From contig JBAXLH010000002.1 in assembly GCA_037134875.1 (NCBI GenBank), forward strand, positions 27,719-91,718: a DNA stretch of 64,000 bases, written 5' to 3'. The DNA comes from a bacterium (lineage in GTDB: Bacteria; Patescibacteriota; Minisyncoccia; Phycocordibacterales; DATDWN01). The notes below the pieces were generated by a model. That model was not told where the DNA came from and searched no databases. It was given only the letters and a program-made list of their open reading frames with translations. This document shows, piece after piece, positions 1 to 64,000 of the stretch (its first letter is position 1; each line of letters begins with the position of its first letter). The translations under genes were made by a program, and so were the position numbers.

Positions 1-103
1 ATCGGCCCATTTGTTTTTTGTAATTTACCATTTGAAAGTGCAAACCAAATGACACCACCAACCACAATTACTGCAATTATTATATAAAGTATTTTTTTCA
101 TAT

Positions 104-1231
104 CTATTGCACTACTTGTTCAAACTGGTTATTGATAATTGTTTTCATTATAAATGTCACATCTTGAAGTTGGCCTTGTGGATTGAATGACAAATTTTTT
201 GATCCGACACCTGCCACATTGACTTTACTGAGTGCATCTCGAATTTCTGTTCCTGTTCTCGCGCCACCTTTCAAAACTTCAAAGAGCATCGTGGCAGCAT
301 TGTACGCATTTACAAACGACGGACCTTGCGATGCATCTGCACCATATTTCGTTTTGAGTCGAGTGACGAGATCACTGTACGATGGATCTTGTGCGTACGA
401 AGGAAAAGCGTAGAGAATACCATCAAACGCATTTGGAAATTTTGTTATATTATCTACATTTTCAGCATCAGGAGTTGCATACACTTTTATATTTACATTT
501 TGTTCTTTGAGTTGCTTCATAAACGGCCCCATAGTTGAGGTATCAGTAACTTGAATAAAAACAGCGTCTGGCTTGCTAGTTTTTATTTTTGCAATAACCG
601 TACGAAAATCTTTGGTTGCAATCGACACAGTATTTCTGCTTGTGACCGCAATTTTTCCGCTTGCATTTATAGAAGCTGACAAATTATCGACAAGTTGAAT
701 ATCAAAAGGGTCTTGGTCATTGACGAGAGCGATCCGAGTAACCCCCGATGTAGTCATATGTGTAATAAGAGTTTTTATTTCCGATGCTTCTGGCCACCAT
801 GTCGAAAAGAAATATGAGAATTTGTCTTTGTTTTGTATCGTCTCAATAGCAGCGCTCGGTGTAATCATCGTTACTTTTGCACTCTCGGCAATCGGCATAG
901 CTCCCTGGTAACTATCTGCCCATGTTGGACCAACAATAGCCTGCGCGTGATCTATTTCTATGAGTTTCTTTACAGCATCCACCGTGCCCACATCTGTTCC
1001 TTTTGTGTTTTCAATAATGAGCTCTACTGGCTGATTTATGTTGTTTTTGTATTCATCGAGTGCGAGTTGTGTCGCCTTGACTTCGCCCTCTCCCCAGTTT
1101 GCTGCATAACCACTCAAATCCACCGCTACACCGATTTTGATGGCATCCTTTGGTGTTTTATTTCTCGTAGCAAAAATCGCAATACCTAGTAACACCACTA
1201 TCACTACTATTATCCAAATTGTTTTTTTCAT
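104..1231 (-). CDS. Branched-chain amino acid ABC transporter substrate-binding protein (LivJ/LivK family), paralog 1
   Basis: 375 aa. N-terminal signal anchor MKKTIWIIVVIVVLLGIAIF. Periplasmic-binding-protein type I pattern (IKIGVAVDLSGYAANWGEGEVKATQLALDEYN). Adjacent to Liv permeases. Confidence 0.8.
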   Translation of the reverse strand: MKKTIWIIVVIVVLLGIAIFATRNKTPKDAIKIGVAVDLSGYAANWGEGEVKATQLALDEYKNNINQPVELIIENTKGTDVGTVDAVKKLIEIDHAQAIVGPTWADSYQGAMPIAESAKVTMITPSAAIETIQNKDKFSYFFSTWWPEASEIKTLITHMTTSGVTRIALVNDQDPFDIQLVDNLSASINASGKIAVTSRNTVSIATKDFRTVIAKIKTSKPDAVFIQVTDTSTMGPFMKQLKEQNVNIKVYATPDAENVDNITKFPNAFDGILYAFPSYAQDPSYSDLVTRLKTKYGADASQGPSFVNAYNAATMLFEVLKGGARTGTEIRDALSKVNVAGVGSKNLSFNPQGQLQDVTFIMKTIINNQFEQVVQ

Positions 1232-1242
1232 ATGTGTTTTAA

Positions 1243-2343
1243 TTAAATCTTAATCTTTACAAACTCCCCTTGTGTAAACATGAAATAAGTCGGGGTTAAT
1301 TTGAGTATTCTATCAGATCCAAAACCTGTTGCATCTAGAGCCGGATTGTGATGTGTCTCTTTGATAAGCTCTGCTGTAACACATTCAGGAGCATAACCTG
1401 GGCATCTAACTAACGCATTGTATAAATACATAACCTCATCATATCCGTAGGCAGATGATACGAGATCCTTTTCAGTAATATTTGGATATATATTTTTTAT
1501 TTTAGATATGAAATTTGGGTTTATATTTTGGTCATATGTTATAGTTCCTTCAAGTATTTCTGCGGGTAATTTTTTGTATATATTTTCATTAAAATTATCT
1601 GGTCTACCGCCCGCAGCAAATACTGGGACATTTAATTTCAATTCTGCTTTTTGTTTGAATAAAGCTATTGCATTATCTTCATACGCAACCGTAACTAAAG
1701 AATCTATTTTATCTTCTTTCATTTTGGCGATGATTGTACGAAAATCAACAACATCAACATTGAAGTCGTAATAGACCACTGTCGAATTTGTATTTTTTAG
1801 ATTTTCAGATATACCACGTTTGCACTCTGCCCCCATATCGAGATTGAGGATAAGCGCTCCTATTTTTTTATAACCTTTATCAACAAAATATTTTGTAGCA
1901 ACACCGCATTCTTTTTCTATATCAAAATACATTTTGAATGCATATGAATTACTTGAAAGTGGGTTTTTTATGAATGCATTGTACAATAATGGAATTTTAT
2001 TTTTTTCTGATATAGGAGAAACTGACGATGTTGGCGAAGTAAATTCAACACCCATAGCATTAACCTTATTCAGACTAATCAACTTTTGAGCAGCACTTGC
2101 GGATTGTTTTGCATCAGTCTGACCATCCTCAACAGTGACTTCGACTGCACCTCCTCCTATAGCAATCTCTTTTTTTGCAAGTTCAATACCTTTTAATTCT
2201 CCTTCGCCCCAATATGCTCCCCAACCAGTGAGAGGAGCTACTATGCCAATTTTTATTCCAGAATTTCCCTTTGACCTACTGAAAAAAACAATAGAAATTC
2301 CTATTATTATGACCACTATTACTATCCAAATTGTTTTTTTCAT
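1243..2343 (-). CDS. Branched-chain amino acid ABC transporter substrate-binding protein, paralog 2
   Basis: 366 aa. Same N-terminal MKKTIWI signal anchor. IKIGIVAPLTGWGAYWGEGELKGIELAKKEI motif. Confidence 0.8.
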   Translation of the reverse strand: MKKTIWIVIVVIIIGISIVFFSRSKGNSGIKIGIVAPLTGWGAYWGEGELKGIELAKKEIAIGGGAVEVTVEDGQTDAKQSASAAQKLISLNKVNAMGVEFTSPTSSVSPISEKNKIPLLYNAFIKNPLSSNSYAFKMYFDIEKECGVATKYFVDKGYKKIGALILNLDMGAECKRGISENLKNTNSTVVYYDFNVDVVDFRTIIAKMKEDKIDSLVTVAYEDNAIALFKQKAELKLNVPVFAAGGRPDNFNENIYKKLPAEILEGTITYDQNINPNFISKIKNIYPNITEKDLVSSAYGYDEVMYLYNALVRCPGYAPECVTAELIKETHHNPALDATGFGSDRILKLTPTYFMFTQGEFVKIKI

Positions 2344-2461
2344 ATGTGTTATTATAAAAATTTATCTGATTATTATACTTGACTTTATTTTGCTTACCTA
2401 ATATACTATATGAACAAGTGGCTTCGGCCTCGCCCTGCAAAGGGCAACCAGTGGAAAATCG

Positions 2462-2848
2462 TCAAAGCATATCTTTGGCGATTTTTCGTATATTTTCAAA
2501 TACTTTCTTGTCTAAATATCCCATTTTTCTAACCAATCTTTTCGTATCAATAACTCTTATTTGTGACAAAAGTGCACACGCTTGTTTACCTTCAACAAGA
2601 CCTACTGATGGTCGCAATGGATGAATATGGTCAGACGCAGTAAGAGGTATTATGAGAGACGTTTGTTTACTGAGACCTTTTAGAACAAGAACAGGCCGTC
2701 TATATTCTGTCTCGGAGCCATCCTGCTCAAAACCAACATTCATTCCGAGTGTACACCACCACAATTCTCGATCATGACAAAATGGACCAGATTTCTGATT
2801 GTGAATTTCTTTTTTCTTTTCGTTCCATTTATCAAAATCCTTTTTCAT
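2462..2848 (-). CDS. PemK/MazF-family endoribonuclease toxin, no cognate antitoxin ORF seen
   Basis: 128 aa. RRPVLVL and LSQIRVIDTKRL match the Kid/MazF/EndoA RPVLV(I) and LxQIRTIDKxRL motifs. LWWCTLGMNVGFEQDG resembles the MazF beta1-beta2 region. Confidence 0.75.
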   Translation of the reverse strand: MKKDFDKWNEKKKEIHNQKSGPFCHDRELWWCTLGMNVGFEQDGSETEYRRPVLVLKGLSKQTSLIIPLTASDHIHPLRPSVGLVEGKQACALLSQIRVIDTKRLVRKMGYLDKKVFENIRKIAKDML

Positions 2849-2861
2849 ATGTGTTTTTTGA

Positions 2862-3728
2862 TTATAATTTATATTCTCCCAGCAACCCCTGTGGCCTGTA
2901 CAGCATCAATACTATCAAAATAAGGCCGTATGTCACTTGGCGCATTTGGGCGGCAATGTCCGATGGAAAACCGACAAAACGAAGTGCCTCCGGCAAAATA
3001 ACCAAGCAAATTGCTCCGAGCACCGCGCCTTTGTTGTTTGCAAGTCCGCCGAGAATAATAATTGCCAAAATGAAGATTGATTCTGAAAGTGCAAAGCTGG
3101 TCGGATCAACGTATGTAATGTACGAGGCAAACAAAGAACCAGCAACGGAGGCAATCATCGCTCCAATAACAAAAATAGTTAATTTGAAAAACAGTGTGTT
3201 GTATCCAAAAACTTTGATTGCTTTTTCGTCTTCTCGTATCGCCTTGAGGACCCGACCAAAAGACGATCGAGTAATAAATTGTGAAATAAAGTACACACCA
3301 ACTGCAAGCACGATAACGAGAATGAGGAAAATCAGATTGTCGCTAAAGTCCAGTCCAAACAACACAGGTTTGGAAATTCCCGGGATACCCAGAGGTCCTC
3401 GTGTTAGAGATTGCCAGTTGAGAAAAATACTGTACACAATAATATTGAAACCAAACGAACCGAGCGCAAAATAATCTCCATCAAATTTTGACAACACATA
3501 GCCAATAGCCAGACTGAGAATGCCTGTAATAATCATTCCAACAACTATCGACAAGAAAAAATTCATACCAAATGCCGTGAGCAGTATGGCTGTGGTGTAC
3601 GCCCCGATACCATAAAAAGCGGCCTGTGTGATAGAAAGTAGTCCCGTGTATCCCACGATAAGGTTGAGCGACAGTGCCAGTATCGAGTATATTCCTATGA
3701 GTATTGCGATGTGTACAAAATAATCCAT
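2862..3728 (-). CDS. livM: Branched-chain amino acid ABC transporter permease (LivM-like)
   Basis: 288 aa polytopic membrane protein. LNLIVGYTGLLSITQAAFYGIGAYT motif typical of LivM. Confidence 0.85.
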   Translation of the reverse strand: MDYFVHIAILIGIYSILALSLNLIVGYTGLLSITQAAFYGIGAYTTAILLTAFGMNFFLSIVVGMIITGILSLAIGYVLSKFDGDYFALGSFGFNIIVYSIFLNWQSLTRGPLGIPGISKPVLFGLDFSDNLIFLILVIVLAVGVYFISQFITRSSFGRVLKAIREDEKAIKVFGYNTLFFKLTIFVIGAMIASVAGSLFASYITYVDPTSFALSESIFILAIIILGGLANNKGAVLGAICLVILPEALRFVGFPSDIAAQMRQVTYGLILIVLMLYRPQGLLGEYKL

Positions 3729-3737
3729 ATTTATTTT

Positions 3738-4643
3738 TTATAATTTCTTTCCCAAGATTCCGTTTGGACGAAACAAAAGGAAAAGAATGAGCACACTAAA
3801 TGAAATAGCATCTTTCCACTCGCCTGATATTTTCCAAATTCCAAAGTTTTCAATAAAGCCGAGAAGAAATGAACCAAGTACTCCACCATATATATTTCCC
3901 ACTCCACCAATAATAGACGCGATGACACCTTTGAGGAGCAGAGAAAATCCCATCGTTGGCTCGATGCCCGTATCAAACCCAACGAGAATTCCGGCAAGCC
4001 CAGCAATCGCCGAACCAATGAAAAAAACTTTGCTGATGATTGTGTCCGTATCTATTCCCACCATTTTTGACACCTCAGCATCATCCGAGACCGCTTTGAT
4101 CGCCTTGCCAAATTTTGTAAATCGCAACACAAGGACGAGAGAAAACATAATCAAGATACTTAGCACGAGCGCGATACACTGCACACCGGTAATCACTCCG
4201 CCGAAAATCTGAAATGTTTGTGTGCTGATTGTTGCCGGAAATACTTGAAACTGACTGGAAAAAAGTATTGCAATAATAGCTTGCAGTGTCGTCATCACAC
4301 CGAGCGCGGCTACCATAAAAACCATACTGGATGCTTTTCGTGCGCGTAGTTTTTTGTAGACTATTTTCTCTATCACAAATCCCACGAGTCCGGCGAGCAA
4401 GACGCCAAGCACAATGCTGACATAAATATCAAACCCGAGCGTTCGAGAAAAATAGAAAACAGCATATCCGCCGACAGCTGTCAGCACTCCATAGCCGAGA
4501 TCAAAAAATTTGGCTGTACCATAAATAAGGTTGAAACCCAAAGCGACAAGCGAGTAAATAGCCCCAGCAATAATACTATTTACGATGAGTTGCGGAATTA
4601 TGTCCATTGGTATAAATATAGCAAAACCAGCCTTTTTTCTCAA
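3738..4643 (-). CDS. livH: Branched-chain amino acid ABC transporter permease (LivH-like)
   Basis: 301 aa. IIAGAIYSLVALGFNLIYGTAKFFDLGYG motif typical of LivH. Confidence 0.85.
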   Translation of the reverse strand: MRKKAGFAIFIPMDIIPQLIVNSIIAGAIYSLVALGFNLIYGTAKFFDLGYGVLTAVGGYAVFYFSRTLGFDIYVSIVLGVLLAGLVGFVIEKIVYKKLRARKASSMVFMVAALGVMTTLQAIIAILFSSQFQVFPATISTQTFQIFGGVITGVQCIALVLSILIMFSLVLVLRFTKFGKAIKAVSDDAEVSKMVGIDTDTIISKVFFIGSAIAGLAGILVGFDTGIEPTMGFSLLLKGVIASIIGGVGNIYGGVLGSFLLGFIENFGIWKISGEWKDAISFSVLILFLLFRPNGILGKKL

Positions 4644-4691
4644 TACAAAAACCCGCTTGTGGCGGGGTTTTGTGTTTGAGCTATATATAGG

Positions 4692-5831
4692 CTATTTTAT
4701 GAAATCAACAACTTCGCCATTTTTGATTTGTCTAAATACAAGACCAAGTCCGACAACATCTGGTTTTTCTGGATCAAGTGAATATGTTCCAATACTTCCA
4801 CTATAGTTTTTCAAAGAATGCAGATAATTTGCAATCTTTGATGTATCTTGACCGACTTTTGTAATAGCGTCGACAAGAATATGTGTAGCATCATATGATG
4901 TTCCGACAAAGAATTTATAATTTGGCTCACTATTATATTTTGCCTTGTATTCTGTGAGTAATTGCTGTCCCTTTACATCCGTACTTAATCCTGGAACATC
5001 AATAATGATCGTACCTTCTACTTCTGGGTTAGCCTTTACGAATTCAGGACCAGTCAAATACGCTGTAAAAAATTGTGCATTTATTCCTTGCTCTCTCGCT
5101 TGTTTTGCAATTTGACTTGCATTTGAGCCAACTTGAGCATTAATGAATAACGCATCAACTCCAAGAGATTTGATTTTGGATACGATTGAACGAAAATCTT
5201 TTGTGTTTGAAACATAACTCTCGTCAAAAACAACCGATGATCCGTCAGCTTTCACAGCGTCAATAAATGTCGTTCGTATTCCCTGTGCATAATCTGTTTG
5301 TTCTGAAACAATTGCAATTTTTTTATATTTTGAAGATATGTACTTGGCCAACTCCTGTCCGGCAAGATTATCGCTCGGATGATTTCTAAAGACATAACCC
5401 CCGAGTGTACTAACTTTTGCCGCAGATGACACTGATGAGAAGAGAATGACTTTTGCTGGAGTGGTAACTGGAGCTGCACCAAATGTTTCTCCACTACACA
5501 TGCCACCAACAATCACTTTTACTTTATCAATGTCCACAAGTTTCTGTGCAGCAGATGCAGCATCTTTTCCATTACATTTTCCATCTTCGTAAATTGCTTC
5601 AACTGTTCTACCACCAACTCCTCCTGCACTATTTATCTCGTCTAAAGCAAGAGCTACTCCATTGCGAACCGCCTCGCCATACACAGAAGCATCTCCAGTG
5701 AGTGGAGCTATGACTCCAATCTTTATCGGACCAGTTTCTTTTGACCCGCCACGAAATGCAAATATAACTACGAGCACCACAACAATAATACCCACAACCC
5801 ACCATATTCCTTTATTATTTGTCTGTTCCAT
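4692..5831 (-). CDS. Branched-chain amino acid ABC transporter substrate-binding protein, paralog 3
   Basis: 379 aa. TM anchor then IKIGVIAPLTGDASVYGEAVRNGVALALDEIN. Confidence 0.8.
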   Translation of the reverse strand: MEQTNNKGIWWVVGIIVVVLVVIFAFRGGSKETGPIKIGVIAPLTGDASVYGEAVRNGVALALDEINSAGGVGGRTVEAIYEDGKCNGKDAASAAQKLVDIDKVKVIVGGMCSGETFGAAPVTTPAKVILFSSVSSAAKVSTLGGYVFRNHPSDNLAGQELAKYISSKYKKIAIVSEQTDYAQGIRTTFIDAVKADGSSVVFDESYVSNTKDFRSIVSKIKSLGVDALFINAQVGSNASQIAKQAREQGINAQFFTAYLTGPEFVKANPEVEGTIIIDVPGLSTDVKGQQLLTEYKAKYNSEPNYKFFVGTSYDATHILVDAITKVGQDTSKIANYLHSLKNYSGSIGTYSLDPEKPDVVGLGLVFRQIKNGEVVDFIK

Positions 5832-5859
5832 TTTTTTTAATAATAATTTTTAATAATTT

Positions 5860-6948
5860 TTAATACTCAGCTTTTACGTACTGCTGATTTTTTGCCATTT
5901 GGAGTTCGAGCTGGTAAACGACTGTGCGGTCTGACAAAAATTTGAAGTTTGTAATTGCTGGGTTTGGATATGCGTAGTCCAAAGTCGCTGTTGTCACATC
6001 CTTTGTTGGCTCGGCTTGTATTGCTTGCACGACATATTTTGTTATATCATATCCCATCGCCGACACAACATCAGGTGTCGTGTTAAACTTTGTTTTGTAA
6101 GCAGTTGTAAATGCTTCCGAAAACTGACTTGGAGCAATACCGGGAGCAATCGTTCCCTCTCCAAATGTTCCGAATTTCTGTAAATTTTTATTATCAACAT
6201 CAACAAATGTAATGGCAGTACCTTTGTATCCGAGCTGTCGAAGTTCCTTTACAATTTCGAGAGCATCGGTCGGATTGTCCATTGTTACAAACACCGAGTC
6301 TGCTTTGCTCGCGATTATCTTTGTGGCAAATGTTCGATAGTCCCCTTTGCCGTTTGGTGCGAGATCATTGTAAACCACTGTGTAGCCGACAGTTCCCGCC
6401 TTTGCAAGCATCACATCTCGAGACTGCATACCGAAGTCACTGTTGGCGTCGATGAGTGCCATTGTTTTGATACCTTTTTTCTGAATAAGTGGCACGACTG
6501 TGTCGAGCTGGATACTTGCGTTCGGATATCCACAGAAAACATTTGTGAGTGGCTTGAATGAATCGCTACAAAATGAGAATGAAAATACGTCTTTGTTTGC
6601 TTTGAGAGCGAGTGGAGCGACGGCGATCGTTTCGTCTGGCGAATACGTGCCGACAATCACATCAACTTTATCAATATTCAAAAGTTTTGACGCGGCAGAA
6701 ACTGCATCTGTTGGTTTCGAATGACTATCCTCCACAACAAACTTCACTCCATTTTTTTCGAGCTCTGCCTGTGCGAGCTGTACACCTTGAAATAATTTTT
6801 CTCCTGTTACCGAAAGTTCTCCAGTCAGTGGCAAAATGACACCTACTTTCAAACTCGCCACAGTGGTTGTTGCGGGTTTATTTTTTACCATCCAAACACC
6901 TGCGACTATTACCAAAATGACAATCAAAATACCGACAATTTTTTTCAT
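5860..6948 (-). CDS. Branched-chain amino acid ABC transporter substrate-binding protein, paralog 4
   Basis: 362 aa. Signal anchor MKKIVGILIVILVIVAG. LKVGVILPLTGELSVTGEKLFQGVQLAQAEL. Confidence 0.75.
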   Translation of the reverse strand: MKKIVGILIVILVIVAGVWMVKNKPATTTVASLKVGVILPLTGELSVTGEKLFQGVQLAQAELEKNGVKFVVEDSHSKPTDAVSAASKLLNIDKVDVIVGTYSPDETIAVAPLALKANKDVFSFSFCSDSFKPLTNVFCGYPNASIQLDTVVPLIQKKGIKTMALIDANSDFGMQSRDVMLAKAGTVGYTVVYNDLAPNGKGDYRTFATKIIASKADSVFVTMDNPTDALEIVKELRQLGYKGTAITFVDVDNKNLQKFGTFGEGTIAPGIAPSQFSEAFTTAYKTKFNTTPDVVSAMGYDITKYVVQAIQAEPTKDVTTATLDYAYPNPAITNFKFLSDRTVVYQLELQMAKNQQYVKAEY

Positions 6949-7089
6949 AATTATGTGTGATTAATAATATATAATTCTGCTAGATAGTATACCAAATATT
7001 AGTGGGACTTTTCAAATGACCCTATTTTGCATTTTTCACACAAAAAACCCAACATTTCTGCTGGGTTTTTCGCCAATATTCATTGTTTT

Positions 7090-7383
7090 TTACATTGATA
7101 CAACTTCCAAAACTTCTACACTGCCACCGTTCGCAAACACAGGGCATTCTTTTGTCATTTCCACTGCTTCCTCCAAACTTCCCGCTTTGACAATAGAATA
7201 TCCATTTGCCTGTGACATATATGATCCACCAACTGACTGACGAGATCCGAGTGGATTTCCAGGATCAACTATACTGTCCCCAAGTTTCTGAAAATACGCT
7301 CCCCACTGTGCATTTACTTTTTCCATTAACTCTTTGTTGTTAATATTTGCACCGCCAGTAAAAAGATATACAAATTTTTTCAT
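7090..7383 (-). CDS. YciI-like / DGPF-domain protein (dimeric alpha-beta barrel)
   Basis: 97 aa. C-terminal GYSIVKAGSLEEAVEMTKECPVFANGGSVEVLEV matches the YciI/DGPF C-terminal motif (GFYLIE..LDEA...CP....GSVEVRP). Confidence 0.6.
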   Translation of the reverse strand: MKKFVYLFTGGANINNKELMEKVNAQWGAYFQKLGDSIVDPGNPLGSRQSVGGSYMSQANGYSIVKAGSLEEAVEMTKECPVFANGGSVEVLEVVSM

Positions 7384-7474
7384 AATGTTTAATTATATTA
7401 AATAATAAAACTACACGACCAGATTTCTCTGGTCGTATAATGATACTGTATGATGGGATTAATGCAACTAGGCT

Positions 7475-8725
7475 TTAGTCAATAAATGTGAGGGCTTTGC
7501 CTACCTTGCCCGCACGGCCAGTTCGGCCGATGCGATGCACGTAGTCGTCGTGAGTTGCAGGCAAATCGTAGTTGATGACGTGACTCACATCAGCAATATC
7601 GAGGCCTCGCGCAGCTACGTCTGTCGCCACAAGAATTTGCACTCGGTTGTCTTTGAAAAGTCTGAGGGCTTGCTGGCGTCTGCTGTGATTTTTGTCGCCG
7701 TGAATTGACTCTGCCTTGAATCCTCTGGCGGTCAAATTTTGTGAAAGTTTTTCCACGCCGTGTTTTGTTCGTCCAAAAATCAAAACTTTTGAAAGTTCTT
7801 TTTGGCTCAGCAAATCGTGGAGCACGTCAATTTTTACTTTTCCGCCACTGACACGTACAATATCCTGATCAACATTTTTTGATGTGTCCTGAGTTTTGAC
7901 AGAAATCCGCACAGGCTGTCGCAAAAATTCTCCGATAAGCTTTTCAATATCCGGCGAAAGTGTTGCAGAAAAGAAAAGTGTCTGTCGGCTTGCTGGCATA
8001 CCAGACATTATCGCTCGCATATCATTTACAAATCCCATGTCGAGCATTCTGTCCGCTTCGTCCAAAACGATCGTGTTGAATTCCGCGAGTTTTATGAGTT
8101 TGCGATCGATGAGATCTTTGATTCTTCCCGGCGTACCGATGACAAAATTGTATTCATATCGCAAATCTCGGATTTGTTTGCCGATCGGAGCACCTCCGAC
8201 GCAACAGACAGAAAATATTTTCATACCCTGTACAAACATTTGCAACTCGCTTTCAATTTGAATCGCAAGCTCGCGTGTCGGCACAATGACCATCACCTGT
8301 TCGCGTCTGTTTTGTAAAATTTTGTGAATAAGTGGAATGAGAAATGCAGCGGTTTTGCCTGTACCAGTGTTTGCAATACCGACGATGTCACTGCCCGCAA
8401 GCACGACAGGTATCGCCTTGTCCTGAATCGGAGTTGGCAACAGATATCCTTTTGCTGTGATAGAATTTTTGATGCGCTCGTCAATAGCAAAATCTTGAAA
8501 TTTATTTACTGGAACAAACTGAGTTGTTGGTGTCAGAGCTATTGCTTTGTTTATAAAACGTGCAACGTCAATGCGCTCGCTCTTGCCACGTCGGACTGGA
8601 CGAGAAAATCTCGGACCAGAATGAAATGACTTTCGCGCAAAACTACCCGACCCTGTGCGGTTTTGTGTGCGATTATTGGACGGTCTCCGAGAGAGACCCG
8701 ATTGTGTTCGTGTGTTTGTATACAT
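7475..8725 (-). CDS. DEAD-box ATP-dependent RNA helicase with N-terminal Arg/Ser-rich extension
   Basis: 416 aa. Q-motif FQDF...TPIQ. Motif I NTGTGKTAAF. DEAD box VLDEADRMLDMGF. SAT. Motif VI HRIGRTGRAG. N-terminal ~60 aa rich in R/S/G/N. Ends 10 aa after motif VI. Confidence 0.9.
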   Translation of the reverse strand: MYTNTRTQSGLSRRPSNNRTQNRTGSGSFARKSFHSGPRFSRPVRRGKSERIDVARFINKAIALTPTTQFVPVNKFQDFAIDERIKNSITAKGYLLPTPIQDKAIPVVLAGSDIVGIANTGTGKTAAFLIPLIHKILQNRREQVMVIVPTRELAIQIESELQMFVQGMKIFSVCCVGGAPIGKQIRDLRYEYNFVIGTPGRIKDLIDRKLIKLAEFNTIVLDEADRMLDMGFVNDMRAIMSGMPASRQTLFFSATLSPDIEKLIGEFLRQPVRISVKTQDTSKNVDQDIVRVSGGKVKIDVLHDLLSQKELSKVLIFGRTKHGVEKLSQNLTARGFKAESIHGDKNHSRRQQALRLFKDNRVQILVATDVAARGLDIADVSHVINYDLPATHDDYVHRIGRTGRAGKVGKALTFID

Positions 8726-9070
8726 ACTATTTAAAAGGCCAGAAGCCTGTATAACTTCTGGTCTTTATAATAAAAGGCGACCAAAATGTCCCAAATAGTA
8801 AGTGCAAATCAGAAAAGATGCGAAAACTAGTGAGATTTAGTTACTGCATAAGTATATACCAAAATGACTATTTTGTCAACTATTTGTGTATATCACGCTT
8901 TTTATGCCCTGTTCTTTTTTGCAAGGAGTCTAGCTTTTTTTATTGCCAAACGCTTCTTTGTTTTGTGAGAACGTGACGTTCTATTTTTTGTATTTGTTGC
9001 AAGTCTTTTTGCCATATCATAAGTATATACTTTTGTGGAAAATAAAGATATAGGAAAAAGAAAAATCTGA

Positions 9071-9748
9071 CTATTGGGTCGCGGAGCAACGAGACTGTCC
9101 GGAATCTTTTTTTATTATGGTTGAGAGGTCGAGCGTCACAAACTGTTCTATCTCGGCGCCAAGTCCACCAGCAGAGTATTCGGAGAGTTTGGGACAATTT
9201 ACATTGTTTGGTTTTGTGACAGTAGGATTCCAATACCTCACCGTGCTACTACTGACCACTAGCGGTGCCGAATATTTGTCTGTGTACACTTTTTTGTGTG
9301 TATTCAAATCATACACGATCAAACCGCGCGGATACGGAGCGGTGCCTTTGTCCAAGATCAGAAAGTGACCAGTGACAGCCAGAAAATATTCAGCCTCAAC
9401 ATTTTTTATTTCGAAATCATTTTGTCCCACCGTGTACACACACGACATACTCTGACTTTGGCTGGTTTTGTTTTTGACTAGAATGTCACTACCGACAGAG
9501 TCGGTCAAACTCTTGCTGATAATAAAATAGTTTGGACTGTCTTTGCAGGACAGATTGCCGGAAAAGATTGTGCCGATTGAGCCATCAGGCATAACTTGCA
9601 CCGTGACTGGAGTAACTATCGGAGCGCCTTGCCACAAGAGAATTTGATTGACCAACATTGGTACCCAAAAATTTTGTGAGAGCAAAAGTCCAACGCCAAT
9701 AATGATCAGCACTAACAAAAATATTCTAATGAACTTTATATATTTCAT
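9071..9748 (-). CDS. Hypothetical membrane-anchored exported protein
   Basis: 225 aa. N-terminal TM helix IFLLVLIIIGVGLLL. No recognisable domain. Confidence 0.5.
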   Translation of the reverse strand: MKYIKFIRIFLLVLIIIGVGLLLSQNFWVPMLVNQILLWQGAPIVTPVTVQVMPDGSIGTIFSGNLSCKDSPNYFIISKSLTDSVGSDILVKNKTSQSQSMSCVYTVGQNDFEIKNVEAEYFLAVTGHFLILDKGTAPYPRGLIVYDLNTHKKVYTDKYSAPLVVSSSTVRYWNPTVTKPNNVNCPKLSEYSAGGLGAEIEQFVTLDLSTIIKKDSGQSRCSATQ

Positions 9749-9754
9749 ACCCTC

Positions 9755-10693
9755 TTATTTAAACGTCATTGTTCCGGTGTCCAATTTCAAATCAAACACC
9801 AGTTCCCCTTTTGAAGTGAACAAATAACTTTGTACCTGGCTCAGCATTTTTGAGTAGTCTTGCTCTTGCGAACTTTCACAATACATCTGAGTAGACATCA
9901 TTTTGGTAAATGTGATTTTGTTTCCACTGACCGTATACTCCCCGCCGACACCATTGCAGTCCGTCGTCGCAGAAAAAGTTTTGTCGGCTTTAAACGTCAG
10001 TGCAAATTTATTTGTTTTTGGTGTCACAGTCGTGTCGTTGTTGTATCTCGTGTTTACCCAATTCCACGTTTTCATTGTCAATGTCATTTTGGACGGATCT
10101 GCCTCTCCTTCAAAATGTTGCGCCACCTCGCCAAACTGCATTGTCTTTGGATCGAGTTTGAGCCAAATACTTTTTCCGATTGACGGCGATACGGCAAAAC
10201 TTTCTCCGGGCTTTCTGTCCGCGTAGTTCACTACAATCACATTGGGCGTAGTCGGATCTTGCGACATCTCGGTCGTTTGAGGAGCAATGCGATCTCCGAG
10301 GAGTAATCCGTGCGAGCCAACATATCCATTGACCGTATTGAGCGCCGCTACGACATAATAAAATGTACCAGTGCCACCAGTGTTTTGCGTGAGAAGGAAC
10401 ACAGTGTCAGGACTTCCATCGCCGTCGAGATCGTGCGTCACCTCATTTCCAAAATATCGAGTTGTTATTTGTGATGCCGAACCGGGAGCAGCTGGCACAC
10501 TGGACACACCGTTGGTTAGAGTTACGGACTGTCCATCGATAGTATATGTTGCGTTTTTTGGACTCGTCGCACCGTGCGTTGTAGAAATATTTTGATCATC
10601 CGGCGACTGTCTCATAGCATAAAACACAAATGCACCTGTTCCCAAAATCACAACAATACCGAGCCCCACCCACAATAATATTTTTGTATTCAT
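9755..10693 (-). CDS. Hypothetical exported protein with C-terminal META/HslJ-like domain
   Basis: 312 aa. N-terminal TM anchor. C-terminal TTDCNGVGGEYTVSGNKITFTKMMSTQMYCESSQEQDYSKMLSQVQSY resembles the META-domain pattern (C-N..G.Y...G..L.F....T.M.C). Confidence 0.55.
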   Translation of the reverse strand: MNTKILLWVGLGIVVILGTGAFVFYAMRQSPDDQNISTTHGATSPKNATYTIDGQSVTLTNGVSSVPAAPGSASQITTRYFGNEVTHDLDGDGSPDTVFLLTQNTGGTGTFYYVVAALNTVNGYVGSHGLLLGDRIAPQTTEMSQDPTTPNVIVVNYADRKPGESFAVSPSIGKSIWLKLDPKTMQFGEVAQHFEGEADPSKMTLTMKTWNWVNTRYNNDTTVTPKTNKFALTFKADKTFSATTDCNGVGGEYTVSGNKITFTKMMSTQMYCESSQEQDYSKMLSQVQSYLFTSKGELVFDLKLDTGTMTFK

Positions 10694-10730
10694 ATATAGT
10701 ATGCCGTTTTAAAGGCGAATATATTTCATT

Positions 10731-11048
10731 CTAATAAAACAAAAGTTGCACCACAAAAAGTAGTATTGCAAAAATCGCTACGAAACATGCAAAAAATCCA
10801 ACAACTTTACCAAAGAAAATAATCGCTTCTCTCTTTCGATTTTCAATGAGTAAATACACCGACTCCGATAAAAATAAATATCCCATAACCGCAGCTGACA
10901 ACACAAAGAGACTCAACATAATCATCGGAATAATAATTGTCCCGTTTTGATCCTTGAGAAGAGAAGCTACGGCCTGCACAACAAAGACAATAACAACAAT
11001 GTAGGCCATCGCCATAAGTGCATGTAAAAATGGTTTTTTCATACTCAT
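10731..11048 (-). CDS. Small hypothetical integral membrane protein
   Basis: 105 aa. Three predicted TM helices. Confidence 0.45.
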   Translation of the reverse strand: MSMKKPFLHALMAMAYIVVIVFVVQAVASLLKDQNGTIIIPMIMLSLFVLSAAVMGYLFLSESVYLLIENRKREAIIFFGKVVGFFACFVAIFAILLFVVQLLFY

Positions 11049-11135
11049 AGTATAGCAAAATTCGAAAGATTGGACAGATTTTACAAAGAAAAAGCCGGCG
11101 AGTGGGTACGCCGAGCATTACAAATAATTTTGTTA

Positions 11136-11375
11136 TTAAGTTTTTTCGTTCTGGTGCAACCGACGCAACAACTCACGCTTGATGCTGAGCTCTCTCTGGT
11201 AGAGAGAACTTCTTCCAGGATCCATTATTTTCCCTCTTATATTTTCTGCCCATGAAAATCTCACGGCTACCGTGTATTCTGACACGAGCTCCTCATGAGT
11301 CATATCGACAAGCTTGACCTTGGCTCGTTTTGGTCTTATCACGGGAATTTGCATCCCGTCACCGATTTGCCCCAT
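11136..11375 (-). CDS. Hypothetical small protein
   Basis: 79 aa ORF in an intergenic gap on the same strand as its neighbours. No recognisable motif. Confidence 0.25.
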   Translation of the reverse strand: MGQIGDGMQIPVIRPKRAKVKLVDMTHEELVSEYTVAVRFSWAENIRGKIMDPGRSSLYQRELSIKRELLRRLHQNEKT

Positions 11376-11443
11376 TTGTCAAAAACCTCCTCGCACATAA
11401 TAATATTATTTTCAAAAAAATCAAGCCCAAACCAATCTGCATA

Positions 11444-11926
11444 TTATTTCTCCACAATCTTTTTAAGTTCCACAATAACCGCTTTTTCCCAATATTTCAT
11501 CGAATACCAGCGTATGAGTGGCACAGCGACTATGCCTAACCATTTTTTATGAATAGTGACTTCGTATGTGTAGTCGATCAGCGTTCCTTCGGCATGCGGA
11601 GAGAGCAAGAGCTCTTCGTGTCCAGAAGTTCCAAAATCCAAACTCTCGTTGTCCGAAATAAAGCCCTTCCCCGGAAGAATCTGAATCTTCATTGTTACCC
11701 GAAACTTTTTTCCAAATGATTTTGCAACGGCAACAATTTCCAAGAAATTTCCTTCCCGTTTATTTATCTGTATTGATTCGGCAACCTTTGGAAAACGCTC
11801 CGGAAATTTTTCAAAGTCAGTCATTATTTGAAATACTTTATCTACTGGAGCTTTAACAACCCACTCTTTGTGCAGTGTTATTTGGTTCATGTATTGTATT
11901 GTACAGTAATTTGCTCTGGGTAACAA
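11444..11926 (-). CDS. SRPBCC-family protein (polyketide cyclase/START-like)
   Basis: 160 aa. The true start is probably the internal Met (MNQITLHKEWVVKAPVDKVFQIMTDFEKFPERFPKV). Bet v1-like ligand-binding signature. Confidence 0.6.
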   Translation of the reverse strand: MLPRANYCTIQYMNQITLHKEWVVKAPVDKVFQIMTDFEKFPERFPKVAESIQINKREGNFLEIVAVAKSFGKKFRVTMKIQILPGKGFISDNESLDFGTSGHEELLLSPHAEGTLIDYTYEVTIHKKWLGIVAVPLIRWYSMKYWEKAVIVELKKIVEK

Positions 11927-11933
11927 AAATTAG

Positions 11934-12515
11934 TTACCTCTTATCACTTCGTAATAAACTATATATTTTACTATCAAAAAATTTACCATTTAAAAATCTA
12001 TCCTGCCGTAATATTCCCTCGTAAGTAAATCCTAGCCTTTCGGGTATAGCAGAGCTTTTAACATTCTCCGGTATTACCCTTATCTCTATTCTATTTATAT
12101 CTAGTTCTTTAAATAAATAATCTGTAAAAGCTTTAACGCTTGAAGTCATTATTCCTTTTCCAGTATGTTCTTTGTCTAACCAATATCCAATATCTGCTTT
12201 TTTATGATAGTGATCAATCTTATTCATATTCACTGACCCAATCGGTTGATTTTTATAAAAAATTCCAAAATCAATACTGGTCTTACTTTCAAAAGATTCT
12301 ATACTTTCTCTGATGTATTTTTTTATATCTTCTATACTTTTTACACTATCAACCCAAGGAAGCCATTTTTTTATATGTTCTCTGTTCTTATCTATCAAAT
12401 TAAAATATGATTCAGCATCCTCTTGCTGTATTAATCTTAAATCTAAATCTTGAGTAATTGATACTTTCATATTATTACACAACTTAAGCGCACAAGTTTC
12501 ATTGACAAATAACAA
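11934..12515 (-). CDS. GNAT-family N-acetyltransferase (RimJ/RimL-like)
   Basis: 193 aa. EDAESYFNLIDKNREHIKKWLPW. GIMTSSVKAFTDYLFKEL. RIEIRVIPENVKSSAIPERLGFTYEGILR. Confidence 0.7.
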   Translation of the reverse strand: MLFVNETCALKLCNNMKVSITQDLDLRLIQQEDAESYFNLIDKNREHIKKWLPWVDSVKSIEDIKKYIRESIESFESKTSIDFGIFYKNQPIGSVNMNKIDHYHKKADIGYWLDKEHTGKGIMTSSVKAFTDYLFKELDINRIEIRVIPENVKSSAIPERLGFTYEGILRQDRFLNGKFFDSKIYSLLRSDKR

Positions 12516-12535
12516 AACTCGTGCTGTTATTTACT

Positions 12536-12609
12536 TGGCTGGGGGACAGGGACTCGAACCCCGATTCTTTGGACCAAAACCAAATGTCCTGCCATTAGAC
12601 GATCCCCCA
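12536..12609 (-). tRNA. tRNA-Gln (anticodon UUG)
   Basis: Hand-folded cloverleaf on the minus strand. Acceptor UGGGGGA/UCCCCCA. D-stem GUCU/GGAC. Anticodon stem UUUGG/CCAAA with loop UUUUGGU (anticodon UUG). T-arm CGGGG-UUCGAGU-CCCUG. Discriminator G then encoded CCA. Confidence 0.85.
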
Positions 12610-12673
12610 ATATTGAAATACTCAATCAGAATACCTAAAATTTGGCCATTTTACAAGAAAAATTATACAGGTG

Positions 12674-13705
12674 TTATTTCCCCTCTTTCTCCCCCACAAT
12701 ATTTACGAGGGCGAGTTCGAGTGGGAGAGATGGAATGTATGCACCGGTGGTATTTTCATACGCGGTCAAAAGTTCGACGAGCACAGCGGACGAAAATGTT
12801 TTGCCGAGTTTCGCTGTGTCGCTCACAAACGTAAATTCTTTTTCCGAGAGGTCGGCTCTGACGACGCCAGGCGCATCCAGCTTTGTGAGCATTACGGCGC
12901 GCGCAGTTTGCAAAATAAGTTTGAGAAAAATCGACATATCAATATTTTGACTCGTTGCGGTTTTGATAGCAGTCAGCCCGAGTGCGAGGTCCCCGCGTGC
13001 AATCGCCGAAATCACATCGTGCACGAGACCCACCGCTGGCGCACCGGTCACGAGACGTACTTCATCTTCGGACACTTTTTTATCTGTGCTATACGACAAA
13101 ATTTTCTGGAGCATTCCCTCTGTGTCGCGGAAAGATCCGTCGCCGAGGAGCGCGATGAGCTCGGCTGATGGCTCGTCGATGGTGTACCCCTCTTTCTTTG
13201 CAATAGTTATTACAACTTTTTTCAAAACTTCCTGTGTCGGCTTTTTGAATGTGTAGACTTCGCATCGCGACAAAACAGTTTCAGGAATTTTGCGAGTCTC
13301 GGTTGTGGCGAGAATAAAAATAACGTGTGCAGGTGGCTCCTCGAGTGTTTTGAGGAGCGCATTGCCAGCGGACTTTGAGAGCATATGTGCTTCGTCCAAA
13401 ATGTAAATTTTGTATTTTGATTCAAATGGCAGAGTATTGACCGACTCGTTGAGAGCGCGAATGTCGTCCACACCTGTGTTTGATGCGGCGTCGATTTCGT
13501 AAATGTCGTTTTTGCTCGTGCCGATGCTGGACGCAAAAATGCGCGCGACTGATGTCTTGCCCGTGCCTCGTGTACCAGCAAAGAGATATGCGTGGGAGAC
13601 ATCGCCGGATTTTATTTGTGACTCTAGCACTTTGACCACATGGTCCTGACCGATCACATCTGCAAATTTTTGTGGGCGATATTTTCTGTATAATACTTCT
13701 GACAT
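12674..13705 (-). CDS. dnaX: DNA polymerase III subunit gamma/tau (short form)
   Basis: 343 aa. YRPQKFADVIGQDHVVKVLESQI. Walker A GTRGTGKTSVARIFA. ILDEAHMLS. Confidence 0.9.
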   Translation of the reverse strand: MSEVLYRKYRPQKFADVIGQDHVVKVLESQIKSGDVSHAYLFAGTRGTGKTSVARIFASSIGTSKNDIYEIDAASNTGVDDIRALNESVNTLPFESKYKIYILDEAHMLSKSAGNALLKTLEEPPAHVIFILATTETRKIPETVLSRCEVYTFKKPTQEVLKKVVITIAKKEGYTIDEPSAELIALLGDGSFRDTEGMLQKILSYSTDKKVSEDEVRLVTGAPAVGLVHDVISAIARGDLALGLTAIKTATSQNIDMSIFLKLILQTARAVMLTKLDAPGVVRADLSEKEFTFVSDTAKLGKTFSSAVLVELLTAYENTTGAYIPSLPLELALVNIVGEKEGK

Positions 13706-13734
13706 ATGGACATCATACCAGATTTTTTGACAAA

Positions 13735-13775
13735 CAAAAAACCCTCACCACAAAGTGTGATGAGAGCGGTTGGGA
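13735..13775 (-). terminator. Rho-independent terminator for the ncRNA, immediately upstream of the dnaX start
   Basis: Minus RNA ...CUCAUCACACUUUGUGGUGAGGGUUUUUU. Confidence 0.55.
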
Positions 13776-14275
13776 CCGGCGCGTGCGCTGGCGTCGTGTG
13801 AGAGCCGATGGCCTCGCGCCGATCCCTGTTTTCCAGTCTTTTTTTTCGCGGTTTTTGCTCCGCGCCGGACTATATCAATCATCCGGAATTTTTAGTGGCT
13901 GGTACCAGCCCGACTACTTTGCCTCCAGTAGAGATCTTTCGTGTATAGGCCGTAGCCCGCGACACTACTAGATCAATACCTTCAACGGCGTTTCGTCAGG
14001 GTCTTGGTGTTTAACTCCTTTCTGGGGAGAACCCCACCGAACCATCCCTTTGCTTCGTTGCGCAACCTCCGCTGAAGGCGCTAGAGCGCGGGCCGCCGGG
14101 TCTGGGGAACATTGTCCATCACCATGCCAAGGGAAACTACCGGCTATGATTGCATAGCCACAGTGAACTCTTGATCCCCAGAGTTCGTAGGGGTTTCGGG
14201 CCCGCGCTCAACGGCGAGGATTTATGCCGGTCACGATTTCCGGCGCCCGTCTTGAAGTGTTGAAGAACATTACAT
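13735..14275 (-). ncRNA. Unclassified GC-rich structured non-coding transcript (candidate housekeeping RNA: RNase P RNA / SRP RNA / 6S or other)
   Basis: ~540 nt without a credible ORF between dus and dnaX. GC far above neighbouring DNA. Many perfect hairpins. Bounded by a consensus promoter (14281-14309) and a hairpin plus U6 terminator (13735-13775) on the minus strand. Confidence 0.5.
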
Positions 14276-14280
14276 GATAA

Positions 14281-14309
14281 TAATATCACACTATAAAAAT
14301 ATTGTCAAG
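14281..14309 (-). promoter_or_regulatory. Sigma70-type promoter (TTGACA, 17 nt, extended -10 TGaTATTAT) for the ncRNA unit
   Basis: Minus-strand sequence reads TTGACAaatatttttatagtgtgATATTAT. Confidence 0.6.
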
Positions 14310-14357
14310 CGAATTTTGACAATTTTCAATTATCTTTTTTAGGATTCAAAAATAGCC

Positions 14358-15407
14358 TTATTTTGAGCCACTTTTCAGATAGTCAAAAATAATTTCTTCG
14401 ACTTCACTTGCCTGTTCTGCTTCCATTAGTTTGATACGAAGTTCTTTTGCTCCATCAAAGCCGTTTACGTACGCTTTGAAGTGTTTTTTCATCACAGCAA
14501 ATGACTTGCCTTGTCCGCCGTAGCTTTCAGCGAAGGCGGAGCCTTGCCCATCAGCAGGTTTTGGCTGGACCAATTTCTCAAAAAGTTTTGTGTGCTCCAC
14601 GAGTACCCCTAGTTTCTCCTCGGTCGTCGGTATGTGTCCCGAAAAAAGCCACGGGTTTCCAAAAATCGCACGGCCAATCATCACGCCGTCACAGCCAGTC
14701 GCCAGCGCCTTCTCGCGAGCATCCTCCACACTTGTCACATCTCCATTTCCAAAAATAAGTGTCTCACTTCCCTTTCCACCACTCGCTCGTCTTTCGTTTC
14801 TGATTTCAACAGCTCGTGCGATATGTTCCCACCGCGCCGGCACGAGCGACATTTCTTTTCGTGTTCGTGTGTGGACAGTGATCACGGCCGGCTCGGTGTC
14901 GAGGAGGAGCGGAAGCCACGTTTCGAGTTCATTTTTGTTCCAGCCGATACGAGTTTTGACGGACACAGGAATCTTGCCTGCACCCTCTTTTGCAGACAAA
15001 ATTATTTTTTGTGCGAGCTGTGGATCTGTCATTAGTTTTGCGCCAGCACCTTGCTTTTCTACACTCTTGTCCGGACATCCCATATTGATATCGATACCGT
15101 CAAAGCCGAGCTCGACTGCGAGCTCTGCGGATTTGCGCATCATCTCTGGTTTGGATGTAAAAAACTGCGCCACAATAGGTCGCTCCTCCTCCGTAAAAGC
15201 TAGATCGTTTATGAGAGCATCTCTACCACCGAGAAAAAGTCCGTCGCCAGAGACAAACTCCGTCCATATCACATCCGGTTTGCCGTACTTTGCGATGATT
15301 GCGCGAAACGCTCGGTCGGTCACATCTGCCATCGGCGCAAGACATAGTATTGGCTCATATTTGCCGACTTTTGTTTTTTCCTTTTTTAATTTCTGCCAAA
15401 AATTCAT
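14358..15407 (-). CDS. tRNA-dihydrouridine synthase (Dus family)
   Basis: LCLAPMADVTDRAFR motif. TIM-barrel DINMGCP. Start chosen at MNFWQKL (ATG at 15407). The longer ORF running to 15614 is probably over-extended. Confidence 0.85.
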   Translation of the reverse strand: MNFWQKLKKEKTKVGKYEPILCLAPMADVTDRAFRAIIAKYGKPDVIWTEFVSGDGLFLGGRDALINDLAFTEEERPIVAQFFTSKPEMMRKSAELAVELGFDGIDINMGCPDKSVEKQGAGAKLMTDPQLAQKIILSAKEGAGKIPVSVKTRIGWNKNELETWLPLLLDTEPAVITVHTRTRKEMSLVPARWEHIARAVEIRNERRASGGKGSETLIFGNGDVTSVEDAREKALATGCDGVMIGRAIFGNPWLFSGHIPTTEEKLGVLVEHTKLFEKLVQPKPADGQGSAFAESYGGQGKSFAVMKKHFKAYVNGFDGAKELRIKLMEAEQASEVEEIIFDYLKSGSK

Positions 15408-15458
15408 ATCGTTGACTATAATATATTTTTCTGATATAAACAACCACGGAAAACGACG

Positions 15459-15872
15459 ATGAAGATCTCTGTCGATGTCACTCTTGATCAGGTCTGTAAG
15501 ACTGTTTCTAAAGAAGATTTTGAAAAAGATTCTCCTGAGGATGCAAGTCTGCTGAATCAGACTTTCTATTTGGTAGAAGCAACCTCTCTTGAGATTTGCC
15601 ACCTCTGGGAACACTACAAAGGCAAAGGATTTCCTTCATCATGCACAACATCATTTATGACTCAAATTGGCCAACTCGCCGAGTTCGAGGTTTGGATCAC
15701 TTTGTCTTATTATGAAATCAAAGGAAAAGTCATCTGTTTCTATGAGATGACTGGAAACTATGCTTTCGGAGCGATATGCGAATCATTTTTCAAAAATGTT
15801 GTTCCGCGTTGTCCAACAACAAACGCGGATAATTTTCATAACGTAATGCTCGCAATAGAGTCTGGCAAATAA
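15459..15872 (+). CDS. Hypothetical protein
   Basis: 137 aa ORF filling the gap between dus and the FtsQ-like gene. No recognisable domain. Confidence 0.4.
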   Translation: MKISVDVTLDQVCKTVSKEDFEKDSPEDASLLNQTFYLVEATSLEICHLWEHYKGKGFPSSCTTSFMTQIGQLAEFEVWITLSYYEIKGKVICFYEMTGNYAFGAICESFFKNVVPRCPTTNADNFHNVMLAIESGK

Positions 15873-15883
15873 GCCAGCTCTTT

Positions 15884-16750
15884 TCATTTGAGCCGATAAT
15901 ATAATTTGTTTCCGAAACGCAAATCGATGTAGTCGATGTTGGTCGTCGGATCGGTGTTTGTCGCTGTCACGAGTGTCCGCAAGAGTGCCCCGAGATTGCC
16001 CGATGCTTTGGAGAGTGGCTCTCGCATATCAAAAAATATTTTGGCACCGCTCGAGAGCACGAGAGTAAATTCATTCTCATTATTTGCCGAGAGATATGTG
16101 GGATCAACCGACATAGTTTTGAGCGACGCGATAAAGTCGGCAAGGTCGGTGAATTCTGTGGTCGATGAAATGTATTCGGAGCCGAGAAGTGGCGAGCTGG
16201 TAGAAACCGGTCCATAATATTTGAAATATGCATCACCCGAAAATGTCGGTGCATCGGCAAAGATAGTGCTGTTGTTGTCCATAAAATAGCAGTGCTCATC
16301 AGCCGGCACCTCTGGCGACGAGGACGCCAGTGCAAGAGCCGACTTGGAGGTTTTGGATTCCCCACACCAGAGCGCAAATGGTTTTCTTTCGTTTATTTCT
16401 ACCACAAGAGTCGTAAAACCTTTTCGCTTTATATTTATTTTATCAATACGTTTGAATTTATTTTTGAGAAATGTTTCGAGTGCGCCACGCGGATATATAA
16501 ACGAGTTTCCTCTCGGAAACAGCCAGAAAAAATACGAGCCGTACAAATACCGGAGTGTTTCTTTTTCAACATCCGGCTGTGTCACGAGCACACCTCCCAC
16601 AAGCTCGACTTTGGAAATACGGATCGATGGTCTGTAAGAAATATATGAAGCAGTTCCAATGAGTATCAAGAAAATAAGAAAAGCCAGTCCTATGTTTATA
16701 AGCTTTTTGTTTCTCTTTTTTCGATTGTACTCATCATGTTGCAGTGACAT
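15884..16750 (-). CDS. Cell division protein FtsQ/DivIB-like (POTRA domain)
   Basis: 288 aa. N-terminal TM anchor LINIGLAFLIFLILIG followed by a POTRA-like segment (ISKVELVGGVLVTQPDV...). Confidence 0.55.
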   Translation of the reverse strand: MSLQHDEYNRKKRNKKLINIGLAFLIFLILIGTASYISYRPSIRISKVELVGGVLVTQPDVEKETLRYLYGSYFFWLFPRGNSFIYPRGALETFLKNKFKRIDKINIKRKGFTTLVVEINERKPFALWCGESKTSKSALALASSSPEVPADEHCYFMDNNSTIFADAPTFSGDAYFKYYGPVSTSSPLLGSEYISSTTEFTDLADFIASLKTMSVDPTYLSANNENEFTLVLSSGAKIFFDMREPLSKASGNLGALLRTLVTATNTDPTTNIDYIDLRFGNKLYYRLK

Positions 16751-16759
16751 GACAAAAAA

Positions 16760-18031
16760 TTATTTTTTTGAAATCACGGTCTGACCGCCCATATATGGCT
16801 GGAGAACATCTGGAATTTTTATACTACCATCCTCTTGCTGATAGTTTTCGACAATCATAATGAGTGGTCTGCCAGAGAGAGCAGTGTTGTTGAGCGAATG
16901 TACAAATTGCATTTTGCCGGATTCATCACGATAGCGAATATTGAGTCTGCGTGTTTGGAAATCATGAAAATATGAACACGAACCGGTCTCGCGATATGTG
17001 TTTTCTGATGGAAGCCAAACTTCGATGTCATATTTTTTGACTTGGCCGAGTCCGAGGTCTCCACCACAGTTTGCGACGACGTGATATGGCAATCCGAGTT
17101 CCTCGGTAAGTTCCTCTGTGTTTCTCTCGAGCTCTTCGTGGAAAGCAACTGACTCGGTATGGCTCGCTTCGCACAAAATAACTTGCTCAAATTTGTAAAA
17201 TTCGTGTACGCGCAAAATACCTTTTGTATCTTTGCCATGTGCACCAGCCTCGCGACGAAATGCCGGAGAAAAAGATAACATTTTTATCGGCAAATCTTTT
17301 TTGTCGAGCACTTCATCCATATAAAATCCCATTGTCGCAACCTCGGCTGTACCAGAGAGATATTCGCCGTCTTGTGTTTTGTACAAATCCTCCTCGCCTT
17401 GTGGCAAATAGCCTGTACCCATAAGTAGCTCTCTGCGAAGAAGCGATGGAACAATCATTGGTCGATATCCTCCTTTCTTTTGGAAAAAATCTGTAACAAA
17501 TTGCCAGAGAGCAAACTGTAGTCGCGCACCATCTCCTGTCAAAAAATATCCACGAAAGCCAGCGACTTTTGAGCCACGGTCGAGGTCGAGCATTCCGAGA
17601 TTTGTCATAAGCTCGATGTGAGTTTTTGGTGTGAAAGAAAACTGTGTCGGCTCGCCCCATGTTTTGACTTCTTTGTTGTCTGCATCACTCTCCCCCTCTG
17701 GCACAGACATATCGGGAATATTTGGTACAGCGACCATAAGTATCTGCCATTCGTGCATCACGGCTTTGAGTTCTTCCTCTTCTTTTTGGAGTTCAGCTTT
17801 GAGAGATTGCATTTCGGAAATCATCTGAGACTTTTGTGCAGGATCATTTGTTCTGACAATTTTCTCGCTGACATCATTTTGCTCCGCGCGTTTTTTCTCG
17901 ATCATCGAGATGAGTTCGCGACGCTTGTCGTCCGCTTTAATCAGCGCTTCTACATCAAAATCAATGCGTTTTTTCTTGGCGCCCATAGCTACGAGCTCCT
18001 TGTTTTCTCGTATAAATTTTATATCCAACAT
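16760..18031 (-). CDS. serS: Seryl-tRNA synthetase
   Basis: 423 aa. MLDIKFIRENKELV N-terminal coiled coil. Class II motifs (FRRE...GLxRVHEFxKxE). Confidence 0.9.
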   Translation of the reverse strand: MLDIKFIRENKELVAMGAKKKRIDFDVEALIKADDKRRELISMIEKKRAEQNDVSEKIVRTNDPAQKSQMISEMQSLKAELQKEEEELKAVMHEWQILMVAVPNIPDMSVPEGESDADNKEVKTWGEPTQFSFTPKTHIELMTNLGMLDLDRGSKVAGFRGYFLTGDGARLQFALWQFVTDFFQKKGGYRPMIVPSLLRRELLMGTGYLPQGEEDLYKTQDGEYLSGTAEVATMGFYMDEVLDKKDLPIKMLSFSPAFRREAGAHGKDTKGILRVHEFYKFEQVILCEASHTESVAFHEELERNTEELTEELGLPYHVVANCGGDLGLGQVKKYDIEVWLPSENTYRETGSCSYFHDFQTRRLNIRYRDESGKMQFVHSLNNTALSGRPLIMIVENYQQEDGSIKIPDVLQPYMGGQTVISKK

Positions 18032-18094
18032 AGTATATATAGTGTATCAAATATGAGATAAATGAAAAGCGACCCACCTGGGTCGCATCAAAAA

Positions 18095-18343
18095 TTAGTT
18101 TACCACTATTGCGTCGGGCCGAATATGGCTCCCGTCGAATTCCCTCTTCAGAAAATAATATTCCTGTCCGTTGTATGTAAACCGAACAGCGCAACAATCA
18201 TCGTGATTGTACACCATCCGAAAAGAACCTTCGACTTCGACAGTATCGCCGGGAGAAAGATATGTATCCGTCCTCCGGAGTAACGAACTGCGAGGGTCAG
18301 TTTTTTCAAAGACTCTCAAATCTTTTGTGAGTTTGACCGTCAT
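18095..18343 (-). CDS. Hypothetical small protein
   Basis: 82 aa ORF between serS and a terminator. No motif. Confidence 0.35.
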   Translation of the reverse strand: MTVKLTKDLRVFEKTDPRSSLLRRTDTYLSPGDTVEVEGSFRMVYNHDDCCAVRFTYNGQEYYFLKREFDGSHIRPDAIVVN

Positions 18344-18385
18344 ATGAGTCCAAAGATCATACTATCCGACATTACATATTATTGC

Positions 18386-18414
18386 AACAAAAAACCACAC
18401 GACGTGTGGTTTTT
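18386..18414 (-). terminator. Rho-independent (bidirectional) terminator downstream of the SurA-like gene
   Basis: aaaaaaCCACACGacgtGTGTGGtttttt. Confidence 0.6.
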
Positions 18415-18432
18415 TGCAAACGAATGAATTTA

Positions 18433-19152
18433 TTAAATTGTTTTCTCTATTTTTGCCTTTGCCTTGAGTGTAGCGATGAAATCCATTACAAGTGTCTGCT
18501 CTTTGTTTGAAGTGAGCTGTTGCTTGATCTGAGCACTCACATCTTTGAGCGCTGGCAATGTTGTCGTACTACCTGACGCTTTTTGTGATTTTGCATAATC
18601 ATTGTAAAACTGTGATACTTCAGCATCAGTAACCGTGATTGACTTTATATCAATATTTTGGAGAAGGTATGTCTGAGCTGCGAGCTGTTTTGTAATATTA
18701 CTTCGAAACTCTGCATCAGTCAGATTGTTTTTTGCAAGCTCCGCTTTAAATTTGTCTGCTCCACCCACCTGAGTCACCACTGCCTGATACTGTTTCTCTA
18801 CTTCGGCAGGGTCGGCTTTGATACCAGCGGCAGCCACGGCCTGATTCAAGAGCTCATTGTTGATGAGACCATCCATAATCTGTGTTTTGACCGCAGAAAG
18901 TTTTGTCGCATCGGCGTTGAGATCTATACCTTGCGCTTTGTATGATGTGATCGCAGCGGCCATTTGCTTGTCATAATCTGACTTTGGAATTGCAATCCCA
19001 TTTACAGTTGCAACACTTGGCACTGTCGTTGTGAGACTTGGCATTTTGCCTTTTTTGAATGCAACAAACACAACCACCGCCAAGATAATCAAAATAATAA
19101 CTACTGGAATCACTTTACTTTTACCTTCCTTTTTTACTTCTTCATTTTCCAT
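18433..19152 (-). CDS. SurA N-terminal-domain chaperone-like protein
   Basis: 239 aa. TM anchor. Ala/Gln-rich. ATVNGIAIPKSDYDKQM...LINNELLNQAV pattern of SurA/PpiD N-domains. Confidence 0.55.
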   Translation of the reverse strand: MENEEVKKEGKSKVIPVVIILIILAVVVFVAFKKGKMPSLTTTVPSVATVNGIAIPKSDYDKQMAAAITSYKAQGIDLNADATKLSAVKTQIMDGLINNELLNQAVAAAGIKADPAEVEKQYQAVVTQVGGADKFKAELAKNNLTDAEFRSNITKQLAAQTYLLQNIDIKSITVTDAEVSQFYNDYAKSQKASGSTTTLPALKDVSAQIKQQLTSNKEQTLVMDFIATLKAKAKIEKTI

Positions 19153-19260
19153 ATAAAATGTGTATTAAAAACGAATAATTATTTCACTATGTATCTGAAT
19201 AATATATCATCTGGACGGCAAGCGCACAACCCACAAAAAACTCTGATATAATAAAACCAA

Positions 19261-20115
19261 ATGAAAATTGAGACTTTGCGAAAAAAAGATTTTCCGCCAC
19301 TCCTCAAGGAAATAAATGATCCGCCAGCAGAAATGCGGATTGTCGGCTCACTGCCCGAGACAGAAAAATATCTCTGTGTTGTCGGCTCGCGAAAATATAG
19401 CGAGTATGGAAAGTCTGTCTGTGAAAAACTCATCGCGGGTCTCGCTGGATATCCCATTACCATAGTCTCTGGCCTCGCACTCGGAATGGATGCGATTGCC
19501 CACCGGTCGGCGCTCTCTGCCGGACTACCGACTATTGCGGTGCCTGGCTCTGGACTTTCCGAAAAAGTTTTGTACCCGAGCACCAACCACGGACTCGCCA
19601 GAGAAATCGTGGAGGAAGGCGGAGCACTCCTCTCCGAGTTTGACGACAATTTCATTGCCACCCCGTGGAGTTTTCCTCAGCGCAACAGAATAATGGCCGG
19701 AATGTCCCACGCGACACTCGTCATCGAGGCCGAGCTCAAGTCCGGCACACTCATCACATCAAAATATGCAATCGAGTACAATCGCGATGTATTTACAATC
19801 CCCCACTCAATCTTTTCCAAAACCAGTGAAGGACCTCATATGCTCCTGCGACTCGGTGCGACACCTATCACAGACAGTGCCGATATTGTTGCAGGGCTCG
19901 GACTCAAGCCAATCGAAAATTTATTTGAAAAAAGAGACTATTCGGACTGTTCCAACGACGAGCTCGAGATTATTGATATGCTATCGGAACCTCTCTCGCG
20001 CGACGAAATAATTCGCCGACTGGAAAAGCCAATTTTTGTCACACAAACAATACTTGCGACCCTCGAGATCAAAGGTCTCATCGGCGAACATATGGGAGAA
20101 ATTCATCTCGCCTGA
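19261..20115 (+). CDS. dprA: DNA-processing protein DprA (Smf)
   Basis: 284 aa. VVGSRKYSEYG...SGLALGMDAIAHRSAL...TIAVPGSGL Rossmann-like DprA core. Confidence 0.85.
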   Translation: MKIETLRKKDFPPLLKEINDPPAEMRIVGSLPETEKYLCVVGSRKYSEYGKSVCEKLIAGLAGYPITIVSGLALGMDAIAHRSALSAGLPTIAVPGSGLSEKVLYPSTNHGLAREIVEEGGALLSEFDDNFIATPWSFPQRNRIMAGMSHATLVIEAELKSGTLITSKYAIEYNRDVFTIPHSIFSKTSEGPHMLLRLGATPITDSADIVAGLGLKPIENLFEKRDYSDCSNDELEIIDMLSEPLSRDEIIRRLEKPIFVTQTILATLEIKGLIGEHMGEIHLA

Positions 20116-20124
20116 TTATTGTAT

Positions 20125-20158
20125 AAAAAAACGCCAGACAGATTTCTCTGCTGGCGGA
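20125..20158 (-). terminator. Rho-independent terminator of the 20177-20809 gene
   Basis: Minus RNA CGCCAGCAGAGAAAUCUGUCUGGCGUUUUUUUAUAC. Confidence 0.55.
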
Positions 20159-20176
20159 TATTATACTGGTCTAAAA

Positions 20177-20809
20177 TTAATCCGGGCGAACGTACTCGAT
20201 GATGCCGGACAGGAGAACCTGCTCAGCCTCACCGAGGGTCTTCCCTTTGTACGTATCCCAACGAGGCACCCATCGTGCCTCAGTAAATGGTACGTACAGC
20301 CGATCGTCCATTTTGACAATCGTCCTCGAGAGAGATTGACTCATCCTCTCGACGAGGTCAAAAGAATACTTCCCACCAAGAAGGTTATACATGAGGCGGG
20401 TCAGAAGATCCTGCATCTCACCCACGGTCCCGGTGTGGACCCCCGACACAAACTCTTCCGAAGTGGTAAAAATGAAAGAATTGGAAGTCATAATAGCTCC
20501 CTTTTTCCACTCTTCGGTAGGGTTACTAGCTATGACATGATTACGACGACCCAGAGCCCATTGGAGGTGGGTCATGGTCGTCATAATAATCACCTTATTT
20601 TTTTCATTAGCAACGAGAAGTTTGCCAAACTTGCGAAGTTCGACACGCATCGCCTTATACAACTTGCGGTCACGACGAGCCTTGGCTCTATCGCACCACT
20701 TGAAAAAACGAGCAAGCGTGGAATACGCCCCCGCTATAATATTGATCATCGCCGAAATGATGACAATAACCAAAATACCGACAAAAAACGCTTCTTCCGT
20801 CTTTGACAT
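20177..20809 (-). CDS. Hypothetical membrane-anchored protein (GC-elevated, accessory)
   Basis: 210 aa with N-terminal TM helix. Ends directly at a terminator. The overlapping plus-strand ORF 20036-20806 is rejected. Confidence 0.5.
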   Translation of the reverse strand: MSKTEEAFFVGILVIVIISAMINIIAGAYSTLARFFKWCDRAKARRDRKLYKAMRVELRKFGKLLVANEKNKVIIMTTMTHLQWALGRRNHVIASNPTEEWKKGAIMTSNSFIFTTSEEFVSGVHTGTVGEMQDLLTRLMYNLLGGKYSFDLVERMSQSLSRTIVKMDDRLYVPFTEARWVPRWDTYKGKTLGEAEQVLLSGIIEYVRPD

Positions 20810-20919
20810 CTTGACTCCTCATCCTATCATCCTCATTCTCCGACCTCAGTTTGGGGCCGTGACGGGTGATGGATTCTGGCACAATTTATATATCAAAATA
20901 TAGATATTGTCAACCTATT

Positions 20920-21918
20920 TTAATTCCAGCAGATTTCAGCTTTTTCGCCGAGTTTGTTGGTAAGATATTTTTCTGCATCAGTCACATCCCCGATACCGTC
21001 GATAAGTCCGGCTTTTTGTGCCTGCACACCGAGCATTGATGATCCGTCGGCAAGCGAGCGAACTTTTGTCAGAGGCAAATGTCTGTTTGTAGAAACCGCC
21101 TGCACAAAATTGTCCAAAATAATATTGAGGTCTCGCATATACAAATCCTTTTCTTCTTGGGTCAGCACGCGATCTGGATTACCCATTTCTTTGTATTTGC
21201 CGACAAACAAATCTACATAAGTCAAACCTGCTTTTTTATTTTTTTCCACATCGCTCAGATATGATGCTGTCACACCAATACTACCAACATCAGAATTTTT
21301 TGAAGCAAAAATATATTTTGCACCAGTCGATGCCCAGTACGCAGCCGATGCACCCTGCTGACGGATCACTGCGACTGTTTCCTTTGGCGAATTTTTCAGC
21401 GCATTTGCGATCTCCTCGCCAGCGACCGATGAACCTCCTCCAGAATCAACTTCGAGCAAAATTGCTTTTATATTTTCTTTGTCATTTGCTTGTCTAATAT
21501 ACGAGAGAACTGTATCTGCCGAAGCAGTACTGTTATCACCAGAGAGTGCGTAGGTGTCGAGATATCCGTGCATATTTATTCCCACCACATTGCATTGCGA
21601 ATCATCCCACGATGAAGTAGTGCTGTCGGACGACGAATAATCGCTCGAGCCAGATGAACTGCCCGAAGAATCCGCACTCATACGTCCAGAAAATAATGAT
21701 TTGAGTTTAGAGCCATAGCTGTCGTACATTGCATAGCTGAATGCATTGAGCAACACAAAAATAATAATCAGAGCAAGCGCAGAAAACACACGCGAATAAT
21801 ATACTTTACAAAAATTTTTAAAACATTCTAAAAATTGAGACATATTCATAGGATAAGTATACACTATGTCAATCTTTGATAAAATGCACAATCGGCATAT
21901 ACTGAAATAAGAGGTCAA
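20920..21918 (-). CDS. sppA: Signal peptide peptidase SppA (S49 family, 36K type)
   Basis: 332 aa. AILLEVDSGGGSSVAGEEIANAL and ASAAYWASTGAKYIFASKNSDVGSIGV catalytic-Ser region. N-terminal Ser-rich linker. Confidence 0.8.
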   Translation of the reverse strand: MTSYFSICRLCILSKIDIVYTYPMNMSQFLECFKNFCKVYYSRVFSALALIIIFVLLNAFSYAMYDSYGSKLKSLFSGRMSADSSGSSSGSSDYSSSDSTTSSWDDSQCNVVGINMHGYLDTYALSGDNSTASADTVLSYIRQANDKENIKAILLEVDSGGGSSVAGEEIANALKNSPKETVAVIRQQGASAAYWASTGAKYIFASKNSDVGSIGVTASYLSDVEKNKKAGLTYVDLFVGKYKEMGNPDRVLTQEEKDLYMRDLNIILDNFVQAVSTNRHLPLTKVRSLADGSSMLGVQAQKAGLIDGIGDVTDAEKYLTNKLGEKAEICWN

Positions 21919-21922
21919 AACA

Positions 21923-22540
21923 ATGGACCAGATTGGAGAAAGGCGCTTTCAAAATATCCCGGGCGATCCGGACAAAATTTACGAGTTGCCACCACTCATT
22001 ATGGCCGGTGAAGTGACCGAACAAATGTCCGGCGAAAAAGTGATTGATATTGTCGAGAATGATGGTCTCATAGAATTACCAGAGTCCATCGTACCCGACG
22101 AAAATAGTATGCGCGCAGTCGAGATGGCACGCATCGACCTTGCGCACAACTTGACGGAACAATACAAAAAGCTCATTGCCGACTGGTACCTCGGAGAATT
22201 TATTCTCGAGTGGATTCGTCAGTGTGAGACTACATTTATGTATTCGACTGTATTGCGCACTCTCATTCCGCCAAACCTGTGGCCGAGAGCCGACCGAGTC
22301 AAAATCGCGACTCTGCTCACGGATAAAAGTATTTGCGAGGAAGAAGATCTCCGTCAGGCGATCGGGATGCGACTGTCATTTCGCAAACTTCCGCCCGTCG
22401 AAGTTTTCTCCGACCATTTTCTTTTTTACATCGCGCCGGTCGTGCTCGACACCGCGTACAACACATGGATCGAGCGCTCGCCATCACGCGCCGTCGCGCT
22501 ACCGCCGGAACGTTTTCATTTCGAAGTTCTTGTAATGTGA
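21923..22540 (+). CDS. Hypothetical protein
   Basis: 205 aa. Followed by a clean terminator. Confidence 0.5.
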   Translation: MDQIGERRFQNIPGDPDKIYELPPLIMAGEVTEQMSGEKVIDIVENDGLIELPESIVPDENSMRAVEMARIDLAHNLTEQYKKLIADWYLGEFILEWIRQCETTFMYSTVLRTLIPPNLWPRADRVKIATLLTDKSICEEEDLRQAIGMRLSFRKLPPVEVFSDHFLFYIAPVVLDTAYNTWIERSPSRAVALPPERFHFEVLVM

Positions 22541-22574
22541 CGGACATAGCGTCTGCCACGATGTATACCACAGC

Positions 22575-22612
22575 GACCCTTGCACAGGGTCGTTGTTTTT
22601 TTATTTTTGCGC
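22575..22612 (+). terminator. Rho-independent terminator
   Basis: GCGACCCUUGCACAGGGUCGUUGUUUUUUUAUUUUUG. Confidence 0.6.
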
Positions 22613-22640
22613 AGATGGGCACATGAGCCGACGGCGTATC

Positions 22641-23039
22641 TTATCTATTCAAATATGTGACAGTGAGTTGCAAGACTGTTGCAAAGCACACCCAGAGGAG
22701 GTACGGAATGTTGGCGAGAGCAATCCAGCGAGCACTCGGCCAGATAGCGAGCATTGCCCAGACGAGTGTCCCGAGCACGAGCAAAATATCCACCGCAGCA
22801 AGCATATTATTTTTCAAACCAAACTGAATCGTCGTAAACGAAAAATTGAATACGAGATTGAGCACAAACGGGAGTGCGACTGTCCACGGTATCTCTCCTT
22901 TTACAAGACGATAGAACACCGTGCCAAATGTGCCAGCAATAATAATATACAAAACCGTCCACACCGGACCAAACAGCCAGCTCGGCGGTGCCCATGATGG
23001 TTTTGTAAGTGTCGAATACCAATTGTATGAGTTGTTCAT
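22641..23039 (-). CDS. tspO: TspO/MBR family tryptophan-rich sensory protein
   Basis: 132 aa. WYSTLTKPSWAPPSWLFGPVWTVLY signature. Five TM helices. Confidence 0.8.
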   Translation of the reverse strand: MNNSYNWYSTLTKPSWAPPSWLFGPVWTVLYIIIAGTFGTVFYRLVKGEIPWTVALPFVLNLVFNFSFTTIQFGLKNNMLAAVDILLVLGTLVWAMLAIWPSARWIALANIPYLLWVCFATVLQLTVTYLNR

Positions 23040-23680
23040 ATATATAGTATAGCAGATTTATCCACCCAGAGCGCCTCGGTATCTGTGAGAGCTGTGACAG
23101 AATACGAAACTTTTTTTTGAAACTCGGCAACTTCGCCGGAAAGTTCTGCACGAAAATGCGGAAAAATAGAAATATCTGTGAGACTGAATCCAGAAAGATT
23201 TTGGAGATTTACATCATTTGGATCGCCCTCGCTCCCCCATCCGGCAATTTCAATACTTGGACCTGCAATAATACTGCCCGCGCTGACACCCACATAGAGC
23301 GCACCGTGCTCGCACACTGCAGACTCTATATATGTATCGATACCAGTTTTTTTCATTCGCTCCAATATTGCAAATGTGTTTCCTCCGCAGACATATACGA
23401 CATCGTATTTTTTATCACTCGAATCATCCGCCGACTCGGCAAAGGCAAATTTTTCTTCTGTCAGATTAAAAACTGTCACAGAGAGACCAAGGTCAGTGAG
23501 CTCCTGCACCGATTCGTCCACATATCCCTGCTCGTGTGCATTTTGTGCGTACGCTACAATGAGTGCTGTTGCATCGGAAAGCGATTTTCCCTGCCCCACC
23601 ATTTTCTCCACAACCTTCCGCACAAAAAATTCTTGAATTTCTTTGGTGGATAGTCCTGTTGATGTGAGAAGGAGGGTCAT
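23036..23680 (-). CDS. Peptidase E-like S51 family (type 1 glutamine amidotransferase-like)
   Basis: 214 aa. YVCGGNTFAILERMKKTGIDTYIESAV...YVGVSAGSIIAG S51 nucleophile region. Confidence 0.65.
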   Translation of the reverse strand: MTLLLTSTGLSTKEIQEFFVRKVVEKMVGQGKSLSDATALIVAYAQNAHEQGYVDESVQELTDLGLSVTVFNLTEEKFAFAESADDSSDKKYDVVYVCGGNTFAILERMKKTGIDTYIESAVCEHGALYVGVSAGSIIAGPSIEIAGWGSEGDPNDVNLQNLSGFSLTDISIFPHFRAELSGEVAEFQKKVSYSVTALTDTEALWVDKSAILYI

Positions 23681-24750
23681 TTTTTATCACAGATAACATA
23701 ATGTAAATATTCGACTGTTTTGTTTGCTGTATAGTTTCTATTTTCTGATTTATCAGCTTTGAAACGATTATATTCTTTTGTAAAAAATCCATACTTACCA
23801 CGTGAACTCATTATTTCCTTAATATCATTTAAATTCATCAAACCTTCATTGTTATAACTTAAAAAAATATACTTTGCATTTGCTTTAGAAATTAAATCCT
23901 TGAAAGCTTTTTTGACCTGCACTCGTGAACAATAAAGTGACTTCTGATTTTCATAATCACGAAGACCTGTTTTTCCATGAATCTTAGGTTTGTCATATTT
24001 GGCAATAGTTTCCAAAATATGATAATTGGTAGCATATTGACGTTGATTGTATGGTGGATCTAAATACAAAATATCCCCTTCAACCCTTTTTACAACTTCA
24101 TTTATATCCTCATTAAAAACTTCATGTTCATGATCATTAATAATTAAATTTGCAGGTTTTAAAATCAAATTATTTTGTGCAGATTTTTTTAATTTTTTTA
24201 GAAAAGCACCATAGACTGAGGCAGTATTTGCATATTTGTCTATAGACTCAACCAGACTAGTAACTAAAAAATAATATTCATCATCTGAAATTAAATTTTG
24301 ACTTTTCCATTTTTCAATCTCTTGACGAATGGCGTCACATCGCATACCATTTTCATCAGAAAAATACTGACGTGTTTCTTTTTCTCCCTCGGTCCCTCCA
24401 AGGCAATAGTTTTTATAAATAAAACCTTTTATACCCTTCAAATCTGATAAATAATTACAAACAAAGTTTTTCCTATTTTTTATTTCAATTTTACTTAAAT
24501 CTGGAATTTCTTTTGTTAGTTTCGAAAATATTAATTCTTTATGATTTCCTATATAGTGTCTATTTAAGACATAACTATAGTATTGAATGTCATTTGCAAT
24601 CACTTTGAAACCTTTTTTTTTAAAATAACTACCCACAGCACCAGTACCAGCAAATAAATCACAAAAAGTATTGCAATTTTTATCAACCACTTTATTTATA
24701 GAATTTTCCAAAAATTCTAGTAATGATAGTTTGCTACCGATATAATTCAT
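23677..24750 (-). CDS. Dam-like N6-adenine DNA methyltransferase (alpha class, D12 family)
   Basis: 357 aa. N-terminal NYIGSKLSLL and FAGTGAVG (motif I). DPPY (motif IV) at ILYLDPPYNQRQY. Confidence 0.8.
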   Translation of the reverse strand: MNYIGSKLSLLEFLENSINKVVDKNCNTFCDLFAGTGAVGSYFKKKGFKVIANDIQYYSYVLNRHYIGNHKELIFSKLTKEIPDLSKIEIKNRKNFVCNYLSDLKGIKGFIYKNYCLGGTEGEKETRQYFSDENGMRCDAIRQEIEKWKSQNLISDDEYYFLVTSLVESIDKYANTASVYGAFLKKLKKSAQNNLILKPANLIINDHEHEVFNEDINEVVKRVEGDILYLDPPYNQRQYATNYHILETIAKYDKPKIHGKTGLRDYENQKSLYCSRVQVKKAFKDLISKANAKYIFLSYNNEGLMNLNDIKEIMSSRGKYGFFTKEYNRFKADKSENRNYTANKTVEYLHYVICDKK

Positions 24751-24754
24751 GATT

Positions 24755-25654
24755 TTAGTTGTGTAATAATATTACAAAACAAGGCACTTTATAATTTTTT
24801 TCACCAAGATTTCTGTGTTTATAAGAAAAATTAATTTCAATCGGATTATTTAGATCTGTTTTATTTATAATCTCCCTAATTTTATCAATCGAGACATCTT
24901 CATCAATATATACAACCAATAATCGAGGGTCTGCACCAAATCTACCCTCATCTTGATATTTATAAAGGTATTCCGCAACAAGTTCTGGTTTCTTAATAGC
25001 TATTTCACGCCAGTTATCTTTGAAATGTCTCTTGAATTCATTTGTAGGACTTTTTGAAACTTTTTGATCAAACGAAATTCCGTTAATAAAAAAATCTACG
25101 CCACGTCTATGATTCAGAGTTGGTAAAATATTATCGTTTTTTTCAAAAATCAATGTCTCGATAAAGTCATTTCTTACAGTATTAATTTCTTTTATTCGTC
25201 TATATTTAACAGCTGCAATTTTGACTTTTTCATCCTTAATAAATCCATTTCCTTTCTCAGAATTCACTCTTTGGACAAACTCATCAAAAGCACCTTGGGA
25301 AAATGGCCACGCAATATCTCCTAATTTTAGAGATTTCCATTCCTTAATAAGCAAATCCATTGCATTATCAGCCTCTTTCCCACTTTTATATTTTTCAGTT
25401 CCTTTAAAAATATCTCTGATAATTTTCTTACTTTCATCATATGACCAACTGTCCACAATAATTTTCCAAAGTTCTTTTGTATTAATACTTAAGACCTTTT
25501 TACCTATGTTTTTTCCGCGAGTTATTGTTTTAAATTTCAAAGAAGAAATTGTTTTTATACTATTTAAACGCAACAAATATTCTGTGGCCTTTTCTTGATT
25601 ACCAATAATTTTCTGTGCCAAATCATCAGATAACTTTGATTTAATATATTCCAT
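24755..25654 (-). CDS. Putative type II restriction endonuclease (PD-(D/E)XK fold)
   Basis: 299 aa between two MTase genes. Candidate catalytic motif RGVDFFINGISFDQKVSK (D...DxK). Confidence 0.45.
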   Translation of the reverse strand: MEYIKSKLSDDLAQKIIGNQEKATEYLLRLNSIKTISSLKFKTITRGKNIGKKVLSINTKELWKIIVDSWSYDESKKIIRDIFKGTEKYKSGKEADNAMDLLIKEWKSLKLGDIAWPFSQGAFDEFVQRVNSEKGNGFIKDEKVKIAAVKYRRIKEINTVRNDFIETLIFEKNDNILPTLNHRRGVDFFINGISFDQKVSKSPTNEFKRHFKDNWREIAIKKPELVAEYLYKYQDEGRFGADPRLLVVYIDEDVSIDKIREIINKTDLNNPIEINFSYKHRNLGEKNYKVPCFVILLHN

Positions 25655-25656
25655 AA

Positions 25657-26439
25657 CTATTTTTTAAAAATTAATATATATTCATGCTTAAAAATATAAT
25701 AATCACTCGATAATGCTCTATATCTCCAAATTCCTTCTTTGTTTTGTTTAGCACGATTTCCCTCCATATTCTTTATAATTATACTCTTTAAAATCAATCC
25801 TTGCTTTTGAATCTCATTCATACAATAAAAACCAAGAGGAATCCACTGACCCTTGGAATATTTATCCCCAATAACTACTGCTAAATATCCTTCTTTTCCC
25901 AGAATTTCTACTGTATTTTTAACCACCGCTGAAAATTTTTCTAGAAAATCTTTCAGTGATTTTGTATTTGATAAATCTTCCTTTTTATCACTAAATTTAA
26001 TAATATCAGCGTATGGAGGATGTAAAATTGCAAGATTTATGTTATTTTTTTTTCTATCTTTTAAAATTTGTTTGATTTTTTCTAATGTCTTCTGACTACC
26101 ACTATCTGAAACCAAAAGCTCTGAGAAATATTTTTTATTGTCGACTTTATCTTTTACATGCTGAATAAGACTCGACTGTATATCAACACCTATAAAATGA
26201 CGTTCTAAACTTTCTGCTTCATAAGCAGTTGTTCCACTTCCAACAAATGGATCAAAAACAACATCGCCTTTTTTTGTATATCTCAAAATCAACTGATGTG
26301 GTATCTGAGGAACAAAATTACCATGATAGAATCCGTCATGTTTTCCACTCTTATCTCTTCCAGAAATAATCCATAGGCTATCTGTCCAAATCTCAGATTC
26401 TTTCCAATTATTTATATCTAAATCGTTAAAATTTGGCAT
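25657..26439 (-). CDS. DNA methyltransferase, circularly permuted N4/N6 family (second MTase of the R-M cassette)
   Basis: 260 aa. HGNFVPQIPHQLILRYTKKGDVVFDPFVGSGTT (normally the C-terminal motifs X/I of PF01555-type MTases) lies at the N-terminus. It is followed about 70 aa later by ILHPPYADI (motif IV). Confidence 0.7.
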   Translation of the reverse strand: MPNFNDLDINNWKESEIWTDSLWIISGRDKSGKHDGFYHGNFVPQIPHQLILRYTKKGDVVFDPFVGSGTTAYEAESLERHFIGVDIQSSLIQHVKDKVDNKKYFSELLVSDSGSQKTLEKIKQILKDRKKNNINLAILHPPYADIIKFSDKKEDLSNTKSLKDFLEKFSAVVKNTVEILGKEGYLAVVIGDKYSKGQWIPLGFYCMNEIQKQGLILKSIIIKNMEGNRAKQNKEGIWRYRALSSDYYIFKHEYILIFKK

Positions 26440-26492
26440 ATTATTTGGTCGCTATATTTTACCAAAAAATTAACACCCTTGATAGGGACTCT

Positions 26493-26521
26493 GAAAACAA
26501 AAGAAAAAGACTTCCCCCGGG
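26493..26521 (-). terminator. Rho-independent terminator of the HD-domain gene
   Basis: AAGACUUCCCCGGGGGAAGUCUUUUUCUUUUGUUUUC. Confidence 0.6.
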
Positions 26522-26527
26522 GAAGTC

Positions 26528-27700
26528 TTATTGAATCAGATGATTGGCCAGGCGGGTTAGTTCACTCACCCGGTCATCATTTACATAGTCGGGGTCCAAA
26601 TATATGTTGAAGCGGTACACCGGTTTCGGGTCGCTTTCGTCAAATGTAATATGGCCCGTCTCACTCACAAATGGGAGCTCGATCCTGCGCACATCCCGAC
26701 CCTTGCCGGCATAACAACAAACCACGCTGGTCGGAATCGCGAGTTGCTCGCTCATATAGTCGGCAACCAAACTCCGCGCGTCGTTTTGTCTCAAAAGACG
26801 AGTCAGTCCCGCCGGCGGTTCAGTCGTCTTGAGCGAGTACACCAATGGGTACCACTCGTTTGCCATCGCTCGCCTGACGAGATGAGCAGAAAGATAATTT
26901 GAGCGAAAAAGAAAATCGACTGCTTCTGTATCCGACAAGTGAAAGAAATCTTCGTTGATCTCTCCACGTTCCTGTGCCAGATACAGAGCGCGATATATCA
27001 TTGAGGCAGAATTGAGATCGTACTCGCCGTAGATCTTTTCATATACGTGAGCTCTCGCCGTCTGCCATTTTTGAGTCTCTTCTATGCACTCGGCACAGAG
27101 AAACCATTTATCATTTATTTGCGGATCTGAAAAAGTGATGAGTCCAAAGCGAGAAGCAATGGATTCCGCATCAAAGAGTATTTCTCCGTACGAGCGCGCA
27201 AACCAGTAGCGCCCGACGTTATCGAGATTGTCCACATCCATACTGCCGTTGAGAATATCGGAAAATGGTTTCCTATTTCCCGTCACGATTTTGACAACTT
27301 GCTCTGGGTCAATCCCTAGCCGGTCAAACATATGAGTAACAGCAAACCGCGAAATGGTTTCTTCCAAAAAAGATTCGCCATCTTTGCCGGTCTGCTTTTT
27401 CAAAAATGTTTCGCCCAAATGTGAAAGAGCTGGGTTGCCAGCGTCATGCAAAAGTGCCGAGACGAGTAGTAGTGTCTCGTATTGTTTCGATGTCTCGCGA
27501 TTGGTACGCAGGGCATAGTCCATAAGGTGACAGACGCCGACGCAATGTTGAAATCGCGACGGAATCGGCCACGGCACCATACTCTGTGGCAAAACGCCCT
27601 GAGAAATATCTCTCAGACGTTGCATAATAGGTGTCGCCATTATGTCGCCGATGTAATCCGGCAACTCAATGGGACCATATAATTTGTCGTCGTACTTCAC
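26528..27700 (-). CDS. HD-domain dNTP triphosphohydrolase-like protein (dGTPase/SAMHD1-like)
   Basis: 390 aa. RFQHCVGVCHLM and LLHDAGNPALSH match the SAMHD1/Dgt motifs RFEHSLGV.HLA and LLHD.GH.PFSH. GC-elevated relative to neighbours. Confidence 0.7.
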   Translation of the reverse strand: MKYDDKLYGPIELPDYIGDIMATPIMQRLRDISQGVLPQSMVPWPIPSRFQHCVGVCHLMDYALRTNRETSKQYETLLLVSALLHDAGNPALSHLGETFLKKQTGKDGESFLEETISRFAVTHMFDRLGIDPEQVVKIVTGNRKPFSDILNGSMDVDNLDNVGRYWFARSYGEILFDAESIASRFGLITFSDPQINDKWFLCAECIEETQKWQTARAHVYEKIYGEYDLNSASMIYRALYLAQERGEINEDFFHLSDTEAVDFLFRSNYLSAHLVRRAMANEWYPLVYSLKTTEPPAGLTRLLRQNDARSLVADYMSEQLAIPTSVVCCYAGKGRDVRRIELPFVSETGHITFDESDPKPVYRFNIYLDPDYVNDDRVSELTRLANHLIQ

Positions 27701-27764
27701 GTTTGGTTCCCTTTCCAGTCAGAATACTGCGATATTTCCGGCAAAAAAGCAATGCCGCGCAAAG

Positions 27765-28142
27765 TTATTTTGTCACACAGTCAGAAATAGTCGTTGTGCC
27801 GTTTTGCTCCACAAATGCTGTGTTGCCTTTGTTCCAAAATACAAATGACTCATCCGCGTTGGCATAGCGAGCACCGGACGCGGAGATAGTTTGAGTCAAA
27901 TAGATTTCTGATACGCCGGGCAATTGCAGTCTCACAGCTCGAGGATAAAAGTCTGCAGAAATAATCCGACTGACTCCCCCGCCGAGACCACAGACAAAGC
28001 GTGCTTCGGTTACCCTCTCGCCCAATATCATTTCTCTTTCAAGTTTTTTACCAACAGTTAGTCCGACAAAAAATACTGCAACAAAAAGAATAATTGCGAC
28101 CACTTGCGAAAACCACGTAACCTTGTTCCAAATTATTTTCAT
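27765..28142 (-). CDS. MliC-family (membrane-bound lysozyme inhibitor of C-type lysozyme) protein
   Basis: 125 aa. Signal anchor. ARFVCGLGG...ISASGARYANADESFVFWNKGNTAFVEQNG...DCV matches the MliC consensus (C...SASGA.Y......W.KG....C). Confidence 0.6.
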   Translation of the reverse strand: MKIIWNKVTWFSQVVAIILFVAVFFVGLTVGKKLEREMILGERVTEARFVCGLGGGVSRIISADFYPRAVRLQLPGVSEIYLTQTISASGARYANADESFVFWNKGNTAFVEQNGTTTISDCVTK

Positions 28143-28156
28143 AGATTTTTAATTTA

Positions 28157-29146
28157 TTACTTTAATAATTGTAAAATAAGTTTAATTATTTTTTCTTTGT
28201 CTTTTGGATTACTTTCAGCAACAAGAATAGTCAGTGCAGTCAAAGCAGGAGGAGTCATTTTGGTAGTATTCAATAATTTAGATTGTTTTAAAAACCATAC
28301 AAAAGCATATGCGCCACTACGTTTATTACCATCTACAAACGGGTGATTCTTTACCATAAAATACAAAAGATGTGCCGCTTTTTCTTCTACGGTTTCGTAT
28401 AGTTCTTTTCCCGCAAATGACTGCATCACGTTGCCAACAATACCAGCAATGGTTCCCTCATTTCGTTCCATACCAAATATGTCCGTAGCTTCATCTTTTT
28501 CAATCAGAACATTTTTGAGCTCAACCAAACTTTTTGAAAGTTTATCGGCTGTGAGACTAACACTTTTTCTGGTAGCTCCTTTTGTTACTAACACATCTCT
28601 ATCATATGCATCAAGTGATAGCCAAGTATCAGCAAACATATGTATAAGCTCGATAACACTCTCTGTATCAATGTGTGCTCCAGATGGCAGAAGCTTTTTG
28701 ATAGTACTTATTGCTTCCAAAAATTGCTCGTAATTCTGAGTAATTCGTTTTTTATTTATTGTATAACCATCAACAATATGCCCTCGAAGAGTTTTTGTTG
28801 CCCATTGACGAAACTGGGTAGCTTTTTTGCTATTTACTCGGTAGCCAACTGACAATATCATATCCAAATTATAGTGATTGATTTCACGTTCTATTTTTCT
28901 TTCACCTTCTTTTTGAACTATCCGGAATTTCCGGATAGTTGAACTCTCAAATAATTCCTTTGTTTTATATATATTTTTTATGTGTTCGTTAATTGTTCGA
29001 ACATCAACATCAAATGCAGAAGCTATTTGTGCTTGTGTAGCCCAAACTGTGTCTCGTGAAAAATCACCTCGGAGCTCGATCGCCCCGTTTTTTGCTTGAT
29101 ATATCACGACTGAATTTTTTGATATTTCCTTTTTCATTATATTCAA
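28157..29146 (-). CDS. RhuM-family / Fic-domain protein
   Basis: 329 aa. C-terminal Fic motif HPFVDGNKRSGAYAFVWFL (HPFx[DE]GN[GK]R). N-terminal RhuM-like DNA-binding region. Confidence 0.7.
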   Translation of the reverse strand: MNIMKKEISKNSVVIYQAKNGAIELRGDFSRDTVWATQAQIASAFDVDVRTINEHIKNIYKTKELFESSTIRKFRIVQKEGERKIEREINHYNLDMILSVGYRVNSKKATQFRQWATKTLRGHIVDGYTINKKRITQNYEQFLEAISTIKKLLPSGAHIDTESVIELIHMFADTWLSLDAYDRDVLVTKGATRKSVSLTADKLSKSLVELKNVLIEKDEATDIFGMERNEGTIAGIVGNVMQSFAGKELYETVEEKAAHLLYFMVKNHPFVDGNKRSGAYAFVWFLKQSKLLNTTKMTPPALTALTILVAESNPKDKEKIIKLILQLLK

Positions 29147-29164
29147 TCATATCACAAGACAAAT

Positions 29165-30319
29165 CTATTTCAGATATTTTTTCTTTTTCAACTTTTCGGG
29201 CAGATAACTTTCCTCGGTATACATTTCGTAGCCTTTGCTATAATCCAAATCTTTCATCAGCTTGGTGGGTGCGTTACGAATCTGGAGTGGCACGGGTAGG
29301 TTGCCGTACTTTTTGACGTCCGCCATTGCGAGGAGATATGCGTCGTATGCCGAACGATCTTTTTTGGCTTGCGAAAGGTATACGACTCCGTGCGCCAAAT
29401 TTTCCGCGCACTCTGGTAGGCCGATCGTCTCCACAGCACGGAACACGGCGTTTGCCACGACGAGTGCAGTCGGCTGAGCCAGACCAATGTCCTCGCTCGC
29501 AAACACCACCATTCTGCGAGCAATAAATTTTGGGTCTTCACCAGCCTCAATCATTCGACACATATAATACAGTGCGGCATCCGGCTGACTCGCACGCATA
29601 CTTTTTATAAACGCCGAAATGGTGTTGTAGTGCTCCTCGCCTGCTTTGTCGTATCGAATAAATTTTGATTGAATCGCCTGCTTCAGATTGTCTACAGAAA
29701 TTGTGCCGTACAGATTGAGCGTCGCTTCGATGACTGAGATCGCTTGCCGAGCATCACCATTTGCCATCGCCACCAGCCAGTCGCGCGACTCCTTGTCGAT
29801 TTTTATCTTTGCTTCTTTTTTCGTTCGGTCAATAATCGTCGCCATTTCCTCCGGAGAAAATTCGTTGAGCACAAAGACTCTGCATCGCGAGAGGAGTGGC
29901 GAGATGACTTCAAAGCTCGGATTCTCTGTCGTCGCACCAATGAGTGTCAGCTCGCCCGACTCGACATACGGCAAGAGAAAGTCTTGCTGAGATTTGTTAA
30001 AGCGATGAATTTCGTCGAGAAATAATATTTTTGGTTTTTTGTTTTCGGTCGGATTTTTTGCAGCCGAGTCAATTATTTTTCTGATATCATCCTTGCCCGC
30101 CGATACAGCCGAGAGTTCGTAAAAATCTGCGTCGAGCGAGTGCGCGTACATACGTGCGAGTGTAGTTTTGCCAACGCCCGGTGGCCCCCAGAAAATAAAC
30201 GAAAACAGGTGTCGCTTTTCAATAGCAACACGCAGAGGCTTTCCCTCGCCCACGAGATGGTTTTGGCCGACAAAATCATCGAGGGTCAATGGTCTGATTT
30301 TTGAAGCGAGCGGTTCCAT
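29165..30319 (-). CDS. rarA: Replication-associated recombination protein A (RarA/MgsA AAA+ ATPase)
   Basis: 384 aa. IRPLTLDDFVGQNHLVGEGKPLRVAI. Walker A GPPGVGKTTLARM. ILFLDEIHRFNKSQQD. Confidence 0.9.
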   Translation of the reverse strand: MEPLASKIRPLTLDDFVGQNHLVGEGKPLRVAIEKRHLFSFIFWGPPGVGKTTLARMYAHSLDADFYELSAVSAGKDDIRKIIDSAAKNPTENKKPKILFLDEIHRFNKSQQDFLLPYVESGELTLIGATTENPSFEVISPLLSRCRVFVLNEFSPEEMATIIDRTKKEAKIKIDKESRDWLVAMANGDARQAISVIEATLNLYGTISVDNLKQAIQSKFIRYDKAGEEHYNTISAFIKSMRASQPDAALYYMCRMIEAGEDPKFIARRMVVFASEDIGLAQPTALVVANAVFRAVETIGLPECAENLAHGVVYLSQAKKDRSAYDAYLLAMADVKKYGNLPVPLQIRNAPTKLMKDLDYSKGYEMYTEESYLPEKLKKKKYLK

Positions 30320-30364
30320 ACCGGTATTGTACTCCTTTTATACCAGAGTGCCATTATGGGTTGA

Positions 30365-30910
30365 TTATATATTTCGAGCGTCGTATGCCCAGTGCAAGAG
30401 AGCCTGACGTTGTCGCGGTCGACAGTATGTGTCTCCGACCCGACAATGTTTTGCGATTTGAGCAATGTGCCGACGCATTTTAGACCAGCGATTGATTTGC
30501 CTTTCATCCTCATCTGGAATTCTCCTGCCTGCATAATACCGACAATACCACTGAAACCATCCTCGTGGATCATCGGCATATATCCAGCCATTGCGTCTCC
30601 AAACAGAAAGAGATTGACTCGCGTTCACCTTAAAAAAATTTAGATTTTTGTCGCGCTTGTTGGGCGCAAATTTTACTTTGACAAACCACTGTTTCGGAAA
30701 CTCGTTTGTACAATCACGCATATACACTCCACCAAATACACCGAGCTGGAGCATTTGTTTTGGAGTGAGATCTGGTTTAAATCGCGCATCAAAATTTTTA
30801 CCTTCTGGTTCGGAAAGTTTGTATCTATAATTTTTCTGCATTTTGTCATGTACGATGACAATGTTCTCTTTCATATACTTATTTTGAATCTGAATTTTTG
30901 AACATACCAA
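30365..30910 (-). CDS. Conserved hypothetical protein with Trp/Tyr/Cys-rich C-terminal motif
   Basis: 181 aa. GWIYADDPRGWFQWYCRYYAGRR...HWAYDARN. Family not recognised. Confidence 0.45.
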   Translation of the reverse strand: MVCSKIQIQNKYMKENIVIVHDKMQKNYRYKLSEPEGKNFDARFKPDLTPKQMLQLGVFGGVYMRDCTNEFPKQWFVKVKFAPNKRDKNLNFFKVNASQSLSVWRRNGWIYADDPRGWFQWYCRYYAGRRIPDEDERQINRWSKMRRHIAQIAKHCRVGDTYCRPRQRQALLHWAYDARNI

Positions 30911-31223
30911 AAAATGCAGTGATGAGCGAGAGAGCTATCGCAAACCAAAACGCCGACCAAAAACCAGAAATATAAAATCCGGGAACGATCCGCGCAGCAA
31001 TCACAACAAACAGCGCGTTGACAAACAGAGACGAAATACCAAGTGTGAGAACCGTAATCGGGAGTGTAATAAATTTGACGATGGGTTTAATAAACAAGTT
31101 GATAATTCCGAGCACGACCGCGAGCAGGAACGCTCCGGCAAGCGTGACGGTCGTCCCAGCGACAAGATATGATGCAATAAAAATCGCAAGCATTGATACA
31201 AGAAGATGTGATATGAGTTTCAT
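30879..31223 (-). CDS. Phage-holin-family (4-TMS) small membrane protein
   Basis: Start taken at MKLISHLLVSMLAIF. Four TM helices and a ...GFYISGFWSAFWFAIALSL pattern of the holin 4-2/YqeB-type family. The track's longer ORF (to 31292) overlaps its neighbour. Confidence 0.5.
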   Translation of the reverse strand: MKLISHLLVSMLAIFIASYLVAGTTVTLAGAFLLAVVLGIINLFIKPIVKFITLPITVLTLGISSLFVNALFVVIAARIVPGFYISGFWSAFWFAIALSLITAFFGMFKNSDSK

Positions 31224-31301
31224 ATCTTCAATTATGATACAAAAGAGCAAAATTTTCAAATAAAAAACCCGGCCAGTTGGCCGAGCATACAAATAAACTT
31301 T

Positions 31302-32093
31302 TTATCTTGTTTTATTAAACTTTACAAACGCGTTCGCGAGATAGCGTCGTGCTTTCTCGACAACGAATTTGTCATTATTGTCGCGGAGTTTGCTCTCCAC
31401 ATCAATACTCATCATTGGATAACTCGAAATAAGTGGGCCAAGACTGAGAAGATCAAATTTGTCCGGACCGAGACCACCAGCAACTCCGAGAGAGAAACTG
31501 GGATGCGCCCATTTGATCGCTTGGAAAGTTTTCAAAACCAGATATGGATCAAAATCTCTTGCAAGACCACAGCTCGGATCAATAAGAACGTAGTCGACAA
31601 GCGACTTGTAATGACCGACCCACGAGGCAATCATCCCTGGCTCATTCATTACTTCTGCCATAGCGGGACTCCCCACTTGCAGAACAATTTTGAGCCCAGG
31701 ATAACGCACACGAATTGTTTCAAGAGCCAAAACCGATGGCCACGCAACATTGAATTGAATACCATGGAGATTTTTTCCTCCAATTTCCACCACCCGATTG
31801 ACCTGTTCGACAAACGAATTGGTCGTCGGATCAGTTGTGGAATAATGAATGAAATTTAAGACCTTTGAATCTTTGATGAAAATATCCTTGATCTTTTGGA
31901 CCTTTGGATATCTTTCCGGAAGTTTTTCCAGTCTACCATTCAGTGTCTCCAAACTTGCTAGCACACCCACCATCACCGAATGAGTATGACCTTCCGGGAT
32001 ATTGTCTTCAATACTGCCGATCACCTGACCTTGGTCAGTAAAACCTGTCATCCCAATATAGGGAGGATTTTGAACGAGAGGTTCTGGTACCAT
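31302..32093 (-). CDS. Hypothetical protein (possible TIM-barrel enzyme)
   Basis: 263 aa. IDPSCGLA...LGVAGGLGPD weakly reminiscent of (beta/alpha)8 phosphate-binding enzymes. Not assigned. Confidence 0.35.
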   Translation of the reverse strand: MVPEPLVQNPPYIGMTGFTDQGQVIGSIEDNIPEGHTHSVMVGVLASLETLNGRLEKLPERYPKVQKIKDIFIKDSKVLNFIHYSTTDPTTNSFVEQVNRVVEIGGKNLHGIQFNVAWPSVLALETIRVRYPGLKIVLQVGSPAMAEVMNEPGMIASWVGHYKSLVDYVLIDPSCGLARDFDPYLVLKTFQAIKWAHPSFSLGVAGGLGPDKFDLLSLGPLISSYPMMSIDVESKLRDNNDKFVVEKARRYLANAFVKFNKTR

Positions 32094-32145
32094 ATTCCGC
32101 CTGTAATAGTGCTACATCCAAAAGAAAAAAGCAATTTTGAAAAAA

Positions 32146-33807
32146 TTATTCCAAGAAAAGTCGTGCGAGGCGGATTTTGAGATAGGTTGGTTTCTTTTTT
32201 TGTCTCTGCAAAATGTTGTAGACAGGTGCAAGCGTAATCGTGCCAGCTTTTTTGAATGCAGACAAAATATCATCGAGTTCACTGCGTTTGAATTCACGAC
32301 GCAAATATGAAAAGTCCGGGCACTTGTCCTCCTCCAAAAGTTTTTCGATATGTGAGACGATTGTTTCCGACTTGAGTCCCCTACTATCCGCAATTTTTTC
32401 GAGAGGCATTTCTTCACGGAGCATATCGGCAGTAATTTCCTCTGTACTTTTTTTCAACAGTTTTTCTTTCTTTTTGATTCTGACTTTTTCTTCCGGCTCG
32501 ATTGATTTCAAAAATTCGTTTTGCTTTTTTGTGATTTCATCTCGTGACATTTTTTCTAATTTTTCTCGGGCCTCATCCGACATTTCTTGAAACTCTCTGT
32601 CGTATTCCAACACCTCTGGATCTACTTCGAGTGCTGTCGTGTTCCAACCGATGAGTTTTATTCCACCGAGAGATCGCACACGCGAGAGTGCCACATATCC
32701 CATTCCGCGAACAAATGATTTTGAGAGATCGACTTCCATAGCGTCGAGGGACATTCCTTGACTTTTGTGCACCGTAATAGCCCAAGCCAGCCGGAGTGGA
32801 AACTGGGTGATTTCTGCTTTGACCGATCCCTCCTCCTCGATTTTCCACGACATTGGCGTGGCTGTGACTGTCCGACCATTTGCCAGACGTACGACCGGAC
32901 CATCATAGCTAAATTCCTGTATCACACCGAGTGAGCCATTTACAAACTGCCCTTCCGGATGATTTTTGGTAAACATTACTTTTGCTCCAACTTTCAAAAT
33001 GAGTTCTTCTGGCGAGAGACAACTTTTTTTGAGAGATTCCAAAATAAATTTGGAGCCTTTTGATTTCATTTGAAAAAATTTTGCATCACCGCTCACGAGG
33101 TCTAGGTGTCGCAAGTTAATAAAATCAACATCAATATTGTGTGTGTGAACTTTGGTCGGCTCTACCCCGGTGTCAGGATCTTGTCCGACACGACTGCGCA
33201 AAAGTTCCAGCGTTTTTTTGCTGACACTGTTTTGGCGGATCTCGTTTAAAATGGAAAGGTACGTGTTGTCTTTTTGTCTGTGCTGTTCCGAGAGATAGCA
33301 GACGGTGAGCTTGGCCTCTTGCCACGCTGTGGACTTGAACGCGTACTCAGACTCGGAAATTTCTCCGCGTGTGACCGGAGGTAATTGGAAAAAATCTCCA
33401 CAGAAAATAACTTGCAATCCGCCAAATGATTTTTCGTTGTGTTTAAATTGCCGACAAATCCACTCGATGAGGTCAAGCCGAAAATGATGGAGCATTGAGA
33501 CCTCGTCGATAATGAGCACTTTTGTTTTTTCAAAACGTTTGTAGAGATACGGTCTCTGCATCATATCGTCAATATCTCTGTCATCGATCATATCTCGCAC
33601 GCCGAGACCAGACCACGAGTGTATGGTCATTCCACCGATATGCGTCGCCGCAATACCTGTCGATGCTGTCACAGCCACATCAATTGCATTTGATTTCAAA
33701 TATTTTATATATTCATTTAACACATATGTCTTGCCACTTCCCGCTGGGCCAGTCAAAAAAACATTTTTGCCAAGTTTCAAAATATCAAGAGCTTCCTTTT
33801 GAGTCAT
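32146..33807 (-). CDS. PIF1/RecD-like superfamily 1 DNA helicase
   Basis: 553 aa. Walker A LTGPAGSGKTYVL. ATTGIAA. LIIDEVSML. Helicase motifs through VHKSQGM. C-terminal HTH-like tail. Confidence 0.8.
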   Translation of the reverse strand: MTQKEALDILKLGKNVFLTGPAGSGKTYVLNEYIKYLKSNAIDVAVTASTGIAATHIGGMTIHSWSGLGVRDMIDDRDIDDMMQRPYLYKRFEKTKVLIIDEVSMLHHFRLDLIEWICRQFKHNEKSFGGLQVIFCGDFFQLPPVTRGEISESEYAFKSTAWQEAKLTVCYLSEQHRQKDNTYLSILNEIRQNSVSKKTLELLRSRVGQDPDTGVEPTKVHTHNIDVDFINLRHLDLVSGDAKFFQMKSKGSKFILESLKKSCLSPEELILKVGAKVMFTKNHPEGQFVNGSLGVIQEFSYDGPVVRLANGRTVTATPMSWKIEEEGSVKAEITQFPLRLAWAITVHKSQGMSLDAMEVDLSKSFVRGMGYVALSRVRSLGGIKLIGWNTTALEVDPEVLEYDREFQEMSDEAREKLEKMSRDEITKKQNEFLKSIEPEEKVRIKKKEKLLKKSTEEITADMLREEMPLEKIADSRGLKSETIVSHIEKLLEEDKCPDFSYLRREFKRSELDDILSAFKKAGTITLAPVYNILQRQKKKPTYLKIRLARLFLE

Positions 33808-33882
33808 TGATACATTGTATCAGTAACAGACACTTGTGGACAAATATTTTATACGTGGTAGAATAAAAATTGGAGGTTCACC

Positions 33883-34221
33883 ATGTTCAGCGAAGTCAAA
33901 AAGGAAAGCTCTGTGATAACCAGAGCACGTGTGTACATCGCTAATATTGTGATGAGCGTCGCAATTTTGGACGCACTCATTCATACAATAAAAGAAGAGA
34001 GATTTTTTGGATCTTCCCTCTTTGTTATCGCGGGAAGTCTGCTATATATGGCATGGCTCGTCAAAACTTTTGACGCCATCTATGAAGCATTTGTGAATAT
34101 GAATCCGCTCGCTCGACGACGCGAACTCTGTGCCATCTGTGCACTCGGACTCATTATTATTATGATTTTTATTTTCAAGCACCAGCCAATCGTCGGCGAG
34201 GTGTTTTTCTTTTGTTTGTAA
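33883..34221 (+). CDS. Hypothetical small membrane protein
   Basis: 112 aa, three TM helices. Confidence 0.4.
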   Translation: MFSEVKKESSVITRARVYIANIVMSVAILDALIHTIKEERFFGSSLFVIAGSLLYMAWLVKTFDAIYEAFVNMNPLARRRELCAICALGLIIIMIFIFKHQPIVGEVFFFCL

Positions 34222-34241
34222 ATATTGACAAATATAAATAA

Positions 34242-34550
34242 TTGAGTATATTTTATTTCGGAATGATCTCGAAAGAAGAAGCCTTGAAAATCAGAGACGG
34301 GAGACGTAGATTTCTCGTCAATGAATATGTTGATAAACTGGAAGAAGTCGTGGATGTAATTATTAGGAATCGTTTTGGCCTTGTAGCCAATCAAAGGGAG
34401 ATTGATATGGTTCCTGATGCAGGACTCAATTTTCCGGATGAGGATATGATAGCTGAATTCCAGAGCAGATATCCTGAGTGGAAAATTATTTTTGAGCCTT
34501 TTCCTGGCAATAATGGGAAAGATATGAAAATCACGATGATCCTGAAATAA
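34242..34550 (+). CDS. Hypothetical small protein
   Basis: 102 aa (possibly starting at MISKEEAL). Followed directly by a hairpin plus U7 terminator. Confidence 0.45.
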   Translation: MSIFYFGMISKEEALKIRDGRRRFLVNEYVDKLEEVVDVIIRNRFGLVANQREIDMVPDAGLNFPDEDMIAEFQSRYPEWKIIFEPFPGNNGKDMKITMILK

Positions 34551-34551
34551 T

Positions 34552-34600
34552 AGACCGGCCTGACAACTGTGGTTGTCTGGGTCGGATTTTTTTATGCCTG
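34552..34600 (+). terminator. Rho-independent terminator
   Basis: GACCGGCCUGACAACUGUGGUUGUCUGGGUCGGAUUUUUUU. Confidence 0.55.
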
Positions 34601-35335
34601 AATTCGTTTGAAAAATTCGGCGCCAATATAAAGACAGACAAATGCAATGAAGGCTAGGATGAGCGCGTCGAGACCAAACGAGAAAATATGTTGACCAATG
34701 AGTGCTCCGCGAATACCGTCGATAGCATACGTCAGCGGATTTGCATGAACAATAATATTAAATAGACTTGGCAGACCGACTATTGGGAACAGCGCACCAG
34801 AGAGAAAGAAAAGTGGCATTACAAGAAAGTTTATAATGAGCGGAAAGCTTTGCATATCATCGAGCTTGGAGGCAATCATTGTACCAAACGCCGTAAAGAA
34901 AAGTGCAAGAAGAAACATAAAAACAATAGCAAGTGGAATTCCAGCGAGCAAAGGTTTGAATCCTGCTAGTAATGTAATGAGGAGGACAATAATTCCCTGA
35001 ATAAATGCAACCGTCGTACCACCAAGTGTACGTCCGAGCATAATATTGAAACGCGAAACAGGCGCGACAAGAGTCTCTTTCAAAAAACCAAACTGTTTGT
35101 CCCAAATAATTTCAATACCAGAAAAAACTGCCGTGAACATAACAGTCATTGCAATAATTCCGGGAGCCAAAAATTGGATGTAACTTCCCTCACCCGCTTT
35201 TGCAAATGTAGAACCAAATCCAAATCCGAACGCAAAGAGAAACAAAAGTGGCTGCGCCAAAGAAGCAAACATACGTTGTTTTGATCTTGAATATCTTTTG
35301 AGTTGTCTAAGCCACAAAATGTAAATTGTTTTCAT
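34592..35335 (-). CDS. ABC-2-type transporter permease
   Basis: Six TM helices. Start chosen at MKTIYILWLRQLKRY (ABC-2 N-terminal signature). Confidence 0.75.
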   Translation of the reverse strand: MKTIYILWLRQLKRYSRSKQRMFASLAQPLLFLFAFGFGFGSTFAKAGEGSYIQFLAPGIIAMTVMFTAVFSGIEIIWDKQFGFLKETLVAPVSRFNIMLGRTLGGTTVAFIQGIIVLLITLLAGFKPLLAGIPLAIVFMFLLALFFTAFGTMIASKLDDMQSFPLIINFLVMPLFFLSGALFPIVGLPSLFNIIVHANPLTYAIDGIRGALIGQHIFSFGLDALILAFIAFVCLYIGAEFFKRIQA

Positions 35336-35350
35336 ATAATTTGAATTATG

Positions 35351-35522
35351 AGAGGTAAAGATGAAAGAAATGTTTTTCTGGAGCATCCACAGGCCGTGAG
35401 CATGGTCTTGTCAACGACCCGAGCACAGCGAGGGCTCTTGACAAGTCACGGCCGAGGACCGAATGAGCTTTTCGCCGGAAAAGCGAATGTCTCCTGAAAA
35501 ATATTTCTTTCATCTTTACCTC
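35351..35522. mobile_element. 172-bp palindromic MITE-like element with 32-bp imperfect terminal inverted repeats
   Basis: TIR gaggtaaagatgaaagaaatgtttttctggag (35351-35382) matches the RC of 35491-35522 at 30/32. The ~108-bp GC-rich core has nested palindromes (GGCCGTGA...TCACGGCC; TTGTCAA...TTGACAA). It encodes a 55-aa ORF with a GGGAGG Shine-Dalgarno on the minus strand. Confidence 0.5.
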
Positions 35523-36304
35523 CCCCACATTCTATTTGTTAATCTCTTATTATCCAACCCGACTGATTCCTCTCTGATCTGTTTACCAGTGAGTGTCAAA
35601 AACGCGTCCTCGAGTGTTGCTGATTTTGTTTGTTCTTTGAGCTCGGCTGATGTACCAGATGCAATAATAACACCTTGGTCGATGATTGATACTCTATCAG
35701 CATTTTTGTCCGCCTCCTCCATATAATGCGTCGTAAAGAAAACAGTCAGACCTTCTTTCTGATTTAATTTTTTCACATAGTCCCACATATGATTTCGCGT
35801 CTGAGGATCGAGACCGAGTGTTGGCTCGTCGAGAAACAACACTTTTGGATGATGCAAAAGTCCACGCGCAATTTCAAGACGACGCTTCATTCCGCCGGAA
35901 AAATTTTTGGTCAAATCATCTTTCCTATCCCACAAATCAACAAGTTCCAAAAGTTCTTGGATACGAGGTTTGTACACTGATCTCGGAACATCATACATCA
36001 CGGCGTGGAGTTCCATATTTTCGTATGCAGTCATTTCTGTGTCTATGGACGGGTCTTGAAACACAATACCAAAAGATCGACGAGTTTCGTCAGGTTGTTT
36101 TGTCACATCAAAGCTGTTGAGATGAATTGAACCCGATGTCGGATCAAGAAGTGTTGTCAGCATTTTTATGCTTGTTGTTTTTCCGGCACCGTTTGGCCCA
36201 AGAAAAGCAAAAATTTCGCCTGGAGCAACAGAAAAACTAATATCTTTCACGGCGACAAAATCTCCAAACTTTTTTGTGACATTTTTTACTTCAATAATAT
36301 TCAT
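35516..36304 (-). CDS. ABC transporter ATP-binding protein
   Basis: Start at MNIIEVKNVTKKFGDF. Walker A GPNGAGKTT. LSGGMKRRLEIARGLL. Walker B LFLDEPT. The stop codon lies inside the right TIR of the palindromic element. Confidence 0.9.
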   Translation of the reverse strand: MNIIEVKNVTKKFGDFVAVKDISFSVAPGEIFAFLGPNGAGKTTSIKMLTTLLDPTSGSIHLNSFDVTKQPDETRRSFGIVFQDPSIDTEMTAYENMELHAVMYDVPRSVYKPRIQELLELVDLWDRKDDLTKNFSGGMKRRLEIARGLLHHPKVLFLDEPTLGLDPQTRNHMWDYVKKLNQKEGLTVFFTTHYMEEADKNADRVSIIDQGVIIASGTSAELKEQTKSATLEDAFLTLTGKQIREESVGLDNKRLTNRMWGR

Positions 36305-36342
36305 AGTCTGTAGTATACTATGACGCTGGACAAAATGGTATA

Positions 36343-37008
36343 TTACTTCAACTTTGTTTTTTGTTTTTCCTTCCACTCTTCTATTTTTTTGCGATCGCCA
36401 GAGAGTAGTACCTTTGGTACGCGATATTTTTTGCCTTTGTATTCCAAAATTTCTGGACGAGTGTACACATCTGGACTAGCTGTGCGAGATTCCTCGAGTG
36501 AATCAAAATTACCGAGCACACCCTCAACTTGGCGAGAAACACAATCAATCAAAATTTCTGCTGGAAGCTCCCCGCCTGTCAGTACAAAAGGACCAACAGA
36601 AATTTCTTCCATTTTAAATATTTTTTTGACTCGTGCATCAATCCCCTCATATCTTCCAGAAACCAAAATAATGTCAGTGTATTTTTTTGCCATCTTTTTT
36701 GCATAGTCAGTATCAAACTGTTTTCCGCTTGGTGAAAAGAAAATTATTTTGAGCTTTGCATTCTTTTTCTTTTTTATATTTGAAAGTGCTTTGTCTATTG
36801 CTCGTGCCACAGGCTCCGCCTGAATGACCATTCCCGGACCGCCAGAGTACGGCTTTTGGTCAATATGTTTGAATTTATTGTCAGAAAAATCTCGTGGATT
36901 GTAAAACTTCACTTTAATTTTCTTGTCCTCTATCGCCCGCGCCAAAATAGACTCGCTGAGATAGGAGTCAAACGACGGTGGAAACAAGGTTATAATATGA
37001 AAATTCAT
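36343..37008 (-). CDS. trmD: tRNA (guanine37-N1)-methyltransferase
   Basis: MNFHIITLFPPSFDSYL...YSGGPGMV...GRYEGID TrmD signature. Confidence 0.9.
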   Translation of the reverse strand: MNFHIITLFPPSFDSYLSESILARAIEDKKIKVKFYNPRDFSDNKFKHIDQKPYSGGPGMVIQAEPVARAIDKALSNIKKKKNAKLKIIFFSPSGKQFDTDYAKKMAKKYTDIILVSGRYEGIDARVKKIFKMEEISVGPFVLTGGELPAEILIDCVSRQVEGVLGNFDSLEESRTASPDVYTRPEILEYKGKKYRVPKVLLSGDRKKIEEWKEKQKTKLK

Positions 37009-37117
37009 AATAATATAATACAATACTTTCTGTATTTAATCAAATACCCACTAAACCCCTAAAACTTTCATAATTTGGATGAGATCCGACGTTGAGAAAT
37101 AAAAAATACTCGGAGAC

Positions 37118-37160
37118 GTACAATGGTACGTTGACGAGTATTTTTTGTTTCGAAACTAGG
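37118..37160 (-). terminator. Hairpin plus U-tract (bidirectional) between the KH gene and trmD
   Basis: aaaaaaUACUCGGAGACGUACAAUGGUACGUUGACGAGUAUUUUUUG. Confidence 0.45.
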
Positions 37161-37179
37161 AGATCGCCAAATTTGAAAG

Positions 37180-37503
37180 TTATAGTTTGAGATCCGCCAT
37201 TGCCTCGTCAACTGTTTTCGATGCAGAGGATGCAGCTGGCATTCTCTCCTTCATTCCCCCTGCTGGCTCGTTGATCTTTAGGTTTACACGAGCATTGTTT
37301 TTCATTCCAACAACTCGGAGGAGTGTTCGGATAGCCTTTGCGGTGTTACCCTCGCGACCTATGATTTTTCCCATATCGTTTTGGTTCACATCGAGAGTCA
37401 TAAGCACTCCCATCTCATCTACAGTTCGAGTTATTTTTACGTCCTGTGGATTTTCTACTAATGCCTTAATTACGAAATCCAAAAATTGTTCGTCTTGATT
37501 CAT
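37180..37503 (-). CDS. KH-domain RNA-binding protein (YlqC/UPF0109-like)
   Basis: 107 aa. GKIIGREGNTAKAIRTLL KH GxxG loop. Classical position between rpsP and trmD. Confidence 0.8.
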   Translation of the reverse strand: MNQDEQFLDFVIKALVENPQDVKITRTVDEMGVLMTLDVNQNDMGKIIGREGNTAKAIRTLLRVVGMKNNARVNLKINEPAGGMKERMPAASSASKTVDEAMADLKL

Positions 37504-37559
37504 GAATTCTATCTTAATGATAATTGCCTAACCCTATAATTATAATTGGAGAAGTGGTT

Positions 37560-37940
37560 TTATGCAACCGGAGTTTCTTCTGCTGGAGCAGGTGCTGGCT
37601 CTACTGCAGGAGCGGGAGCTTTTGCCTCTATTTTTGCCTCTTCGGCTGGTTTTTCTGCAACAATAGCTTTTTTGAGAGGAAGAACGTTTATTTTCTTGCC
37701 TTCAATAATTTTCTTGGAAATTAAAAGGTTGTGGACTGTGCCAGAAGCCTGTGCTCCTTGAGACATCCAATAATTTATTCTGTCCGCCTTCAAAACAGCC
37801 TTGTCTCCACGTCTAGAATCATAGTTGCCCAAAATCTCAAGAGACTTTCCACTCTTTGTTGAGTTTTTTGAGTCAGTAACAACCAGTCTAAAAGACGGCT
37901 CGTGCTTTCTTCCTACTCTCTGTAATCGTATTTTTAACAT
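37560..37940 (-). CDS. rpsP: 30S ribosomal protein S16 with Ala/Pro/Glu-rich C-terminal extension
   Basis: Start at MLKIRLQRVGRKHEPSFRLVV (bS16 N-terminus). Confidence 0.85.
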   Translation of the reverse strand: MLKIRLQRVGRKHEPSFRLVVTDSKNSTKSGKSLEILGNYDSRRGDKAVLKADRINYWMSQGAQASGTVHNLLISKKIIEGKKINVLPLKKAIVAEKPAEEAKIEAKAPAPAVEPAPAPAEETPVA

Positions 37941-37987
37941 AGCCCGTATCATAACAAAATTAGTAAAAATGGTCAAATAATGATAAA

Positions 37988-40096
37988 ATGCCAGAAATGA
38001 AGAATACACAAAAGCCCACCAAGGGCAAAAACGCAGACAAAAAGAAGCAAGAAGTCCTTACGGGACATATCAGTATAAACAGCAAAGGTGTTGGCTTTTT
38101 CGATATAGAAAAAACAGACAAAACTCCCGAAAAAAGTCTTGAAATTCAGCCAGAAAATCTCTCTCGAGCATTTCATGATGATATTGTGGAAGTCATCGCC
38201 CTCGGTAACAAAATCAAAGACAGAGAACAAGCCAAAGTCGTGCGTGTCGTATCTCGTGCAAAATCCGAATTCGTCGGAGTTGTCCAAAAAAACGGAAGTG
38301 TCTCTTTTCTCATTCCCGATGACAAACGAATGTATGTTGATATTTTCCTCGATCCTGCGGGAGTCAAAAACATTCCAGACGGAGTAAAAGTTTTGGTAAA
38401 AATAAAAGACTGGAAAGAGAACGAAAAAAATCCTATGGGTGAAGTGGTTAAAGTTGTCGGCAAAGTTGGTGACAATAACACCGAGATGGAATCTATTGTT
38501 TTGGAAAAAGGATTTCGGGTTGAATTTCCTGAAGCAGTTTTGGACGAAGCAGAAAAACTGAAAAAATTCACCGACGTACATTTCAATAACGAAATAAAAA
38601 ACCGCCGAGATATGCGGGACACACTGACAATGACTATCGACCCAGCAGATGCAAAAGATTTTGACGATGCGATTTCTTTCAAGGATTTTGGAGACGGCAC
38701 ATATGAAATAGGAGTACACATTGCAGATGTGTCACATTTTGTAACCCCTGGCACAGCACTCGATCGTGAAGCAGAAAAACGCGGACTTTCGGTGTACCTC
38801 GTTGACCGCACAATACCAATGCTCCCTGAAATACTTTCAAATGACCTCTGCAGTTTAAATCCACACGAAGATAAATACACATTTTCAACAGTTTTCAAAA
38901 TGACAAGTGACGGGAAAATATTGGACAAGTGGTTTGGTAAGACAGTCATTCATAGTGACAAGCGATTTTCATACGAAGAAGCAAATGATGTAATACACGG
39001 AACGACTAAAAACGCAGGCGAAAGCACTTCTGTTTTGGAGGCTTCGCAGGCGGGTAGCCGAGACTTGAGAAATTTGCCAGCAGGCAAATATTCGTACTCT
39101 AAATCAGAAACACTTTCGCCTGCGTTTTTCACAGCACTTACAAAACTAAATCAACTGGCAAAAATACTAGAAAAAGAAAAATTTCAAAATGGTGCAATCA
39201 ATTTTGAAAGTGATGAAGTGAAATTTGAACTCGACAAAGATGGCAAGCCGATCCGTGTGTACAGAAAAACTAGACTCGACACACATAAACTTGTCGAAGA
39301 ATATATGCTCCTCGCAAACCGCGAAGTGGCAAAATTTATTTTTCATTCACAAAATGAACACGCTGGGCCCGGATCAATCAAACAATCGGTATATCGAATT
39401 CACGGCAAGCCAGACAGAGAACGTATCGAAGACCTTGCAACATTTCTCAAGGCACTCGGTTTTGACTTGCGAAACAAAGACGGCGAGGTAACGTCTCGTG
39501 ACATAAACAAACTACTCAAAGAAGTAGAAGGTACTCCAAACGAAGAACTCATCAAAACAGCCACAATCCGCTCGATGCAAAAAGCAGTGTACTCCACAAA
39601 AAATATTGGGCACTTTGGATTGGCTTTCAGATTTTATACACATTTTACATCCCCTATTCGCCGATATCCAGACTTGCTCGTCCACAGATTTTTGGAACGC
39701 GAACTCAAAGGTGGCAAAATTGAGCAGAACGAATATGAAAAGTTTGAGCGAATCTGTATGAATGCATCAGACACCGAAAAGAAAGCAGCAGATGCCGAGC
39801 GAGCAAGTATCAAATACAAACAAGTGGAATATATGCAAAACCATATTGGAGAAATTTTCGATGGAACTATTACCGGTGTGACCGACTGGGGTATTTATGT
39901 CGAGGACAAAGAAACAAAATGTGAAGGTATGGTAAAACTTCGCGACCTAAGTGATGACTACTACGAGCTAGATGAAAAAAATTATACTCTAAAAGGTCAG
40001 CGAACGGGCAAAAAATATACACTCGGTGATACAGTAAAATACAAAGTTGTTTCCGCAGATATGGAAAAGCGTGTACTCGACTATACGTTTGCTTAA
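37988..40096 (+). CDS. rnr: Ribonuclease R (RNB-family 3'-5' exoribonuclease)
   Basis: 702 aa. RNB motifs TIDPADAKDFDDAIS. C-terminal S1 domain. Confidence 0.85.
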   Translation: MPEMKNTQKPTKGKNADKKKQEVLTGHISINSKGVGFFDIEKTDKTPEKSLEIQPENLSRAFHDDIVEVIALGNKIKDREQAKVVRVVSRAKSEFVGVVQKNGSVSFLIPDDKRMYVDIFLDPAGVKNIPDGVKVLVKIKDWKENEKNPMGEVVKVVGKVGDNNTEMESIVLEKGFRVEFPEAVLDEAEKLKKFTDVHFNNEIKNRRDMRDTLTMTIDPADAKDFDDAISFKDFGDGTYEIGVHIADVSHFVTPGTALDREAEKRGLSVYLVDRTIPMLPEILSNDLCSLNPHEDKYTFSTVFKMTSDGKILDKWFGKTVIHSDKRFSYEEANDVIHGTTKNAGESTSVLEASQAGSRDLRNLPAGKYSYSKSETLSPAFFTALTKLNQLAKILEKEKFQNGAINFESDEVKFELDKDGKPIRVYRKTRLDTHKLVEEYMLLANREVAKFIFHSQNEHAGPGSIKQSVYRIHGKPDRERIEDLATFLKALGFDLRNKDGEVTSRDINKLLKEVEGTPNEELIKTATIRSMQKAVYSTKNIGHFGLAFRFYTHFTSPIRRYPDLLVHRFLERELKGGKIEQNEYEKFERICMNASDTEKKAADAERASIKYKQVEYMQNHIGEIFDGTITGVTDWGIYVEDKETKCEGMVKLRDLSDDYYELDEKNYTLKGQRTGKKYTLGDTVKYKVVSADMEKRVLDYTFA

Positions 40097-40099
40097 AAT

Positions 40100-42355
40100 C
40101 TATTTTGCGACGGAGATTGCCTCATCAAAAGCAACCGAAAGGAGTTTGGAGCTACCGAGAGAACTCATTGTGACACCGTACAAAATGCCGGCACGGGACA
40201 TTGTCTCGCGGTTGTGAGTAATAACAATAAGCTGAGAATATTTTGAAAGATTTTCGATCATATCTGCATACTTTTTTGAGTTTGCTTCATCGAGCGCTGC
40301 GTCGGTTTCGTCCAAAATAATAAATGGTGGAGGATTGACTTGTGTGATTGCAAAAATAAGAGCAATCGAGGTCAGTGCCCTCTCGCCACCGGAGAGCATC
40401 ATCAGTCCTTTAACTTTTTTCTTTGGCAGATTAACTTCGATCTCAATCCCCTGCTCACCTTCTGCTTCTTCTTTGATTTCATCACCATTTTCACCGTCGA
40501 AAAGCTCCTCGAGATCTGTGTCTTTTTTCTTGCGTTTCTGTTCCACAATCACAGAGAGTTTCGCCTCACCACCTCCGAACATAAGAGAAAAATATTCTTT
40601 GAATTGCGTATTGATTTTCTCCACACCATTTTTAAATTCCGTGGAAAGCTTTTCATCCAGCTCTTTTATGAGCTCACCGAGAGATGTTGCAGAGTTTTGC
40701 AGATCAACAAGTTCTTTTTCTAGAAATGCATCACGCTCACTCGCATCAGTGTATTCTTTCATTACATCCGCGCCACCAATCCCACCAGCGTCCTCGAGGC
40801 GGATTTTTATTTTTTCTATCGTACGACGACGTTCCTCCTGAGCACTCCTCGGCTCATTGTAGTCAAAAGTGGCAGTTTCAAATTGCAAAATCGCTGTACC
40901 GAGCATCATTCCGAGTTCTGTGAGCTCACGTTTGAAATCCTCTCGCACAAGTCGCAGAGTTTCCTCCTCCGCAGAAACAGTGTGGAGTTTTGAGCGAGCC
41001 TCTTGCTCCTCCGCCATAATCCGAAATACTGCTTTCTCTGCATCACGGTTGGTATCTTTCTCTCGATCAATAGTATGTTTGAGTGTTGCATACTTTTCAG
41101 ACAAATCTGTCTCCCGTGATTTTATATGTGCCAAATCCTGTTCTATTTTTTCTTTTGACTGCTTGAGATTTTCTATATCTTTTTGTGTATCCGAAAGGAG
41201 TGACATATCCACCTTGTCTTTGTTATCCTCTATGAAATTTTTGAATAGAGAATCTATCTCATCAATAACCTGTATGAGTGATCCAATGTCTTGCAAGCTC
41301 CGCGCATGCTGAATTTTTTCCTCCACATTTTTATATACAGATTCCACCGAGACAAGCGTGACTGTTTTATGCAGAAAAGACGTAGCAATTTCTTCCTGTT
41401 TTTTGACCAGACGAATGAGTGATGAGAGCTCACCGTCAATCCTACCAAATTGTCTGAGTAGTTCGTCTTTTTCCTCACCCACTACTCGCAAGTTTTTCTC
41501 GAGAGACAAAAGTTCTTCACTTCGCGCATCACTGTGTGAGACATTTGCCAGAACTCCACGCGCCTCAGCAAGCTCCTCTTGTAATTTTTTTAGCGTCTCT
41601 TCGAGTGGTTGTCTTTCTTCTGCTAGTCGCTTGCTTTCTTTTTGAATATAGTGATTTTCTCTATTGCAATACTCGAGCGCTCGAATACGGAGCTCGTCTT
41701 TCATTTCAATTGTCTTCTGGACTTTTTCAACTTGTTTCTTTAGGAATTTTATATGAGGCAAAATTTCCCGCCTGAGCGACTCGACTTGAGCAATATTCTC
41801 GCGAGTTTTCACAAGTTTTCTCTCGCTCTCCTGTTTTTTATATTGATACATTTTGAGACCGAGTGCATCCTCGATCATTTCTTTTCTCTCTTTTGGATTG
41901 GAGTTGAGAATTCTGTCCGCTTCACCTTGGGAAATAATATGGTGTCCTGACGAACCGATATTTGCATTTGCCAAAAGCTCGACAACATCTCGCAGGCGTA
42001 CCTGTGAACCGTTGATGAGATATTCGTTGACCGAGTCGCGGTGTACAACACGTTCTATTGTGACCGTGTCAAAATCAATCGGCAAAAATTTTGTTGTGTT
42101 GTCAAAAACCACTTTGACACTTGCCCTGTTTGCTCTCGGCTCGCCACCGGCACCATTGAAAATGAGATCTTCGCCTTTTTTACCACGCAGAGATTTGATG
42201 GACTGCTCGCCGAGCACAAAACGAAATGACTCCGCCACGTTTGATTTGCCCGAGCCGTTTGGTCCGACGATAGCCGATATGGCGGATGAAAATGTCAGTT
42301 CACTTTTCTTGGCGAAACTTTTGAATCCAGTAAGTTCGATTGATTTGAGATACAT
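40100..42355 (-). CDS. smc: Chromosome segregation protein SMC, shortened (~750 aa)
   Basis: Start at MYLKSIELTGFKSF. Walker A GPNGSGKSN. Long coiled coil. C-terminal LSGGERALTSIALIFAI and ILDETDAALD. rnc-smc synteny. Confidence 0.8.
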   Translation of the reverse strand: MYLKSIELTGFKSFAKKSELTFSSAISAIVGPNGSGKSNVAESFRFVLGEQSIKSLRGKKGEDLIFNGAGGEPRANRASVKVVFDNTTKFLPIDFDTVTIERVVHRDSVNEYLINGSQVRLRDVVELLANANIGSSGHHIISQGEADRILNSNPKERKEMIEDALGLKMYQYKKQESERKLVKTRENIAQVESLRREILPHIKFLKKQVEKVQKTIEMKDELRIRALEYCNRENHYIQKESKRLAEERQPLEETLKKLQEELAEARGVLANVSHSDARSEELLSLEKNLRVVGEEKDELLRQFGRIDGELSSLIRLVKKQEEIATSFLHKTVTLVSVESVYKNVEEKIQHARSLQDIGSLIQVIDEIDSLFKNFIEDNKDKVDMSLLSDTQKDIENLKQSKEKIEQDLAHIKSRETDLSEKYATLKHTIDREKDTNRDAEKAVFRIMAEEQEARSKLHTVSAEEETLRLVREDFKRELTELGMMLGTAILQFETATFDYNEPRSAQEERRRTIEKIKIRLEDAGGIGGADVMKEYTDASERDAFLEKELVDLQNSATSLGELIKELDEKLSTEFKNGVEKINTQFKEYFSLMFGGGEAKLSVIVEQKRKKKDTDLEELFDGENGDEIKEEAEGEQGIEIEVNLPKKKVKGLMMLSGGERALTSIALIFAITQVNPPPFIILDETDAALDEANSKKYADMIENLSKYSQLIVITHNRETMSRAGILYGVTMSSLGSSKLLSVAFDEAISVAK

Positions 42356-42394
42356 TATGTTTATTATAATGAAAAACTTGCCTAAAATCAAAAA

Positions 42395-42679
42395 ATGAGT
42401 AGTATAAAAAACGGAAAAATGGCACAAGCAGCAAGAATCTATTATGAAAGAATTCAATTTCATCTATTCGTTCCAGAAGGAACTGAATGGGATTTCATGA
42501 GAGAATTTGCAAATGCTTTTAGGCACACAATAACGGGAGCCAAAAGAAGTGTGGATAACTACAGCCAAGCAACTGATGGTTGGCACATCACACTTACTGT
42601 TAAATCTGATGAGAAAGAAAAATTTTATGATTTTTGTAAGAATTTCTTTCTTGCTCGGAAAATAGGGATCCAAAAATAA
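42395..42679 (+). CDS. Hypothetical small protein
   Basis: 94 aa. Followed by a hairpin plus U7 terminator at ~42700-42740. Confidence 0.4.
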   Translation: MSSIKNGKMAQAARIYYERIQFHLFVPEGTEWDFMREFANAFRHTITGAKRSVDNYSQATDGWHITLTVKSDEKEKFYDFCKNFFLARKIGIQK

Positions 42680-42745
42680 TTCTACTACCAATGAAAGACC
42701 TGTTCACACAGGCCTTATTTTTTTATAAAAAGAAAAAGATGGGCA

Positions 42746-43102
42746 TTACTCCATCTCTATTCCAGATAACTCCGCATTTAGGGAAATAGCTTCCCAAATA
42801 TCATGCTCCAAGTTGCGAAGGTTTACCTCGCACCGATCCCCACCTTTGTTCCAGATTTCTTGGTGGAGTCTCTGGGCTTTATTCAAATTTGCTACAAATT
42901 TTGCATGTCGCATTTGGAAGGCTTTTCTTTCTTCCGCGACTTTGTAGTCTTCATAAAAAAAATATCCTCCCAGCAGTTCCGGACCAATCGGAAGCTCTTG
43001 CGAAGGGTCAAAAGTGTCGCCGGCTTCTTCTTGCCAGCTATCAAAATCTAAACCCTCTTCATCGTGAGGCATTTTCTTTTTCTTCCAAAAATAGAGTACC
43101 AC
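42746..43102 (-). CDS. Hypothetical acidic protein
   Basis: 118 aa (probably starting at MPHDEEG). Sits between rnc and smc. Confidence 0.4.
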   Translation of the reverse strand: MVLYFWKKKKMPHDEEGLDFDSWQEEAGDTFDPSQELPIGPELLGGYFFYEDYKVAEERKAFQMRHAKFVANLNKAQRLHQEIWNKGGDRCEVNLRNLEHDIWEAISLNAELSGIEME

Positions 43103-43156
43103 AAAAAAGGAAAGAGTGAAATCTGGCTGATGGGATAAGTAAAAACACTAGAGCCA

Positions 43157-43849
43157 CTAGTTCCAGCCCCGAGTTTCAAGAGCCTTGCGAGCTGCAGACT
43201 GCTCCGCATCCTGCTTGGAGTCACCAACACCTTCTGCCACTAAATCTCGTCCAACATATACACCGACAGTAAATTTCTTGTCGTGATCTGGACCAGTTTC
43301 TTTGAGTGTTTTGTACGATGGAGTAACACCATCAAACTCTTGTGCTTTTTCTTGGAATAAACTTTTTGCGTCAATCCACAATTTTGCAGAAATTATTGGT
43401 TCAATGAGTGGAGTGAAATTTTTCTCAATAAAATCCTTTGCTGTGTCATACCCGAGGTCGAGATAAATAGCACCAATGAGCGCCTCAAGTGTATTCGCCA
43501 AAATATACTGTCTCGCACGACCAGTGTCTTTACTCTCGCCTTTTGACAGCAAGAGATAATCATTTACAGAAAGTCGTGTAGCTATTTCAGAACACGTTGT
43601 AGCATTCACCAGAGCAGATCGATACGCAGTCAAATCCCCTTCGGCTTTATCAGGATAGTTGGCATACAGAAAATCGGTGATAACAAGCTCGAGCACAGCA
43701 TCACCCAAAAATTCCAAACGCTCATTATGTTCCAAACCAGACTGTCTATTTTCGTTGATGTAGGAACGATGAACAAAAGCCTGTTTCAAAACATCTTTGT
43801 TGTTAAAATCTAATCCTATTCTCTCTTCAAATTCTTTAAAATCGGGCAT
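43157..43849 (-). CDS. rnc: Ribonuclease III
   Basis: RNase III signature ERLEFLGDAVLELVITDFLY. C-terminal dsRBD. Start chosen at MPDFKEFEERIGL. Confidence 0.9.
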   Translation of the reverse strand: MPDFKEFEERIGLDFNNKDVLKQAFVHRSYINENRQSGLEHNERLEFLGDAVLELVITDFLYANYPDKAEGDLTAYRSALVNATTCSEIATRLSVNDYLLLSKGESKDTGRARQYILANTLEALIGAIYLDLGYDTAKDFIEKNFTPLIEPIISAKLWIDAKSLFQEKAQEFDGVTPSYKTLKETGPDHDKKFTVGVYVGRDLVAEGVGDSKQDAEQSAARKALETRGWN

Positions 43850-44007
43850 AAGTTTGGAGTGACAGATTTTCAAAATTTCGCTCCAGTATATTATTTTTTG
43901 AGGCTTCGGACCGCGACGGCGGGAGATTGAGGCAAACCCTAGCAAGGGTTATGCCGTACTCAAAAAATGATATGCTGGTAAAGAAATTTTGGAAATCAAC
44001 CACAAAA

Positions 44008-44901
44008 TTACTTCTTTAATAATATATTTATCGCCTTGGTTACTAAAGGTAAAATATCATTATAAAAATTTAAGTCAAGTATGTCCCCCATTTTAAACCA
44101 CCGTGCATCATCGAGCCCACCAGTCTCTTTGAGCTTGAGTTCTACATATGGTGCCTCTGCGAGATAGTAGGTAACATTCTTTTTTATCTTGCCTTTTTCA
44201 GGATGATACGAAACATACTCATTTGTGCCGAGAGATTCCTTGACTGTGACATCGAGTGAAATTTCATCTTTGATAACCTGTGCGATTTCCTTTTCTGGCT
44301 CCTTGCCGGTGATATGACCCTTTGACAACGTCCATCTACCGAACACATCGTGGACAAGCGCGAGATACACATCATCACCTTCACGAGCATACACAACCGC
44401 GCCAGCCAAATATTCTACGGGCACATGCGCTGGAATCGCGTCTTTGTGTTTTTTGTCTTTTGTTGTTTCTTCTTTTCCCGGCTCGCCGAGCTCTTTGTAG
44501 ACAGCACCAAGCACGCCATTTACAAATTTGCTGGATGTCTCACCCCCGAATGTTTTTGAGAGTTCAATCGCCTCGTTGATTGCAACCTTTGGAGGAACTT
44601 GTCCTCTGTCAGAAAAAAGAAGTTCGTACAAACCAATACGGAGGATATTTCTATCCATTACATTTATTTTATCTATTGGCCAATCTGGAGCGGCTTTTTC
44701 AATAATGAGATCGAGATCTTTTTGTTTATCAATAATACCTTTGATGAGTCCTTCCATAAAAGAAAAATCATTCATACCGGAACCAAACTCTTTTATGTTG
44801 CGGTTAAAAATACTCATCGCATCGGATGAATTTTTTTTACCAAAATCCCATTCGAAAAGGGATTGTAAAACTATTGATCTGGAAAGGTGCCTGTTTGCCA
44901 T
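44008..44901 (-). CDS. nusB: NusB antitermination factor fused to a C-terminal Nudix hydrolase domain
   Basis: 297 aa. Residues 1-150 are NusB (RSIVLQSLFEWDF; DRNILRIGLYELLF; PPKVAINEAIELSKTFGG...FVNGVLGAV). Residues ~165-297 are Nudix-like (AGAVVYAREGDDVYLALV...RWTLSKGHITGKEPEKEIAQVIKDEISL). Confidence 0.75.
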   Translation of the reverse strand: MANRHLSRSIVLQSLFEWDFGKKNSSDAMSIFNRNIKEFGSGMNDFSFMEGLIKGIIDKQKDLDLIIEKAAPDWPIDKINVMDRNILRIGLYELLFSDRGQVPPKVAINEAIELSKTFGGETSSKFVNGVLGAVYKELGEPGKEETTKDKKHKDAIPAHVPVEYLAGAVVYAREGDDVYLALVHDVFGRWTLSKGHITGKEPEKEIAQVIKDEISLDVTVKESLGTNEYVSYHPEKGKIKKNVTYYLAEAPYVELKLKETGGLDDARWFKMGDILDLNFYNDILPLVTKAINILLKK

Positions 44902-44968
44902 TGTTATATGTACAGTATATCAAACGCAGAGAAACAAAGTAAAGTGAGTAGCAACAAAAAAGAGCAGA

Positions 44969-45193
44969 TTATCTGCCCTCTTTGTTTGCTCCTGCTTTTT
45001 TTGCACGTTTAGCTATTTTCGCCTGTACATCAATAACAGTCCGGCCTCTGTATTGGCCTGTCTGAAGAGATGCTCTGTGACGCAAATGTTTTACATTTGT
45101 GTTCTTGTCCATAGTGACAGCAGGATTATCCAATCTGTGATGAGATCGTGTGTTTCCTCGCTGGCTTCTGTTGTGTCGCATTCGTACTACCAT
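44969..45193 (-). CDS. rpmF: 50S ribosomal protein L32
   Basis: 74 aa. RSHHRLDNPAVTMDKNTNVKHLRHRASLQTGQYRGRTVI matches the bL32 consensus (R.H..L..P.L..D..TG..HLRH.....G.YRGR.V). Confidence 0.8.
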   Translation of the reverse strand: MVVRMRHNRSQRGNTRSHHRLDNPAVTMDKNTNVKHLRHRASLQTGQYRGRTVIDVQAKIAKRAKKAGANKEGR

Positions 45194-45286
45194 AATAGAA
45201 AACAGTGTACATTATTGGTCAAAAAAAATCAACCCTGAGCACAAAATATTTGCCAAAAGAAAAAAATAAGGTAATAATCACTACAT

Positions 45287-47467
45287 ATGACAAAACTTTT
45301 GATTGTTGAGTCCCCCGCAAAAGCCAAGACGATTTCAAAATATTTAGAAGGAGAATATAAGGTAGTAGCATCCGTCGGACACATCCGCGACCTACCAAAA
45401 TCGAACAAAAAAGCAATCGACATTCCTGCCGGTTTTGTTCCGCATTATGAAATCTCAAAAGGCAAAGAAAAAGTTGTTGCCGAAATAAAAGATCTCGCAA
45501 AAAAATCGAGTGAAGTACTTCTCGCAACCGACCCCGACCGCGAAGGAGAAGCTATTGCGTGGCATATTGCCGAGGCTACTGGACTCAAGAAACCACGTCG
45601 AGTTACTTTCCACGAAATCACAAAGGAAGCGGTCTCCGAGGCGATTAAACATCCTCGAGATATTGATATGAATTTGAAAGAGGCGCAGGAGGCGCGCAGA
45701 GTGCTGGACCGACTCGTCGGATATGACTTGTCTGGACTCATTTGGAAAAAAGTTCGCTATGGACTCTCCGCTGGACGCGTCCAGTCACCCGCACTCCGTA
45801 TCATAATGGAACGTGAAAGAGAAATTCGTGCATTCAAGTCACATCCCTACTGGATTATCACGTCCGACTTGGAAAACAAAAAGAAAGAAAAAATAAGCGC
45901 GATCTGCGAAAAGGAAATTACTGACAAAAAAGAAATGGAAGATATTGTCAGTAGTGGAAAAAAAGGAAACTGGTTTGTAAAAGATGTTAAAGAGACAAAC
46001 GTAAAGCGAGCACCTCGTCCACCATTTATTACATCTACACTTCAACAAGCAGCAAGCACTCGGTTTGGTTTTTCTCCATCACGAACAATGGGCATTGCGC
46101 AAAAACTCTACGAAGCTGGTCTCATTACATATATGCGAACCGACTCTCTCAACATAAGTACTGTTGCTCTCGCTCAAGCCGGAAAGGTTATCACCGCAAA
46201 ATACGGTGCCGATATGCTCCAGATTCGGACATACAAAACAAAATCAAAAAATGCACAGGAGGCACACGAAGCAATCCGTCCATCACATCTTGATGTTCAA
46301 AAAGCTGGAAACAACGACGAACAGAAAAAGTTGTACAGCCTCATTTGGCAAAGAACGATCGCATCACAAATGAAAGATGCGGAAACTATTCGTACAAAAA
46401 TCACAGCTAACATAAAAAACGGAACAATCCCAGACTTTAGCGCAAATGGTACGCGAACTGTTTTCAAGGGGTGGCTCGTTGCCGACCCTGAGTCATTTGG
46501 TGATGATGTTGAATTACCAAAAATGAAAATCGGTGATGATTTGGATTTGCTCAATATCGACTCCGAAGAAAAACAGACAGAACCACCAAACCGATACTCG
46601 GAGGCAGGGCTCGTCAAAGAACTCGAAAAACGAGGCATCGGCAGACCAAGTACGTATGCATCGATTATGAAAACAATTGAAGATCGTGGATATGTTGAAA
46701 AAGTAAACAAAGCACTTGTCCCAACCGACACAGGTGATGTGGTTTCTACATTTTTGGAAAACAATTTTGCGGATTATATAAGTGATGATTTTACTGCACA
46801 AATGGAAGACAAGCTCGATCTTATAGCCGAAGGCAAAGAAGACTACGTAAAAATGCTCAGCACATTTTACAAACCATTTTTGAAAGATGTAAAAGCAAAA
46901 GACAAAATGGATAAGGTAACAAATCTCGGCGATGCTGACCCGGCATTCAAATGTCCAGTTTGTGGAAGCAATATGATTATCAAGCTTTCAAAAAATGGAA
47001 AGTTTTTGTCCTGCTCACGATATCCAGACTGTGACGGCGCCCTGACGATGGACGGAAAAGAAATTAAAAAGGAAGAACCGATCGGCGTACATCCAGACAC
47101 CGGTGAACCAATATATATAATGAATGGACGCTTTGGTCCGTATGTCCAACTTGGAAATGGAAACGGATTGAAAGGTAAAAAGAAAATAAAACCCCGAATG
47201 TCGAGTATTCCAAAAGAAAAAGATCCAGAAACAGTGACTCTCGGTGACGCGCTCACCTACCTGTCATTACCGCGAGAGCTCGGTGTACATCCGGTGACTG
47301 GCAAAATGATTTCAGCAAATGTTGGACGGTTTGGTCCGTACATTGTCCACGATGGAGATTTCAGATCACTCAAAGAAGATGACGTGTACACAGTGGAACT
47401 TCCTCGAGCCTTGGAAATTTTGTCTCAAGAAAAAAAGAAACGTGGATTTTTTAAAAAGAGAAAATAA
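45287..47467 (+). CDS. topA: DNA topoisomerase I
   Basis: 726 aa. TOPRIM (LLIVESPAKAKTI...ATDPDREGEAIAWHI). Active-site region. C-terminal zinc ribbons (CPVCGSNMIIK...CSRYPDCDG). Confidence 0.9.
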   Translation: MTKLLIVESPAKAKTISKYLEGEYKVVASVGHIRDLPKSNKKAIDIPAGFVPHYEISKGKEKVVAEIKDLAKKSSEVLLATDPDREGEAIAWHIAEATGLKKPRRVTFHEITKEAVSEAIKHPRDIDMNLKEAQEARRVLDRLVGYDLSGLIWKKVRYGLSAGRVQSPALRIIMEREREIRAFKSHPYWIITSDLENKKKEKISAICEKEITDKKEMEDIVSSGKKGNWFVKDVKETNVKRAPRPPFITSTLQQAASTRFGFSPSRTMGIAQKLYEAGLITYMRTDSLNISTVALAQAGKVITAKYGADMLQIRTYKTKSKNAQEAHEAIRPSHLDVQKAGNNDEQKKLYSLIWQRTIASQMKDAETIRTKITANIKNGTIPDFSANGTRTVFKGWLVADPESFGDDVELPKMKIGDDLDLLNIDSEEKQTEPPNRYSEAGLVKELEKRGIGRPSTYASIMKTIEDRGYVEKVNKALVPTDTGDVVSTFLENNFADYISDDFTAQMEDKLDLIAEGKEDYVKMLSTFYKPFLKDVKAKDKMDKVTNLGDADPAFKCPVCGSNMIIKLSKNGKFLSCSRYPDCDGALTMDGKEIKKEEPIGVHPDTGEPIYIMNGRFGPYVQLGNGNGLKGKKKIKPRMSSIPKEKDPETVTLGDALTYLSLPRELGVHPVTGKMISANVGRFGPYIVHDGDFRSLKEDDVYTVELPRALEILSQEKKKRGFFKKRK

Positions 47468-47484
47468 AAAATTAAGCTTTTCAT

Positions 47485-49020
47485 TTGCCAAAATTTGACT
47501 ACAATGAATATATGGCAGATATAAAGGATCTACTTTCCCTACTCCAAAATCCAACAGATAAAGAAAAAGAGCTTGTTCAAAAAGCCTATGATTTTGCCTA
47601 TGAGGCACACAAAAACCAAAAAAGACTCTCTGGAGAGCCATATTTCAGCCATGTTTTCGCCACAGCCACATATATTGCCGAACTCGGAATGGGAGCAACG
47701 ACTGTTTCCGCCGGACTTTTGCACGACACCTTGGAGGATACACCTACTACACCAGAAGAAATTGAGAAAGAATTCGGAAAAGAAATTCGCTTTTTGGTAG
47801 AAGGTGTGACAAAACTCGGCACGATCAAATACCAAAATACGAGTCGTCACAATGAATCACTACGAAAACTTTTTGTGGCAATGTCACAAGATATTCGCGT
47901 ACTCATTATCAAACTCTGTGACAGACTACATAATATGCAGACTTTGCGATATATACCAAAAGAAAAACAACTTCGTATTGCAAAAGAAACCCTCGAAATC
48001 TACGCACCGCTCGCATATAGACTTGGTATCAAAAAACTCCAACGAGATTTGGAAGATTTGGCATTTCAATATATATATCCAGAAGAAAGTGAAAAAATAA
48101 AAAAACTGTTCAACATAAAAAAGAATGAGCAGGAAGAGCATTTGGACAAGTTCCAAAAATCACTCAAAAAAGAGCTCGCAAAAAATGAAATTACAAATTT
48201 CAAAATGGATCATCGCGTCAAAAGTATTTATTCTCTCTACAAAAAACTGAAAAGGTATGAAATGAATATCGAAACTATTTACGATATTTCAGCTCTTCGT
48301 ATTATTGTCCCCGAAGTCTCTGATTGTTACAGAATTCTAGGTATCATTCATGGAGAATGGCGACCACTACCCGGTAAAATCAAAGACTATATCGCAACAC
48401 CAAAACTTTCCGGCTATCAGTCTCTGCACACAACCATCTTTAGCGGTGATGGTGGAATTATCGAAATTCAAATCAGAACAGAAGATATGCACAAAGAAGC
48501 CGAGTATGGTATCGCATCACATATGTCATACAAAGATGGCTTGAAAAAGAAAAAAACAAATCCGAATCTGCTGTGGGTCAAAAAAATCCTGCCTATAAAA
48601 AATATTGATGAAATAGATACGAGTAAAAATCTGGATGTAAAAGACATTCCGACGTGGATTAAAGAACTTGTTGAATACCAAAAAGCAAGTGGGGATGAAT
48701 CTATGGAAGAAATCAAGTCAGACTTTTTCGAGGAGAGAATTTTTGTGTTTACCCCAAAGGGAGACGTGATTGATTTACCTGTAAACTCATCTGTGATTGA
48801 TTTTGCGTACAGTGTGCATTCTGATATTGGAAACCATCTCTCTGGCGCAAAGGTCAATGGAAAATTTACTGCCATTTATACAGTCTTGCAAAACGGTGAT
48901 AGAGTTGAAATTGAGACCAAAAAAACGGCTAAACCAAGCCATAAATGGCTGGAATTCTGCAAAACGACCATGGCAAAAAGGCATATTAGAAACACTCTCG
49001 GTATTACAAACAAAAACTAG
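47485..49020 (+). CDS. RelA/SpoT-homologue (p)ppGpp synthetase/hydrolase, short form
   Basis: 511 aa. HD hydrolase (HVFATATYI...LHDTLEDT). Synthetase (RVKSIYSLYKKLKR...). TGS (ERIFVFTPKGDVIDLP...IDFAYSVHSDIGNH). Ends before any ACT domain. Confidence 0.8.
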   Translation: MPKFDYNEYMADIKDLLSLLQNPTDKEKELVQKAYDFAYEAHKNQKRLSGEPYFSHVFATATYIAELGMGATTVSAGLLHDTLEDTPTTPEEIEKEFGKEIRFLVEGVTKLGTIKYQNTSRHNESLRKLFVAMSQDIRVLIIKLCDRLHNMQTLRYIPKEKQLRIAKETLEIYAPLAYRLGIKKLQRDLEDLAFQYIYPEESEKIKKLFNIKKNEQEEHLDKFQKSLKKELAKNEITNFKMDHRVKSIYSLYKKLKRYEMNIETIYDISALRIIVPEVSDCYRILGIIHGEWRPLPGKIKDYIATPKLSGYQSLHTTIFSGDGGIIEIQIRTEDMHKEAEYGIASHMSYKDGLKKKKTNPNLLWVKKILPIKNIDEIDTSKNLDVKDIPTWIKELVEYQKASGDESMEEIKSDFFEERIFVFTPKGDVIDLPVNSSVIDFAYSVHSDIGNHLSGAKVNGKFTAIYTVLQNGDRVEIETKKTAKPSHKWLEFCKTTMAKRHIRNTLGITNKN

Positions 49021-50114
49021 ATTGAGAAATTTTTGATGGAATACATCTCGCCATCATCTATATCTGTGTTTTCTTCTTTTTTGATTTCCTCTGGACTCCT
49101 GTCATCCAAACTTTCTGGCTCTGACTCGGTCTGATCTGTATTTTCGGATTTTTCTGGAGATGTTGCGGTATCATTTTTTGCCAAAGCATTTTTGTAGCGA
49201 GGCAATTTCATAATGGATTCGTTGACCGGTGGTTCAGGATTTTTTTCTATAAACTTGTCCAGCATTTCTGTTGGTGATTTTGGTTTGTTTGATTTTATTA
49301 ACTCCAAAATACTGTTGAGATCGTCTTGAGAAAAGAAATCTATCATAATTTTTCCTCCGTGTTCTTTCTTTTCAATTGACACCCGTGTTCCCAAAGTCTC
49401 GGTCAATTTTTCCTCCATTTCCTGAGTTTCAATATCGAGTGTAAAACCTTTTTTGTGTGTTTTATCATATGCAATTCTCCGAGCGATTGATTCTGCTTCT
49501 CGCACGGTCAATTTTTTAAACATTATTTCCTTGAACAACGTCATTTGCTCCTCTGGTCTGTCAGCGAGAGTCATAAGAGGTCTCGTGTGTCCCTCGGAAA
49601 TCTTACCGGTAGACAATGCGTCCAAAATTTCCGGGGAGAGAGCAAGAATACGCAACGTGTTGGTAACATACACGCGACTCTTGCCAACTTTCTCAGCAAT
49701 GGTGCTATGTTTGAAACCAAATTCATTTACCAGACGCTCAAATGCTCTAGCCCTGTCTACAGGATTGAGATCTTCGCGTTGAACATTTTCAATAATAGCA
49801 AGCTCGAGCTTCATCAGGTCATTTTCCTCGTCACCCACTTTGATAAGACATGGTACCTGCTGAAGACCGGCAATTCTCGATGCACGCAAACGACGCTCCC
49901 CCGCGATGAGCTCGTACTCCACAGCCAAACCTCCATCCTCTTTTGGAACTTCTTTACGAGTCACGACGAGTGCCTGCAAAACGCCATACTGCCGAATAGA
50001 GTCGGCAAGCGACTGAAGTTGCATCTCGTCAAACTCACGCCGAGGCTGAAATGGATTCGGGTGAATCTTGTCAACGTCAATCCAAAAAACTGAATCATTA
50101 TAAAATTGCGACAT
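49017..50114 (-). CDS. parB: ParB/Spo0J-family partition protein with acidic C-terminal tail
   Basis: 365 aa. ParB box LIAGERRLRASRIAGL. HTH. C-terminal Glu/Asp/Ser-rich region. Confidence 0.8.
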   Translation of the reverse strand: MSQFYNDSVFWIDVDKIHPNPFQPRREFDEMQLQSLADSIRQYGVLQALVVTRKEVPKEDGGLAVEYELIAGERRLRASRIAGLQQVPCLIKVGDEENDLMKLELAIIENVQREDLNPVDRARAFERLVNEFGFKHSTIAEKVGKSRVYVTNTLRILALSPEILDALSTGKISEGHTRPLMTLADRPEEQMTLFKEIMFKKLTVREAESIARRIAYDKTHKKGFTLDIETQEMEEKLTETLGTRVSIEKKEHGGKIMIDFFSQDDLNSILELIKSNKPKSPTEMLDKFIEKNPEPPVNESIMKLPRYKNALAKNDTATSPEKSENTDQTESEPESLDDRSPEEIKKEENTDIDDGEMYSIKNFSI

Positions 50115-50126
50115 ACCTATATTTTA

Positions 50127-51164
50127 TCACGTTACTATCTCGGGCTCAACTTCCAGATGAATGTCAAACACTTTTAAAACTTTTGTCTGTATTTTTTTAA
50201 TTAAAGCTCGTAAATCTGTTGGTTTGGCAGGTTTTTTTAATATAATAACCAAAGCATTCTTGTGATATATTCCAGCACTCCCAAGCCAGATACCTTTAAA
50301 ATCACATCTGTCAATAAGAAACCCTGCCGGAATTTTTATTTTACTATCAGATTCAAAATGAGGAACATCCGGAAATTTTTTCTGTATTTTTTTTAATTTA
50401 TTTTTTGAGACAAACGGATTTTTGAAGAAAGATCCACAGTTTGGAATTTTTTTTGGATCGGGAAGTTTTGATTTTCGTATGTCAATGATTGTCTTGTAAA
50501 TTGCAATCAGCTTGTTATCGCCTTTTCTTACATATTTATCTACAAGCTCCGATACACCTGTATATGTTGGAACTTTTGGTTCTTTTTTTGATAATTCAAA
50601 TAGTACCGAAACAATAATGGCTTTATTTTTGAGTGATTTTTTAAAAATACTATCTCGATACGAAAAATCACACTCCGTGTTTTTAAGTGATTTTATTTGA
50701 AAATCTTTTGTATCAAAATAAGAAACATTTTTAATTGTATCTTTTACTTCACATCCATATGCACCAACATTTTGGACAGGAGTAGCACCGACAGTCCCAG
50801 GAATAAGAGAGAGTGACTCGATACCGGAATAACCAGACTCGACAGCCCACGTAACAAATGTGTGCCACATAAAACCTGCACCGACTTCTACAAGGACGGT
50901 ATCCGAATTTTCTTTAATTATCTGCAAAAAATTAATTCTATTCAAAATCACAATACCGTCCCAATTTTTTGTTAAAACTATATTTGATCCTCCTCCAAGA
51001 ATTAGAGTCTTTAATTTTTCTTTTTTTGCAAAATGAATTGCTTTCTTTAGATCTATATTATTTTGTACCACACAAAAATATTTTGAAAACACATCAAACC
51101 CTAGAGTTGTATATTTTTTAAGTGATCTATTTTTATATATATTCATAGTATTTCTGTTATCCAC
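50127..51164 (-). CDS. murB: UDP-N-acetylenolpyruvoylglucosamine reductase
   Basis: 345 aa. FAD-binding LILGGGSNIV. MurB C-terminal domain. Confidence 0.8.
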   Translation of the reverse strand: MDNRNTMNIYKNRSLKKYTTLGFDVFSKYFCVVQNNIDLKKAIHFAKKEKLKTLILGGGSNIVLTKNWDGIVILNRINFLQIIKENSDTVLVEVGAGFMWHTFVTWAVESGYSGIESLSLIPGTVGATPVQNVGAYGCEVKDTIKNVSYFDTKDFQIKSLKNTECDFSYRDSIFKKSLKNKAIIVSVLFELSKKEPKVPTYTGVSELVDKYVRKGDNKLIAIYKTIIDIRKSKLPDPKKIPNCGSFFKNPFVSKNKLKKIQKKFPDVPHFESDSKIKIPAGFLIDRCDFKGIWLGSAGIYHKNALVIILKKPAKPTDLRALIKKIQTKVLKVFDIHLEVEPEIVT

Positions 51165-51205
51165 AGCCTCATCTTATATTATATCATATATGATATAATC
51201 AAAAT

Positions 51206-52714
51206 ATGACAACAATAAAAATCGGAGAAATTATAAAACAAGCTCGGGAATACAAAAACCTTACCCAAGGAGAATTGGCAAAGAAATTACATACATCTCA
51301 ATCAGCGGTTGCAAGAATGGAAAAAGGAGAACAAAATCTAACAGCGGAACAGATTTCAAAAATCAGTAATATTTTAGGAAAATCTCTTGTAAAGATAGAA
51401 GGTGAAATGGATGATTTCAAAATAGAAGGAGGGAGAAAACTCTCTGGCTTCATACAAACAAACACCTCAAAAAATGGTGCTCTCGGACTCTTTTGTGCTT
51501 CCCTGCTCAACAAACAACCGACATTATTACACGGAATTCCTCACATTGAAGAAATCTCTCGCATTATAGAAATTTTTGAAAGTATCGGTGTAAAAATAGA
51601 ATGGGTAGCACACAATTCTGTTCGAATAATTCCTCCAAAAAAATTCTTCTTGAAAAATTTAAACGCAGAAAGTGCCGGAAAGATTCGATCTGTTCTTATG
51701 GTTATTGGTTCACTTATTCATTATGAAAAAAAATTTAGCATTCCACATGCCGGTGGTTGTAATATGGGACAGAGAACAATCGCTGCACACAGATATGGCT
51801 TTGAATCCCTTGGTGTCGATATCCAAACAAAAAATGACTGTTATGAAGTAACTCACAAAAAACTAAAACCTGCCGATATTGTCTTGTATGAGGCATCAGA
51901 TACTGCCACAGAAAATCTCCTCATTGCCTCAGCGCTAATTCCGGGAATAACAACTCTCAGATTTACTCCTCCAAATTATCAAGTCCAAGAAGTTTGTTTT
52001 TTCCTACAAAAATGTGGCGTAAAAATAGATGGAATCGGTACCAGTACACTCATTATACACGGCATAAAAGAGATAAATATTCCAATAGAATATTGGAATA
52101 GTGAAGATCCAACAGAATCAATGATGTTCATTGCGTCGGCAATAGTAACAAACTCCACACTGACAATTACCCGTTGTCCAATTGATTTTCTTTCTCTCGA
52201 ACTTTTGAAATTGGAAAAAATGGGTCTCATATATAGAACATCAAAAATATATATGGCAAAAAACGAACATACACGACTGTGTGATATTGTCATTTATCCT
52301 TCCAAACTAAAAGCTTCTCGTGACAAAATACACGCCTCGGCCTATCCAGGTATAAATACAGACAATCTTCCCTTCTTTGTGCCCATAGTAACTCAGGCAG
52401 AAGGCACGACGCTCATTCACGACTGGATGTGGGAAAATAGAGCAATATATTTCACAGAACTTAATCGACTTGGTGCCGATATCATCCTAGCAGATCCTCA
52501 TAGGGTTTTTGTTACTGGCCCAAGAATACTCAAAGCAAATCAAATCGTTTGCCCGCCCGCGCTCAGACCGTCAACAATTATTCTTGTTGCAATGCTTGGT
52601 GCAAAAGGAACTTCCATTTTACGCAATGTATATGCCATCAATCGCGGATACGAAAATATTGCCGAGCGACTAAACTCGATCGGTGCAAATATAAAACTAT
52701 TAAATGAATTCTAA
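51206..52714 (+). CDS. murA: XRE-family HTH domain fused to UDP-N-acetylglucosamine 1-carboxyvinyltransferase (MurA)
   Basis: 502 aa. Residues 1-65 are a Cro/C1 HTH (IIKQAREYKNLTQGELAKKLHTSQSAVARMEKGEQNLTAEQISKISNILG). The rest is EPT-fold MurA including a candidate catalytic Cys loop (PHAGGCNMGQRTIAAH). Confidence 0.8.
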   Translation: MTTIKIGEIIKQAREYKNLTQGELAKKLHTSQSAVARMEKGEQNLTAEQISKISNILGKSLVKIEGEMDDFKIEGGRKLSGFIQTNTSKNGALGLFCASLLNKQPTLLHGIPHIEEISRIIEIFESIGVKIEWVAHNSVRIIPPKKFFLKNLNAESAGKIRSVLMVIGSLIHYEKKFSIPHAGGCNMGQRTIAAHRYGFESLGVDIQTKNDCYEVTHKKLKPADIVLYEASDTATENLLIASALIPGITTLRFTPPNYQVQEVCFFLQKCGVKIDGIGTSTLIIHGIKEINIPIEYWNSEDPTESMMFIASAIVTNSTLTITRCPIDFLSLELLKLEKMGLIYRTSKIYMAKNEHTRLCDIVIYPSKLKASRDKIHASAYPGINTDNLPFFVPIVTQAEGTTLIHDWMWENRAIYFTELNRLGADIILADPHRVFVTGPRILKANQIVCPPALRPSTIILVAMLGAKGTSILRNVYAINRGYENIAERLNSIGANIKLLNEF

Positions 52715-52760
52715 AAATTAAAATCTTAAGTTGATTGAAGTATTGATTTGTTGACTATGT

Positions 52761-53165
52761 TTGTGTTATGGTGGCACCGGAATCAAACCTATGGACACTT
52801 CCAGTATTGATATGGAAATTATATTTGAAGGAATAGACAACCATACTCTCAGCGGACGGAAAATATTACAGATCCCTAAGCAAAATAATTTGAACATCCT
52901 AAGTCAGCAAGAAGTCCTTGAACTTTTCGAGACCAATAGTCCGGTTTTGGAGCGATTCAAGGTGTACAACCTTCTTCGCCGACCAGTTTTTATTTTTTGT
53001 AATGAAATGTTTCCTACTCCACATTCTGATGTAGCAAGTGGAGACAAAAGTGTATGGTATTTCTGTTGGATAGAAACATTTAACTCTTGGTACAAGTGCC
53101 ATTGGAGGGTTGAAGACACATGGAACGTAACAGTGGCAATATTAGTCAATCGCACCAGTAGATAG
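52761..53165 (+). CDS. Hypothetical protein (ends 11 nt before the island's left att repeat)
   Basis: 134 aa ORF. No motif. Confidence 0.3.
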   Translation: MCYGGTGIKPMDTSSIDMEIIFEGIDNHTLSGRKILQIPKQNNLNILSQQEVLELFETNSPVLERFKVYNLLRRPVFIFCNEMFPTPHSDVASGDKSVWYFCWIETFNSWYKCHWRVEDTWNVTVAILVNRTSR

Positions 53166-53322
53166 GTGCGTTTTTTGTGCCGGAGGGGAGAAGACTTGGT
53201 CAGGAATATTTTATTCGCCGTCGCTCATAAAATTTCCCGACCCGGCCTTCGCGACCAAGTCTGCTGACTTGGTACCCGCTCCGGCTTTCAAGTCTCCCAC
53301 GCAAAGCTTCGCTTTGCTTCCT

Positions 53323-53614
53323 GTGCGTTTATTTTACCAAATCCGAACCTGTTTTCAAAATAGCAATGTTGGCAATGACAACATCGGCAAGTAATGTGCC
53401 ACGCTCCACGCCTGTGGTGATGTGAAGCTAATCGTACGCAAAAGAATTCCGTCACGCCGTAGCGTCCACTACAGCGAACCTCACCGAGCACCTACAGGTG
53501 CTCGTCTCGTCTCGCTTCCGTTCCCGCTCCGTCGTTCCGCCCTCGCCTTTCCCCGCATCCATGCTTTTTTGTTTGCGGCGGTTTTTGAATTTTTTTTGGA
53601 ATGGCGCGGGGAAA
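53323..53614. repeat. Left copy of ~290-bp near-identical inverted repeat (IR-L)
   Basis: Reverse complement of 56306-56598 with about 3 mismatches and 1 indel. Confidence 0.85.
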
Positions 53615-53817
53615 GCTCGGGCGGGTTTCCTCTAAGGAGGAAACTGACGGAATTCACTGCTACGTTATCTGCACTTCAGTGACAACTCTAACATAATCAT
53701 TCGCCTCGGACATTCCTTTGGGCTAGTGGTGATATAAACATTGTGGTTATGTAACGACGCCCAAAACGGAATATGTCCGAAGCTACAAAACAAAAACACA
53801 AGACATTGAAATTGTTA

Positions 53818-54096
53818 CTACTTATGTTTTTTGTTTAAAATTTCATCTCTTTCACCGAACCTAAATAATTGTTGATCTTCAACAATACGATAATCATGTT
53901 TTACCACAGCGGCATAGACAGTAGCCTCATCAACATCCTGGCAGGTGTTTAAATCGTTATCTACCCATAAAAATGATCCATTCTCGGTCTGTAAAAAATA
54001 CTTAGACCCCCCTAAGTCTTTTAGCACAGCAAAGACCTTGACCTTCTGATTATCTCGATCAATACCTTTTTTCATTTCAAAATTTCCTTCATTCAT
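53818..54096 (-). CDS. Hypothetical small cargo protein (candidate partner or immunity protein)
   Basis: 92 aa. Lies 6 nt downstream of the large cargo gene on the same strand. Confidence 0.5.
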   Translation of the reverse strand: MNEGNFEMKKGIDRDNQKVKVFAVLKDLGGSKYFLQTENGSFLWVDNDLNTCQDVDEATVYAAVVKHDYRIVEDQQLFRFGERDEILNKKHK

Positions 54097-54101
54097 AATT
54101 A

Positions 54102-56319
54102 TTATTCTATAATATTAATTTTATCACGCCAAACGGGATTATTTCTTAGTTCATCCAAAAAACTAGTATCTTCTTCACTTGCATTTGTCAGTGCTGATCG
54201 AGGAATATTTATACTTTCTATATTTTCAAATTTAGGATTTCTGATCTGTGCTTCAAGATACCCATTAAGTGCGGGGCCAACATGAGATTGATTCTTGGCT
54301 TCAGCTTGACGTTTAAGGTCAACAGCTATTAGGGCTTTTGCAAGTGGGGCGTGATCAGCTGATATTTGTCTGCTTCTTGGATTTTCCACATTTTCATATT
54401 CATCTTCTAAAGCCCTATTTCCCTTAAAGCCAGAACCCTTGCTTTTAATTGTTTTGTTAGTCTTACCCGTAACGAAATTTATACCTTGTGCTTCCATTGA
54501 ATCTCCTTCTGTATATGAAGTTTCTGTGTCGGCCTTAAACTTGATGAATATGTCTCCATATTGTTTAGCCCCTCCGTACATATTTTCGTTATTAAAATCA
54601 TGAGCGTATGCACCATATAGCACAACTTCATTGCCATCCCGCCTGACACCCAATGCTTCTTCAACTGCTTTTCTCTTATTATAATATCTAGGACTTAACG
54701 ACCTAAACATTTTCTTCTTTTCGCTAGCACTCAATCCAAATACATCCTTGAATTCTCCAGAGTCAATAACTTTGCGAATTGAACCCATGCTGGTATTGAC
54801 GCTAATAAAACCTGTAGATTGACTGCGTTCAAATTCACTATTAAGCATTTCCGTGAGTTGTTCACGGCTGATTGTTTTTCGAAAATCCTGTCTAGAAACT
54901 GTAGCTTGCTCGTTTGCCTCTCTCGCTAATTGATAAGCTTGCTCGTCTACTCGCCCATCGACGGTCTCTAGTTCATACATATCAGCCAGTGAATCACGAA
55001 TATTTTGGAAAGATCTTTGAAGAGCCTCTCGTTTATCTTCCGGAGCTTCTGCAAGGGCACTATCTTGGTTTTTGGATGATACACCAAAATTTTTATAAAC
55101 ATTATTTTCTAGATATGTAGACATGTCTTCTTCTGGCGATAGGATAGTATCAAATTTTTGGGCAATTGGTGCTTCTGTCACATGAGTAGCAATTTCTTGA
55201 AGAGGAGTTTTTGGTTCGGCCCGAACATCTGGTTTGTGATCAAAACCTTCCGTATTGTTTATCACATCCCCATGACTCTGTGTCATATCTTCTGGCACGT
55301 GTCTCTCAAGGCCTTCTTTTGTTTCAGTCGCTTCAACTGGAATTGTCTTTTCCGTAATGACTGAAGTTTCTGGGGTTTCTGTTGGCTCAAACTGTTTTAT
55401 TTTTTCATATACAACTTTATTATCTTCTAAGCTACCTTCAGAAATTGGTAGAGATTTAACTACAGATTCAGTAACTTGTACTTCTGGAACTGGTATTGCT
55501 TCTTTCTGAAGATCTTTTAATTCAGTCTGTTGCTCTACTTTTTCAACAACAGATTGTTTTTCTGGTAACCCTTCGATATTTACTAGTTTTTCTTCTCTCT
55601 GCTGATCTGGTTTATACTCATCAACAGCGTGTGGAATTTTTAGTGTATAGATATTTTTACTTTCGTTTAATGTCGTATTCCTAAGATCAAGTAGGTTACT
55701 AATTCTTGGAGCATTTTCTGTTTTTAGGAGTTCTTTTTGTTCAGGACTTCTTGCTAAATTAAATCTTGGTGATTGTAAAGGCACTCGTCCTCTACCTGTC
55801 TCATTCGGTAAAGAATTTTGCTTGTTTCCCGAAATTAATTGAGGTTTTTGTTTATTACCGCCAATCGTATTCCCGGCTGAATTTCCACCTGGAATTTTTG
55901 CTAAAACTTTTTTAGCTTTTGAATCAAAATATAATTTAACGATAGTCAATGTACATTCTGGTAGCATATTAACAATTGGGATAAATCCAATAACAGCTCC
56001 AGCGATCATGGTTTTTTTAGAATATGTTTCCCCATTCATTTTGAAAACGAGCCAAAACGTAGCAAAAGCGAAACCATCTATAAACATGGCTAATATTTCA
56101 CCTGCTATCGGTATTAGACTTATAAGAGCTTCGAGCGTATCAAAAAATAGTGCGGTTCCAATTAAAACCATCCATGTCCCTTTTCCAATATTAGATTTAT
56201 TCTCTTCCACAATATGTCTATTATATAACAGACTAAAATCAATCTCAATAAAATTTATGAGGTAATTACTTATCTGCTTATCAATATGATATTGATCCTT
56301 AAAATTTCCCCGCGCCATT
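54102..56319 (-). CDS. Large hypothetical membrane protein with low-complexity linker and uncharacterised C-terminal domain
   Basis: ~740 aa from MARGNFKD (ATG inside the IR edge). The track's GTG-extended start at 56498 only reads through the repeat. N-terminal 4-5 TM helices. Long Q/E/T/P-rich region. C-terminal ~300-aa globular domain. Confidence 0.55.
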
Positions 56320-56598
56320 CCAAAAAAAAATTCAAAAACCGCCGCAAACAAAAAAGCATGGATGCGGGGAAATGCGAGGGCGGAACGACGGAGCGGGAAC
56401 GGAAGCGAGCCGAGACGAGCACCTGTAGGTGCTCGGTGAGGTTCGCTGTAGTGGACGCTACGGCGTGACGGAATTCTTTTGCGTACGATTAGCTTCACAT
56501 CACCACAGGCGTGGAGCGTGGCACATTACTTGCCGATGTTGTCATTGCCAACATTGCTATTTTGAAAACAGGTTCGGATTTGGTAAAATAAACGCACC
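56306..56598. repeat. Right copy of ~290-bp inverted repeat (IR-R)
   Basis: See IR-L. Contains a TTGGCA-17-TAATGT promoter-like sequence pointing into the cargo. Confidence 0.85.
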
Positions 56599-56710
56599 TT
56601 AAACGAACTAAAGGGTTCTGAACCCGAACCCAAGCGGAACGCGCAAAGCGCGTGCCAAGGATTTTTTGGCGGGATTGCAAGGGAATTTCCCGAATCCAGC
56701 GCGCTCACCG
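56598..56710. repeat. ~113-bp inverted repeat, copy C (partner at 58336-58450)
   Basis: cgaactaaagggttctgaacccgaacccaagcggaacgcgcaaagcgcgtgccaagg... is the exact reverse complement of 58340-58445. Confidence 0.8.
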
Positions 56711-56810
56711 CTACTTTTTTTTCGCCGAGGAGGAGGTTCGAAATCAGAAGCAATTTTGACTAATTTATTTTGCTTGCAAGACAAAAAGAATTTTTGCTAT
56801 ACTATGTTTG

Positions 56811-56885
56811 CAACCAACTGATCGAAAGGCTTTTTTAATGGCCGTCTTGGACAATTCGAAGCTTTTCGAGTTGGTTGCACCAGGA
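56811..56885 (+). promoter_or_regulatory. Nested inverted repeats (candidate operator/recombinase-binding site) between a TGn-TATACT promoter and the integrase start
   Basis: gcaaccaact...agttggttgc and aatggccgtc...gacggccatt. Confidence 0.35.
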
Positions 56886-56911
56886 CGGCCATTTAAGTTT
56901 TCAAAATATAT

Positions 56912-58564
56912 ATGAATAATATATCTCCGCAAAAATTCTTTTTGTATGCACGCAAGTCAACCGATGTCGAGGACAAGCAAGTTTTGAGTATTGATGCACA
57001 AATTGCAGAATTGCGCGCTTTCGCCAAAAATGAAAAGTTAGAAATCATGGAGGAATTTGTAGAAAAACGCACTGCGAAAATTCCAGGTCGTCCCATTTTT
57101 GGCGAAATGATGAGACGAATTGAGAAAGGTGAAGTAAATGGTATTTTAGCGTGGCATCCAGATCGTCTCGCGCGCAATTCTGTTGACGGCGGACAAATTA
57201 TTTACTTTGTTGATATCGGAAAACTTACCATGTTGAAATTTCCCTCGCACTGGTTTGAAAATACTCCGCAAGGAAAGTTTTCACTTTCCATGGCGTTCGT
57301 TCAGTCAAAATATTATGTTGATTCTCTTTCCGAAAATACCAAACGTGGACTTCGCCAAAAAGTACGCATGGGTATTTTCCCAAGCCAAGCTCCTCTCGGT
57401 TATATAAACGACAGTAGAACAAAAACGATTGTGGTAGAAAAGAAAAAATCTCGCATTATTCGCTTGGCTTTTGAAAAATATGTTAAAGGTGGTGAGCGAC
57501 TGGAGGATATCGCCACCTTTTTGGCCAAGTCCGGCATATTAACATGGAATGGAAAGAGAATCTCAAAAACTCGCACTTCTTTTATTTTATCAAACCCGTT
57601 CTATGTTGGTTTTTTCAACTACTCGGGAGAATTACACGAAGGCAAACACGAGCCAATCATTTCAAAAAAACTTTTTGATGAAGCACAGGAAATGTTGAGG
57701 TCTCGCGGTCAGCCAGAGCGTAAACCGAAAAACGAACCTCAACCTTTTTGCGGACTCATTTCCTGTGCTTCATGCGGAATGATGATAACTGGCGAACACA
57801 AATTCAAACGGCAGAAAAATGGAAATGTTCACGAGTATACATATTATCGTTGTACCAAAAAACGAAAAGATTTTCATTGTCCCGAATCTGCCGTTAGAGA
57901 AAAAGAATTGGATCGCCAGTTATCATCTCTAATACAAAAAGTTTCTTTGCCCAAAGACTGGGCGGAAGAATTATTGAAAATGGCAGAAAAAGATTTTCAA
58001 AATTCCGCCCCGTCTTTGGTTGCTTGTGTGAAAGAGAAAGAGATCAAAATTTCTGCTATATCACAAAAGTTGGAGCGACTTCTCAATGGCTATTTAGACC
58101 AAGATATTGAAAAGGAAATTTATCGTTCTGAAAAAGCAAAATTATTACTTTCCAAGAAGTCGCTCGAGGAAGAAATGACATCTCTTTCACACAAGCAAAA
58201 TGATTGGCTCGAACCGATGCAGAAGTGGTTAATATCCGCGCAGAATGTGGACAAAATCGCTTCTGATTCAGACCTTTTTGCTAAAAAGGTCTGTGCCAAA
58301 GAAATCTTTGGCTCGAACCTCCTCCTCGACGAAAAAACAGTGCGCGCAAGCGCGCTGGATTCGGGAAATTCCCTTGCAATCCCGCCAAAAAATCCTTGGC
58401 ACGCGCTTTGCGCGTTCCGCTTGGGTTCGGGTTCAGAACCCTTTAGTTCGTTTAAGGTGCCGGAGGGGAGACTTGAACTCCCATCCCTTTCGAGACACGA
58501 TTTTGAGTCGTGCGTGTATACCAATTCCACCACTCCGGCAATACATACAGAATACCCGAAATAG
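56912..58564 (+). CDS. Large serine recombinase (serine integrase)
   Basis: 550 aa. Resolvase catalytic domain (FLYARKSTDVEDKQVLSIDAQ; ILAWHPDRLARN). Recombinase domain. Zinc ribbon (CGLISCASCGMMITG...YYRCTKKRKDFHCP). Coiled coil. The 3' end reads through repeat C' and tRNA-Leu, so the true C-terminus is uncertain. Confidence 0.8.
   Translation: MNNISPQKFFLYARKSTDVEDKQVLSIDAQIAELRAFAKNEKLEIMEEFVEKRTAKIPGRPIFGEMMRRIEKGEVNGILAWHPDRLARNSVDGGQIIYFVDIGKLTMLKFPSHWFENTPQGKFSLSMAFVQSKYYVDSLSENTKRGLRQKVRMGIFPSQAPLGYINDSRTKTIVVEKKKSRIIRLAFEKYVKGGERLEDIATFLAKSGILTWNGKRISKTRTSFILSNPFYVGFFNYSGELHEGKHEPIISKKLFDEAQEMLRSRGQPERKPKNEPQPFCGLISCASCGMMITGEHKFKRQKNGNVHEYTYYRCTKKRKDFHCPESAVREKELDRQLSSLIQKVSLPKDWAEELLKMAEKDFQNSAPSLVACVKEKEIKISAISQKLERLLNGYLDQDIEKEIYRSEKAKLLLSKKSLEEEMTSLSHKQNDWLEPMQKWLISAQNVDKIASDSDLFAKKVCAKEIFGSNLLLDEKTVRASALDSGNSLAIPPKNPWHALCAFRLGSGSEPFSSFKVPEGRLELPSLSRHDFESCVYTNSTTPAIHTEYPK
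58336..58450. repeat. Inverted repeat copy C'
   Basis: Reverse complement of 56598-56710. Confidence 0.8.
58456..58539 (-). tRNA. tRNA-Leu (anticodon CAA), type II with long variable arm
   Basis: Minus strand. Acceptor GCCGGAG/CUCCGGC. D-arm GUG-GAAUUGGUAUA-CAC. Anticodon stem CACGA/UCGUG with loop CUCAAAA. Variable arm UCUCGAAAGGGAU. T-arm GGGAG-UUCAAGU-CUCCC. Discriminator A. CCA not encoded. Confidence 0.85.
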
Positions 58565-58603
58565 CCAAAAAATCAAATTGTGGTACTGTATATTCGTACT
58601 AAT

Positions 58604-59497
58604 ATGAAGCCAAGAGTTATAGTCATTTTGGGGCCAACAGCCACAGGCAAGTCCAATCTAGCCGTACAGATAGCCAAAAAATATAATGGTGAGATTATTT
58701 CTGCTGATTCAAGACAGGTATACACAGGACTCAATATCGGCACAGGCAAAATCACAAAAAAGGAAATGCAAGGTGTCCCCCACCATATGCTCGACGTGGC
58801 AAATCCAAAAAAAAGATATGATATTTCAACATGGCAAAAAGAAACAAAGAAAATAATTTCTAATATTTATTCTCGAAATAAATTACCGATCATTTGTGGT
58901 GGTACTGGTTTTTACATTCAATCAATCGTTGAAAATTTTATTCTGCCAAAAGTTCCACCAAATAAAAAACTGCGAGAAAAACTGGAGAAAAAATCAGCGA
59001 CAGAACTTTTTGAAATTTTAAAAAAACTTGATTTACAGAGAGCAAAAACAATTGAAAAAGAAAATCCTGTGCGTCTCGTGCGAGCGATTGAAATCGCAAC
59101 CGCTCTTGGTGGAGTCCCCTCTCTCGATCGAGTAAAGAGTCAATCATACGAGTGTCTGCAAATCGGACTTACTCTTCCCGACGAGAAACTCAAAGAAAGA
59201 ATAAAAATTCGTCTCGAGAAAAGACTCGAAACTGGAATGCTCGCTGAGGCAAAAAAACTTCACCAGCAAGGTCTCTCATGGAAGCGAATGTTTGAGCTCG
59301 GACTCGAATACAGATACGAAGCACTCCTCCTGCAAAACAAAATCTCGAAAACAGATTTCGTCGAGAAACTGAACACAGAAATCTGGCACTATGCCAAACG
59401 CCAAATCACATGGTTTAAACGCGACAAACAGATTCATTGGTTCTCCCCGACACAAGTTAGAGAAATTGAAAAAGTAGTCAAAAACTTTTTAGATTGA
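58604..59497 (+). CDS. miaA: tRNA dimethylallyltransferase
   Basis: P-loop VIVILGPTATGKSNLAVQIA...ISADSRQVYTGLNIGTGKIT. Start taken at MKPRV. Confidence 0.85.
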   Translation: MKPRVIVILGPTATGKSNLAVQIAKKYNGEIISADSRQVYTGLNIGTGKITKKEMQGVPHHMLDVANPKKRYDISTWQKETKKIISNIYSRNKLPIICGGTGFYIQSIVENFILPKVPPNKKLREKLEKKSATELFEILKKLDLQRAKTIEKENPVRLVRAIEIATALGGVPSLDRVKSQSYECLQIGLTLPDEKLKERIKIRLEKRLETGMLAEAKKLHQQGLSWKRMFELGLEYRYEALLLQNKISKTDFVEKLNTEIWHYAKRQITWFKRDKQIHWFSPTQVREIEKVVKNFLD

Positions 59498-60961
59498 TTC
59501 TGCGAATTTTTGCGAAATGAGACCAAAATCACTGTTGCTCATAAAAACAATTACGTCACCTTTTTTCTTTATAGATTCGAGTTTGTTTAGCGCATCCTCA
59601 GGGCTTGATAGCGAAAAAGATATTTTGCCCAGTTTTTCAACGCTTTCTTTTATCACTGAAACATCAATAAAATTATTTTTGTTGTCATTATCTTTAAATG
59701 GCGGGCACGAAACAATAGATACATCCGCAAATGAAAGAGCTCTGGCGTATTCGGGCTCAAACATTTTTTGTCTACTGGTTATGGATCTTGGCTCAAAGAC
59801 ACAAACAATCCTGCGCTTTGGATAGTGTTGTCGGAGTCCCTGCAGAGTCACATTTACTGCCGTCGGGTGATGAGCAAAATCTCTGATAACAGTATAGTCT
59901 TGATTTTCTGCAATAATCTCCTGCCTTTCTTTAACGCCAGAATAATTTTTAACCCCAGAAATTATTTCAGAAATTTTTAATCCTTCTAGAAGAGACAGAA
60001 CTATCACAGACAGTGTATTTTCGATATTGTAGTCTCCAAATAATGGTACAAAAATATTTGAATACATCTTTCCTTTAAAACTAAAAGAGAACAGGGTGCC
60101 GTCTGACGTAACTTTATTTACCGCGTACCAAGCATCATTATTTTTTCCTTTTCCATAGATAACTATTTTTCCTTCGCATTGTTTCAAATCAACAAATTTT
60201 TTAGCCGACTCATTCAAAATCAAAAAACCTTTTTTTGGAATTTCTTCCACTAAAAATTGAAATGCTTGTACATAATCTGTAAATGTTGGATACAGATCAA
60301 TATGATCATGTTCGATGGACGTAATAATTGCTGACGTGACATTGTACCGCAAAAATTTTGGTGCCTTATCAAAAAACGCACAATCATATTCATCTCCCTC
60401 AAAAATTACAAATTTTGTTTTCTTTGATCCAAGGGAATAACTTTCTCCAGAACCTTGAAAAGAACCGCCGATCATATACGAAGGTTTCCTACCAGCTTCT
60501 TTGAATATATACGTCAAGAGTGAACTGGTAGTTGTTTTACCATGAGTTCCTGCAACAACAAGAGATCTTTTATTTTTGGTTAAAATTTCTCCCAAAATTT
60601 CTGCACCCGACATCATGGGTATGGACCTTCTTTTTGCTTCGACAATTTCCAGTGAATTTGGAGGGAGCATATTTCCGGGAACAAATACATCAATACCCTT
60701 CAAATTTTTTATTGACATTTTTTTGCACACAATTCCATTCTCTTCTAGCACGGTGCTCATCGGAGGATAACAATGTTCATCACTTGCCGAAATTTTGTAA
60801 CCCATTTGTGATAAAAGACAAGTAACAGAAGCCATGGCTTTACCACACGCAGCTGAAATATGTATACTAGATTTTTTGTTTAATTTTCCTACAATTCTGC
60901 CTCTTTCTGAAGCGTTTGGCAGTAAGTTACGTTTTGCTTCATAGTAATAATCATATGATTT
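59489..60961 (-). CDS. Mur ligase family protein (Mpl/MurC-like)
   Basis: YPPMSTVLEENGI, AGTHGKTTTSSLL and FVIFEGDEYDCAFFDKAPKFLRY closely parallel Mpl. Start taken at MKSYDYYY. Confidence 0.75.
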   Translation of the reverse strand, partial: KSYDYYYEAKRNLLPNASERGRIVGKLNKKSSIHISAACGKAMASVTCLLSQMGYKISASDEHCYPPMSTVLEENGIVCKKMSIKNLKGIDVFVPGNMLPPNSLEIVEAKRRSIPMMSGAEILGEILTKNKRSLVVAGTHGKTTTSSLLTYIFKEAGRKPSYMIGGSFQGSGESYSLGSKKTKFVIFEGDEYDCAFFDKAPKFLRYNVTSAIITSIEHDHIDLYPTFTDYVQAFQFLVEEIPKKGFLILNESAKKFVDLKQCEGKIVIYGKGKNNDAWYAVNKVTSDGTLFSFSFKGKMYSNIFVPLFGDYNIENTLSVIVLSLLEGLKISEIISGVKNYSGVKERQEIIAENQDYTVIRDFAHHPTAVNVTLQGLRQHYPKRRIVCVFEPRSITSRQKMFEPEYARALSFADVSIVSCPPFKDNDNKNNFIDVSVIKESVEKLGKISFSLSSPEDALNKLESIKKKGDVIVFMSNSDFGLISQKFAESI

Positions 60962-61004
60962 CATAAATTGAGCATAACAAAAGGGTGGAATAAATTCCAC
61001 CCCA

Positions 61005-62021
61005 TTAACATTGCACGGCTTCACTCAACGTCTGACGAATAACACTCCACGAAAATTGAGTGAAATCCTGACGCGAGACTGACGTGTCTTTACAAAAAAC
61101 TCTATTAGTCAAAAAACAAATGGTGATCCTCGGTTTACGAGAAAAAAATATCCGGCAACCAGTCCAGCCGGCAAAAACTAGTGGTTTTTCTACTGAAAAC
61201 CCTTCCAGACTTTTCGGATACGGTATATCAAAACCTAAGGCATATGACCTATCCGAAATACCCATTTTGACGAGCTGGTTGTTTGACACGTCTTCATAAA
61301 ACTTGGAGCCAATCATAGTCTCTAATGTTCTGTGAAAAATATCGCAAAGCATACTGGCATCTGTAAAGAGACCGGCAACTGCAATATTTTCTGACTTATG
61401 AGCTAAAGAAAGTGGATCATGTACAATTCCACGAAGCGACAAATCCATACATGTCGGAATTGTTGCCTGTGCAGATACAAGACCTCTATCAACTGGATGG
61501 AACATAAATCTGTCCCTTTGATACATCGGGTTTTGAATAAATTCATTCAGAAATATTTCTTCAATTCCCATTCCATAGATTTTTTCCAAAACGAAAGCCA
61601 GATAAGCACTCGAAACATTGTCGTACTGAAATCTTTTCCCCCAGTGAGAAAAACCTGAGTTGAGAAGTGTGTCGCGAAATGATCCGGATGTACCATCACG
61701 CAGGGCTTCATAACTAAAGTTATAGTCTTTAACAACGTAGCACAGAAAATGCCACAGCCGTCTCCCGTTTCCTTCGGGAACAGGAATAAAATCCCTAAAT
61801 CTCATTTCCGGATTCAAACTTCCAGAATTGAAAAGTTTCCAAAACAGCAAATGATTTAACGCTTTGGTCAAACTTGCAATATCAAACAAGTGAGAACCGT
61901 CGCGGGAAATAAAATCACCATCTGAAAAACAAGTATTCACATCGCCACTGACACTGAAATCGAAATCAGTGAACATACCTTTTTGCCTACCATTTTCAAA
62001 CAACTGTCTGATTCGTTGCAC
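61005..62021 (-). CDS. Serine hydrolase, beta-lactamase/transpeptidase-like family
   Basis: 338 aa. SxxK motif FDIASLTKAL. Confidence 0.55.
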   Translation of the reverse strand: MQRIRQLFENGRQKGMFTDFDFSVSGDVNTCFSDGDFISRDGSHLFDIASLTKALNHLLFWKLFNSGSLNPEMRFRDFIPVPEGNGRRLWHFLCYVVKDYNFSYEALRDGTSGSFRDTLLNSGFSHWGKRFQYDNVSSAYLAFVLEKIYGMGIEEIFLNEFIQNPMYQRDRFMFHPVDRGLVSAQATIPTCMDLSLRGIVHDPLSLAHKSENIAVAGLFTDASMLCDIFHRTLETMIGSKFYEDVSNNQLVKMGISDRSYALGFDIPYPKSLEGFSVEKPLVFAGWTGCRIFFSRKPRITICFLTNRVFCKDTSVSRQDFTQFSWSVIRQTLSEAVQC

Positions 62022-62116
62022 ACATCACCTCTTGTCCCAGTATATAGACCGTGAGTGATTTGGCAAAATTGACTCAAATAATATTTAGATGTATAAATAA
62101 ACAAGGAGAGTAGAAG

Positions 62117-62254
62117 ATGAAAGAAGCCACCGATCATCCCATCGGCGCATGGGATGATTTTACAATAAAAACGATGGGTGTAATCTTTCTGATTCTTTTT
62201 GTAGGTTTTCCTATTTTTATTTTCGTTGCGAAGCTGAATAAGTGGATCGATTAG
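62117..62254 (+). CDS. Small hypothetical membrane protein (45 aa)
   Basis: AAGGAG Shine-Dalgarno 8 nt before ATG. One TM helix (MGVIFLILFVGFPIFIFVA). Followed by a terminator. Confidence 0.4.
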   Translation: MKEATDHPIGAWDDFTIKTMGVIFLILFVGFPIFIFVAKLNKWID

Positions 62255-62281
62255 TTTCGGTCAACTCAGCTATGTTTTAAT

Positions 62282-62310
62282 ACCCCGTATAGACGGGGTT
62301 GTTTTTTATA
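62282..62310 (+). terminator. Rho-independent terminator
   Basis: CCCCGUAUAGACGGGGUUGUUUUUUAUAUUUUUUG. Confidence 0.6.
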
Positions 62311-62317
62311 TTTTTTG

Positions 62318-62389
62318 CGGGCCCACCCCGACTCGAACGGGGAACAACGGTTTTGGAGACCGACGTTTTACCATTGAAACTATAGGCCC
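62318..62389 (-). tRNA. tRNA-Trp (anticodon CCA)
   Basis: Minus strand. Acceptor GGGCCUA/UGGGCCC. D-arm GUUU-CAAUGGUA-AAAC. Anticodon stem CGGU/ACCG (with 27-43 U.U) and loop CUCCAAA. T-arm CCCCG-UUCGAGU-CGGGG. Discriminator G. Confidence 0.8.
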
Positions 62390-62448
62390 AACACAGACAA
62401 ATATAACAAAAAATCGCCATTTTGGCGAATTTTTTTGTTTTTTTGTTT

Positions 62449-62625
62449 TTACTTCTTTACTCGTTTGAGTGGAAGTTTGACTTCACCAAAGACAACTCGC
62501 TGGCGGAGCTTTTTGTCATACTTTTTGAGGCCGAGTTTTCGCTCGACTTTTTTCTTGTTTTTTGAAGTGATATATACCTCTCCAGTTTTCTTGTTTTGTA
62601 TCGCGATAAGTCTATCTTGTGACAT
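62449..62625 (-). CDS. rpmG: 50S ribosomal protein L33 (missed by the ORF track, <60 aa)
   Basis: Hand translation MSQDRLIAIQNKKTGEVYITSKNKKKVERKLGLKKYDKKLRQRVVFGEVKLPLKRVKK aligns with bL33 (..[48 protein letters not shown]). Confidence 0.8.
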   Translation of the reverse strand: MSQDRLIAIQNKKTGEVYITSKNKKKVERKLGLKKYDKKLRQRVVFGEVKLPLKRVKK

Positions 62626-62667
62626 ATAATTGTATTTAAATTAGTACTGGCATCATACATAAAAATC

Positions 62668-62966
62668 GGAAAAAAAGCAAATGAAAAGCGCAGGGTGGAC
62701 ACCCCGCGCTCGTTGAGGGACGAAGCCCTCGGACTAGGCCGTCGCGACGGCCTTCTTCTTTTTCCGGTCGGAGGAAGCCGACGGCTTCCCCGTTCCGGAA
62801 ACCGGCGCCCCGCGCCGGATGGCCTCGAGAGCGACCATCGGGCGCTGCTTGCGCCCGTGGTCGCCGTGGCGCGGGACATTCTGTCCCGGCCGGAACTCCG
62901 TATTCTGATTGTACATATAAAAACTCCTTCAACTATAATATTAGCATACTATATAAAATCTGTCAA
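62668..62966 (-). other. GC-rich (~70%) autonomous unit: consensus promoter, AAGGAG SD, 60-aa Arg/Gly/Pro-rich ORF (62734-62916), hairpin plus U terminator. Small basic protein or structured sRNA.
   Basis: Minus strand: TTGACA-17-TAATAT (62966-62938). SD AAGGAG 7 nt before ATG at 62916. ORF MYNQNTEFRPGQNVPRHGDHGRKQRPMVALEAIRRGAPVSGTGKPSASSDRKKKKAVATA. Terminator GCGCGGGGUG-UC-CACCCUGCGC+UUUUCAUUUGCUUUUUUU (62668-62710). RNA forms a series of perfect 7-10 bp hairpins. Confidence 0.45.
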
Positions 62967-62972
62967 GTACTT

Positions 62973-63350
62973 TTATGGTACCTCCTGCCATGAGGAAATA
63001 GTGATTGGATTAAAAGATTGGGTGGTTATTTGGAGCTTGCGGGTTAGTCCTTGGATCGTAGTTGTCACAGAAACAGCTCTGGTGTTCCCTCCTGTGTTGG
63101 TTACGGTGTAATTGCACGTATTTGTACCCAATATCTGACTGCCCGAACCTGTGTAAGACGTGTTCTCTCTCATTAGCTCTAGTGCCACCTCGGCACAAGC
63201 GTCAGAGAGCACACGAGCTTGACTTGAGTTTTTGCTGTCCAGACTACCCCGCACTGACCAGAGACTACTTGTGGCAATAGAAAGGGCAAGACCGAGCGCA
63301 ATACTGCCTAGAATAATAACTATGTAGAGTGTAGAAAATCCTTTTTGCAT
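62973..63350 (-). CDS. Type IV pilin/pseudopilin-like protein
   Basis: Start at MQKGFSTLYIVIILGSIALGLALSIA (prepilin-like G-F-S-T-L leader with Tyr in place of Glu5). Confidence 0.55.
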   Translation of the reverse strand: MQKGFSTLYIVIILGSIALGLALSIATSSLWSVRGSLDSKNSSQARVLSDACAEVALELMRENTSYTGSGSQILGTNTCNYTVTNTGGNTRAVSVTTTIQGLTRKLQITTQSFNPITISSWQEVP

Positions 63351-63354
63351 ATAT

Positions 63355-63870
63355 TTATCGTATTGTCGCTGTTCCATAAAAATTGACTGAGTATTGCTCT
63401 TCTGCTCGGGTGGTAGATGCTGTGTTGCTGAGTGTAAATCTGACAAGCACAGTGCCGTGAGTTGCCGGGCGTGAAGTATTTGAGAACACAAGATTTGAAA
63501 CTTTGACTTTGTTGTTGGTCAAGGCGACTGCGCTGGATGTTCCTTCTACCATATACAAAACTTCCCCACTTGCAGAAAAGGTTGTCGGATTTGTAGATGA
63601 TGAGGCTGTTGCAATACTCAAAACCCCTGCACTATTTCCAACGACTGGGGAGTTTATAGCAGTCCCGTTTCTGACACTTTGAGTAATCGTGCGCACGAGA
63701 CTTGCGCCTTGGTCACTTACCTCAAGCATTACCTGAGTACGCATTCGATATGAGTTGAGACTCAGTGCAAACTCGGCGAGACCGACGATAACCATACCGA
63801 AAATCGCAACGTAAATAATTGTTTCAATGAGAGTAAATCCAGAATTTTTTTGTATGCTGTTTTTTTTCAT
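63355..63870 (-). CDS. Type IV pilin (prepilin with GFTLIE N-terminus)
   Basis: Start at MKKNSIQKNSGFTLIETIIYVAIFGMVIVGLA, a canonical class III signal peptide plus hydrophobic helix. Confidence 0.7.
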   Translation of the reverse strand: MKKNSIQKNSGFTLIETIIYVAIFGMVIVGLAEFALSLNSYRMRTQVMLEVSDQGASLVRTITQSVRNGTAINSPVVGNSAGVLSIATASSSTNPTTFSASGEVLYMVEGTSSAVALTNNKVKVSNLVFSNTSRPATHGTVLVRFTLSNTASTTRAEEQYSVNFYGTATIR

Positions 63871-64000
63871 TTTAATTCCATGTGAAATCATACCAATACT
63901 CTGCCGTTGCCGAGCCGTTTGTGCCATGAGTGGTGAGTGCCTTGCCAACCGGTGTACTATACATCACGTTGTTTGTGCCATCCCAGACAATACTGTAAAC

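What the first reader, a model, noticed from the sequence alone, without database searches (positions are those of the whole stretch)
13735..14310. ~540-nt GC-rich structured non-coding transcription unit upstream of dnaX, with consensus promoter and terminator
The region has no credible ORF and is much more GC-rich than flanking genes. It is packed with perfect helices such as GGCUGGUACCAGCC and GGGAUCGGCGCG...CGCGCCGGUCCC. It has its own TTGACA-17-TGaTATTAT promoter and ends in a hairpin plus U6 terminator just before dnaX. The ffs(SRP RNA)-dnaX synteny is classical in many bacteria, so this position suggests SRP RNA. The length also fits RNase P RNA or two concatenated structural RNAs. One 12-mer, GGGGAUCAAGAG, also occurs in E. 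coli tmRNA, which may be coincidence. I could not place P4 or SRP domain IV consensus convincingly by eye, so identity stays open and it may be a novel large structured RNA.
Basis: partly seen in the sequence, partly recalled or inferred. Interest (0 to 1): 0.6.

Follow-up and report, generated by a model that had tools for sequence, protein, structure and literature searches.

The report
Orphan structured RNA gene before dnaX
A roughly 540-base stretch between two housekeeping genes of an uncultured ultra-small (Patescibacteria) bacterium looks like a separately transcribed, tightly folded non-coding RNA that matches no known RNA family; related bacteria carry other fast-evolving RNAs of unknown function at the same spot.

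Summary
On the minus strand, between dus (14358-15614) and dnaX (12674-13705), lies a near-consensus promoter (TTGACA-17-TGaTATTAT), about 540 nt without a credible ORF, and a 12-bp hairpin plus U6 terminator. The RNA strand folds far better than shuffles (z -4.8) and better than the opposite strand (z -2.2).

It is not SRP RNA, RNase P RNA, tmRNA, 6S or any other Rfam 15 family, even at E<=10. ARAGORN finds no tmRNA. As a positive control, the same scan found SRP RNA directly upstream of dnaX in a Bacillota locus.

The body has no detectable homologue in about 170 related loci. Only the promoter aligns. The dus-dnaX gap of related Paceibacteria is nevertheless a conserved slot for RNA genes:
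- It holds one to three promoter-terminator units of 150-400 nt, GC-rich in AT-rich genomes.
- One new motif there has a covariation-supported helix.
- A second unknown RNA also occurs there.
- A strand-specific Shine-Dalgarno-like heptamer is enriched, and the window shares it (AGAAAGGAG).

Membership of the window RNA in the new motif is suggestive but not significant.

Verdict: a real, orphan, probably trans-acting structured ncRNA of unknown function. Its structure has no covariation support because no close relatives are available.

The parts
14280..14308 (-). Sigma-70-type promoter: -35 TTGACA (14308-14303), 17-nt spacer, extended -10 TGaTATTAT (-10 hexamer 14285-14280)
   Evidence: 11 of 12 consensus positions with TG. 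This is the only part of the intergenic region that aligns with relatives (L016, L048, L055, L025; E 2e-7 to 2e-4).
13735..14273 (-). Predicted primary transcript of about 540 nt. The start is inferred about 7 nt downstream of the -10; the end is the terminator U-run.
   Evidence: Inferred from the promoter and terminator positions. Fold -213.1 kcal/mol, z -4.79; the opposite strand gives z -2.2. No RNA-seq is available.
14197..14249 (-). 5' domain: CGGGC/GCCCG closing helix with an inner GCCGG/CCGGC hairpin
   Evidence: Pair probabilities 0.92-0.95.
14165..14186 (-). Hairpin GAACUCU-GGGGAUCA-AGAGUUC; contains the 12-mer GGGGAUCAAGAG
   Evidence: 7 bp, P 0.95. No tmRNA by ARAGORN or Rfam.
14084..14209 (-). 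Alternative nested helices GAGCGCGGGCC/GGCCCGCGCUC (11 bp, perfect) and UCUGGGGAUCA/UGUUCCCCAGA (11 nt, 91%) enclosing the hairpin GGCUAUG-CAAU-CAUAGCC
   Evidence: I4, I6. A fold forced to contain them is only 3.1 kcal/mol above the MFE.
13868..14159 (-). Long-range rod in the MFE: 14159-14095 pairs with 13914-13868. It competes with the local hairpins listed here.
   Evidence: Helices of 4-7 bp with P 0.86-0.96. There is no comparative support for either alternative.
13978..14079 (-). Central domain closed by the 11-bp helix GCCUUCAGCGG/CCGUUGAAGGU
   Evidence: P 0.99. A single-sequence covariance model of this domain found nothing in 100 related loci.
14015..14036 (-). Hairpin UGGGG-UUCU-CCCCA followed directly by the Shine-Dalgarno-like AGAAAGGAG (14023-14015)
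   Evidence: The heptamer class is enriched on the RNA strand of syntenic intergenic regions: 16 of 43 forward against 1 reverse, shuffles averaging 3.5.
13897..13910 (-). Palindromic hairpin GGCUGGUACCAGCC. GGGCUGG is the candidate counterpart of motif M3 of the relatives' 'Unit A' RNA.
13839..13864 (-). Hairpin CGCGG-AGCAAAAA-CCGCG followed by A8, starting an A-rich single-stranded linker
   Evidence: P 0.99; sequence.
13772..13826 (-). 12-bp GC-rich helix GGGAUCGGCGCG/CGCGCCGGUCCC placed just before the terminator
   Evidence: I3; P 1.00. A long GC-rich hairpin sits in the same position in units of relatives.
13735..13767 (-). Intrinsic terminator: 12-bp stem, 3-nt loop, U6
13703..13720 (-). 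Boundary feature: dnaX's own extended -10 (TGgTATGAT, 13720-13712), ending 6 nt before the ATG (13705-13703). This implies a leaderless dnaX mRNA that does not depend on the RNA unit.
   Evidence: Sequence. The same TATACT-6/7-nt-ATG arrangement occurs in relatives, and dus-dnaX gaps as short as 29-44 nt exist.

Best explanation
This is a stand-alone gene for a highly structured non-coding RNA of about 540 nt. It is transcribed from the minus strand by a near-consensus sigma-70-type promoter and ends at a strong intrinsic terminator, independently of the leaderless dnaX gene that follows.

It is the lineage-specific occupant of a conserved RNA-gene slot between dus and dnaX in Paceibacteria (Zambryskibacteria-like Patescibacteria). 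The promoter, the terminator and the high GC content persist in that slot, while the RNA bodies change in sequence and length (150-540 nt) too fast to align.

Most likely mode of action (inferred, not shown): an abundant trans-acting RNA, acting as an RNP scaffold, sponge or regulator. Its recurrent functional element would be a hairpin followed by the Shine-Dalgarno-like AGAAAGGAG. That element could pair with a CCUCC-type partner, either the 16S 3' tail or C-rich RNA targets, in an organism whose own genes mostly lack Shine-Dalgarno sequences.

Shown here: the transcription signals, the absence of coding potential, the strand-specific excess folding energy, the absence from all known RNA families, and the conservation of the slot. 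Inferred: expression, the actual fold, and the role of the Shine-Dalgarno-like element.
For: - Promoter and terminator are present.
- Folding z is -4.79 on the RNA strand against -2.2 on the opposite strand.
- There is no ORF with a Pfam hit and no tblastx signal.
- GC is 0.51-0.57 against a window mean of 0.41.
- dus-dnaX synteny holds in about 50 loci, with intergenic regions often at GC 0.50 in loci at 0.37-0.42.
- 27 of 44 non-redundant intergenic regions carry a strict TTGAC[AT]-N16-18-TAnnnT promoter, and 38 of 44 carry terminators.
- The window's promoter aligns with those of L016, L048, L055 and L025.
- The nearest relative with upstream sequence available (80% DnaX, L168) has a 150-nt promoter-hairpins-terminator unit at the same place.
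- The Shine-Dalgarno-like heptamer occurs in 16 of 43 intergenic regions on the RNA strand against 1 on the other strand.
- Relatives' units include a motif with a covarying 6-bp helix: 97% of cells paired, 4 of 6 pairs compensatory, 0 of 500 shuffles as good.
- Most genes of the window lack a Shine-Dalgarno sequence.
- dnaX has its own extended -10 ending 6 nt before the ATG.
Against: - There is no expression data.
- No homologue of the RNA body was found by nhmmer, blastn or covariance models, so none of the window's helices has covariation support.
- Seven contigs from several samples are 100% identical across the region, so they carry no information on selection.
- Two global folds lie within 3 kcal/mol of each other.
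- Covariance models of the relatives' motif score the window at only 5.5-6.3 bits.
- In relatives the GAG of the Shine-Dalgarno-like motif appears to pair locally with CUC of GCUCAUCC. The motif may therefore be structural rather than an exposed pairing site, and its predicted unpaired probability in the window is only 0.47.
Confidence: 0.5

Rival explanations
1. It is a highly divergent SRP RNA (ffs), as the classical ffs-dnaX synteny would suggest.
For: Position directly upstream of dnaX. The same arrangement with a bona fide SRP RNA was recovered in a Bacillota locus (L075 3800-3894, 57.8 bits).
Against: - No SRP family hit even at E<=10 in an 851-nt search.
- No domain IV string of the form AGG-3 nt-GNRA-3 nt-AGCA, and no GGAAGCAG, in the region.
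- At 540 nt it is 2-5 times the size of any bacterial SRP RNA.
- No SRP RNA lies next to dnaX in about 50 other Patescibacteria loci.
- The bodies at this slot are not conserved, whereas the Ffh-binding site is nearly invariant across life (established knowledge).
Confidence: 0.03
2. It is another housekeeping RNA (RNase P RNA, tmRNA or 6S RNA) too divergent for the models.
For: The length is in the range of RNase P RNA or tmRNA. It has a strong promoter of the kind seen on stable RNA genes. The MFE contains a long rod. GAAAGG...CCACC strings in relatives loosely recall the RNase P CR-II and CR-III regions (my recollection only).
Against: - No Rfam hit for RNaseP_bact_a/b, tmRNA or 6S at E<=10 in the window or in the intergenic regions of L026 and L014.
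- ARAGORN is negative in the window and in 12 loci.
- GGAAAGUCC occurs nowhere in the RNA region and ACAGAA..CGGCUUA nowhere in any sequence searched.
- The covarying helix in relatives pairs CCCAG with a downstream CUGGG, which is not the RNase P topology.
- The sequence is not conserved among genera, unlike the catalytic cores.
Confidence: 0.03
3. It is a long cis-acting leader or attenuator that controls dnaX. Transcription from the strong promoter would read into dnaX only when the terminator is bypassed.
For: It lies on the same strand, and the terminator ends about 30 nt before the dnaX ATG. The terminator U-run overlaps the place where a dnaX -35 would sit. Mini-ORFs such as MPP-stop lie behind a strong Shine-Dalgarno sequence in some relatives and could act as leader peptides.
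Against: - dnaX has its own extended -10 ending 6 nt before the ATG, conserved in relatives. dus-dnaX gaps as short as 29-44 nt, with no room for an RNA unit, also exist.
- Relatives carry two or three complete promoter-terminator units in tandem.
- No alternative antiterminator pairing with the terminator's 5' arm stands out in the ensemble: terminator pair probability is 0.95.
- No known riboswitch or leader family matches.
Confidence: 0.1
4. It is not a functional RNA. It would be a decaying remnant, such as a pseudogene, a relic of a mobile or foreign element, or a variable spacer, that happens to be GC-rich and to fold.
For: The body is an orphan found in one population only. The nearest relative with upstream sequence available has only 150 nt here. 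Contigs from other samples break inside the region, at about 13979 and 14276, which hints at strain heterogeneity.
Against: - A consensus promoter and a strong terminator bracket it exactly.
- The folding excess is strand-specific.
- There is no protein similarity in any frame.
- There is no match in phage, plasmid or viral collections.
- No terminal repeats of note were found.
- GC content well above the genome background is seen at this slot in many lineages, which neutral decay in AT-rich genomes would erase.
Confidence: 0.15
5. It is an mRNA, or a dual-function RNA, for one or more very small proteins translated from the Shine-Dalgarno-like site.
For: AGAAAGGAG is a perfect extended Shine-Dalgarno sequence. 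In several relatives it is followed at 6-10 nt by AUG CCN CCG stop or similar, giving MPP*, MPPG*, MDSPPG*, MSP*.
Against: - In the window no AUG, GUG or UUG lies within 4-12 nt of the motif (sequence UUAAACACCAAGACC).
- The L014/L026-type members also lack a usable start or have zero spacing.
- In the closely related pair L017/L023 the reading frame downstream of the motif differs in length and sequence.
- The conserved CCACC(C) belongs to a covarying RNA helix.
Confidence: 0.07

Closest known systems
SRP RNA gene (ffs/scr) upstream of dnaX in Bacillota
   Same: Same genomic position and orientation relative to dnaX; a GC-rich structured stable-RNA gene with its own promoter. The arrangement was verified here in L075.
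   Different: No helix 8 / domain IV signature and no covariance-model score. It is 2-5 times longer. The body is not conserved between genera.
Large bacterial ncRNAs of unknown function found as GC-rich intergenic regions in AT-rich genomes (OLE, ROOL, GOLLD, raiA, HEARO)
   Same: Size class above 400 nt, heavy predicted structure, GC excess over the genome, and a stand-alone transcription unit.
   Different: No match to any of their Rfam models. Those classes are conserved across many genomes with strong covariation, whereas this RNA has no alignable homologue at all.
Fast-evolving abundant regulatory RNAs kept at a syntenic locus (Ms1 or 6S-like RNAs; CsrB/RsmZ-type sponges)
   Same: The promoter and locus are conserved, the body is poorly conserved and variable in length, it ends in an intrinsic terminator, and a short recurrent single-stranded motif is the only shared element. 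The comparison rests on established knowledge of those RNAs.
   Different: No 6S model hit. GGA motifs are not enriched: about 10 by my hand count of the sequence, against about 9 expected from composition. Only one Shine-Dalgarno-like motif occurs per unit. No partner protein is identified.
'Unit A' RNA motif of related Paceibacteria, defined here (L014, L016, L017/L023, L026, L028, L033, L034, L038, L096, L004)
   Same: Same slot, strand and promoter type. It has a hairpin followed by AGAAAGGAG, a possible 6-bp helix CCUGAC/GUCGGG followed by CUGG, a UUGAAGG element inside, and a long GC-rich hairpin before the terminator.
   Different: It lacks the GCUCAUCC element. The covariance-model score is not significant: 6.3 bits at E 0.2 in 2 kb, and 5.5 bits at E 7.3 in the whole window. 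The candidate helix crosses an 11-bp helix with probability 0.99.

Membership tests
Bacterial SRP RNA (RF00169 / RF01854) | Domain IV (helix 8): GNRA tetraloop flanked by the symmetric loop with AGG ... AGCA, the Ffh-binding site | tested here: not met
   No SRP family hit at E<=10. The regexes for the motif and for GGAAGCAG have no match in the region. Positive control: L075 scores 57.8 bits.
Bacterial SRP RNA (RF00169 / RF01854) | Synteny ffs-dnaX (supportive, not defining) | tested here: inconclusive
   The position fits. No Patescibacteria locus scanned has an SRP RNA next to dnaX.
RNase P RNA (RF00010 / RF00011) | P4 helix formed by CR-I (GGAAAGUCC) and CR-V (ACAGAA..CGGCUUA); covariance-model match | tested here: not met
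   No hit at E<=10. The strings are absent from the region.
tmRNA (RF00023 and permuted forms) | tRNA-like acceptor/T-arm domain plus a tag reading frame | tested here: not met
   ARAGORN finds only three tRNAs in the window. No Rfam hit. The shared 12-mer lies in a local hairpin.
6S RNA (RF00013) | A rod of about 180-200 nt with a large central bubble; covariance-model match | tested here: not met
   No hit at E<=10. The transcript is about 540 nt. The MFE rod spans about 300 nt and has an alternative fold 3 kcal/mol away.
Known large ornate RNAs (OLE, ROOL, GOLLD, HEARO, raiA) | Match to the family covariance model | tested here: not met
   All 4227 Rfam 15 models were scanned on both strands.
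Riboswitch / T-box / ribosomal-protein leader | Known aptamer model, and an expression platform coupled to the downstream gene | tested here: not met
   No Rfam hit. dnaX has its own promoter ending 6 nt before the ATG.
   UGGGGUUCUCCCCA followed by GAAAGGAG at 14036-14015.
   The window has UUAAACACC instead.
   CCUGAC/GUCGGG followed by CUGG exists. The loose descriptor matches in 1.7% of shuffles and the strict one in 0 of 5000, but the descriptor was designed after seeing the window. The helix crosses an 11-bp helix with P 0.99.
   R1: 6.3 bits, E 0.2 in 2 kb; this is the top hit and in the correct register. R2: 5.5 bits, E 7.3, rank 13 in 64 kb.
Stand-alone bacterial ncRNA gene (generic) | Own promoter, no ORF, intrinsic terminator, structure beyond chance | tested here: met
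   Transcription itself cannot be tested with these tools.

The most novel reading that the evidence does not exclude
The dus-dnaX slot of Paceibacteria encodes a previously unrecognised class of abundant, rapidly diversifying structured RNAs, and this 540-nt RNA is its largest known member. These RNAs would present a perfect Shine-Dalgarno mimic to the otherwise under-used anti-Shine-Dalgarno tail of the ribosome, or would act as decoys in a host-parasite or phage arms race, which would explain the hypervariable bodies behind a conserved promoter. That would be a new ribosome-directed or defence-related RNA system in ultra-small symbiotic bacteria.
Probability: 0.15. Interest if true: 0.8.

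Novelty: categorically new. Interest (0 to 1): 0.55.

Why it matters
Patescibacteria have tiny genomes of about 0.6-1 Mb with little spare DNA. A 540-nt, strongly promoted, heavily folded non-coding gene there is therefore unlikely to be idle. Large bacterial ncRNAs of unknown function are rare, and several turned out to be unusual ribonucleoprotein machines.

The wider result may matter more than the single locus. The dus-dnaX gap of a whole clade is a conserved RNA-gene slot. It holds at least two RNA motifs unknown to Rfam, one with a covarying helix, and bodies that evolve too fast to align. This gives RNA biologists a defined set of loci for covariation analysis, metatranscriptomics and biochemistry in a phylum where almost nothing is known about regulatory RNA. 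If the Shine-Dalgarno mimic is functional, it bears on how translation initiation works in organisms that largely lack Shine-Dalgarno sequences.

Tried and rejected
1. Known RNA families. Rfam was run at the gathering thresholds on the window, and at E<=10 on the region and on the intergenic regions of L026 and L014. ARAGORN was run on the window and 12 loci. Motif regexes were run for SRP and RNase P. All were negative.

2. Sequence homologues of the RNA body.
   - nhmmer and blastn against 160 dnaX loci from genome and metagenome collections found nothing.
   - Exact-protein look-up of DnaX gave 7 contigs identical across the region.
   - A 5.8-billion-protein search showed the nearest DnaX at 82%, 80% and 79% identity. 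The 82% contig has no upstream sequence, and the 80% contig carries only a 150-nt unit.
   - A single-sequence covariance model of the central domain gave 0 hits.

3. Coding or pseudogene. tblastx against all loci and Pfam on the ORFs were negative.

4. Mobile or phage origin. blastn against phages and plasmids, and two IMG/VR pattern scans, were negative.

5. Linking the window to the relatives' motif.
   - An nhmmer profile recovered only its seeds.
   - Covariance models R1 and R2 recovered non-seed relatives but not the window at a significant score.

6. Resemblances by eye between GAAAGG...CCACCC...GGGCUAGG and the RNase P CR-II/III/V regions, the SRP Alu domain or CsrA-binding sites. These were rejected because the covariance models give no score, the helix topology differs, and GGA motifs are not enriched.

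7. Literature. Five searches or look-ups on Patescibacteria ncRNA, SRP RNA and Shine-Dalgarno usage, plus one preprint on intergenic features, gave nothing relevant.

8. A further model of the shared 3' module (GC-rich hairpin, CA-rich linker, terminator) was considered and not built. Such a generic hairpin model would not discriminate.
Full report
**1. What is there**

The finding lies in the 652-nt gap between two minus-strand genes.
- Upstream is a tRNA-dihydrouridine synthase gene (14358-15614; Pfam Dus, 1.6e-59).
- Downstream is a short dnaX (12674-13705; DNA_pol3_delta2, 1.8e-35).
- tRNA-Gln follows dnaX.

Read on the minus strand, the gap contains these signals:
- TTGACA (14308-14303), a 17-nt spacer, then TGaTATTAT (-10 at 14285-14280). 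This matches 11 of 12 consensus positions and has the extended -10 TG.
- About 540 nt of GC-rich sequence.
- A 12-bp hairpin (13767-13741) followed by U6.
- dnaX's own extended -10 (TGgTATGAT, 13720-13712), ending 6 nt before the ATG.

The 2-kb region has 7 promoter-like sites against 1.7 expected.

**2. Coding or not**

- Only ORFs of 41-99 aa overlap the region.
- None has a Pfam match at E<=1.
- tblastx of the whole gap against 80 related loci gives nothing better than E 0.14.
- There is no similarity to phage or plasmid records or to IMG/VR contigs.

A frameshifted pseudogene or a mobile-element relic is therefore not supported.

**3. Structure**

- The minus-strand RNA (14275-13735) folds to -213.1 kcal/mol. 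Dinucleotide shuffles give -182.9 +/- 6.3, so z = -4.79, and 0 of 100 shuffles do as well.
- The opposite strand reaches only -198.8 kcal/mol, z = -2.2. This fits an RNA read from the minus strand.
- High-probability elements:
  - a 5' domain (14249-14197);
  - a hairpin at 14186-14165;
  - an 11-bp helix closing a central domain (14079-14069 / 13988-13978, P 0.99);
  - a hairpin followed by AGAAAGGAG (14036-14015);
  - CGCGG/CCGCG followed by A8 (13864-13839);
  - the 12-bp helix 13826-13815 / 13783-13772 (P 1.00);
  - the terminator.
- The global fold is ambiguous. The MFE pairs 14159-14095 with 13914-13868 into a long rod.
- A fold with the perfect nested helices GAGCGCGGGCC/GGCCCGCGCUC and UCUGGGGAUCA/UGUUCCCCAGA, plus the local palindromes, is only 3.1 kcal/mol worse.
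- GC is 0.51-0.57 against 0.41 for the window.

**4. Known families**

- Rfam 15 (4227 models, both strands) finds only three tRNAs in the window.
- An E<=10 search of 13600-14450 gives three chance-level hits to unrelated sRNA families and nothing for SRP, RNase P, tmRNA, 6S, OLE, ROOL, GOLLD, HEARO or raiA.
- ARAGORN finds no tmRNA.
- The SRP domain IV pattern and the RNase P CR-I/CR-V strings are absent from the region.
- Positive control: the same scan found Bacteria_small_SRP (57.8 bits) immediately upstream of dnaX in a Bacillota locus, L075 3800-3894. The synteny clue is valid in Firmicutes and the tool detects it.
- About 50 Patescibacteria dnaX loci showed only tRNAs.

**5. Organism and relatives**

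- DnaX relatives identify the source as a Paceibacteria (Zambryskibacteria-like) member of the Patescibacteria.
- The window is part of MAG GCA_964547445.1, contig CAZJNJ010000002.1.
- Seven contigs from ENA, JGI, NCBI and Logan samples are 100% identical over the gap and its flanks apart from contig ends. They carry no information on selection.
- Two contigs start at window position ~13979 and one at ~14276, that is, inside the RNA and at its 5' end. This may reflect strain-level branching in the assembly graphs.
- The nearest other DnaX proteins among 5.8 billion are 82%, 80% and 79% identical, so no close congener is available.

**6. The body is an orphan, the slot is not**

- nhmmer and sensitive blastn of the 541-nt RNA against 160 related loci give no hit.
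- A covariance model of the central domain gives none in 100 loci.
- Yet dus-dnaX synteny holds in about 50 loci. The gap ranges from 29 to about 1700 nt and is often at GC 0.50 in loci at 0.37-0.42.
- In all-against-all comparison, the only part of the window's gap that matches other loci is the promoter region (E 2e-7 to 2e-4 with L016, L048, L055, L025).
- K-mers shared by many gaps are promoter words (TTGACTTATTT, GTTATACTGT) and terminator words (GCGGTTTTTT).
- Of 44 non-redundant gaps, 27 have a strict promoter and 38 a terminator. Many have two or three units in tandem.
- The closest relative with upstream sequence (L168, 80% DnaX) has a 150-nt promoter-hairpins-terminator unit here.
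- The units share a 3' layout: a long GC-rich hairpin, a short C/A-rich linker, then the terminator. The window follows this layout.

**7. New motifs in relatives**

A recurrent strand-specific element is a hairpin followed by (A/G)AAAGGAG(G), the exact complement of a CCUCCUUU 16S tail.
- AAAGGAG or AAGGAGG occurs in 16 of 43 non-redundant gaps on the RNA strand against 1 on the other strand. Shuffles average 3.5, with a maximum of 10.
- This is notable because most genes of the window have no Shine-Dalgarno sequence.

In one subgroup this element heads a longer motif, which I call 'Unit A'. Its order is AGAAAGGAG, a small hairpin, GCUCAUCCACC, CCCAGU, UCAAAGG, hairpin(s), ACUGGG, then CUAGGAAAAAUAC.
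- A covariance model seeded with five members recovered the non-seed members L033, L096, L038 and L034 (E 1e-3 to 1e-2), and L004 more weakly.
- In the 11-member alignment the 6-bp helix is 97% paired and 4 of 6 pairs show compensatory changes (12 cells).
- 0 of 500 shuffles reach the observed score, and the slid controls collapse.
- RNAalifold predicts the same six pairs.

A second unknown RNA, 'Unit B' (about 225-260 nt), follows Unit A in L014, L034 and L096, and follows an unclassified upstream unit in L090. Neither unit matches Rfam.

Some units carry mini-ORFs behind the Shine-Dalgarno-like site (MPP*, MPPG*, MDSPPG*, MSP*). Start codons are missing or mis-spaced in others and in the window, and the CCACC(C) segment is part of the covarying helix. 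I therefore read the element as RNA-level.

**8. Does the window RNA belong to Unit A?**

Suggestive, but not shown. In favour:
- It has the hairpin followed by AGAAAGGAG, a possible CCUGAC/GUCGGG helix followed by CUGG, and UUGAAGG inside.
- With filters off, model R1's best hit in a 2-kb region is exactly this stretch (14035-13884, minus strand), in the expected register.

Against:
- That R1 hit scores only 6.3 bits (E 0.2).
- Model R2 gives 5.5 bits (E 7.3, rank 13) over the whole window.
- The GCUCAUCC element is missing.
- The candidate helix crosses the 11-bp helix with P 0.99.

A descriptor search matches in 1.7% of shuffles in its loose form and in 0 of 5000 in its strict form. The descriptor was tuned after seeing the window.

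**9. Interpretation**

The best-supported reading is a stand-alone, probably abundant, structured ncRNA gene. It would be the lineage-specific occupant of a conserved and fast-evolving RNA slot.

dnaX does not need it. dnaX has its own extended -10 ending 6 nt before the ATG, which implies a leaderless mRNA. dus-dnaX gaps as short as 29-44 nt, with no room for an RNA unit, also exist.

The function is unknown. I commit, at low confidence, to a trans-acting RNA whose hairpin-plus-Shine-Dalgarno-mimic element pairs with a CCUCC-type partner. Rival explanations are given separately with probabilities: cis attenuator, non-functional remnant, small-protein mRNA, and divergent housekeeping RNA.

The main weakness is that nothing can be aligned to the window's RNA. 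Its structure rests on thermodynamics, strand asymmetry and signal placement alone.

**10. Novelty and score**

No family in Rfam 15 and no paper in the searchable library describes this RNA or the Unit A and Unit B motifs. I rate it as a new RNA with no known kin, of moderate interest (0.55). It is a genuine candidate in a phylum with almost no characterised regulatory RNA, but it has no covariation, no expression data and no mechanism yet.

Noticed in passing
L014 3534-3641, L026 1299-1399, L016 3460-3574, L017 3624-3740, L028 2933-3033, L033 3176-3323, L034 2051-2172, L038 2705-2803, L096 1593-1710, L004 3816-3910: A new RNA motif ('Unit A') lies in the dus-dnaX gap of related Paceibacteria. 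It has conserved blocks (AGAAAGGAG, GCUCAUCCACC, UCAAAGG, GGGCUAGGAAAAAUAC) and a 6-bp helix with compensatory changes in 4 of 6 pairs. It has no Rfam match.
   Followed up: yes
L014 3730-3975, L034 2322-2584, L096 1915-2178, L090 2205-2471: A second unknown RNA unit ('Unit B', about 225-260 nt) follows Unit A or another unit. It has its own promoter and terminator and conserved blocks (GGAGAAUAC, GCAAAG..AGUGGAAC, CUGAGCA.UAAGGG, and the hairpin GGGUCCACGG...CCGUGGCCC). It has no Rfam match.
   Followed up: partly
L003, L009, L011, L100, L055, L031, L006 (dus-dnaX gaps): Mini-ORFs of 3-6 codons ending in Pro-Pro-stop or similar (MPP*, MPPG*, MPPN*, MDSPPG*, MDSPPK*, MSP*) sit 6-10 nt behind a strong Shine-Dalgarno-like site inside the RNA units. 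More distant loci have ...RDGP* and ...RDSP*. They could be stalling leader peptides or a by-product of a conserved RNA motif.
   Followed up: partly
window 13703-13720 (minus strand) and the equivalent sites in L001-L060: dnaX appears to be leaderless. An extended -10 (TGgTATGAT; TATACT in relatives) ends 6-7 nt before the ATG, and the -35 position is occupied by the upstream terminator's U-run.
   Followed up: partly
whole window (65 crude ORF calls): Very few genes have a Shine-Dalgarno sequence; the sequences upstream of start codons are AT-rich. The perfect extended Shine-Dalgarno mimic inside the RNA therefore stands out.
   Followed up: partly
window 53323-53597 and 56323-56597: A 275-nt inverted repeat, 99% complementary, flanks 2.7 kb that encodes a 798-aa protein with no Pfam domain. 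The ORFs at 53422-53682 (+) and 54102-56498 (-) share identical 5' ends. A large serine recombinase gene (56912-58564; Resolvase, Recombinase and Zn_ribbon_recom domains) lies next to it. This looks like an invertible, phase-variable cassette.
   Followed up: partly
window ~13979 and ~14276: Contigs from other samples (ERZ27300082, JGI 3300020163, SRR7053536) that are otherwise identical begin exactly inside the RNA or at its 5' end. This hints at strain-level variation of the RNA's 5' half in the population.
   Followed up: no
L011 3165-4001; L016 3229-4001: Tandem duplication of RNA units. The two units of L011 share nearly identical 3' ends (CACGCCGACUUGCUUAAAUGU.AGCGGUGUUUUU), which shows that the slot evolves by duplication as well as by divergence.
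   Followed up: no
window 56750-56911: Another TTGACT...TATACT promoter is followed by a short structured leader upstream of the recombinase gene.
   Followed up: no

Follow-up and report, generated by a model that had tools for sequence, protein, structure and literature searches.

An HD-domain gene stands directly beside an R-M system in the window, the 64,000-nt stretch of patescibacterial DNA analysed here, and an earlier note had read it from the letters as a horizontally acquired, dGTPase-like anti-phage gene. The locus raises the question of whether the gene and its neighbours share a function in defence, or whether a resident enzyme of nucleotide metabolism has come to lie next to a foreign cassette, and on which substrate such an enzyme may act.

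Gene structure and base composition

The HD gene is a minus-strand CDS of 390 aa (26528..27700), recognised as encoding a SAMHD1/EF1143-fold HD-domain phosphohydrolase from the ORF list, homologue alignment, AF2 modelling and Foldseek comparison. Its start codon is the GTG at 27700, and an RBS-like GGAAAGGGAA (27707..27716, minus strand), read from the sequence, ends 6 nt before this codon, with the end of its GGGA core 7 nt before the GTG. The public annotation of the gene, P0001, has 331 aa and is shorter than the 390-aa ORF; the long ORF is favoured because the RBS precedes the GTG and because about 60 homologues of 378-390 aa were aligned with the protein from residue 1. The same two findings dispose of the truncated-gene or pseudogene reading to which the 331-aa annotation could give rise.

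A strong intrinsic terminator (26497..26529, minus strand), also identified from the sequence, begins at the stop codon and comprises a 10-bp GC-rich stem, a 3-nt loop and a T-run (AAGACTTCCC-CGG-GGGAAGTCTT, followed by TTTTCTTTTGT, running from 26529 to 26497), which bears out the claim that the gene has a terminator of its own. Downstream of the HD gene, with this terminator in between, lies the R-M cluster, composed of an N6_N4 MTase (25657-26439), an unclassified ORF of 299 aa (24755-25654) and a D12 MTase (23677-24750), the two MTases being identified by profile matches. The adjacency to an R-M system was therefore correctly described.

The elevated GC content attributed to the HD gene is elevated relative to the R-M genes only. 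Among the 60 ORFs of the window, the HD gene has a GC content of 0.483 (z=+1.4) and the R-M genes have values of 0.27-0.29 (z -2.2 to -2.6); compared with its native neighbours, the HD gene is unremarkable, matching the housekeeping gene MgsA/RarA (0.482) and lying below DprA (0.494). The argument for horizontal acquisition of the HD gene is reversed by these values, since it is the low-GC R-M cluster that is the foreign piece. The HD gene is native in composition, and the R-M cluster is a separate low-GC insertion adjoining a resident gene. An operon of the HD gene with the R-M genes was rejected on account of the terminator and the GC break; the HD gene is predicted to be transcribed independently of the cluster, and it shows no sign of belonging to the neighbouring R-M system. 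An operon with MliC was also rejected, because MliC neighbours the family in no other locus.

Fold and family placement

The AF2 model of the HD protein (pLDDT 94.4, pTM 0.92) was matched over its full length by Foldseek, and the top 50 matches were all SAMHD1, EF1143, Aq_1910 or BT4208 (TMq 0.66-0.77, E down to 1.9e-15). As modelled, the protein has an unambiguous SAMHD1-class fold despite its marginal Pfam HD score, which is barely over the threshold (24.9 bits, cut-off 22). The top structural matches were human and fungal SAMHD1 (PDB 9mr6, 7a5y, 6txc and others; TMq 0.75-0.77), with which the protein shares a sequence identity of only 13-19%, and full-length fold matches at TMq 0.66-0.73 were obtained for EF1143, Aq_1910 (PDB 2hek) and BT4208 (PDB 2q14). 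At the level of sequence profiles, 2hek (E 1.6e-25) and EF1143 (6e-15) were the best matches of the family, followed by human SAMHD1 (about 4e-12), whereas Dgt-type chains reached 1e-5 to 8e-3 at best. An hhalign comparison of the family with COG1078-type relatives that carry HD and HD_assoc_2 gave a probability of 99.95% and an E value of 1.6e-38 over 285 columns. In both fold and sequence, the HD protein is nearer to the SAMHD1 branch than to Dgt.

dNTPase activity is proven for EF1143 of Enterococcus faecalis, which has an allosteric site for dGTP, and Aq_1910 and BT4208 are uncharacterised structural-genomics proteins. These three and the HD protein have in common an N-terminal xDxxYG...QRLR, the RFxH and HDxGxxPxSH motifs, an R...Y...Y helix and a Tyr at the position of SAMHD1 H370, and 2hek, with 371 aa, is similarly compact; the residues of the EF1143 dGTP allosteric site appear not to be conserved in the HD protein. 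Canonical COG1078 proteins possess HDxGH, a His at the H233 position, DxD[KR]xDYxxRD and Pfam HD_assoc_2, whereas the HD protein has HDAGN, a Gly and DVDNLDNVGRY at these places and no HD_assoc_2 match. HD_assoc_2 (PF19276) was likewise not matched by P0020 or P0228, whereas the outgroup proteins P0064 and P0067 scored 96-302 bits; the C-terminal region of the HD protein nonetheless superposes in fold in the Foldseek alignments. Compared with SAMHD1, the protein has no SAM domain and its catalytic region is about 100 residues shorter.

The description as dGTPase-like stands for the HD motif and fails for the family assignment. E. coli Dgt HDIGNPPFGHFGE and the corresponding HDAGNPALSHLGE share HDxGN-P-x-x-x-H-x-x-E, agreeing in both the Asn and the His/Glu dyad, and the likeness to Dgt is limited to about 35-50 residues. 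The NCBIfam dGTPase models TIGR01353, NF003429 and NF002205 gave 18.3, 16.7 and 15.9 bits, far short of their cut-offs of 152, 405 and 439, within residues 65-111 only, and the PADLOC dGTPase model PDLC02374, which stands for the anti-phage dGTPase clade with Sp-dGTPase and Vdg, gave no match at E<=0.01, whereas the E. coli Dgt control scored 236.7 bits; relatives of the family scored 15-36 bits against this model, in the HD motif only. Members of the Dgt family (COG0232) have about 440-505 aa; E. coli Dgt itself has 505 aa and matches HD_assoc (PF13286), for which no match was found in the 390-aa HD protein. The earlier description as a SAMHD1-like HD-domain protein is upheld, as the protein is of the SAMHD1 structural class and its H...HD...D metal ligands and catalytic His are intact. 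With its compact single domain, it falls into the SAMHD1/EF1143 (COG1078-type) class of metal-dependent HD phosphohydrolases. The family to which it belongs comprises about 300 clusters at 50% identity, nearly all from Patescibacteria (CPR bacteria), and is an uncharacterised family almost confined to that group. A genome scan retrieved at least 29 family loci with search patterns that favoured the N/G subfamily described below, and this figure is not taken as a sign of rarity.

Active site and possible reaction

The active site was compared with known structures by profile alignments to the PDB and by a residue census over 184 family members. The two motifs quoted previously were located, RFQHCVGVCHLM in residues 49-60 and LLHDAGNPALSH in residues 83-94, and their H52, H85, D86 and H94 form invariant columns of the family. 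In the RFQH motif (R49-H52; 27545..27556, minus strand), H52 (182/184 members) is equivalent to SAMHD1 H167, the first metal-ligand His, and R49 (161/184) to the phosphate-binding R164. The segment HDAGNPALSHLGE (H85-E97; 27410..27448, minus strand) contains the HD metal ligands, N89, which stands where SAMHD1 has H210 and E. coli Dgt likewise has Asn, and the dyad H94/E97, which aligns with the catalytic dyads H215/D218 of SAMHD1 and H126/E129 of Dgt (roles in PMC7311409 and PMC6511015). The metal ligand D157 is supplied by DVDNLDNVGRY (155-165; 27206..27238, minus strand). In the helix W212...R216...Y220...Y224 (27029..27067, minus strand), aligned to 9mr6, 2hek and EF1143, R216 (184/184) corresponds to the triphosphate contact R366 of SAMHD1 and Y224 (147/184) to Y374. 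Near-invariant across the 184 members are H52, H85, D86, D157, H94, E97, R216 and Y220, and the equivalent of SAMHD1 Q149 is also kept in the family.

At several other positions, residues by which SAMHD1, EF1143 and Dgt contact the substrate have been exchanged. N158, N161 and Y165 stand for SAMHD1 K312, Y315 and D319, and the canonical DxD[KR]xDYxxRD has become DxDNxDNxxR[YF] family-wide; N158 occurs in 172 and N161 in 175 of the 184 members, both are present in all GTDB loci, and at position 165 the family has Y, F, L or W. In SAMHD1, the K312, Y315 and D319 positions bind phosphate and the deoxyribose 3'-OH (PMC7311409), and in E. coli Dgt the Y272A variant, which lacks the Tyr equivalent to Y315, is inactive (PMC6511015). 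In DGES (107-110; 27371..27382, minus strand; alignments sHEdF and tHEe versus dGEsF), E109 is invariant and G108 occupies the position of the second-metal ligand H233 of SAMHD1, the H233A variant of which has a kcat reduced about 300-fold (PMC7311409). At position 108, which covaries with position 89, 96 of the 184 members have G and 84 have H, the pair being (N,G) in 84 members and (S/T/H/A,H) in 81; about half of the wider family keeps the His, and the subfamily in the window has lost the H233 equivalent. Position 35, equivalent to the L150 2'-OH steric gate, is variable and small or polar. Of the AL1 allosteric residues of SAMHD1, the equivalents of D137 and R145 are variable and not conserved, and Q27, the equivalent of Q142, is common.

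A possible course of the reaction can be drawn from the conserved core. The metal bound by H52, H85, D86 and D157 would activate a water molecule for attack on the α-phosphate of a nucleoside triphosphate, with R49 and R216 holding the phosphates. The H94-E97 dyad could then protonate the leaving 5'-oxygen, and the predicted products would be a nucleoside and triphosphate. The HD protein is most likely a native nucleotide triphosphohydrolase-type enzyme of uncertain substrate. We give an even chance to the best explanation in its full form, namely that a resident SAMHD1/EF1143-class phosphohydrolase of a patescibacterial family may trim or balance the nucleotide pool, with dNTPs as the likeliest substrate, and that the R-M cluster beside it is a separate insertion. 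Substrate specificity is the weakest step of this explanation, as the sugar/phosphate pocket, judged from aligned residues, appears to differ from that of every characterised dNTPase. Because the substrate-contact residues are replaced, neither efficient triphosphohydrolysis nor dNTP specificity can be assumed, and the dNTPase assignment made before is accordingly left uncertain.

The same fold and metal chemistry could instead serve another substrate, such as NTPs or alarmone-type, 2'/3'-substituted, modified or damaged nucleotides. The invariant changes at the K312, Y315 and D319 equivalents, the variable gate position 35 and the C-terminal half that matches neither HD_assoc nor HD_assoc_2 are in keeping with such a specificity, and the HD superfamily accommodates diverse chemistries on one scaffold (PMC8177086). 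However, the equivalents of Q149, R164, R366 and Y374, which also shape dNTP binding, are kept, and the genomic context points to no specific alternative. A substrate other than dNTPs is on this balance a serious but rather unlikely candidate.

Genomic neighbourhood and defence linkage

Antiviral action is established for dNTP-depleting dGTPases and for SAMHD1, and the HD gene is flanked by two low-GC inserts suggestive of defence, namely the type II R-M cluster and a gene whose RhuM+Fic/Doc protein matches the PADLOC candidate PDC-S23 at 1e-111. On the reading advanced earlier, the HD gene would have been acquired horizontally and would encode an effector acting on its own against phages by depleting dNTPs upon infection, in a defence island together with these systems. 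The patchy distribution of the family and the lack of conserved synteny among close homologues fit that proposal. When MgsA/RarA was used as an anchor, the closest relatives (MgsA 82-84% identical) had no gene order in common with the window, a result that counts neither for nor against a conserved site; the closest HD homologues (58-64% identity) lie on short contigs among unrelated, mostly unannotated neighbours in an order that is not conserved. Patchiness and unconserved gene order typically mark accessory or defence genes as well. The protein departs from the picture of a housekeeping Dgt that had been set against a defence role, having 390 aa, unconserved D137 and R145 equivalents and, in the loci compared, no common position.

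Other family loci point away from defence. In a small sample of 33 non-redundant loci, an adjacent DNA MTase was found in 3, namely the window, L041 and L032, and neighbours are otherwise housekeeping genes, several of which act on DNA or nucleotides, so that R-M adjacency is not a trait of the family. Roughly 10% is the non-defensive background for distant dGTPase homologues (Tal et al.), and the 3/33 frequency, which equals this background, counts against defence. Homologues of the R-M and RhuM-Fic genes of the window were not found near 32 of 33 other family loci within sampled flanks of at most 10 kb and often less, the exception being L032 with an N6_N4 MTase in its flank. When PADLOC was applied to 83 immediate neighbours of relatives, only MTase and helicase-type models appeared among the matches listed (25 of 95 matched models, one member each), the remaining neighbours being housekeeping-like. 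In a five-genome syntenic lineage, the family gene stably adjoins gyrA; dnaE adjoins it in L011, pol III tau is a neighbour in L040, IMPDH, gyrB, tmk and thyX are among the neighbours in L041, and a class II RNR lies four genes away in two loci. Serine recombinases within 3-8 kb of the family gene in L041 and L042, like the adjacent MTases in L041 and L032, speak for the defence reading.

No family copy was found in the viral contigs of IMG/VR by a motif-based scan, and a phage-borne origin is excluded as far as that scan shows. In BFVD, only generic giant-virus SAMHD1-like HD proteins were encountered. The missing PADLOC dGTPase match, the native composition, the terminator between the gene and the R-M cluster, the background-level MTase adjacency and the IMG/VR result lend no support to an anti-phage defence gene, and some positions on which dNTPase activity depends carry other residues. 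A defence role is unsupported rather than disproved, and we judge it improbable. The candidacy is weak; the guilt by association stems from an R-M cassette inserted beside a resident gene.

Still less probable, to a degree that makes it marginal, is a weakened or non-catalytic nucleotide-binding sensor or regulator derived from a SAMHD1-like enzyme, for which G108 and N161 could be cited, as they occupy the positions whose H233A and Y272A substitutions cripple SAMHD1 and Dgt, since the four metal ligands and the His-Glu dyad show essentially no variation in about 184 diverse members, which argues for retained catalysis, and since the covariation, in which (N89,G108) stands against (S/T/H,H108), suggests a compensated remodelling and not decay.

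Significance for the family

The resident phosphohydrolase, with dNTPs as its likeliest substrate, belongs to a lineage that, like few others of the SAMHD1 fold, has systematically replaced the Tyr/Lys/Asp substrate-contact triad while keeping the metal centre, and in one sub-branch the second-metal ligand has been replaced in a correlated manner. A tentative and somewhat unlikely proposal is that the family may form a branch of the SAMHD1 fold peculiar to Patescibacteria, in which a rebuilt active site would act on a substrate other than canonical dNTPs, for instance ribonucleotides, modified nucleotides or signalling nucleotides, by means of a Dgt-like or mononuclear centre. CPR bacteria have no de novo nucleotide synthesis and depend on salvage. 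If the proposal is true, the enzymatic specificity would be a new one, linked to the scavenging way of life of these bacteria. An enzyme that breaks down nucleoside triphosphates in CPR cells would bear on the control of their nucleotide pool and would extend the sequence-function map of the SAMHD1/Dgt superfamily.

Gene model and protein class

The ORF at 26528..27700 (-) is real and encodes the 390-aa HD protein. It begins with GTG, preceded by GGAAAGGGAA (27716-27707 (-)), whose GGGA core ends 7 nt before the start codon, and closes with a textbook intrinsic terminator (26529..26497 (-); 10-bp stem, 3-nt loop, T-run), which begins at the TAA stop and confirms the terminator of its own that the earlier note had ascribed to the gene. 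In the public annotation (P0001, GCA_964547445.1, contig CAZJNJ010000002.1), the protein has 331 aa and begins at internal Met60, so that the first metal-ligand motif RFQH (within 27523-27700 (-)) is cut off. The long ORF is correct, as homologues with 378-390 aa, more than 60 in number, can be aligned with it from its first residue; the start codon of P0001 is likely mis-called, the GTG having been missed.

Sequence profiles alone are weak for this protein, which scored 24.9 bits against Pfam HD (cut-off 22) and 16-18 bits against the NCBIfam dGTPase models (cut-offs 152-439). No PADLOC model matched it, including the dGTPase model that gave E. coli Dgt, the positive control, 237 bits. The SAMHD1-type class is settled by the predicted structure: with an AlphaFold2 model built from a 32-sequence family alignment (mean pLDDT 94.4, pTM 0.92), the best 50 Foldseek matches in the PDB all belonged to the SAMHD1 type: SAMHD1 of fungi and human, E. 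faecalis EF1143, Aquifex Aq_1910 (2hek) and Bacteroides BT4208 (2q14). These matches span the whole protein, at TMq 0.66-0.77 and 13-19% identity. The family profile found 2hek (E 1.6e-25), 2q14 (5.7e-21), fungal SAMHD1 (1.4e-18), EF1143 (6e-15) and human SAMHD1 (about 4e-12) in the PDB, and hhalign aligned residues 1-294 with distant relatives carrying Pfam HD and HD_assoc_2 (probability 99.95%, E 1.6e-38). This places the protein on a divergent branch within the SAMHD1/EF1143 (COG1078-type) lineage and not among the Dgt enzymes. Membership in the Dgt family was rejected on the dGTPase profile scores far below their cut-offs and on the Dgt-type chains 4x9e, 2dqb, 7w1f, 9vwa and 9p8t, which the family profile reached only at 1e-5 to 8e-3 and over the HD motif only. 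Both motifs quoted in the earlier note are present on invariant alignment columns, and its comparison with Dgt is fair at that level, where HDAGNPALSHLGE mirrors HDIGNPPFGHFGE of E. coli Dgt, Asn included, but does not hold for the whole protein.

Conserved and remodelled active-site residues

Residue-by-residue PDB alignments and a census of 184 family members showed an intact HD metal centre, a His-Glu dyad and triphosphate-binding arginines on the SAMHD1-type fold. The metal tetrad H52, H85, D86 and D157 (SAMHD1 H167, H206, D207 and D311; Dgt H69, H117, D118 and D268), the catalytic dyad H94/E97 (SAMHD1 H215/D218; Dgt H126/E129) and R49, Q34, R216 and Y224 (SAMHD1 R164, Q149, R366 and Y374) are conserved, the roles of these residues being described in PMC7311409, PMC8177086 and PMC6511015. 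Judged from its sequence, this catalytic core points to a phosphohydrolase that is active, depends on metal and uses a nucleotide polyphosphate as substrate.

In contrast, the canonical DxD[KR]xDYxxRD has become DxDNxDNxxR[YF] across the whole family. SAMHD1 K312 (phosphate contact), Y315 and D319 (3'-OH contact) are replaced by N158, N161 and Y165, respectively; the second position corresponds to Dgt Y272, whose Y272A mutant is inactive (PMC6511015). The 2'-OH gate L150 of SAMHD1 corresponds to a variable small or polar residue across the family, and the Mg3 ligand H233 to Gly108 in the subfamily of the window protein; H233A lowers the kcat of SAMHD1 about 300-fold (PMC7311409). Positions 89/108 covary strongly among the 184 members, with (N,G) in 84, (S/T/H/A,H) in 81 and (S,G) in 10, a pattern suggesting that the second metal site was remodelled step by step, with compensation. 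The positions equivalent to the SAMHD1 allosteric AL1 residues D137 and R145 vary in the family alignment. As the sugar and phosphate pocket is remodelled, the dNTP specificity of SAMHD1, EF1143 and Dgt cannot simply be transferred to this protein.

In the proposed mechanism, a metal-activated water would attack the α-phosphate of a nucleoside triphosphate to give a nucleoside and triphosphate, with dNTPs as the default guess for the substrate. The main alternative, that the pocket has been retooled for a different nucleotide, draws on the replacements in it and is considered rather unlikely.

Composition of the surroundings

The GC content of the HD gene (0.483; GC3 0.52) is level with that of the adjacent housekeeping MgsA/RarA (0.482), whereas the three R-M genes have 0.27-0.29 (z about -2.2 to -2.6; window mean 0.41) and the RhuM-Fic/Doc gene on the opposite side 0.344. 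The foreign DNA is therefore the surroundings and not the HD gene, and the elevated GC put forward earlier for this gene applies only by comparison with the R-M genes, while the argument for its horizontal acquisition is reversed. The HD gene is native and independently terminated, being set apart from the R-M cluster by the stop-codon terminator and an AT-rich promoter-like spacer.

The R-M cluster (23677-26439 (-)), comprising a D12-class MTase, an ORF without a match and an N6_N4 MTase, is a clear recent insertion, given its low GC; the stop of the D12 MTase and the start of a native peptidase S51 gene overlap (23677-23680). For the 299-aa ORF between the two MTases (24755-25654 (-)), searches of Pfam, NCBIfam, PADLOC and PDB sequences were all negative; it presumably encodes an unclassified restriction endonuclease. 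An MliC-like lysozyme inhibitor of 125 aa (27765-28142 (-)) is encoded immediately upstream of the HD gene and accompanies the family in no other locus. On the other side of this pair, a second low-GC insert (28157-29146 (-)) encodes a RhuM-family N-terminus fused to a Fic/Doc toxin domain and matches the PADLOC candidate system PDC-S23 (E 1e-111).

Family distribution

A word-indexed search returned about 60 close relatives (identity 40-64%), the named ones all Patescibacteria (Giovannonibacteria, Sungiibacteriota and Paceibacterota), and a profile search run exhaustively over 1.84 billion representatives gave 319 clusters with E<=1e-30, almost all of them 370-420 aa long. A motif-seeded scan of GTDB species genomes found 29 loci, including Yanofsky-, Staskawicz-, Uhr-, Nealson-, Giovannoni- and Woesebacteria; its patterns favour the N/G subfamily, so this prevalence is a lower bound, and a few loci are probably mis-binned or distant. 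In L029 (5264-6442), on a contig binned as Methanosarcinales that is possibly a mis-binned CPR contig, the gene is broken up into two ORFs (217 and 160 aa), probably a frameshift or pseudogene. Identity drops roughly with taxonomic distance (Paceibacteria-type 40-50%, Woesebacteria 30%), a trend consistent with an ancient CPR family that underwent losses. A divergent branch (26-34% identity, 394-447 aa) has fully conserved synteny beside gyrA in five genomes (L023, L026, L028, L030 and L031, about 10001-11200 in each), in contrast to the variable context of closer homologues. A motif-based scan of IMG/VR viral contigs found no member, and a search of the available literature found no paper connecting SAMHD1-like proteins with Patescibacteria; the family falls beyond the Pfam HD_assoc and HD_assoc_2 and PADLOC dGTPase models and appears uncharacterised.

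Gene neighbourhoods and the question of defence

That the HD gene serves anti-phage defence, as the earlier note proposed, is improbable. The patchy distribution of the family, its varying gene context and the serine recombinases near it in two loci would favour such a role, but the native composition, the terminator and spacer before the R-M cluster and the failure of the PADLOC dGTPase model to detect the protein speak against it. In 28 family loci, in which ORFs were called and clustered, close homologues have essentially no neighbours in common; RhuM-Fic and MliC homologues are absent, the sole R-M gene homologue is the N6_N4 MTase of L032, and the two closest homologues (58-63% identity) lie among unrelated genes. 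Adjacent DNA methyltransferases occur in 3/33 loci (the window, L041 with a type III-like Mod and helicase, and L032), which equals the roughly 10% non-defensive background for distant dGTPase homologues (Tal et al.). From composition, transcription, family context, MTase rate and the PADLOC control, the defence hypothesis is therefore unsupported. Orthologues in conserved positions with the length of Dgt and its allosteric sites, which the earlier note had named as evidence against its reading, did not appear: the protein is shorter than Dgt and has no recognisable allosteric residues. Its synteny is also not conserved, which says little here because the flanking housekeeping MgsA is likewise without synteny, the genomes nearest by MgsA (82-84% identity) having no gene order in common with the window.

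In two loci (L041:1-6907 and L042:12323-14002 (= L006:4590-6266)), large serine recombinases are found 3-8 kb away from the HD homologue, and in L041 the type III-like Mod and Res pair sits between recombinase and HD gene; the HD gene may be located at the edges of integration hotspots. Other family loci encode a leucyl-tRNA synthetase whose residues 382-513, just past the editing domain, form an inserted NUDIX domain (L019:6183-9101 (+)), and a single 824-aa fusion of glucose-6-phosphate dehydrogenase and 6-phosphogluconate dehydrogenase domains (L014:8978-11449 (+)).

Possible role

Among 83 immediate neighbours of relatives, Pfam identified gyrA, dnaE, GlmS, Msr, sigma-70, tRNA synthetases and RF, and the PADLOC matches listed were MTase and helicase-type models, with one neighbour per model. 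The family gene lies directly beside dnaE in L011, four genes from a class II ribonucleotide reductase in L016 and L018, and adjoining gyrA in the five-genome lineage. In L041 it is followed downstream by IMPDH, gyrB, tmk and thyX; L040 has pol III tau, and L042 has ligase and NUDIX genes. That the family gene recurs close to genes for replication and dNTP synthesis may hint at its function. The family is best described as SAMHD1-fold hydrolases marked by a distinctive DxDNxDN signature; this sub-branch has also lost the second-metal His, a loss correlated with position 89. As a lead, the gene is of low value for defence and of modest value for enzymology, and its role would be nucleotide-pool control in salvage-dependent organisms.

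What the first reader, a model, noticed from the sequence alone, without database searches (positions are those of the whole stretch)
50127..52714. Divergent murB / HTH-murA pair; MurA carries an N-terminal XRE-type DNA-binding domain
MurA is preceded in the same ORF by a canonical Cro/C1-type helix-turn-helix (about 65 aa). The gene is transcribed divergently from murB across a 41-bp intergenic region, and the catalytic Cys loop is retained. This enzyme-repressor fusion could autoregulate the first committed steps of peptidoglycan synthesis.
Basis: partly seen in the sequence, partly recalled or inferred. Interest (0 to 1): 0.55.

Follow-up and report, generated by a model that had tools for sequence, protein, structure and literature searches.

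The report
DNA-binding MurA enzyme with conserved operator
The first enzyme of bacterial cell-wall synthesis (MurA) is here fused to a DNA-binding domain and has a conserved palindromic DNA site over its own promoter, so it very probably switches off its own gene; the same arrangement occurs from tiny uncultured bacteria to Streptomyces and appears not to have been studied.

Summary
ORF 51206-52714 encodes one 502-aa protein: an XRE/Cro-type HTH (aa 10-62), a 5-residue linker and a full-length MurA with all catalytic residues. murB is divergent. The gap is 41 bp from its GTG, and more likely 59 bp from ATG 51146.

The fusion is not an assembly artefact. 72 of 80 related species genomes (Parcubacteria) have the HTH in frame. 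It also occurs in Saccharibacteria and in Streptomyces/Nonomuraea.

A perfect 22-bp palindrome (51178-51199; core TATATCAyATrTGATATA) overlaps the -10 boxes of both genes. All 71 fusion loci analysed carry this core upstream of murA (up to 2 mismatches), including loci with no divergent gene. Actinobacteria have ATCTCATATnTGAGATA 10-12 nt before the start codon. Operator variants are symmetric and track changes in the recognition helix. Two rare relatives keep the HTH and an operator-like site but have lost the catalytic residues.

Best reading: a bifunctional enzyme and autorepressor ("trigger enzyme", like BirA or PutA) controlling murA, and here murB. DNA binding and any ligand control are inferred, not shown. 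No paper found describes it. A DnaA-box-like motif is also enriched at this promoter.

The parts
51206..52714 (+). HTH-murA gene: one ORF of 502 aa plus the stop codon
   Evidence: An identical protein is in public MAG records, named MurA (P0001).
51206..51391 (+). XRE/Cro-C1-type helix-turn-helix domain (aa 1-62). The recognition helix is T30-SQSAVARME-39.
   Evidence: Pfam HTH_3, aa 10-62. AlphaFold helices at aa 2-16, 21-28, 32-39 and 47-57. T30, S31, Q32, S33, R37, E39, G41, Q43 and N44 are invariant in 69 fusion proteins.
51392..51406 (+). Short linker (aa 63-67) between the HTH and MurA
   Evidence: pLDDT below 50 for residues 63-67. Non-fusion homologues begin just after this point.
51407..52711 (+). 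MurA (UDP-GlcNAc enolpyruvyl transferase) domain, aa 68-502. The catalytic Cys185 codon is at 51758-51760.
   Evidence: NF006873 above its cutoff. Full-length alignment to solved MurA structures, E 5e-54. Catalytic residues are invariant.
51178..51199 (.). Perfect 22-bp palindrome ATTATATCATATATGATATAAT. The conserved 18-bp core, 51180-51197, is the inferred operator: two 7-bp half-sites TATATCA / TGATATA separated by 4 bp.
   Evidence: It is the longest palindrome in the window; 7 of 200 Markov simulations reach this arm length. There is a single perfect copy in the window. The core is present upstream of murA in 71 of 71 fusion loci with up to 2 mismatches, 44 of them perfect.
51191..51199 (+). 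Extended -10 box TGATATAAT for HTH-murA, ending 6 nt before the ATG (a leaderless transcript is inferred)
   Evidence: Sequence. Only 3 of 44 long ORFs in the window have an SD-like motif, and TGnTAnnnT 6-8 nt before the ATG recurs. Non-fusion relatives without a divergent murB keep only this half.
51178..51186 (-). Mirror-image extended -10 box (TGATATAAT on the minus strand), facing murB
   Evidence: Sequence. The consensus scan also offers TTGTCA-18-TATGAT on the minus strand, so the exact murB promoter is not settled.
51157..51165 (+). DnaA-box-like motif TTATCCACA, between the probable murB start and the operator
   Evidence: One of only two perfect copies in the window. In relatives, 15 of the 27 perfect copies in 634 kb lie within 140 nt upstream of murA, against 0.21 expected.
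50127..51146 (-). murB (UDP-N-acetylenolpyruvoylglucosamine reductase), with its probable ATG start at 51146. The ORF is open to the GTG at 51164.
   Evidence: NF000755, 380 bits against a cutoff of 277, aligned from residue 7. Pfam FAD_binding_4 and MurB_C.

Best explanation
The gene encodes a bifunctional protein: an active MurA enzyme whose N-terminal XRE-type HTH binds, as a dimer, the 18-bp palindrome TATATCA-N4-TGATATA. This site lies between -35 and -10 and overlaps the -10 of its own promoter. In this genome it also overlaps the -10 of the divergent murB promoter. Binding would block RNA polymerase, so the amount of MurA protein feeds back directly on transcription of murA, and here of murB, which together make the first two committed steps of peptidoglycan synthesis.

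Shown by computation: the fusion, the intact catalytic residues, the palindrome and its position, its conservation across phyla, and its co-variation with the recognition helix.

Inferred: that the HTH binds this site, that binding represses, that the protein dimerises, and that the transcript is leaderless.

More speculative (about 0.3): the MurA domain also acts as the sensor. In this version, substrate or product binding (UDP-GlcNAc or PEP, or the known MurA feedback ligand UDP-MurNAc) and the known open-to-closed movement of MurA would change DNA affinity, as in BirA and PutA.
For: 1. The fusion is real and old. The HTH is in frame in 72 of 80 Parcubacteria species genomes. About 100 clusters at 50% identity span the junction. 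The fusion is present in Saccharibacteria and in Streptomyces, Nonomuraea and relatives at 47% identity over aa 4-502. The HTH alone is 43% identical between the window and Nonomuraea (E 4e-18).

2. The operator is conserved. All 71 fusion loci analysed have the 18-bp core upstream of murA with up to 2 mismatches; 44 match perfectly and 67 lie within 120 nt of the start. Hits are rare in the rest of 634 kb: 15 at up to 3 mismatches. Seven of these have up to 1 mismatch, and all but one of the seven (L058, at murC) still lie just upstream of murA. Conservation stops at the edges of the core.

3. The palindrome is not just two back-to-back promoters. The whole palindrome is kept where the upstream neighbour is co-oriented (L017, L020, L039, L061, L065, L066, L070, L071; a tRNA-Leu on the + strand in L054 and L076). 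Relatives that lost the HTH and have no divergent murB keep only the TGATATAAT half.

4. The pattern is that of a dimer site. The outer 7-bp half-sites are symmetric and the central 4 bp tolerate asymmetry. Variants are symmetric: TATCTC..GAGATA in 6 loci and TATAGC..GCTATA in 1.

5. Protein and DNA co-vary. The recognition helix TSQSS[VI]PRME occurs only with GAGATA-type half-sites (10 of 10 loci) and never with the canonical operator. The tree suggests more than one switch.

6. Actinobacteria with about 70% G+C carry ATCTCATATnTGAGATA 10-12 nt before the start codon in 5 of 5 loci. A Saccharibacteria locus has TTGACTC-TATATCATGGGTGATATA.

7. Members P0198 and P0222 have lost K22, the Cys loop, D305, R371 and R397 but keep the HTH. 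The one of these two whose locus was read (P0198, L081) also has an operator-like site. The architecture therefore has a role that does not need catalysis.

8. One subclade has a second operator-like site at the murC promoter.

9. The AlphaFold model shows a separate helical HTH domain on a flexible linker.
Against: There is no experimental evidence of DNA binding, repression or enzyme activity for any member. The right half-site coincides with a generic extended -10 box of this SD-poor genome. Two non-fusion relatives with a divergent murB (L016, L037) still have the whole palindrome, so promoter function alone can maintain it in that arrangement. MurA enzymes are usually described as monomers (own knowledge), so the source of dimerisation is unknown. 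The helix/operator co-variation sits in one larger clade and rests on a neighbour-joining tree. The palindrome in the window alone is only marginally unusual (7 of 200 simulations). TIGR01072 is below its cutoff. Nothing here bears on ligand control.
Confidence: 0.7

Rival explanations
1. The palindrome is only a pair of overlapping, divergent extended -10 promoters (TGATATAAT on each strand), and the HTH domain does something else, such as protein-protein contact, nucleoid tethering or control of MurA stability.
For: The right half equals TGnTATAAT, a promoter form seen before many ORFs in this window. Non-fusion relatives keep that half. Non-fusion loci L016 and L037, which have a divergent murB, keep the whole palindrome.
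Against: The full palindrome is kept in fusion loci whose upstream neighbour is co-oriented or is a tRNA. Symmetric variants exist and co-vary with the recognition helix. The GC-rich actinobacterial loci have ATCTCATATnTGAGATA, which is not promoter-like, with unrelated neighbours.
Confidence: 0.1
2. The protein is mainly a transcription factor. The MurA-like domain serves as a UDP-sugar/PEP sensor or as a dimerisation module, and the cell's working MurA is a different gene.
For: Members P0198 and P0222 are catalytically dead but keep the HTH; P0198, the only one of the two whose locus was read, also has an operator-like site. P0129 lacks the Cys loop. A paper states that S. coelicolor has two MurA enzymes (PMC12161575). 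TIGR01072 is below its cutoff.
Against: The window protein and 69 aligned relatives keep every catalytic residue. It sits next to murB and is the only MurA in the 64 kb. Relatives that lost the HTH keep the same MurA as a plain enzyme. CPR genomes are small, which makes a second murA less likely (own knowledge, not tested).
Confidence: 0.12
3. The HTH-MurA binds the site but activates transcription, or acts as a switch between murA and murB, rather than repressing.
For: Some XRE-family proteins activate (own knowledge). Nothing in the data gives the sign of regulation directly.
Against: The site lies between -35 and -10 and overlaps the -10, 8-12 nt from the start codon in most loci. That is the classical position for steric repression.
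Confidence: 0.07
4. The fusion is an artefact: a mis-assembly, a sequencing frameshift or a wrong gene call joining a small regulator gene to murA.
For: None found.
Against: It is in frame in 72 of 80 independent assemblies, in complete Streptomyces chromosomes and in more than 100 protein clusters.
Confidence: 0.01

Closest known systems
BirA (biotin protein ligase and bio operon repressor, E. coli)
   Same: An enzyme with an N-terminal HTH-type DNA-binding domain in one polypeptide. It binds a palindromic operator that overlaps two divergent promoters of its own pathway (bioA / bioBFCD). The enzyme's ligand state sets DNA binding (own knowledge).
   Different: BirA has a winged HTH, not an XRE HTH, and an unrelated enzyme fold and pathway. 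It does not regulate its own gene. Ligand-driven dimerisation is proven for BirA and only guessed here.
PutA (proline dehydrogenase/P5C dehydrogenase and put repressor)
   Same: A trigger enzyme that represses its own gene and a divergently transcribed partner (putP) through operators in the shared intergenic region (own knowledge).
   Different: PutA has a ribbon-helix-helix DNA-binding domain, uses redox- and membrane-driven release, has several operators and is catabolic.
NadR, and XRE-HTH/shikimate-kinase fusions (NCBIfam PRK08154)
   Same: An XRE or HTH N-terminal domain fused to a metabolic enzyme domain. PRK08154 gave a weak hit to the HTH (E 2.7e-4).
   Different: Different enzyme domains. 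No conserved self-operator is known to me for PRK08154.
Canonical MurA (E. coli and Enterobacter cloacae MurA; PDB 1uae, 1ejc, 5ujs)
   Same: Full-length homology (E 5e-54 to 1e-39), the same catalytic Lys, Cys, Arg and Asp residues, and a flexible Cys loop.
   Different: No solved MurA chain carries an HTH. Known MurA control is post-translational, for example ClpCP/ReoM in Firmicutes and UDP-MurNAc feedback (own knowledge), not self-binding to DNA.
Streptomyces murA2 (SCO5998 / sven5810)
   Same: The actinobacterial fusion lies next to aconitase, as SCO5998 lies next to SCO5999 (PMC12161575). murA2 is a second MurA gene with developmental (BldM-WhiI) and SigB control (PMC4125116, PMC8346170).
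   Different: Identity with the fusion is inferred from synteny only. The published S. venezuelae murA2 forward primer encodes MPTPTAS.., not the M.DDYL.RIG N-terminus of the fusions read here, so this is unresolved. None of the papers read that mention murA2 or SCO5998 refers to an HTH in the passages retrieved.

Membership tests
MurA (UDP-N-acetylglucosamine 1-carboxyvinyltransferase; EPSP-synthase fold) | Full-length two-domain EPSP_synthase-fold region that scores above a curated family threshold | tested here: met
   PF00275 covers 2-417 of 417 profile positions (E 2e-39). NF006873 scores 315.8 against a cutoff of 297. PDB MurA chains align over aa 67-500, E 5e-54. The AlphaFold domain has pLDDT mostly above 90.
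MurA (UDP-N-acetylglucosamine 1-carboxyvinyltransferase; EPSP-synthase fold) | Score above the strict equivalog model TIGR01072 | tested here: not met
   306.2 bits against a cutoff of 392.7. This is a divergent subfamily, so the function is inferred from the subfamily model and the catalytic residues.
MurA (UDP-N-acetylglucosamine 1-carboxyvinyltransferase; EPSP-synthase fold) | Catalytic residues K22, C115 (or Asp), R120, D305, R371 and R397 (E. coli numbering) | tested here: met
   K89, C185, R190, D386, R454 and R480 align with them and are invariant in 26 and 69 relatives.
MurA (UDP-N-acetylglucosamine 1-carboxyvinyltransferase; EPSP-synthase fold) | Enolpyruvyl transfer from PEP to UDP-GlcNAc; essential for peptidoglycan synthesis | not testable with these tools
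   Supported only by context: murB is adjacent and this is the only MurA in the window.
XRE / Cro-C1 type HTH (Pfam HTH_3, PF01381) | Sequence match above the Pfam gathering score, and a helical bundle with helix-turn-helix | tested here: met
   50 bits against a cutoff of 23, aa 10-62. Four helices are predicted at aa 2-16, 21-28, 32-39 and 47-57.
XRE / Cro-C1 type HTH (Pfam HTH_3, PF01381) | Binds a dyad-symmetric DNA site as a dimer | tested here: inconclusive
   A conserved 7-4-7 palindrome lies at the promoter, and it co-varies with the recognition helix. Binding and oligomeric state could not be tested.
Trigger enzymes / bifunctional enzyme-repressors (BirA, PutA, NadR type; a functional class, not a homologous family) | A catalytic domain and a DNA-binding domain in one polypeptide | tested here: met
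Trigger enzymes / bifunctional enzyme-repressors (BirA, PutA, NadR type; a functional class, not a homologous family) | An operator in the promoter of genes of the enzyme's own pathway | tested here: met
   By comparative evidence only: the site overlaps the murA and murB -10 boxes, is conserved in 71 of 71 fusion loci, and has a second copy at murC in one subclade.
Trigger enzymes / bifunctional enzyme-repressors (BirA, PutA, NadR type; a functional class, not a homologous family) | DNA binding changes with the enzyme's substrate or product state | not testable with these tools
   The only hint is that the catalytically dead members keep the fold and the HTH, and the one whose locus was read also has an operator-like site.
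Type II antitoxin (HipB / PezA / HigA-like XRE antitoxins) | Score above the family cutoff, and an adjacent toxin gene | tested here: not met
   All antitoxin models are far below their cutoffs, for example TIGR03070 at 38.8 against 71.65. The neighbours are murB, parB and relA/spoT, with no toxin.

The most novel reading that the evidence does not exclude
HTH-MurA is a one-protein feedback loop for the committed step of cell-wall synthesis. The MurA domain senses UDP-GlcNAc, PEP or UDP-MurNAc through its open-to-closed movement and sets the DNA affinity of the fused HTH, so precursor supply directly tunes transcription of murA (and murB or murC). The module is ancient or horizontally shared between Patescibacteria and their actinobacterial hosts. 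In Parcubacteria it is further wired to the replication initiator through a DnaA box at the same promoter, and in some lineages it has decayed into a pure pseudoenzyme regulator.
Probability: 0.3. Interest if true: 0.8.

Novelty: new variant of a known kind. Interest (0 to 1): 0.66.

Why it matters
How bacteria set the flux into peptidoglycan at MurA is an active question. The known controls are post-translational: ClpCP/ReoM proteolysis in Firmicutes and UDP-MurNAc feedback (own knowledge). A MurA that reads out its own level, and possibly its ligand state, directly on DNA would be a new and very economical control principle. That fits genome-reduced Patescibacteria, which have few regulators.

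The same module, with the same operator architecture, is present in Streptomyces and Nonomuraea, which are genetically tractable. The hypothesis can therefore be tested at once by EMSA, ChIP-seq and reporter assays. It could also explain the role of the second MurA of actinomycetes.

The finding also supplies a defined protein/operator pair, with natural specificity variants, for studying XRE recognition. It hints at gene exchange between Saccharibacteria and Actinobacteria, and it gives a candidate link between DnaA and cell-wall synthesis.

Tried and rejected
1. Assembly or frameshift artefact: rejected.

2. RNA element: Rfam found only three tRNAs in the window and nothing in this region. 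The palindrome lies upstream of the likely transcription start, so an RNA hairpin reading was dropped.

3. Extended palindromes. Several loci have 11-16-bp arms, which suggested cruciform-type selection or covarying flanks. Complementarity of the flanking pairs is not above what the column frequencies predict, so this was dropped. The conserved unit is the 18-bp core.

4. Second site in the window. The only other hit, at 18043 upstream of serS, has 3 mismatches and was treated as chance. The Mur-ligase gene at 59723-60874 has no site.

5. oriC reading of the DnaA box next to parB: there are only two perfect boxes in 64 kb and no cluster, so this was rejected. The box is not a -35 element either, because its distance to the operator varies from 21 to 34 nt.

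6. Literature: eight searches found no description of an HTH-MurA. Two apparent hits were false matches to 'muralytic' and 'Murakami'.

7. Equating the actinobacterial fusion with the published murA2: synteny with aconitase supports it. The S. venezuelae murA2 primer encodes a different N-terminus, so this is left open.

8. Antitoxin reading of the HTH: rejected.

9. The 70-aa stand-alone HTH P0261 could be a split gene or a fragment at a contig end. It could not be looked up.
Full report
**What is in the window.** ORF 51206..52714 (+) is a single 502-aa frame. Pfam finds an XRE/Cro-C1-type HTH_3 domain at aa 10-62 (E 3e-13, 50 bits against a cutoff of 23) and an EPSP_synthase-fold domain covering the whole profile at aa 74-489. 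NCBIfam places the C-terminal part in the MurA subfamily model NF006873 (315.8 bits against a cutoff of 297). The strict equivalog TIGR01072 is missed (306 against 392.7), so this is a divergent MurA. Solved MurA structures align over aa 67-500 (E 5e-54), and no solved chain carries an HTH. The catalytic residues align with E. coli K22, C115, R120, D305, R371 and R397. Here they are K89, C185, R190, D386, R454 and R480, and they are invariant in 26 and 69 relatives. An AlphaFold model (mean pLDDT 85.9) shows a four-helix HTH domain (aa 2-16, 21-28, 32-39, 47-57), a disordered five-residue linker (aa 63-67) and a confident MurA body with the usual floppy Cys loop.

murB (NF000755, 380 bits) is divergent at 50127..51164. 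Its profile and homologue alignments start at the ATG at 51146, so the intergenic region is more likely 59 bp than the 41 bp given by the GTG start. parB and a relA/spoT gene lie beyond murB. There is only one MurA and one MurB in the 64 kb.

**The fusion is real and widespread.** A protein search returned many proteins of about 503 aa, 66-80% identical, carrying both Pfam domains, from Patescibacteria, Minisyncoccia and Parcubacteria MAGs. It also returned homologues of about 440 aa that start right at the MurA domain. A scan of one genome per species found 583 relatives. In the best 80 loci the HTH is present, in frame and without a stop in 72. Seven loci lack it, and one is cut off by a contig end. 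A profile-free search with aa 1-130 found about 100 clusters at 50% identity that span the junction.

In a neighbour-joining tree of the MurA domains, the HTH-less proteins are nested at several places inside the fusion clade, close to the window's own sequence. This points to secondary loss of the HTH. The same architecture is common in Saccharibacteria (about 509 aa). Unexpectedly, it is also common in Streptomyces, Actinacidiphila, Nonomuraea and other actinomycetes. There it is 47% identical to the window protein over aa 4-502, and 87-97% identical among the best 120 hits to the Nonomuraea protein, which come from several actinomycete genera. The HTH alone is 43% identical between the window and Nonomuraea (E 4e-18). 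NCBI names these proteins either MurA or 'helix-turn-helix domain-containing protein'.

**The operator.** The intergenic region contains a perfect 22-bp palindrome, ATTATATCATATATGATATAAT (51178-51199). It is the longest palindrome in the window. On its own it is only marginally unusual, because 7 of 200 Markov simulations reach this arm length. Comparison with relatives is what makes it significant. All 71 fusion loci with usable upstream DNA have the 18-bp core TATATCAyATrTGATATA upstream of murA with at most 2 mismatches. Of these, 44 match perfectly, 67 lie within 120 nt of the start codon, and the remaining four lie at -153 to -607.

In 634 kb of locus DNA, only 15 further hits with up to 3 mismatches occur. 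Seven of them have up to 1 mismatch, and all but one of those seven (L058, at the murC promoter) still lie just upstream of a murA gene. Conservation falls off sharply outside the 18 bp. The outer seven positions on each side are almost always complementary, while the central four tolerate asymmetry. That is the pattern of two half-sites for a dimer.

The site sits between a -35-like TTGCAT/TTGCTA (seen in many relatives) and the -10, and it overlaps the -10. Its end is 8-11 nt from the start codon in 38 of the 67 loci with a nearby site. In the window, TGATATAAT ends 6 nt before the ATG. The genome is almost devoid of Shine-Dalgarno motifs (3 of 44 long ORFs), and many ORFs have TGnTAnnnT 6-8 nt before the ATG. 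A leaderless transcript is therefore likely, but this is an inference.

**Is the palindrome only two divergent promoters?** The left half read on the minus strand is again TGATATAAT, facing murB. Two HTH-less relatives with a divergent murB (L016, L037) keep the whole palindrome. HTH-less relatives without a divergent murB keep only the right half. Promoter function alone can therefore maintain the palindrome in the divergent arrangement.

Several observations argue against promoters being the whole story:
- Only about half of the fusion loci have murB next door (36 of 70, plus the window).
- The complete palindrome is kept where the upstream neighbour is co-oriented (L017, L020, L039, L061, L065, L066, L070, L071) or is a tRNA-Leu on the same strand (L054, L076).
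- Variants are symmetric: TATCTCATATATGAGATA in six loci and TATAGCATATATGCTATA in one.
- The variants track the protein. The recognition helix TSQSAVARME becomes TSQSS[VI]PRME in all six TATCTC..GAGATA loci and in four of ten TATATC..GAGATA hybrids. It never does so in the loci with the canonical site. The tree suggests more than one switch within that clade.
- In five of five actinobacterial loci, in DNA of about 70% G+C and with unrelated neighbours, ATCTCATATnTGAGATA lies 10-12 nt before the start codon.
- A Saccharibacteria locus has TTGACTC-TATATCATGGGTGATATA.

**Further support for a regulatory role.** Two rare, divergent members (P0198 and P0222, 29% identical to the window protein) keep the HTH (NTSQSAINRIEKG). 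They have lost K22, the whole Cys loop, D305, R371 and R397. P0129 lacks the Cys loop and R120. P0198 sits in a murB - relA/spoT - HTH-'MurA' row and has ATATCAAATATGATAT about 25 nt before its ATG. The fold and the HTH, and in the one locus read an operator-like site as well, can therefore persist without catalysis. This suggests that the MurA domain contributes something other than chemistry, such as sensing or dimerisation.

In one Parcubacteria subclade (L030, L034, L036, L058), a second operator-like palindrome lies in the divergent promoter region between murC and a conserved 83-aa ORF. This hints at a small peptidoglycan regulon. The window has no second site. The only other hit, at 18043 upstream of serS, has three mismatches.

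**Most likely mechanism.** HTH-MurA binds the operator as a dimer and blocks RNA polymerase at its own promoter, and here also at the murB promoter. The enzyme's abundance would then hold its own synthesis in check (confidence about 0.7 for binding plus autoregulation). The half-site centres are 11 bp apart, one helical turn, as for phage-type XRE repressors (sequence; own knowledge). Whether ligand binding and the open-to-closed movement of MurA modulate DNA affinity is an attractive idea, by analogy with BirA and PutA and with UDP-MurNAc feedback on MurA (own knowledge). It is untested (about 0.3).

The rivals are a promoter-only palindrome with another role for the HTH (0.1), a sensor-regulator that is not the working MurA (0.12), activation instead of repression (0.07), and an artefact (0.01).

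**Comparison with what is known, and novelty.** Functionally this is a trigger enzyme of the BirA / PutA / NadR kind, but with a different DNA-binding fold, enzyme and pathway. Eight full-text searches found no paper describing a DNA-binding MurA.

The actinobacterial copy lies next to aconitase. S. coelicolor SCO5998 (murA2) likewise lies next to SCO5999 (PMC12161575). murA2 is known as a BldM-WhiI target and as a SigB-dependent gene (PMC4125116, PMC8346170), and no HTH was mentioned in the passages read. The equation murA2 = fusion rests on synteny only, and the published S. venezuelae primer encodes a different N-terminus. It is therefore left open.

The architecture is thus catalogued in sequence databases, but its regulatory logic appears to be undescribed. 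I rate it a new variant of a known kind.

**Seen in passing.** A DnaA-box-like TTATCCACA lies at 51157-51165, between murB and the operator. In relatives, 15 of the 27 perfect copies in 634 kb lie within 140 nt upstream of murA, against 0.21 expected. With up to one mismatch the count is 39 against 3.5 expected, and 33 of the 39 are on the murA strand. Some of these are in loci without murB. The window has no cluster of boxes, so this is not oriC. A 275-nt, 99% inverted repeat (53323-53597 / 56323-56597) flanks a 2.7-kb segment just downstream.

Noticed in passing
window 51157-51165 (+); also L001, L004, L007, L010, L013, L042, L053-L055, L058, L076 upstream of murA: A perfect DnaA-box consensus TTATCCACA sits 21-34 nt upstream of the operator start. 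15 of the 27 perfect copies in 634 kb of related loci lie within 140 nt upstream of HTH-murA (0.21 expected), mostly on the murA strand and also in loci without murB. In some loci ATATCCACA falls in murB N-terminal codons, so part of the signal may be a coding constraint. This may link the replication initiator to cell-wall synthesis. There is no cluster of boxes, so it is not oriC.
   Followed up: partly
L030 2738-2755, L036 1574-1591, L058 479-496, L034 2591-2608: A second operator-like palindrome (for example TATCTCACATATGGTATA) lies in the divergent promoter region between murC and a conserved ORF of about 83 aa, in one Parcubacteria subclade. This suggests a murA/murB/murC regulon there.
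   Followed up: partly
P0198 (L081 6001-7467), P0222, P0129: These are HTH-MurA relatives whose MurA domain has lost the catalytic Lys, the Cys loop, the Asp and the Arg residues (pseudoenzymes) while keeping the HTH. L081 (P0198), the only one of these loci read, also has an operator-like site and shows the gene order murB - relA/spoT - HTH-deadMurA.
   Followed up: partly
L084 (Nonomuraea gerenzanensis NZ_LT559118.1), L085-L088 (Streptomyces, Marinactinospora): The same fusion, 47% identical over its full length, is very common and highly conserved in actinomycetes, with ATCTCATATnTGAGATA 10-12 nt before the start codon. It is often next to aconitase, as SCO5998 (murA2) is next to SCO5999. 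Whether the published murA2 is this fusion is unresolved, because the S. venezuelae primer encodes a different N-terminus. The high cross-phylum identity could reflect gene transfer between Saccharibacteria and their actinobacterial hosts.
   Followed up: partly
window 53323-53597 and 56323-56597: A 275-nt inverted repeat, 99% complementary, flanks a 2.7-kb segment that holds ORFs 53818-54096 and 54102-56498 (798 aa). Both arms encode the same N-terminal peptide MKLIVRKRIPSRRSVHYSEPHRAPTGARL. It could be an invertible segment or a mobile element.
   Followed up: no
whole window, for example upstream of ORFs starting at 19261 and 13705: Only 3 of 44 long ORFs have a Shine-Dalgarno-like motif. 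Many have TGnTAnnnT 6-8 nt before the ATG, so the genome looks SD-poor, with frequent leaderless-type starts.
   Followed up: partly
window 47485-51164; L081 3388-7467: relA/spoT is a neighbour of murB and HTH-murA both in the window (relA, parB, murB, murA) and in the distant locus L081 (murB, relA/spoT, HTH-MurA-like). This may be a conserved linkage between the stringent-response gene and early peptidoglycan genes.
   Followed up: no
window 62736-62753: The only other perfect palindrome with arms of at least 8 bp in the window is the GC-rich AGGCCGTCGCGACGGCCT.
   Followed up: no
L016 and L037 upstream of murA: These two relatives have lost the HTH but keep the full palindrome between murB and murA. 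Either promoter function alone maintains it, or a stand-alone HTH acts in trans. A 70-aa HTH-only protein, P0261, exists, but its context could not be looked up.
   Followed up: partly
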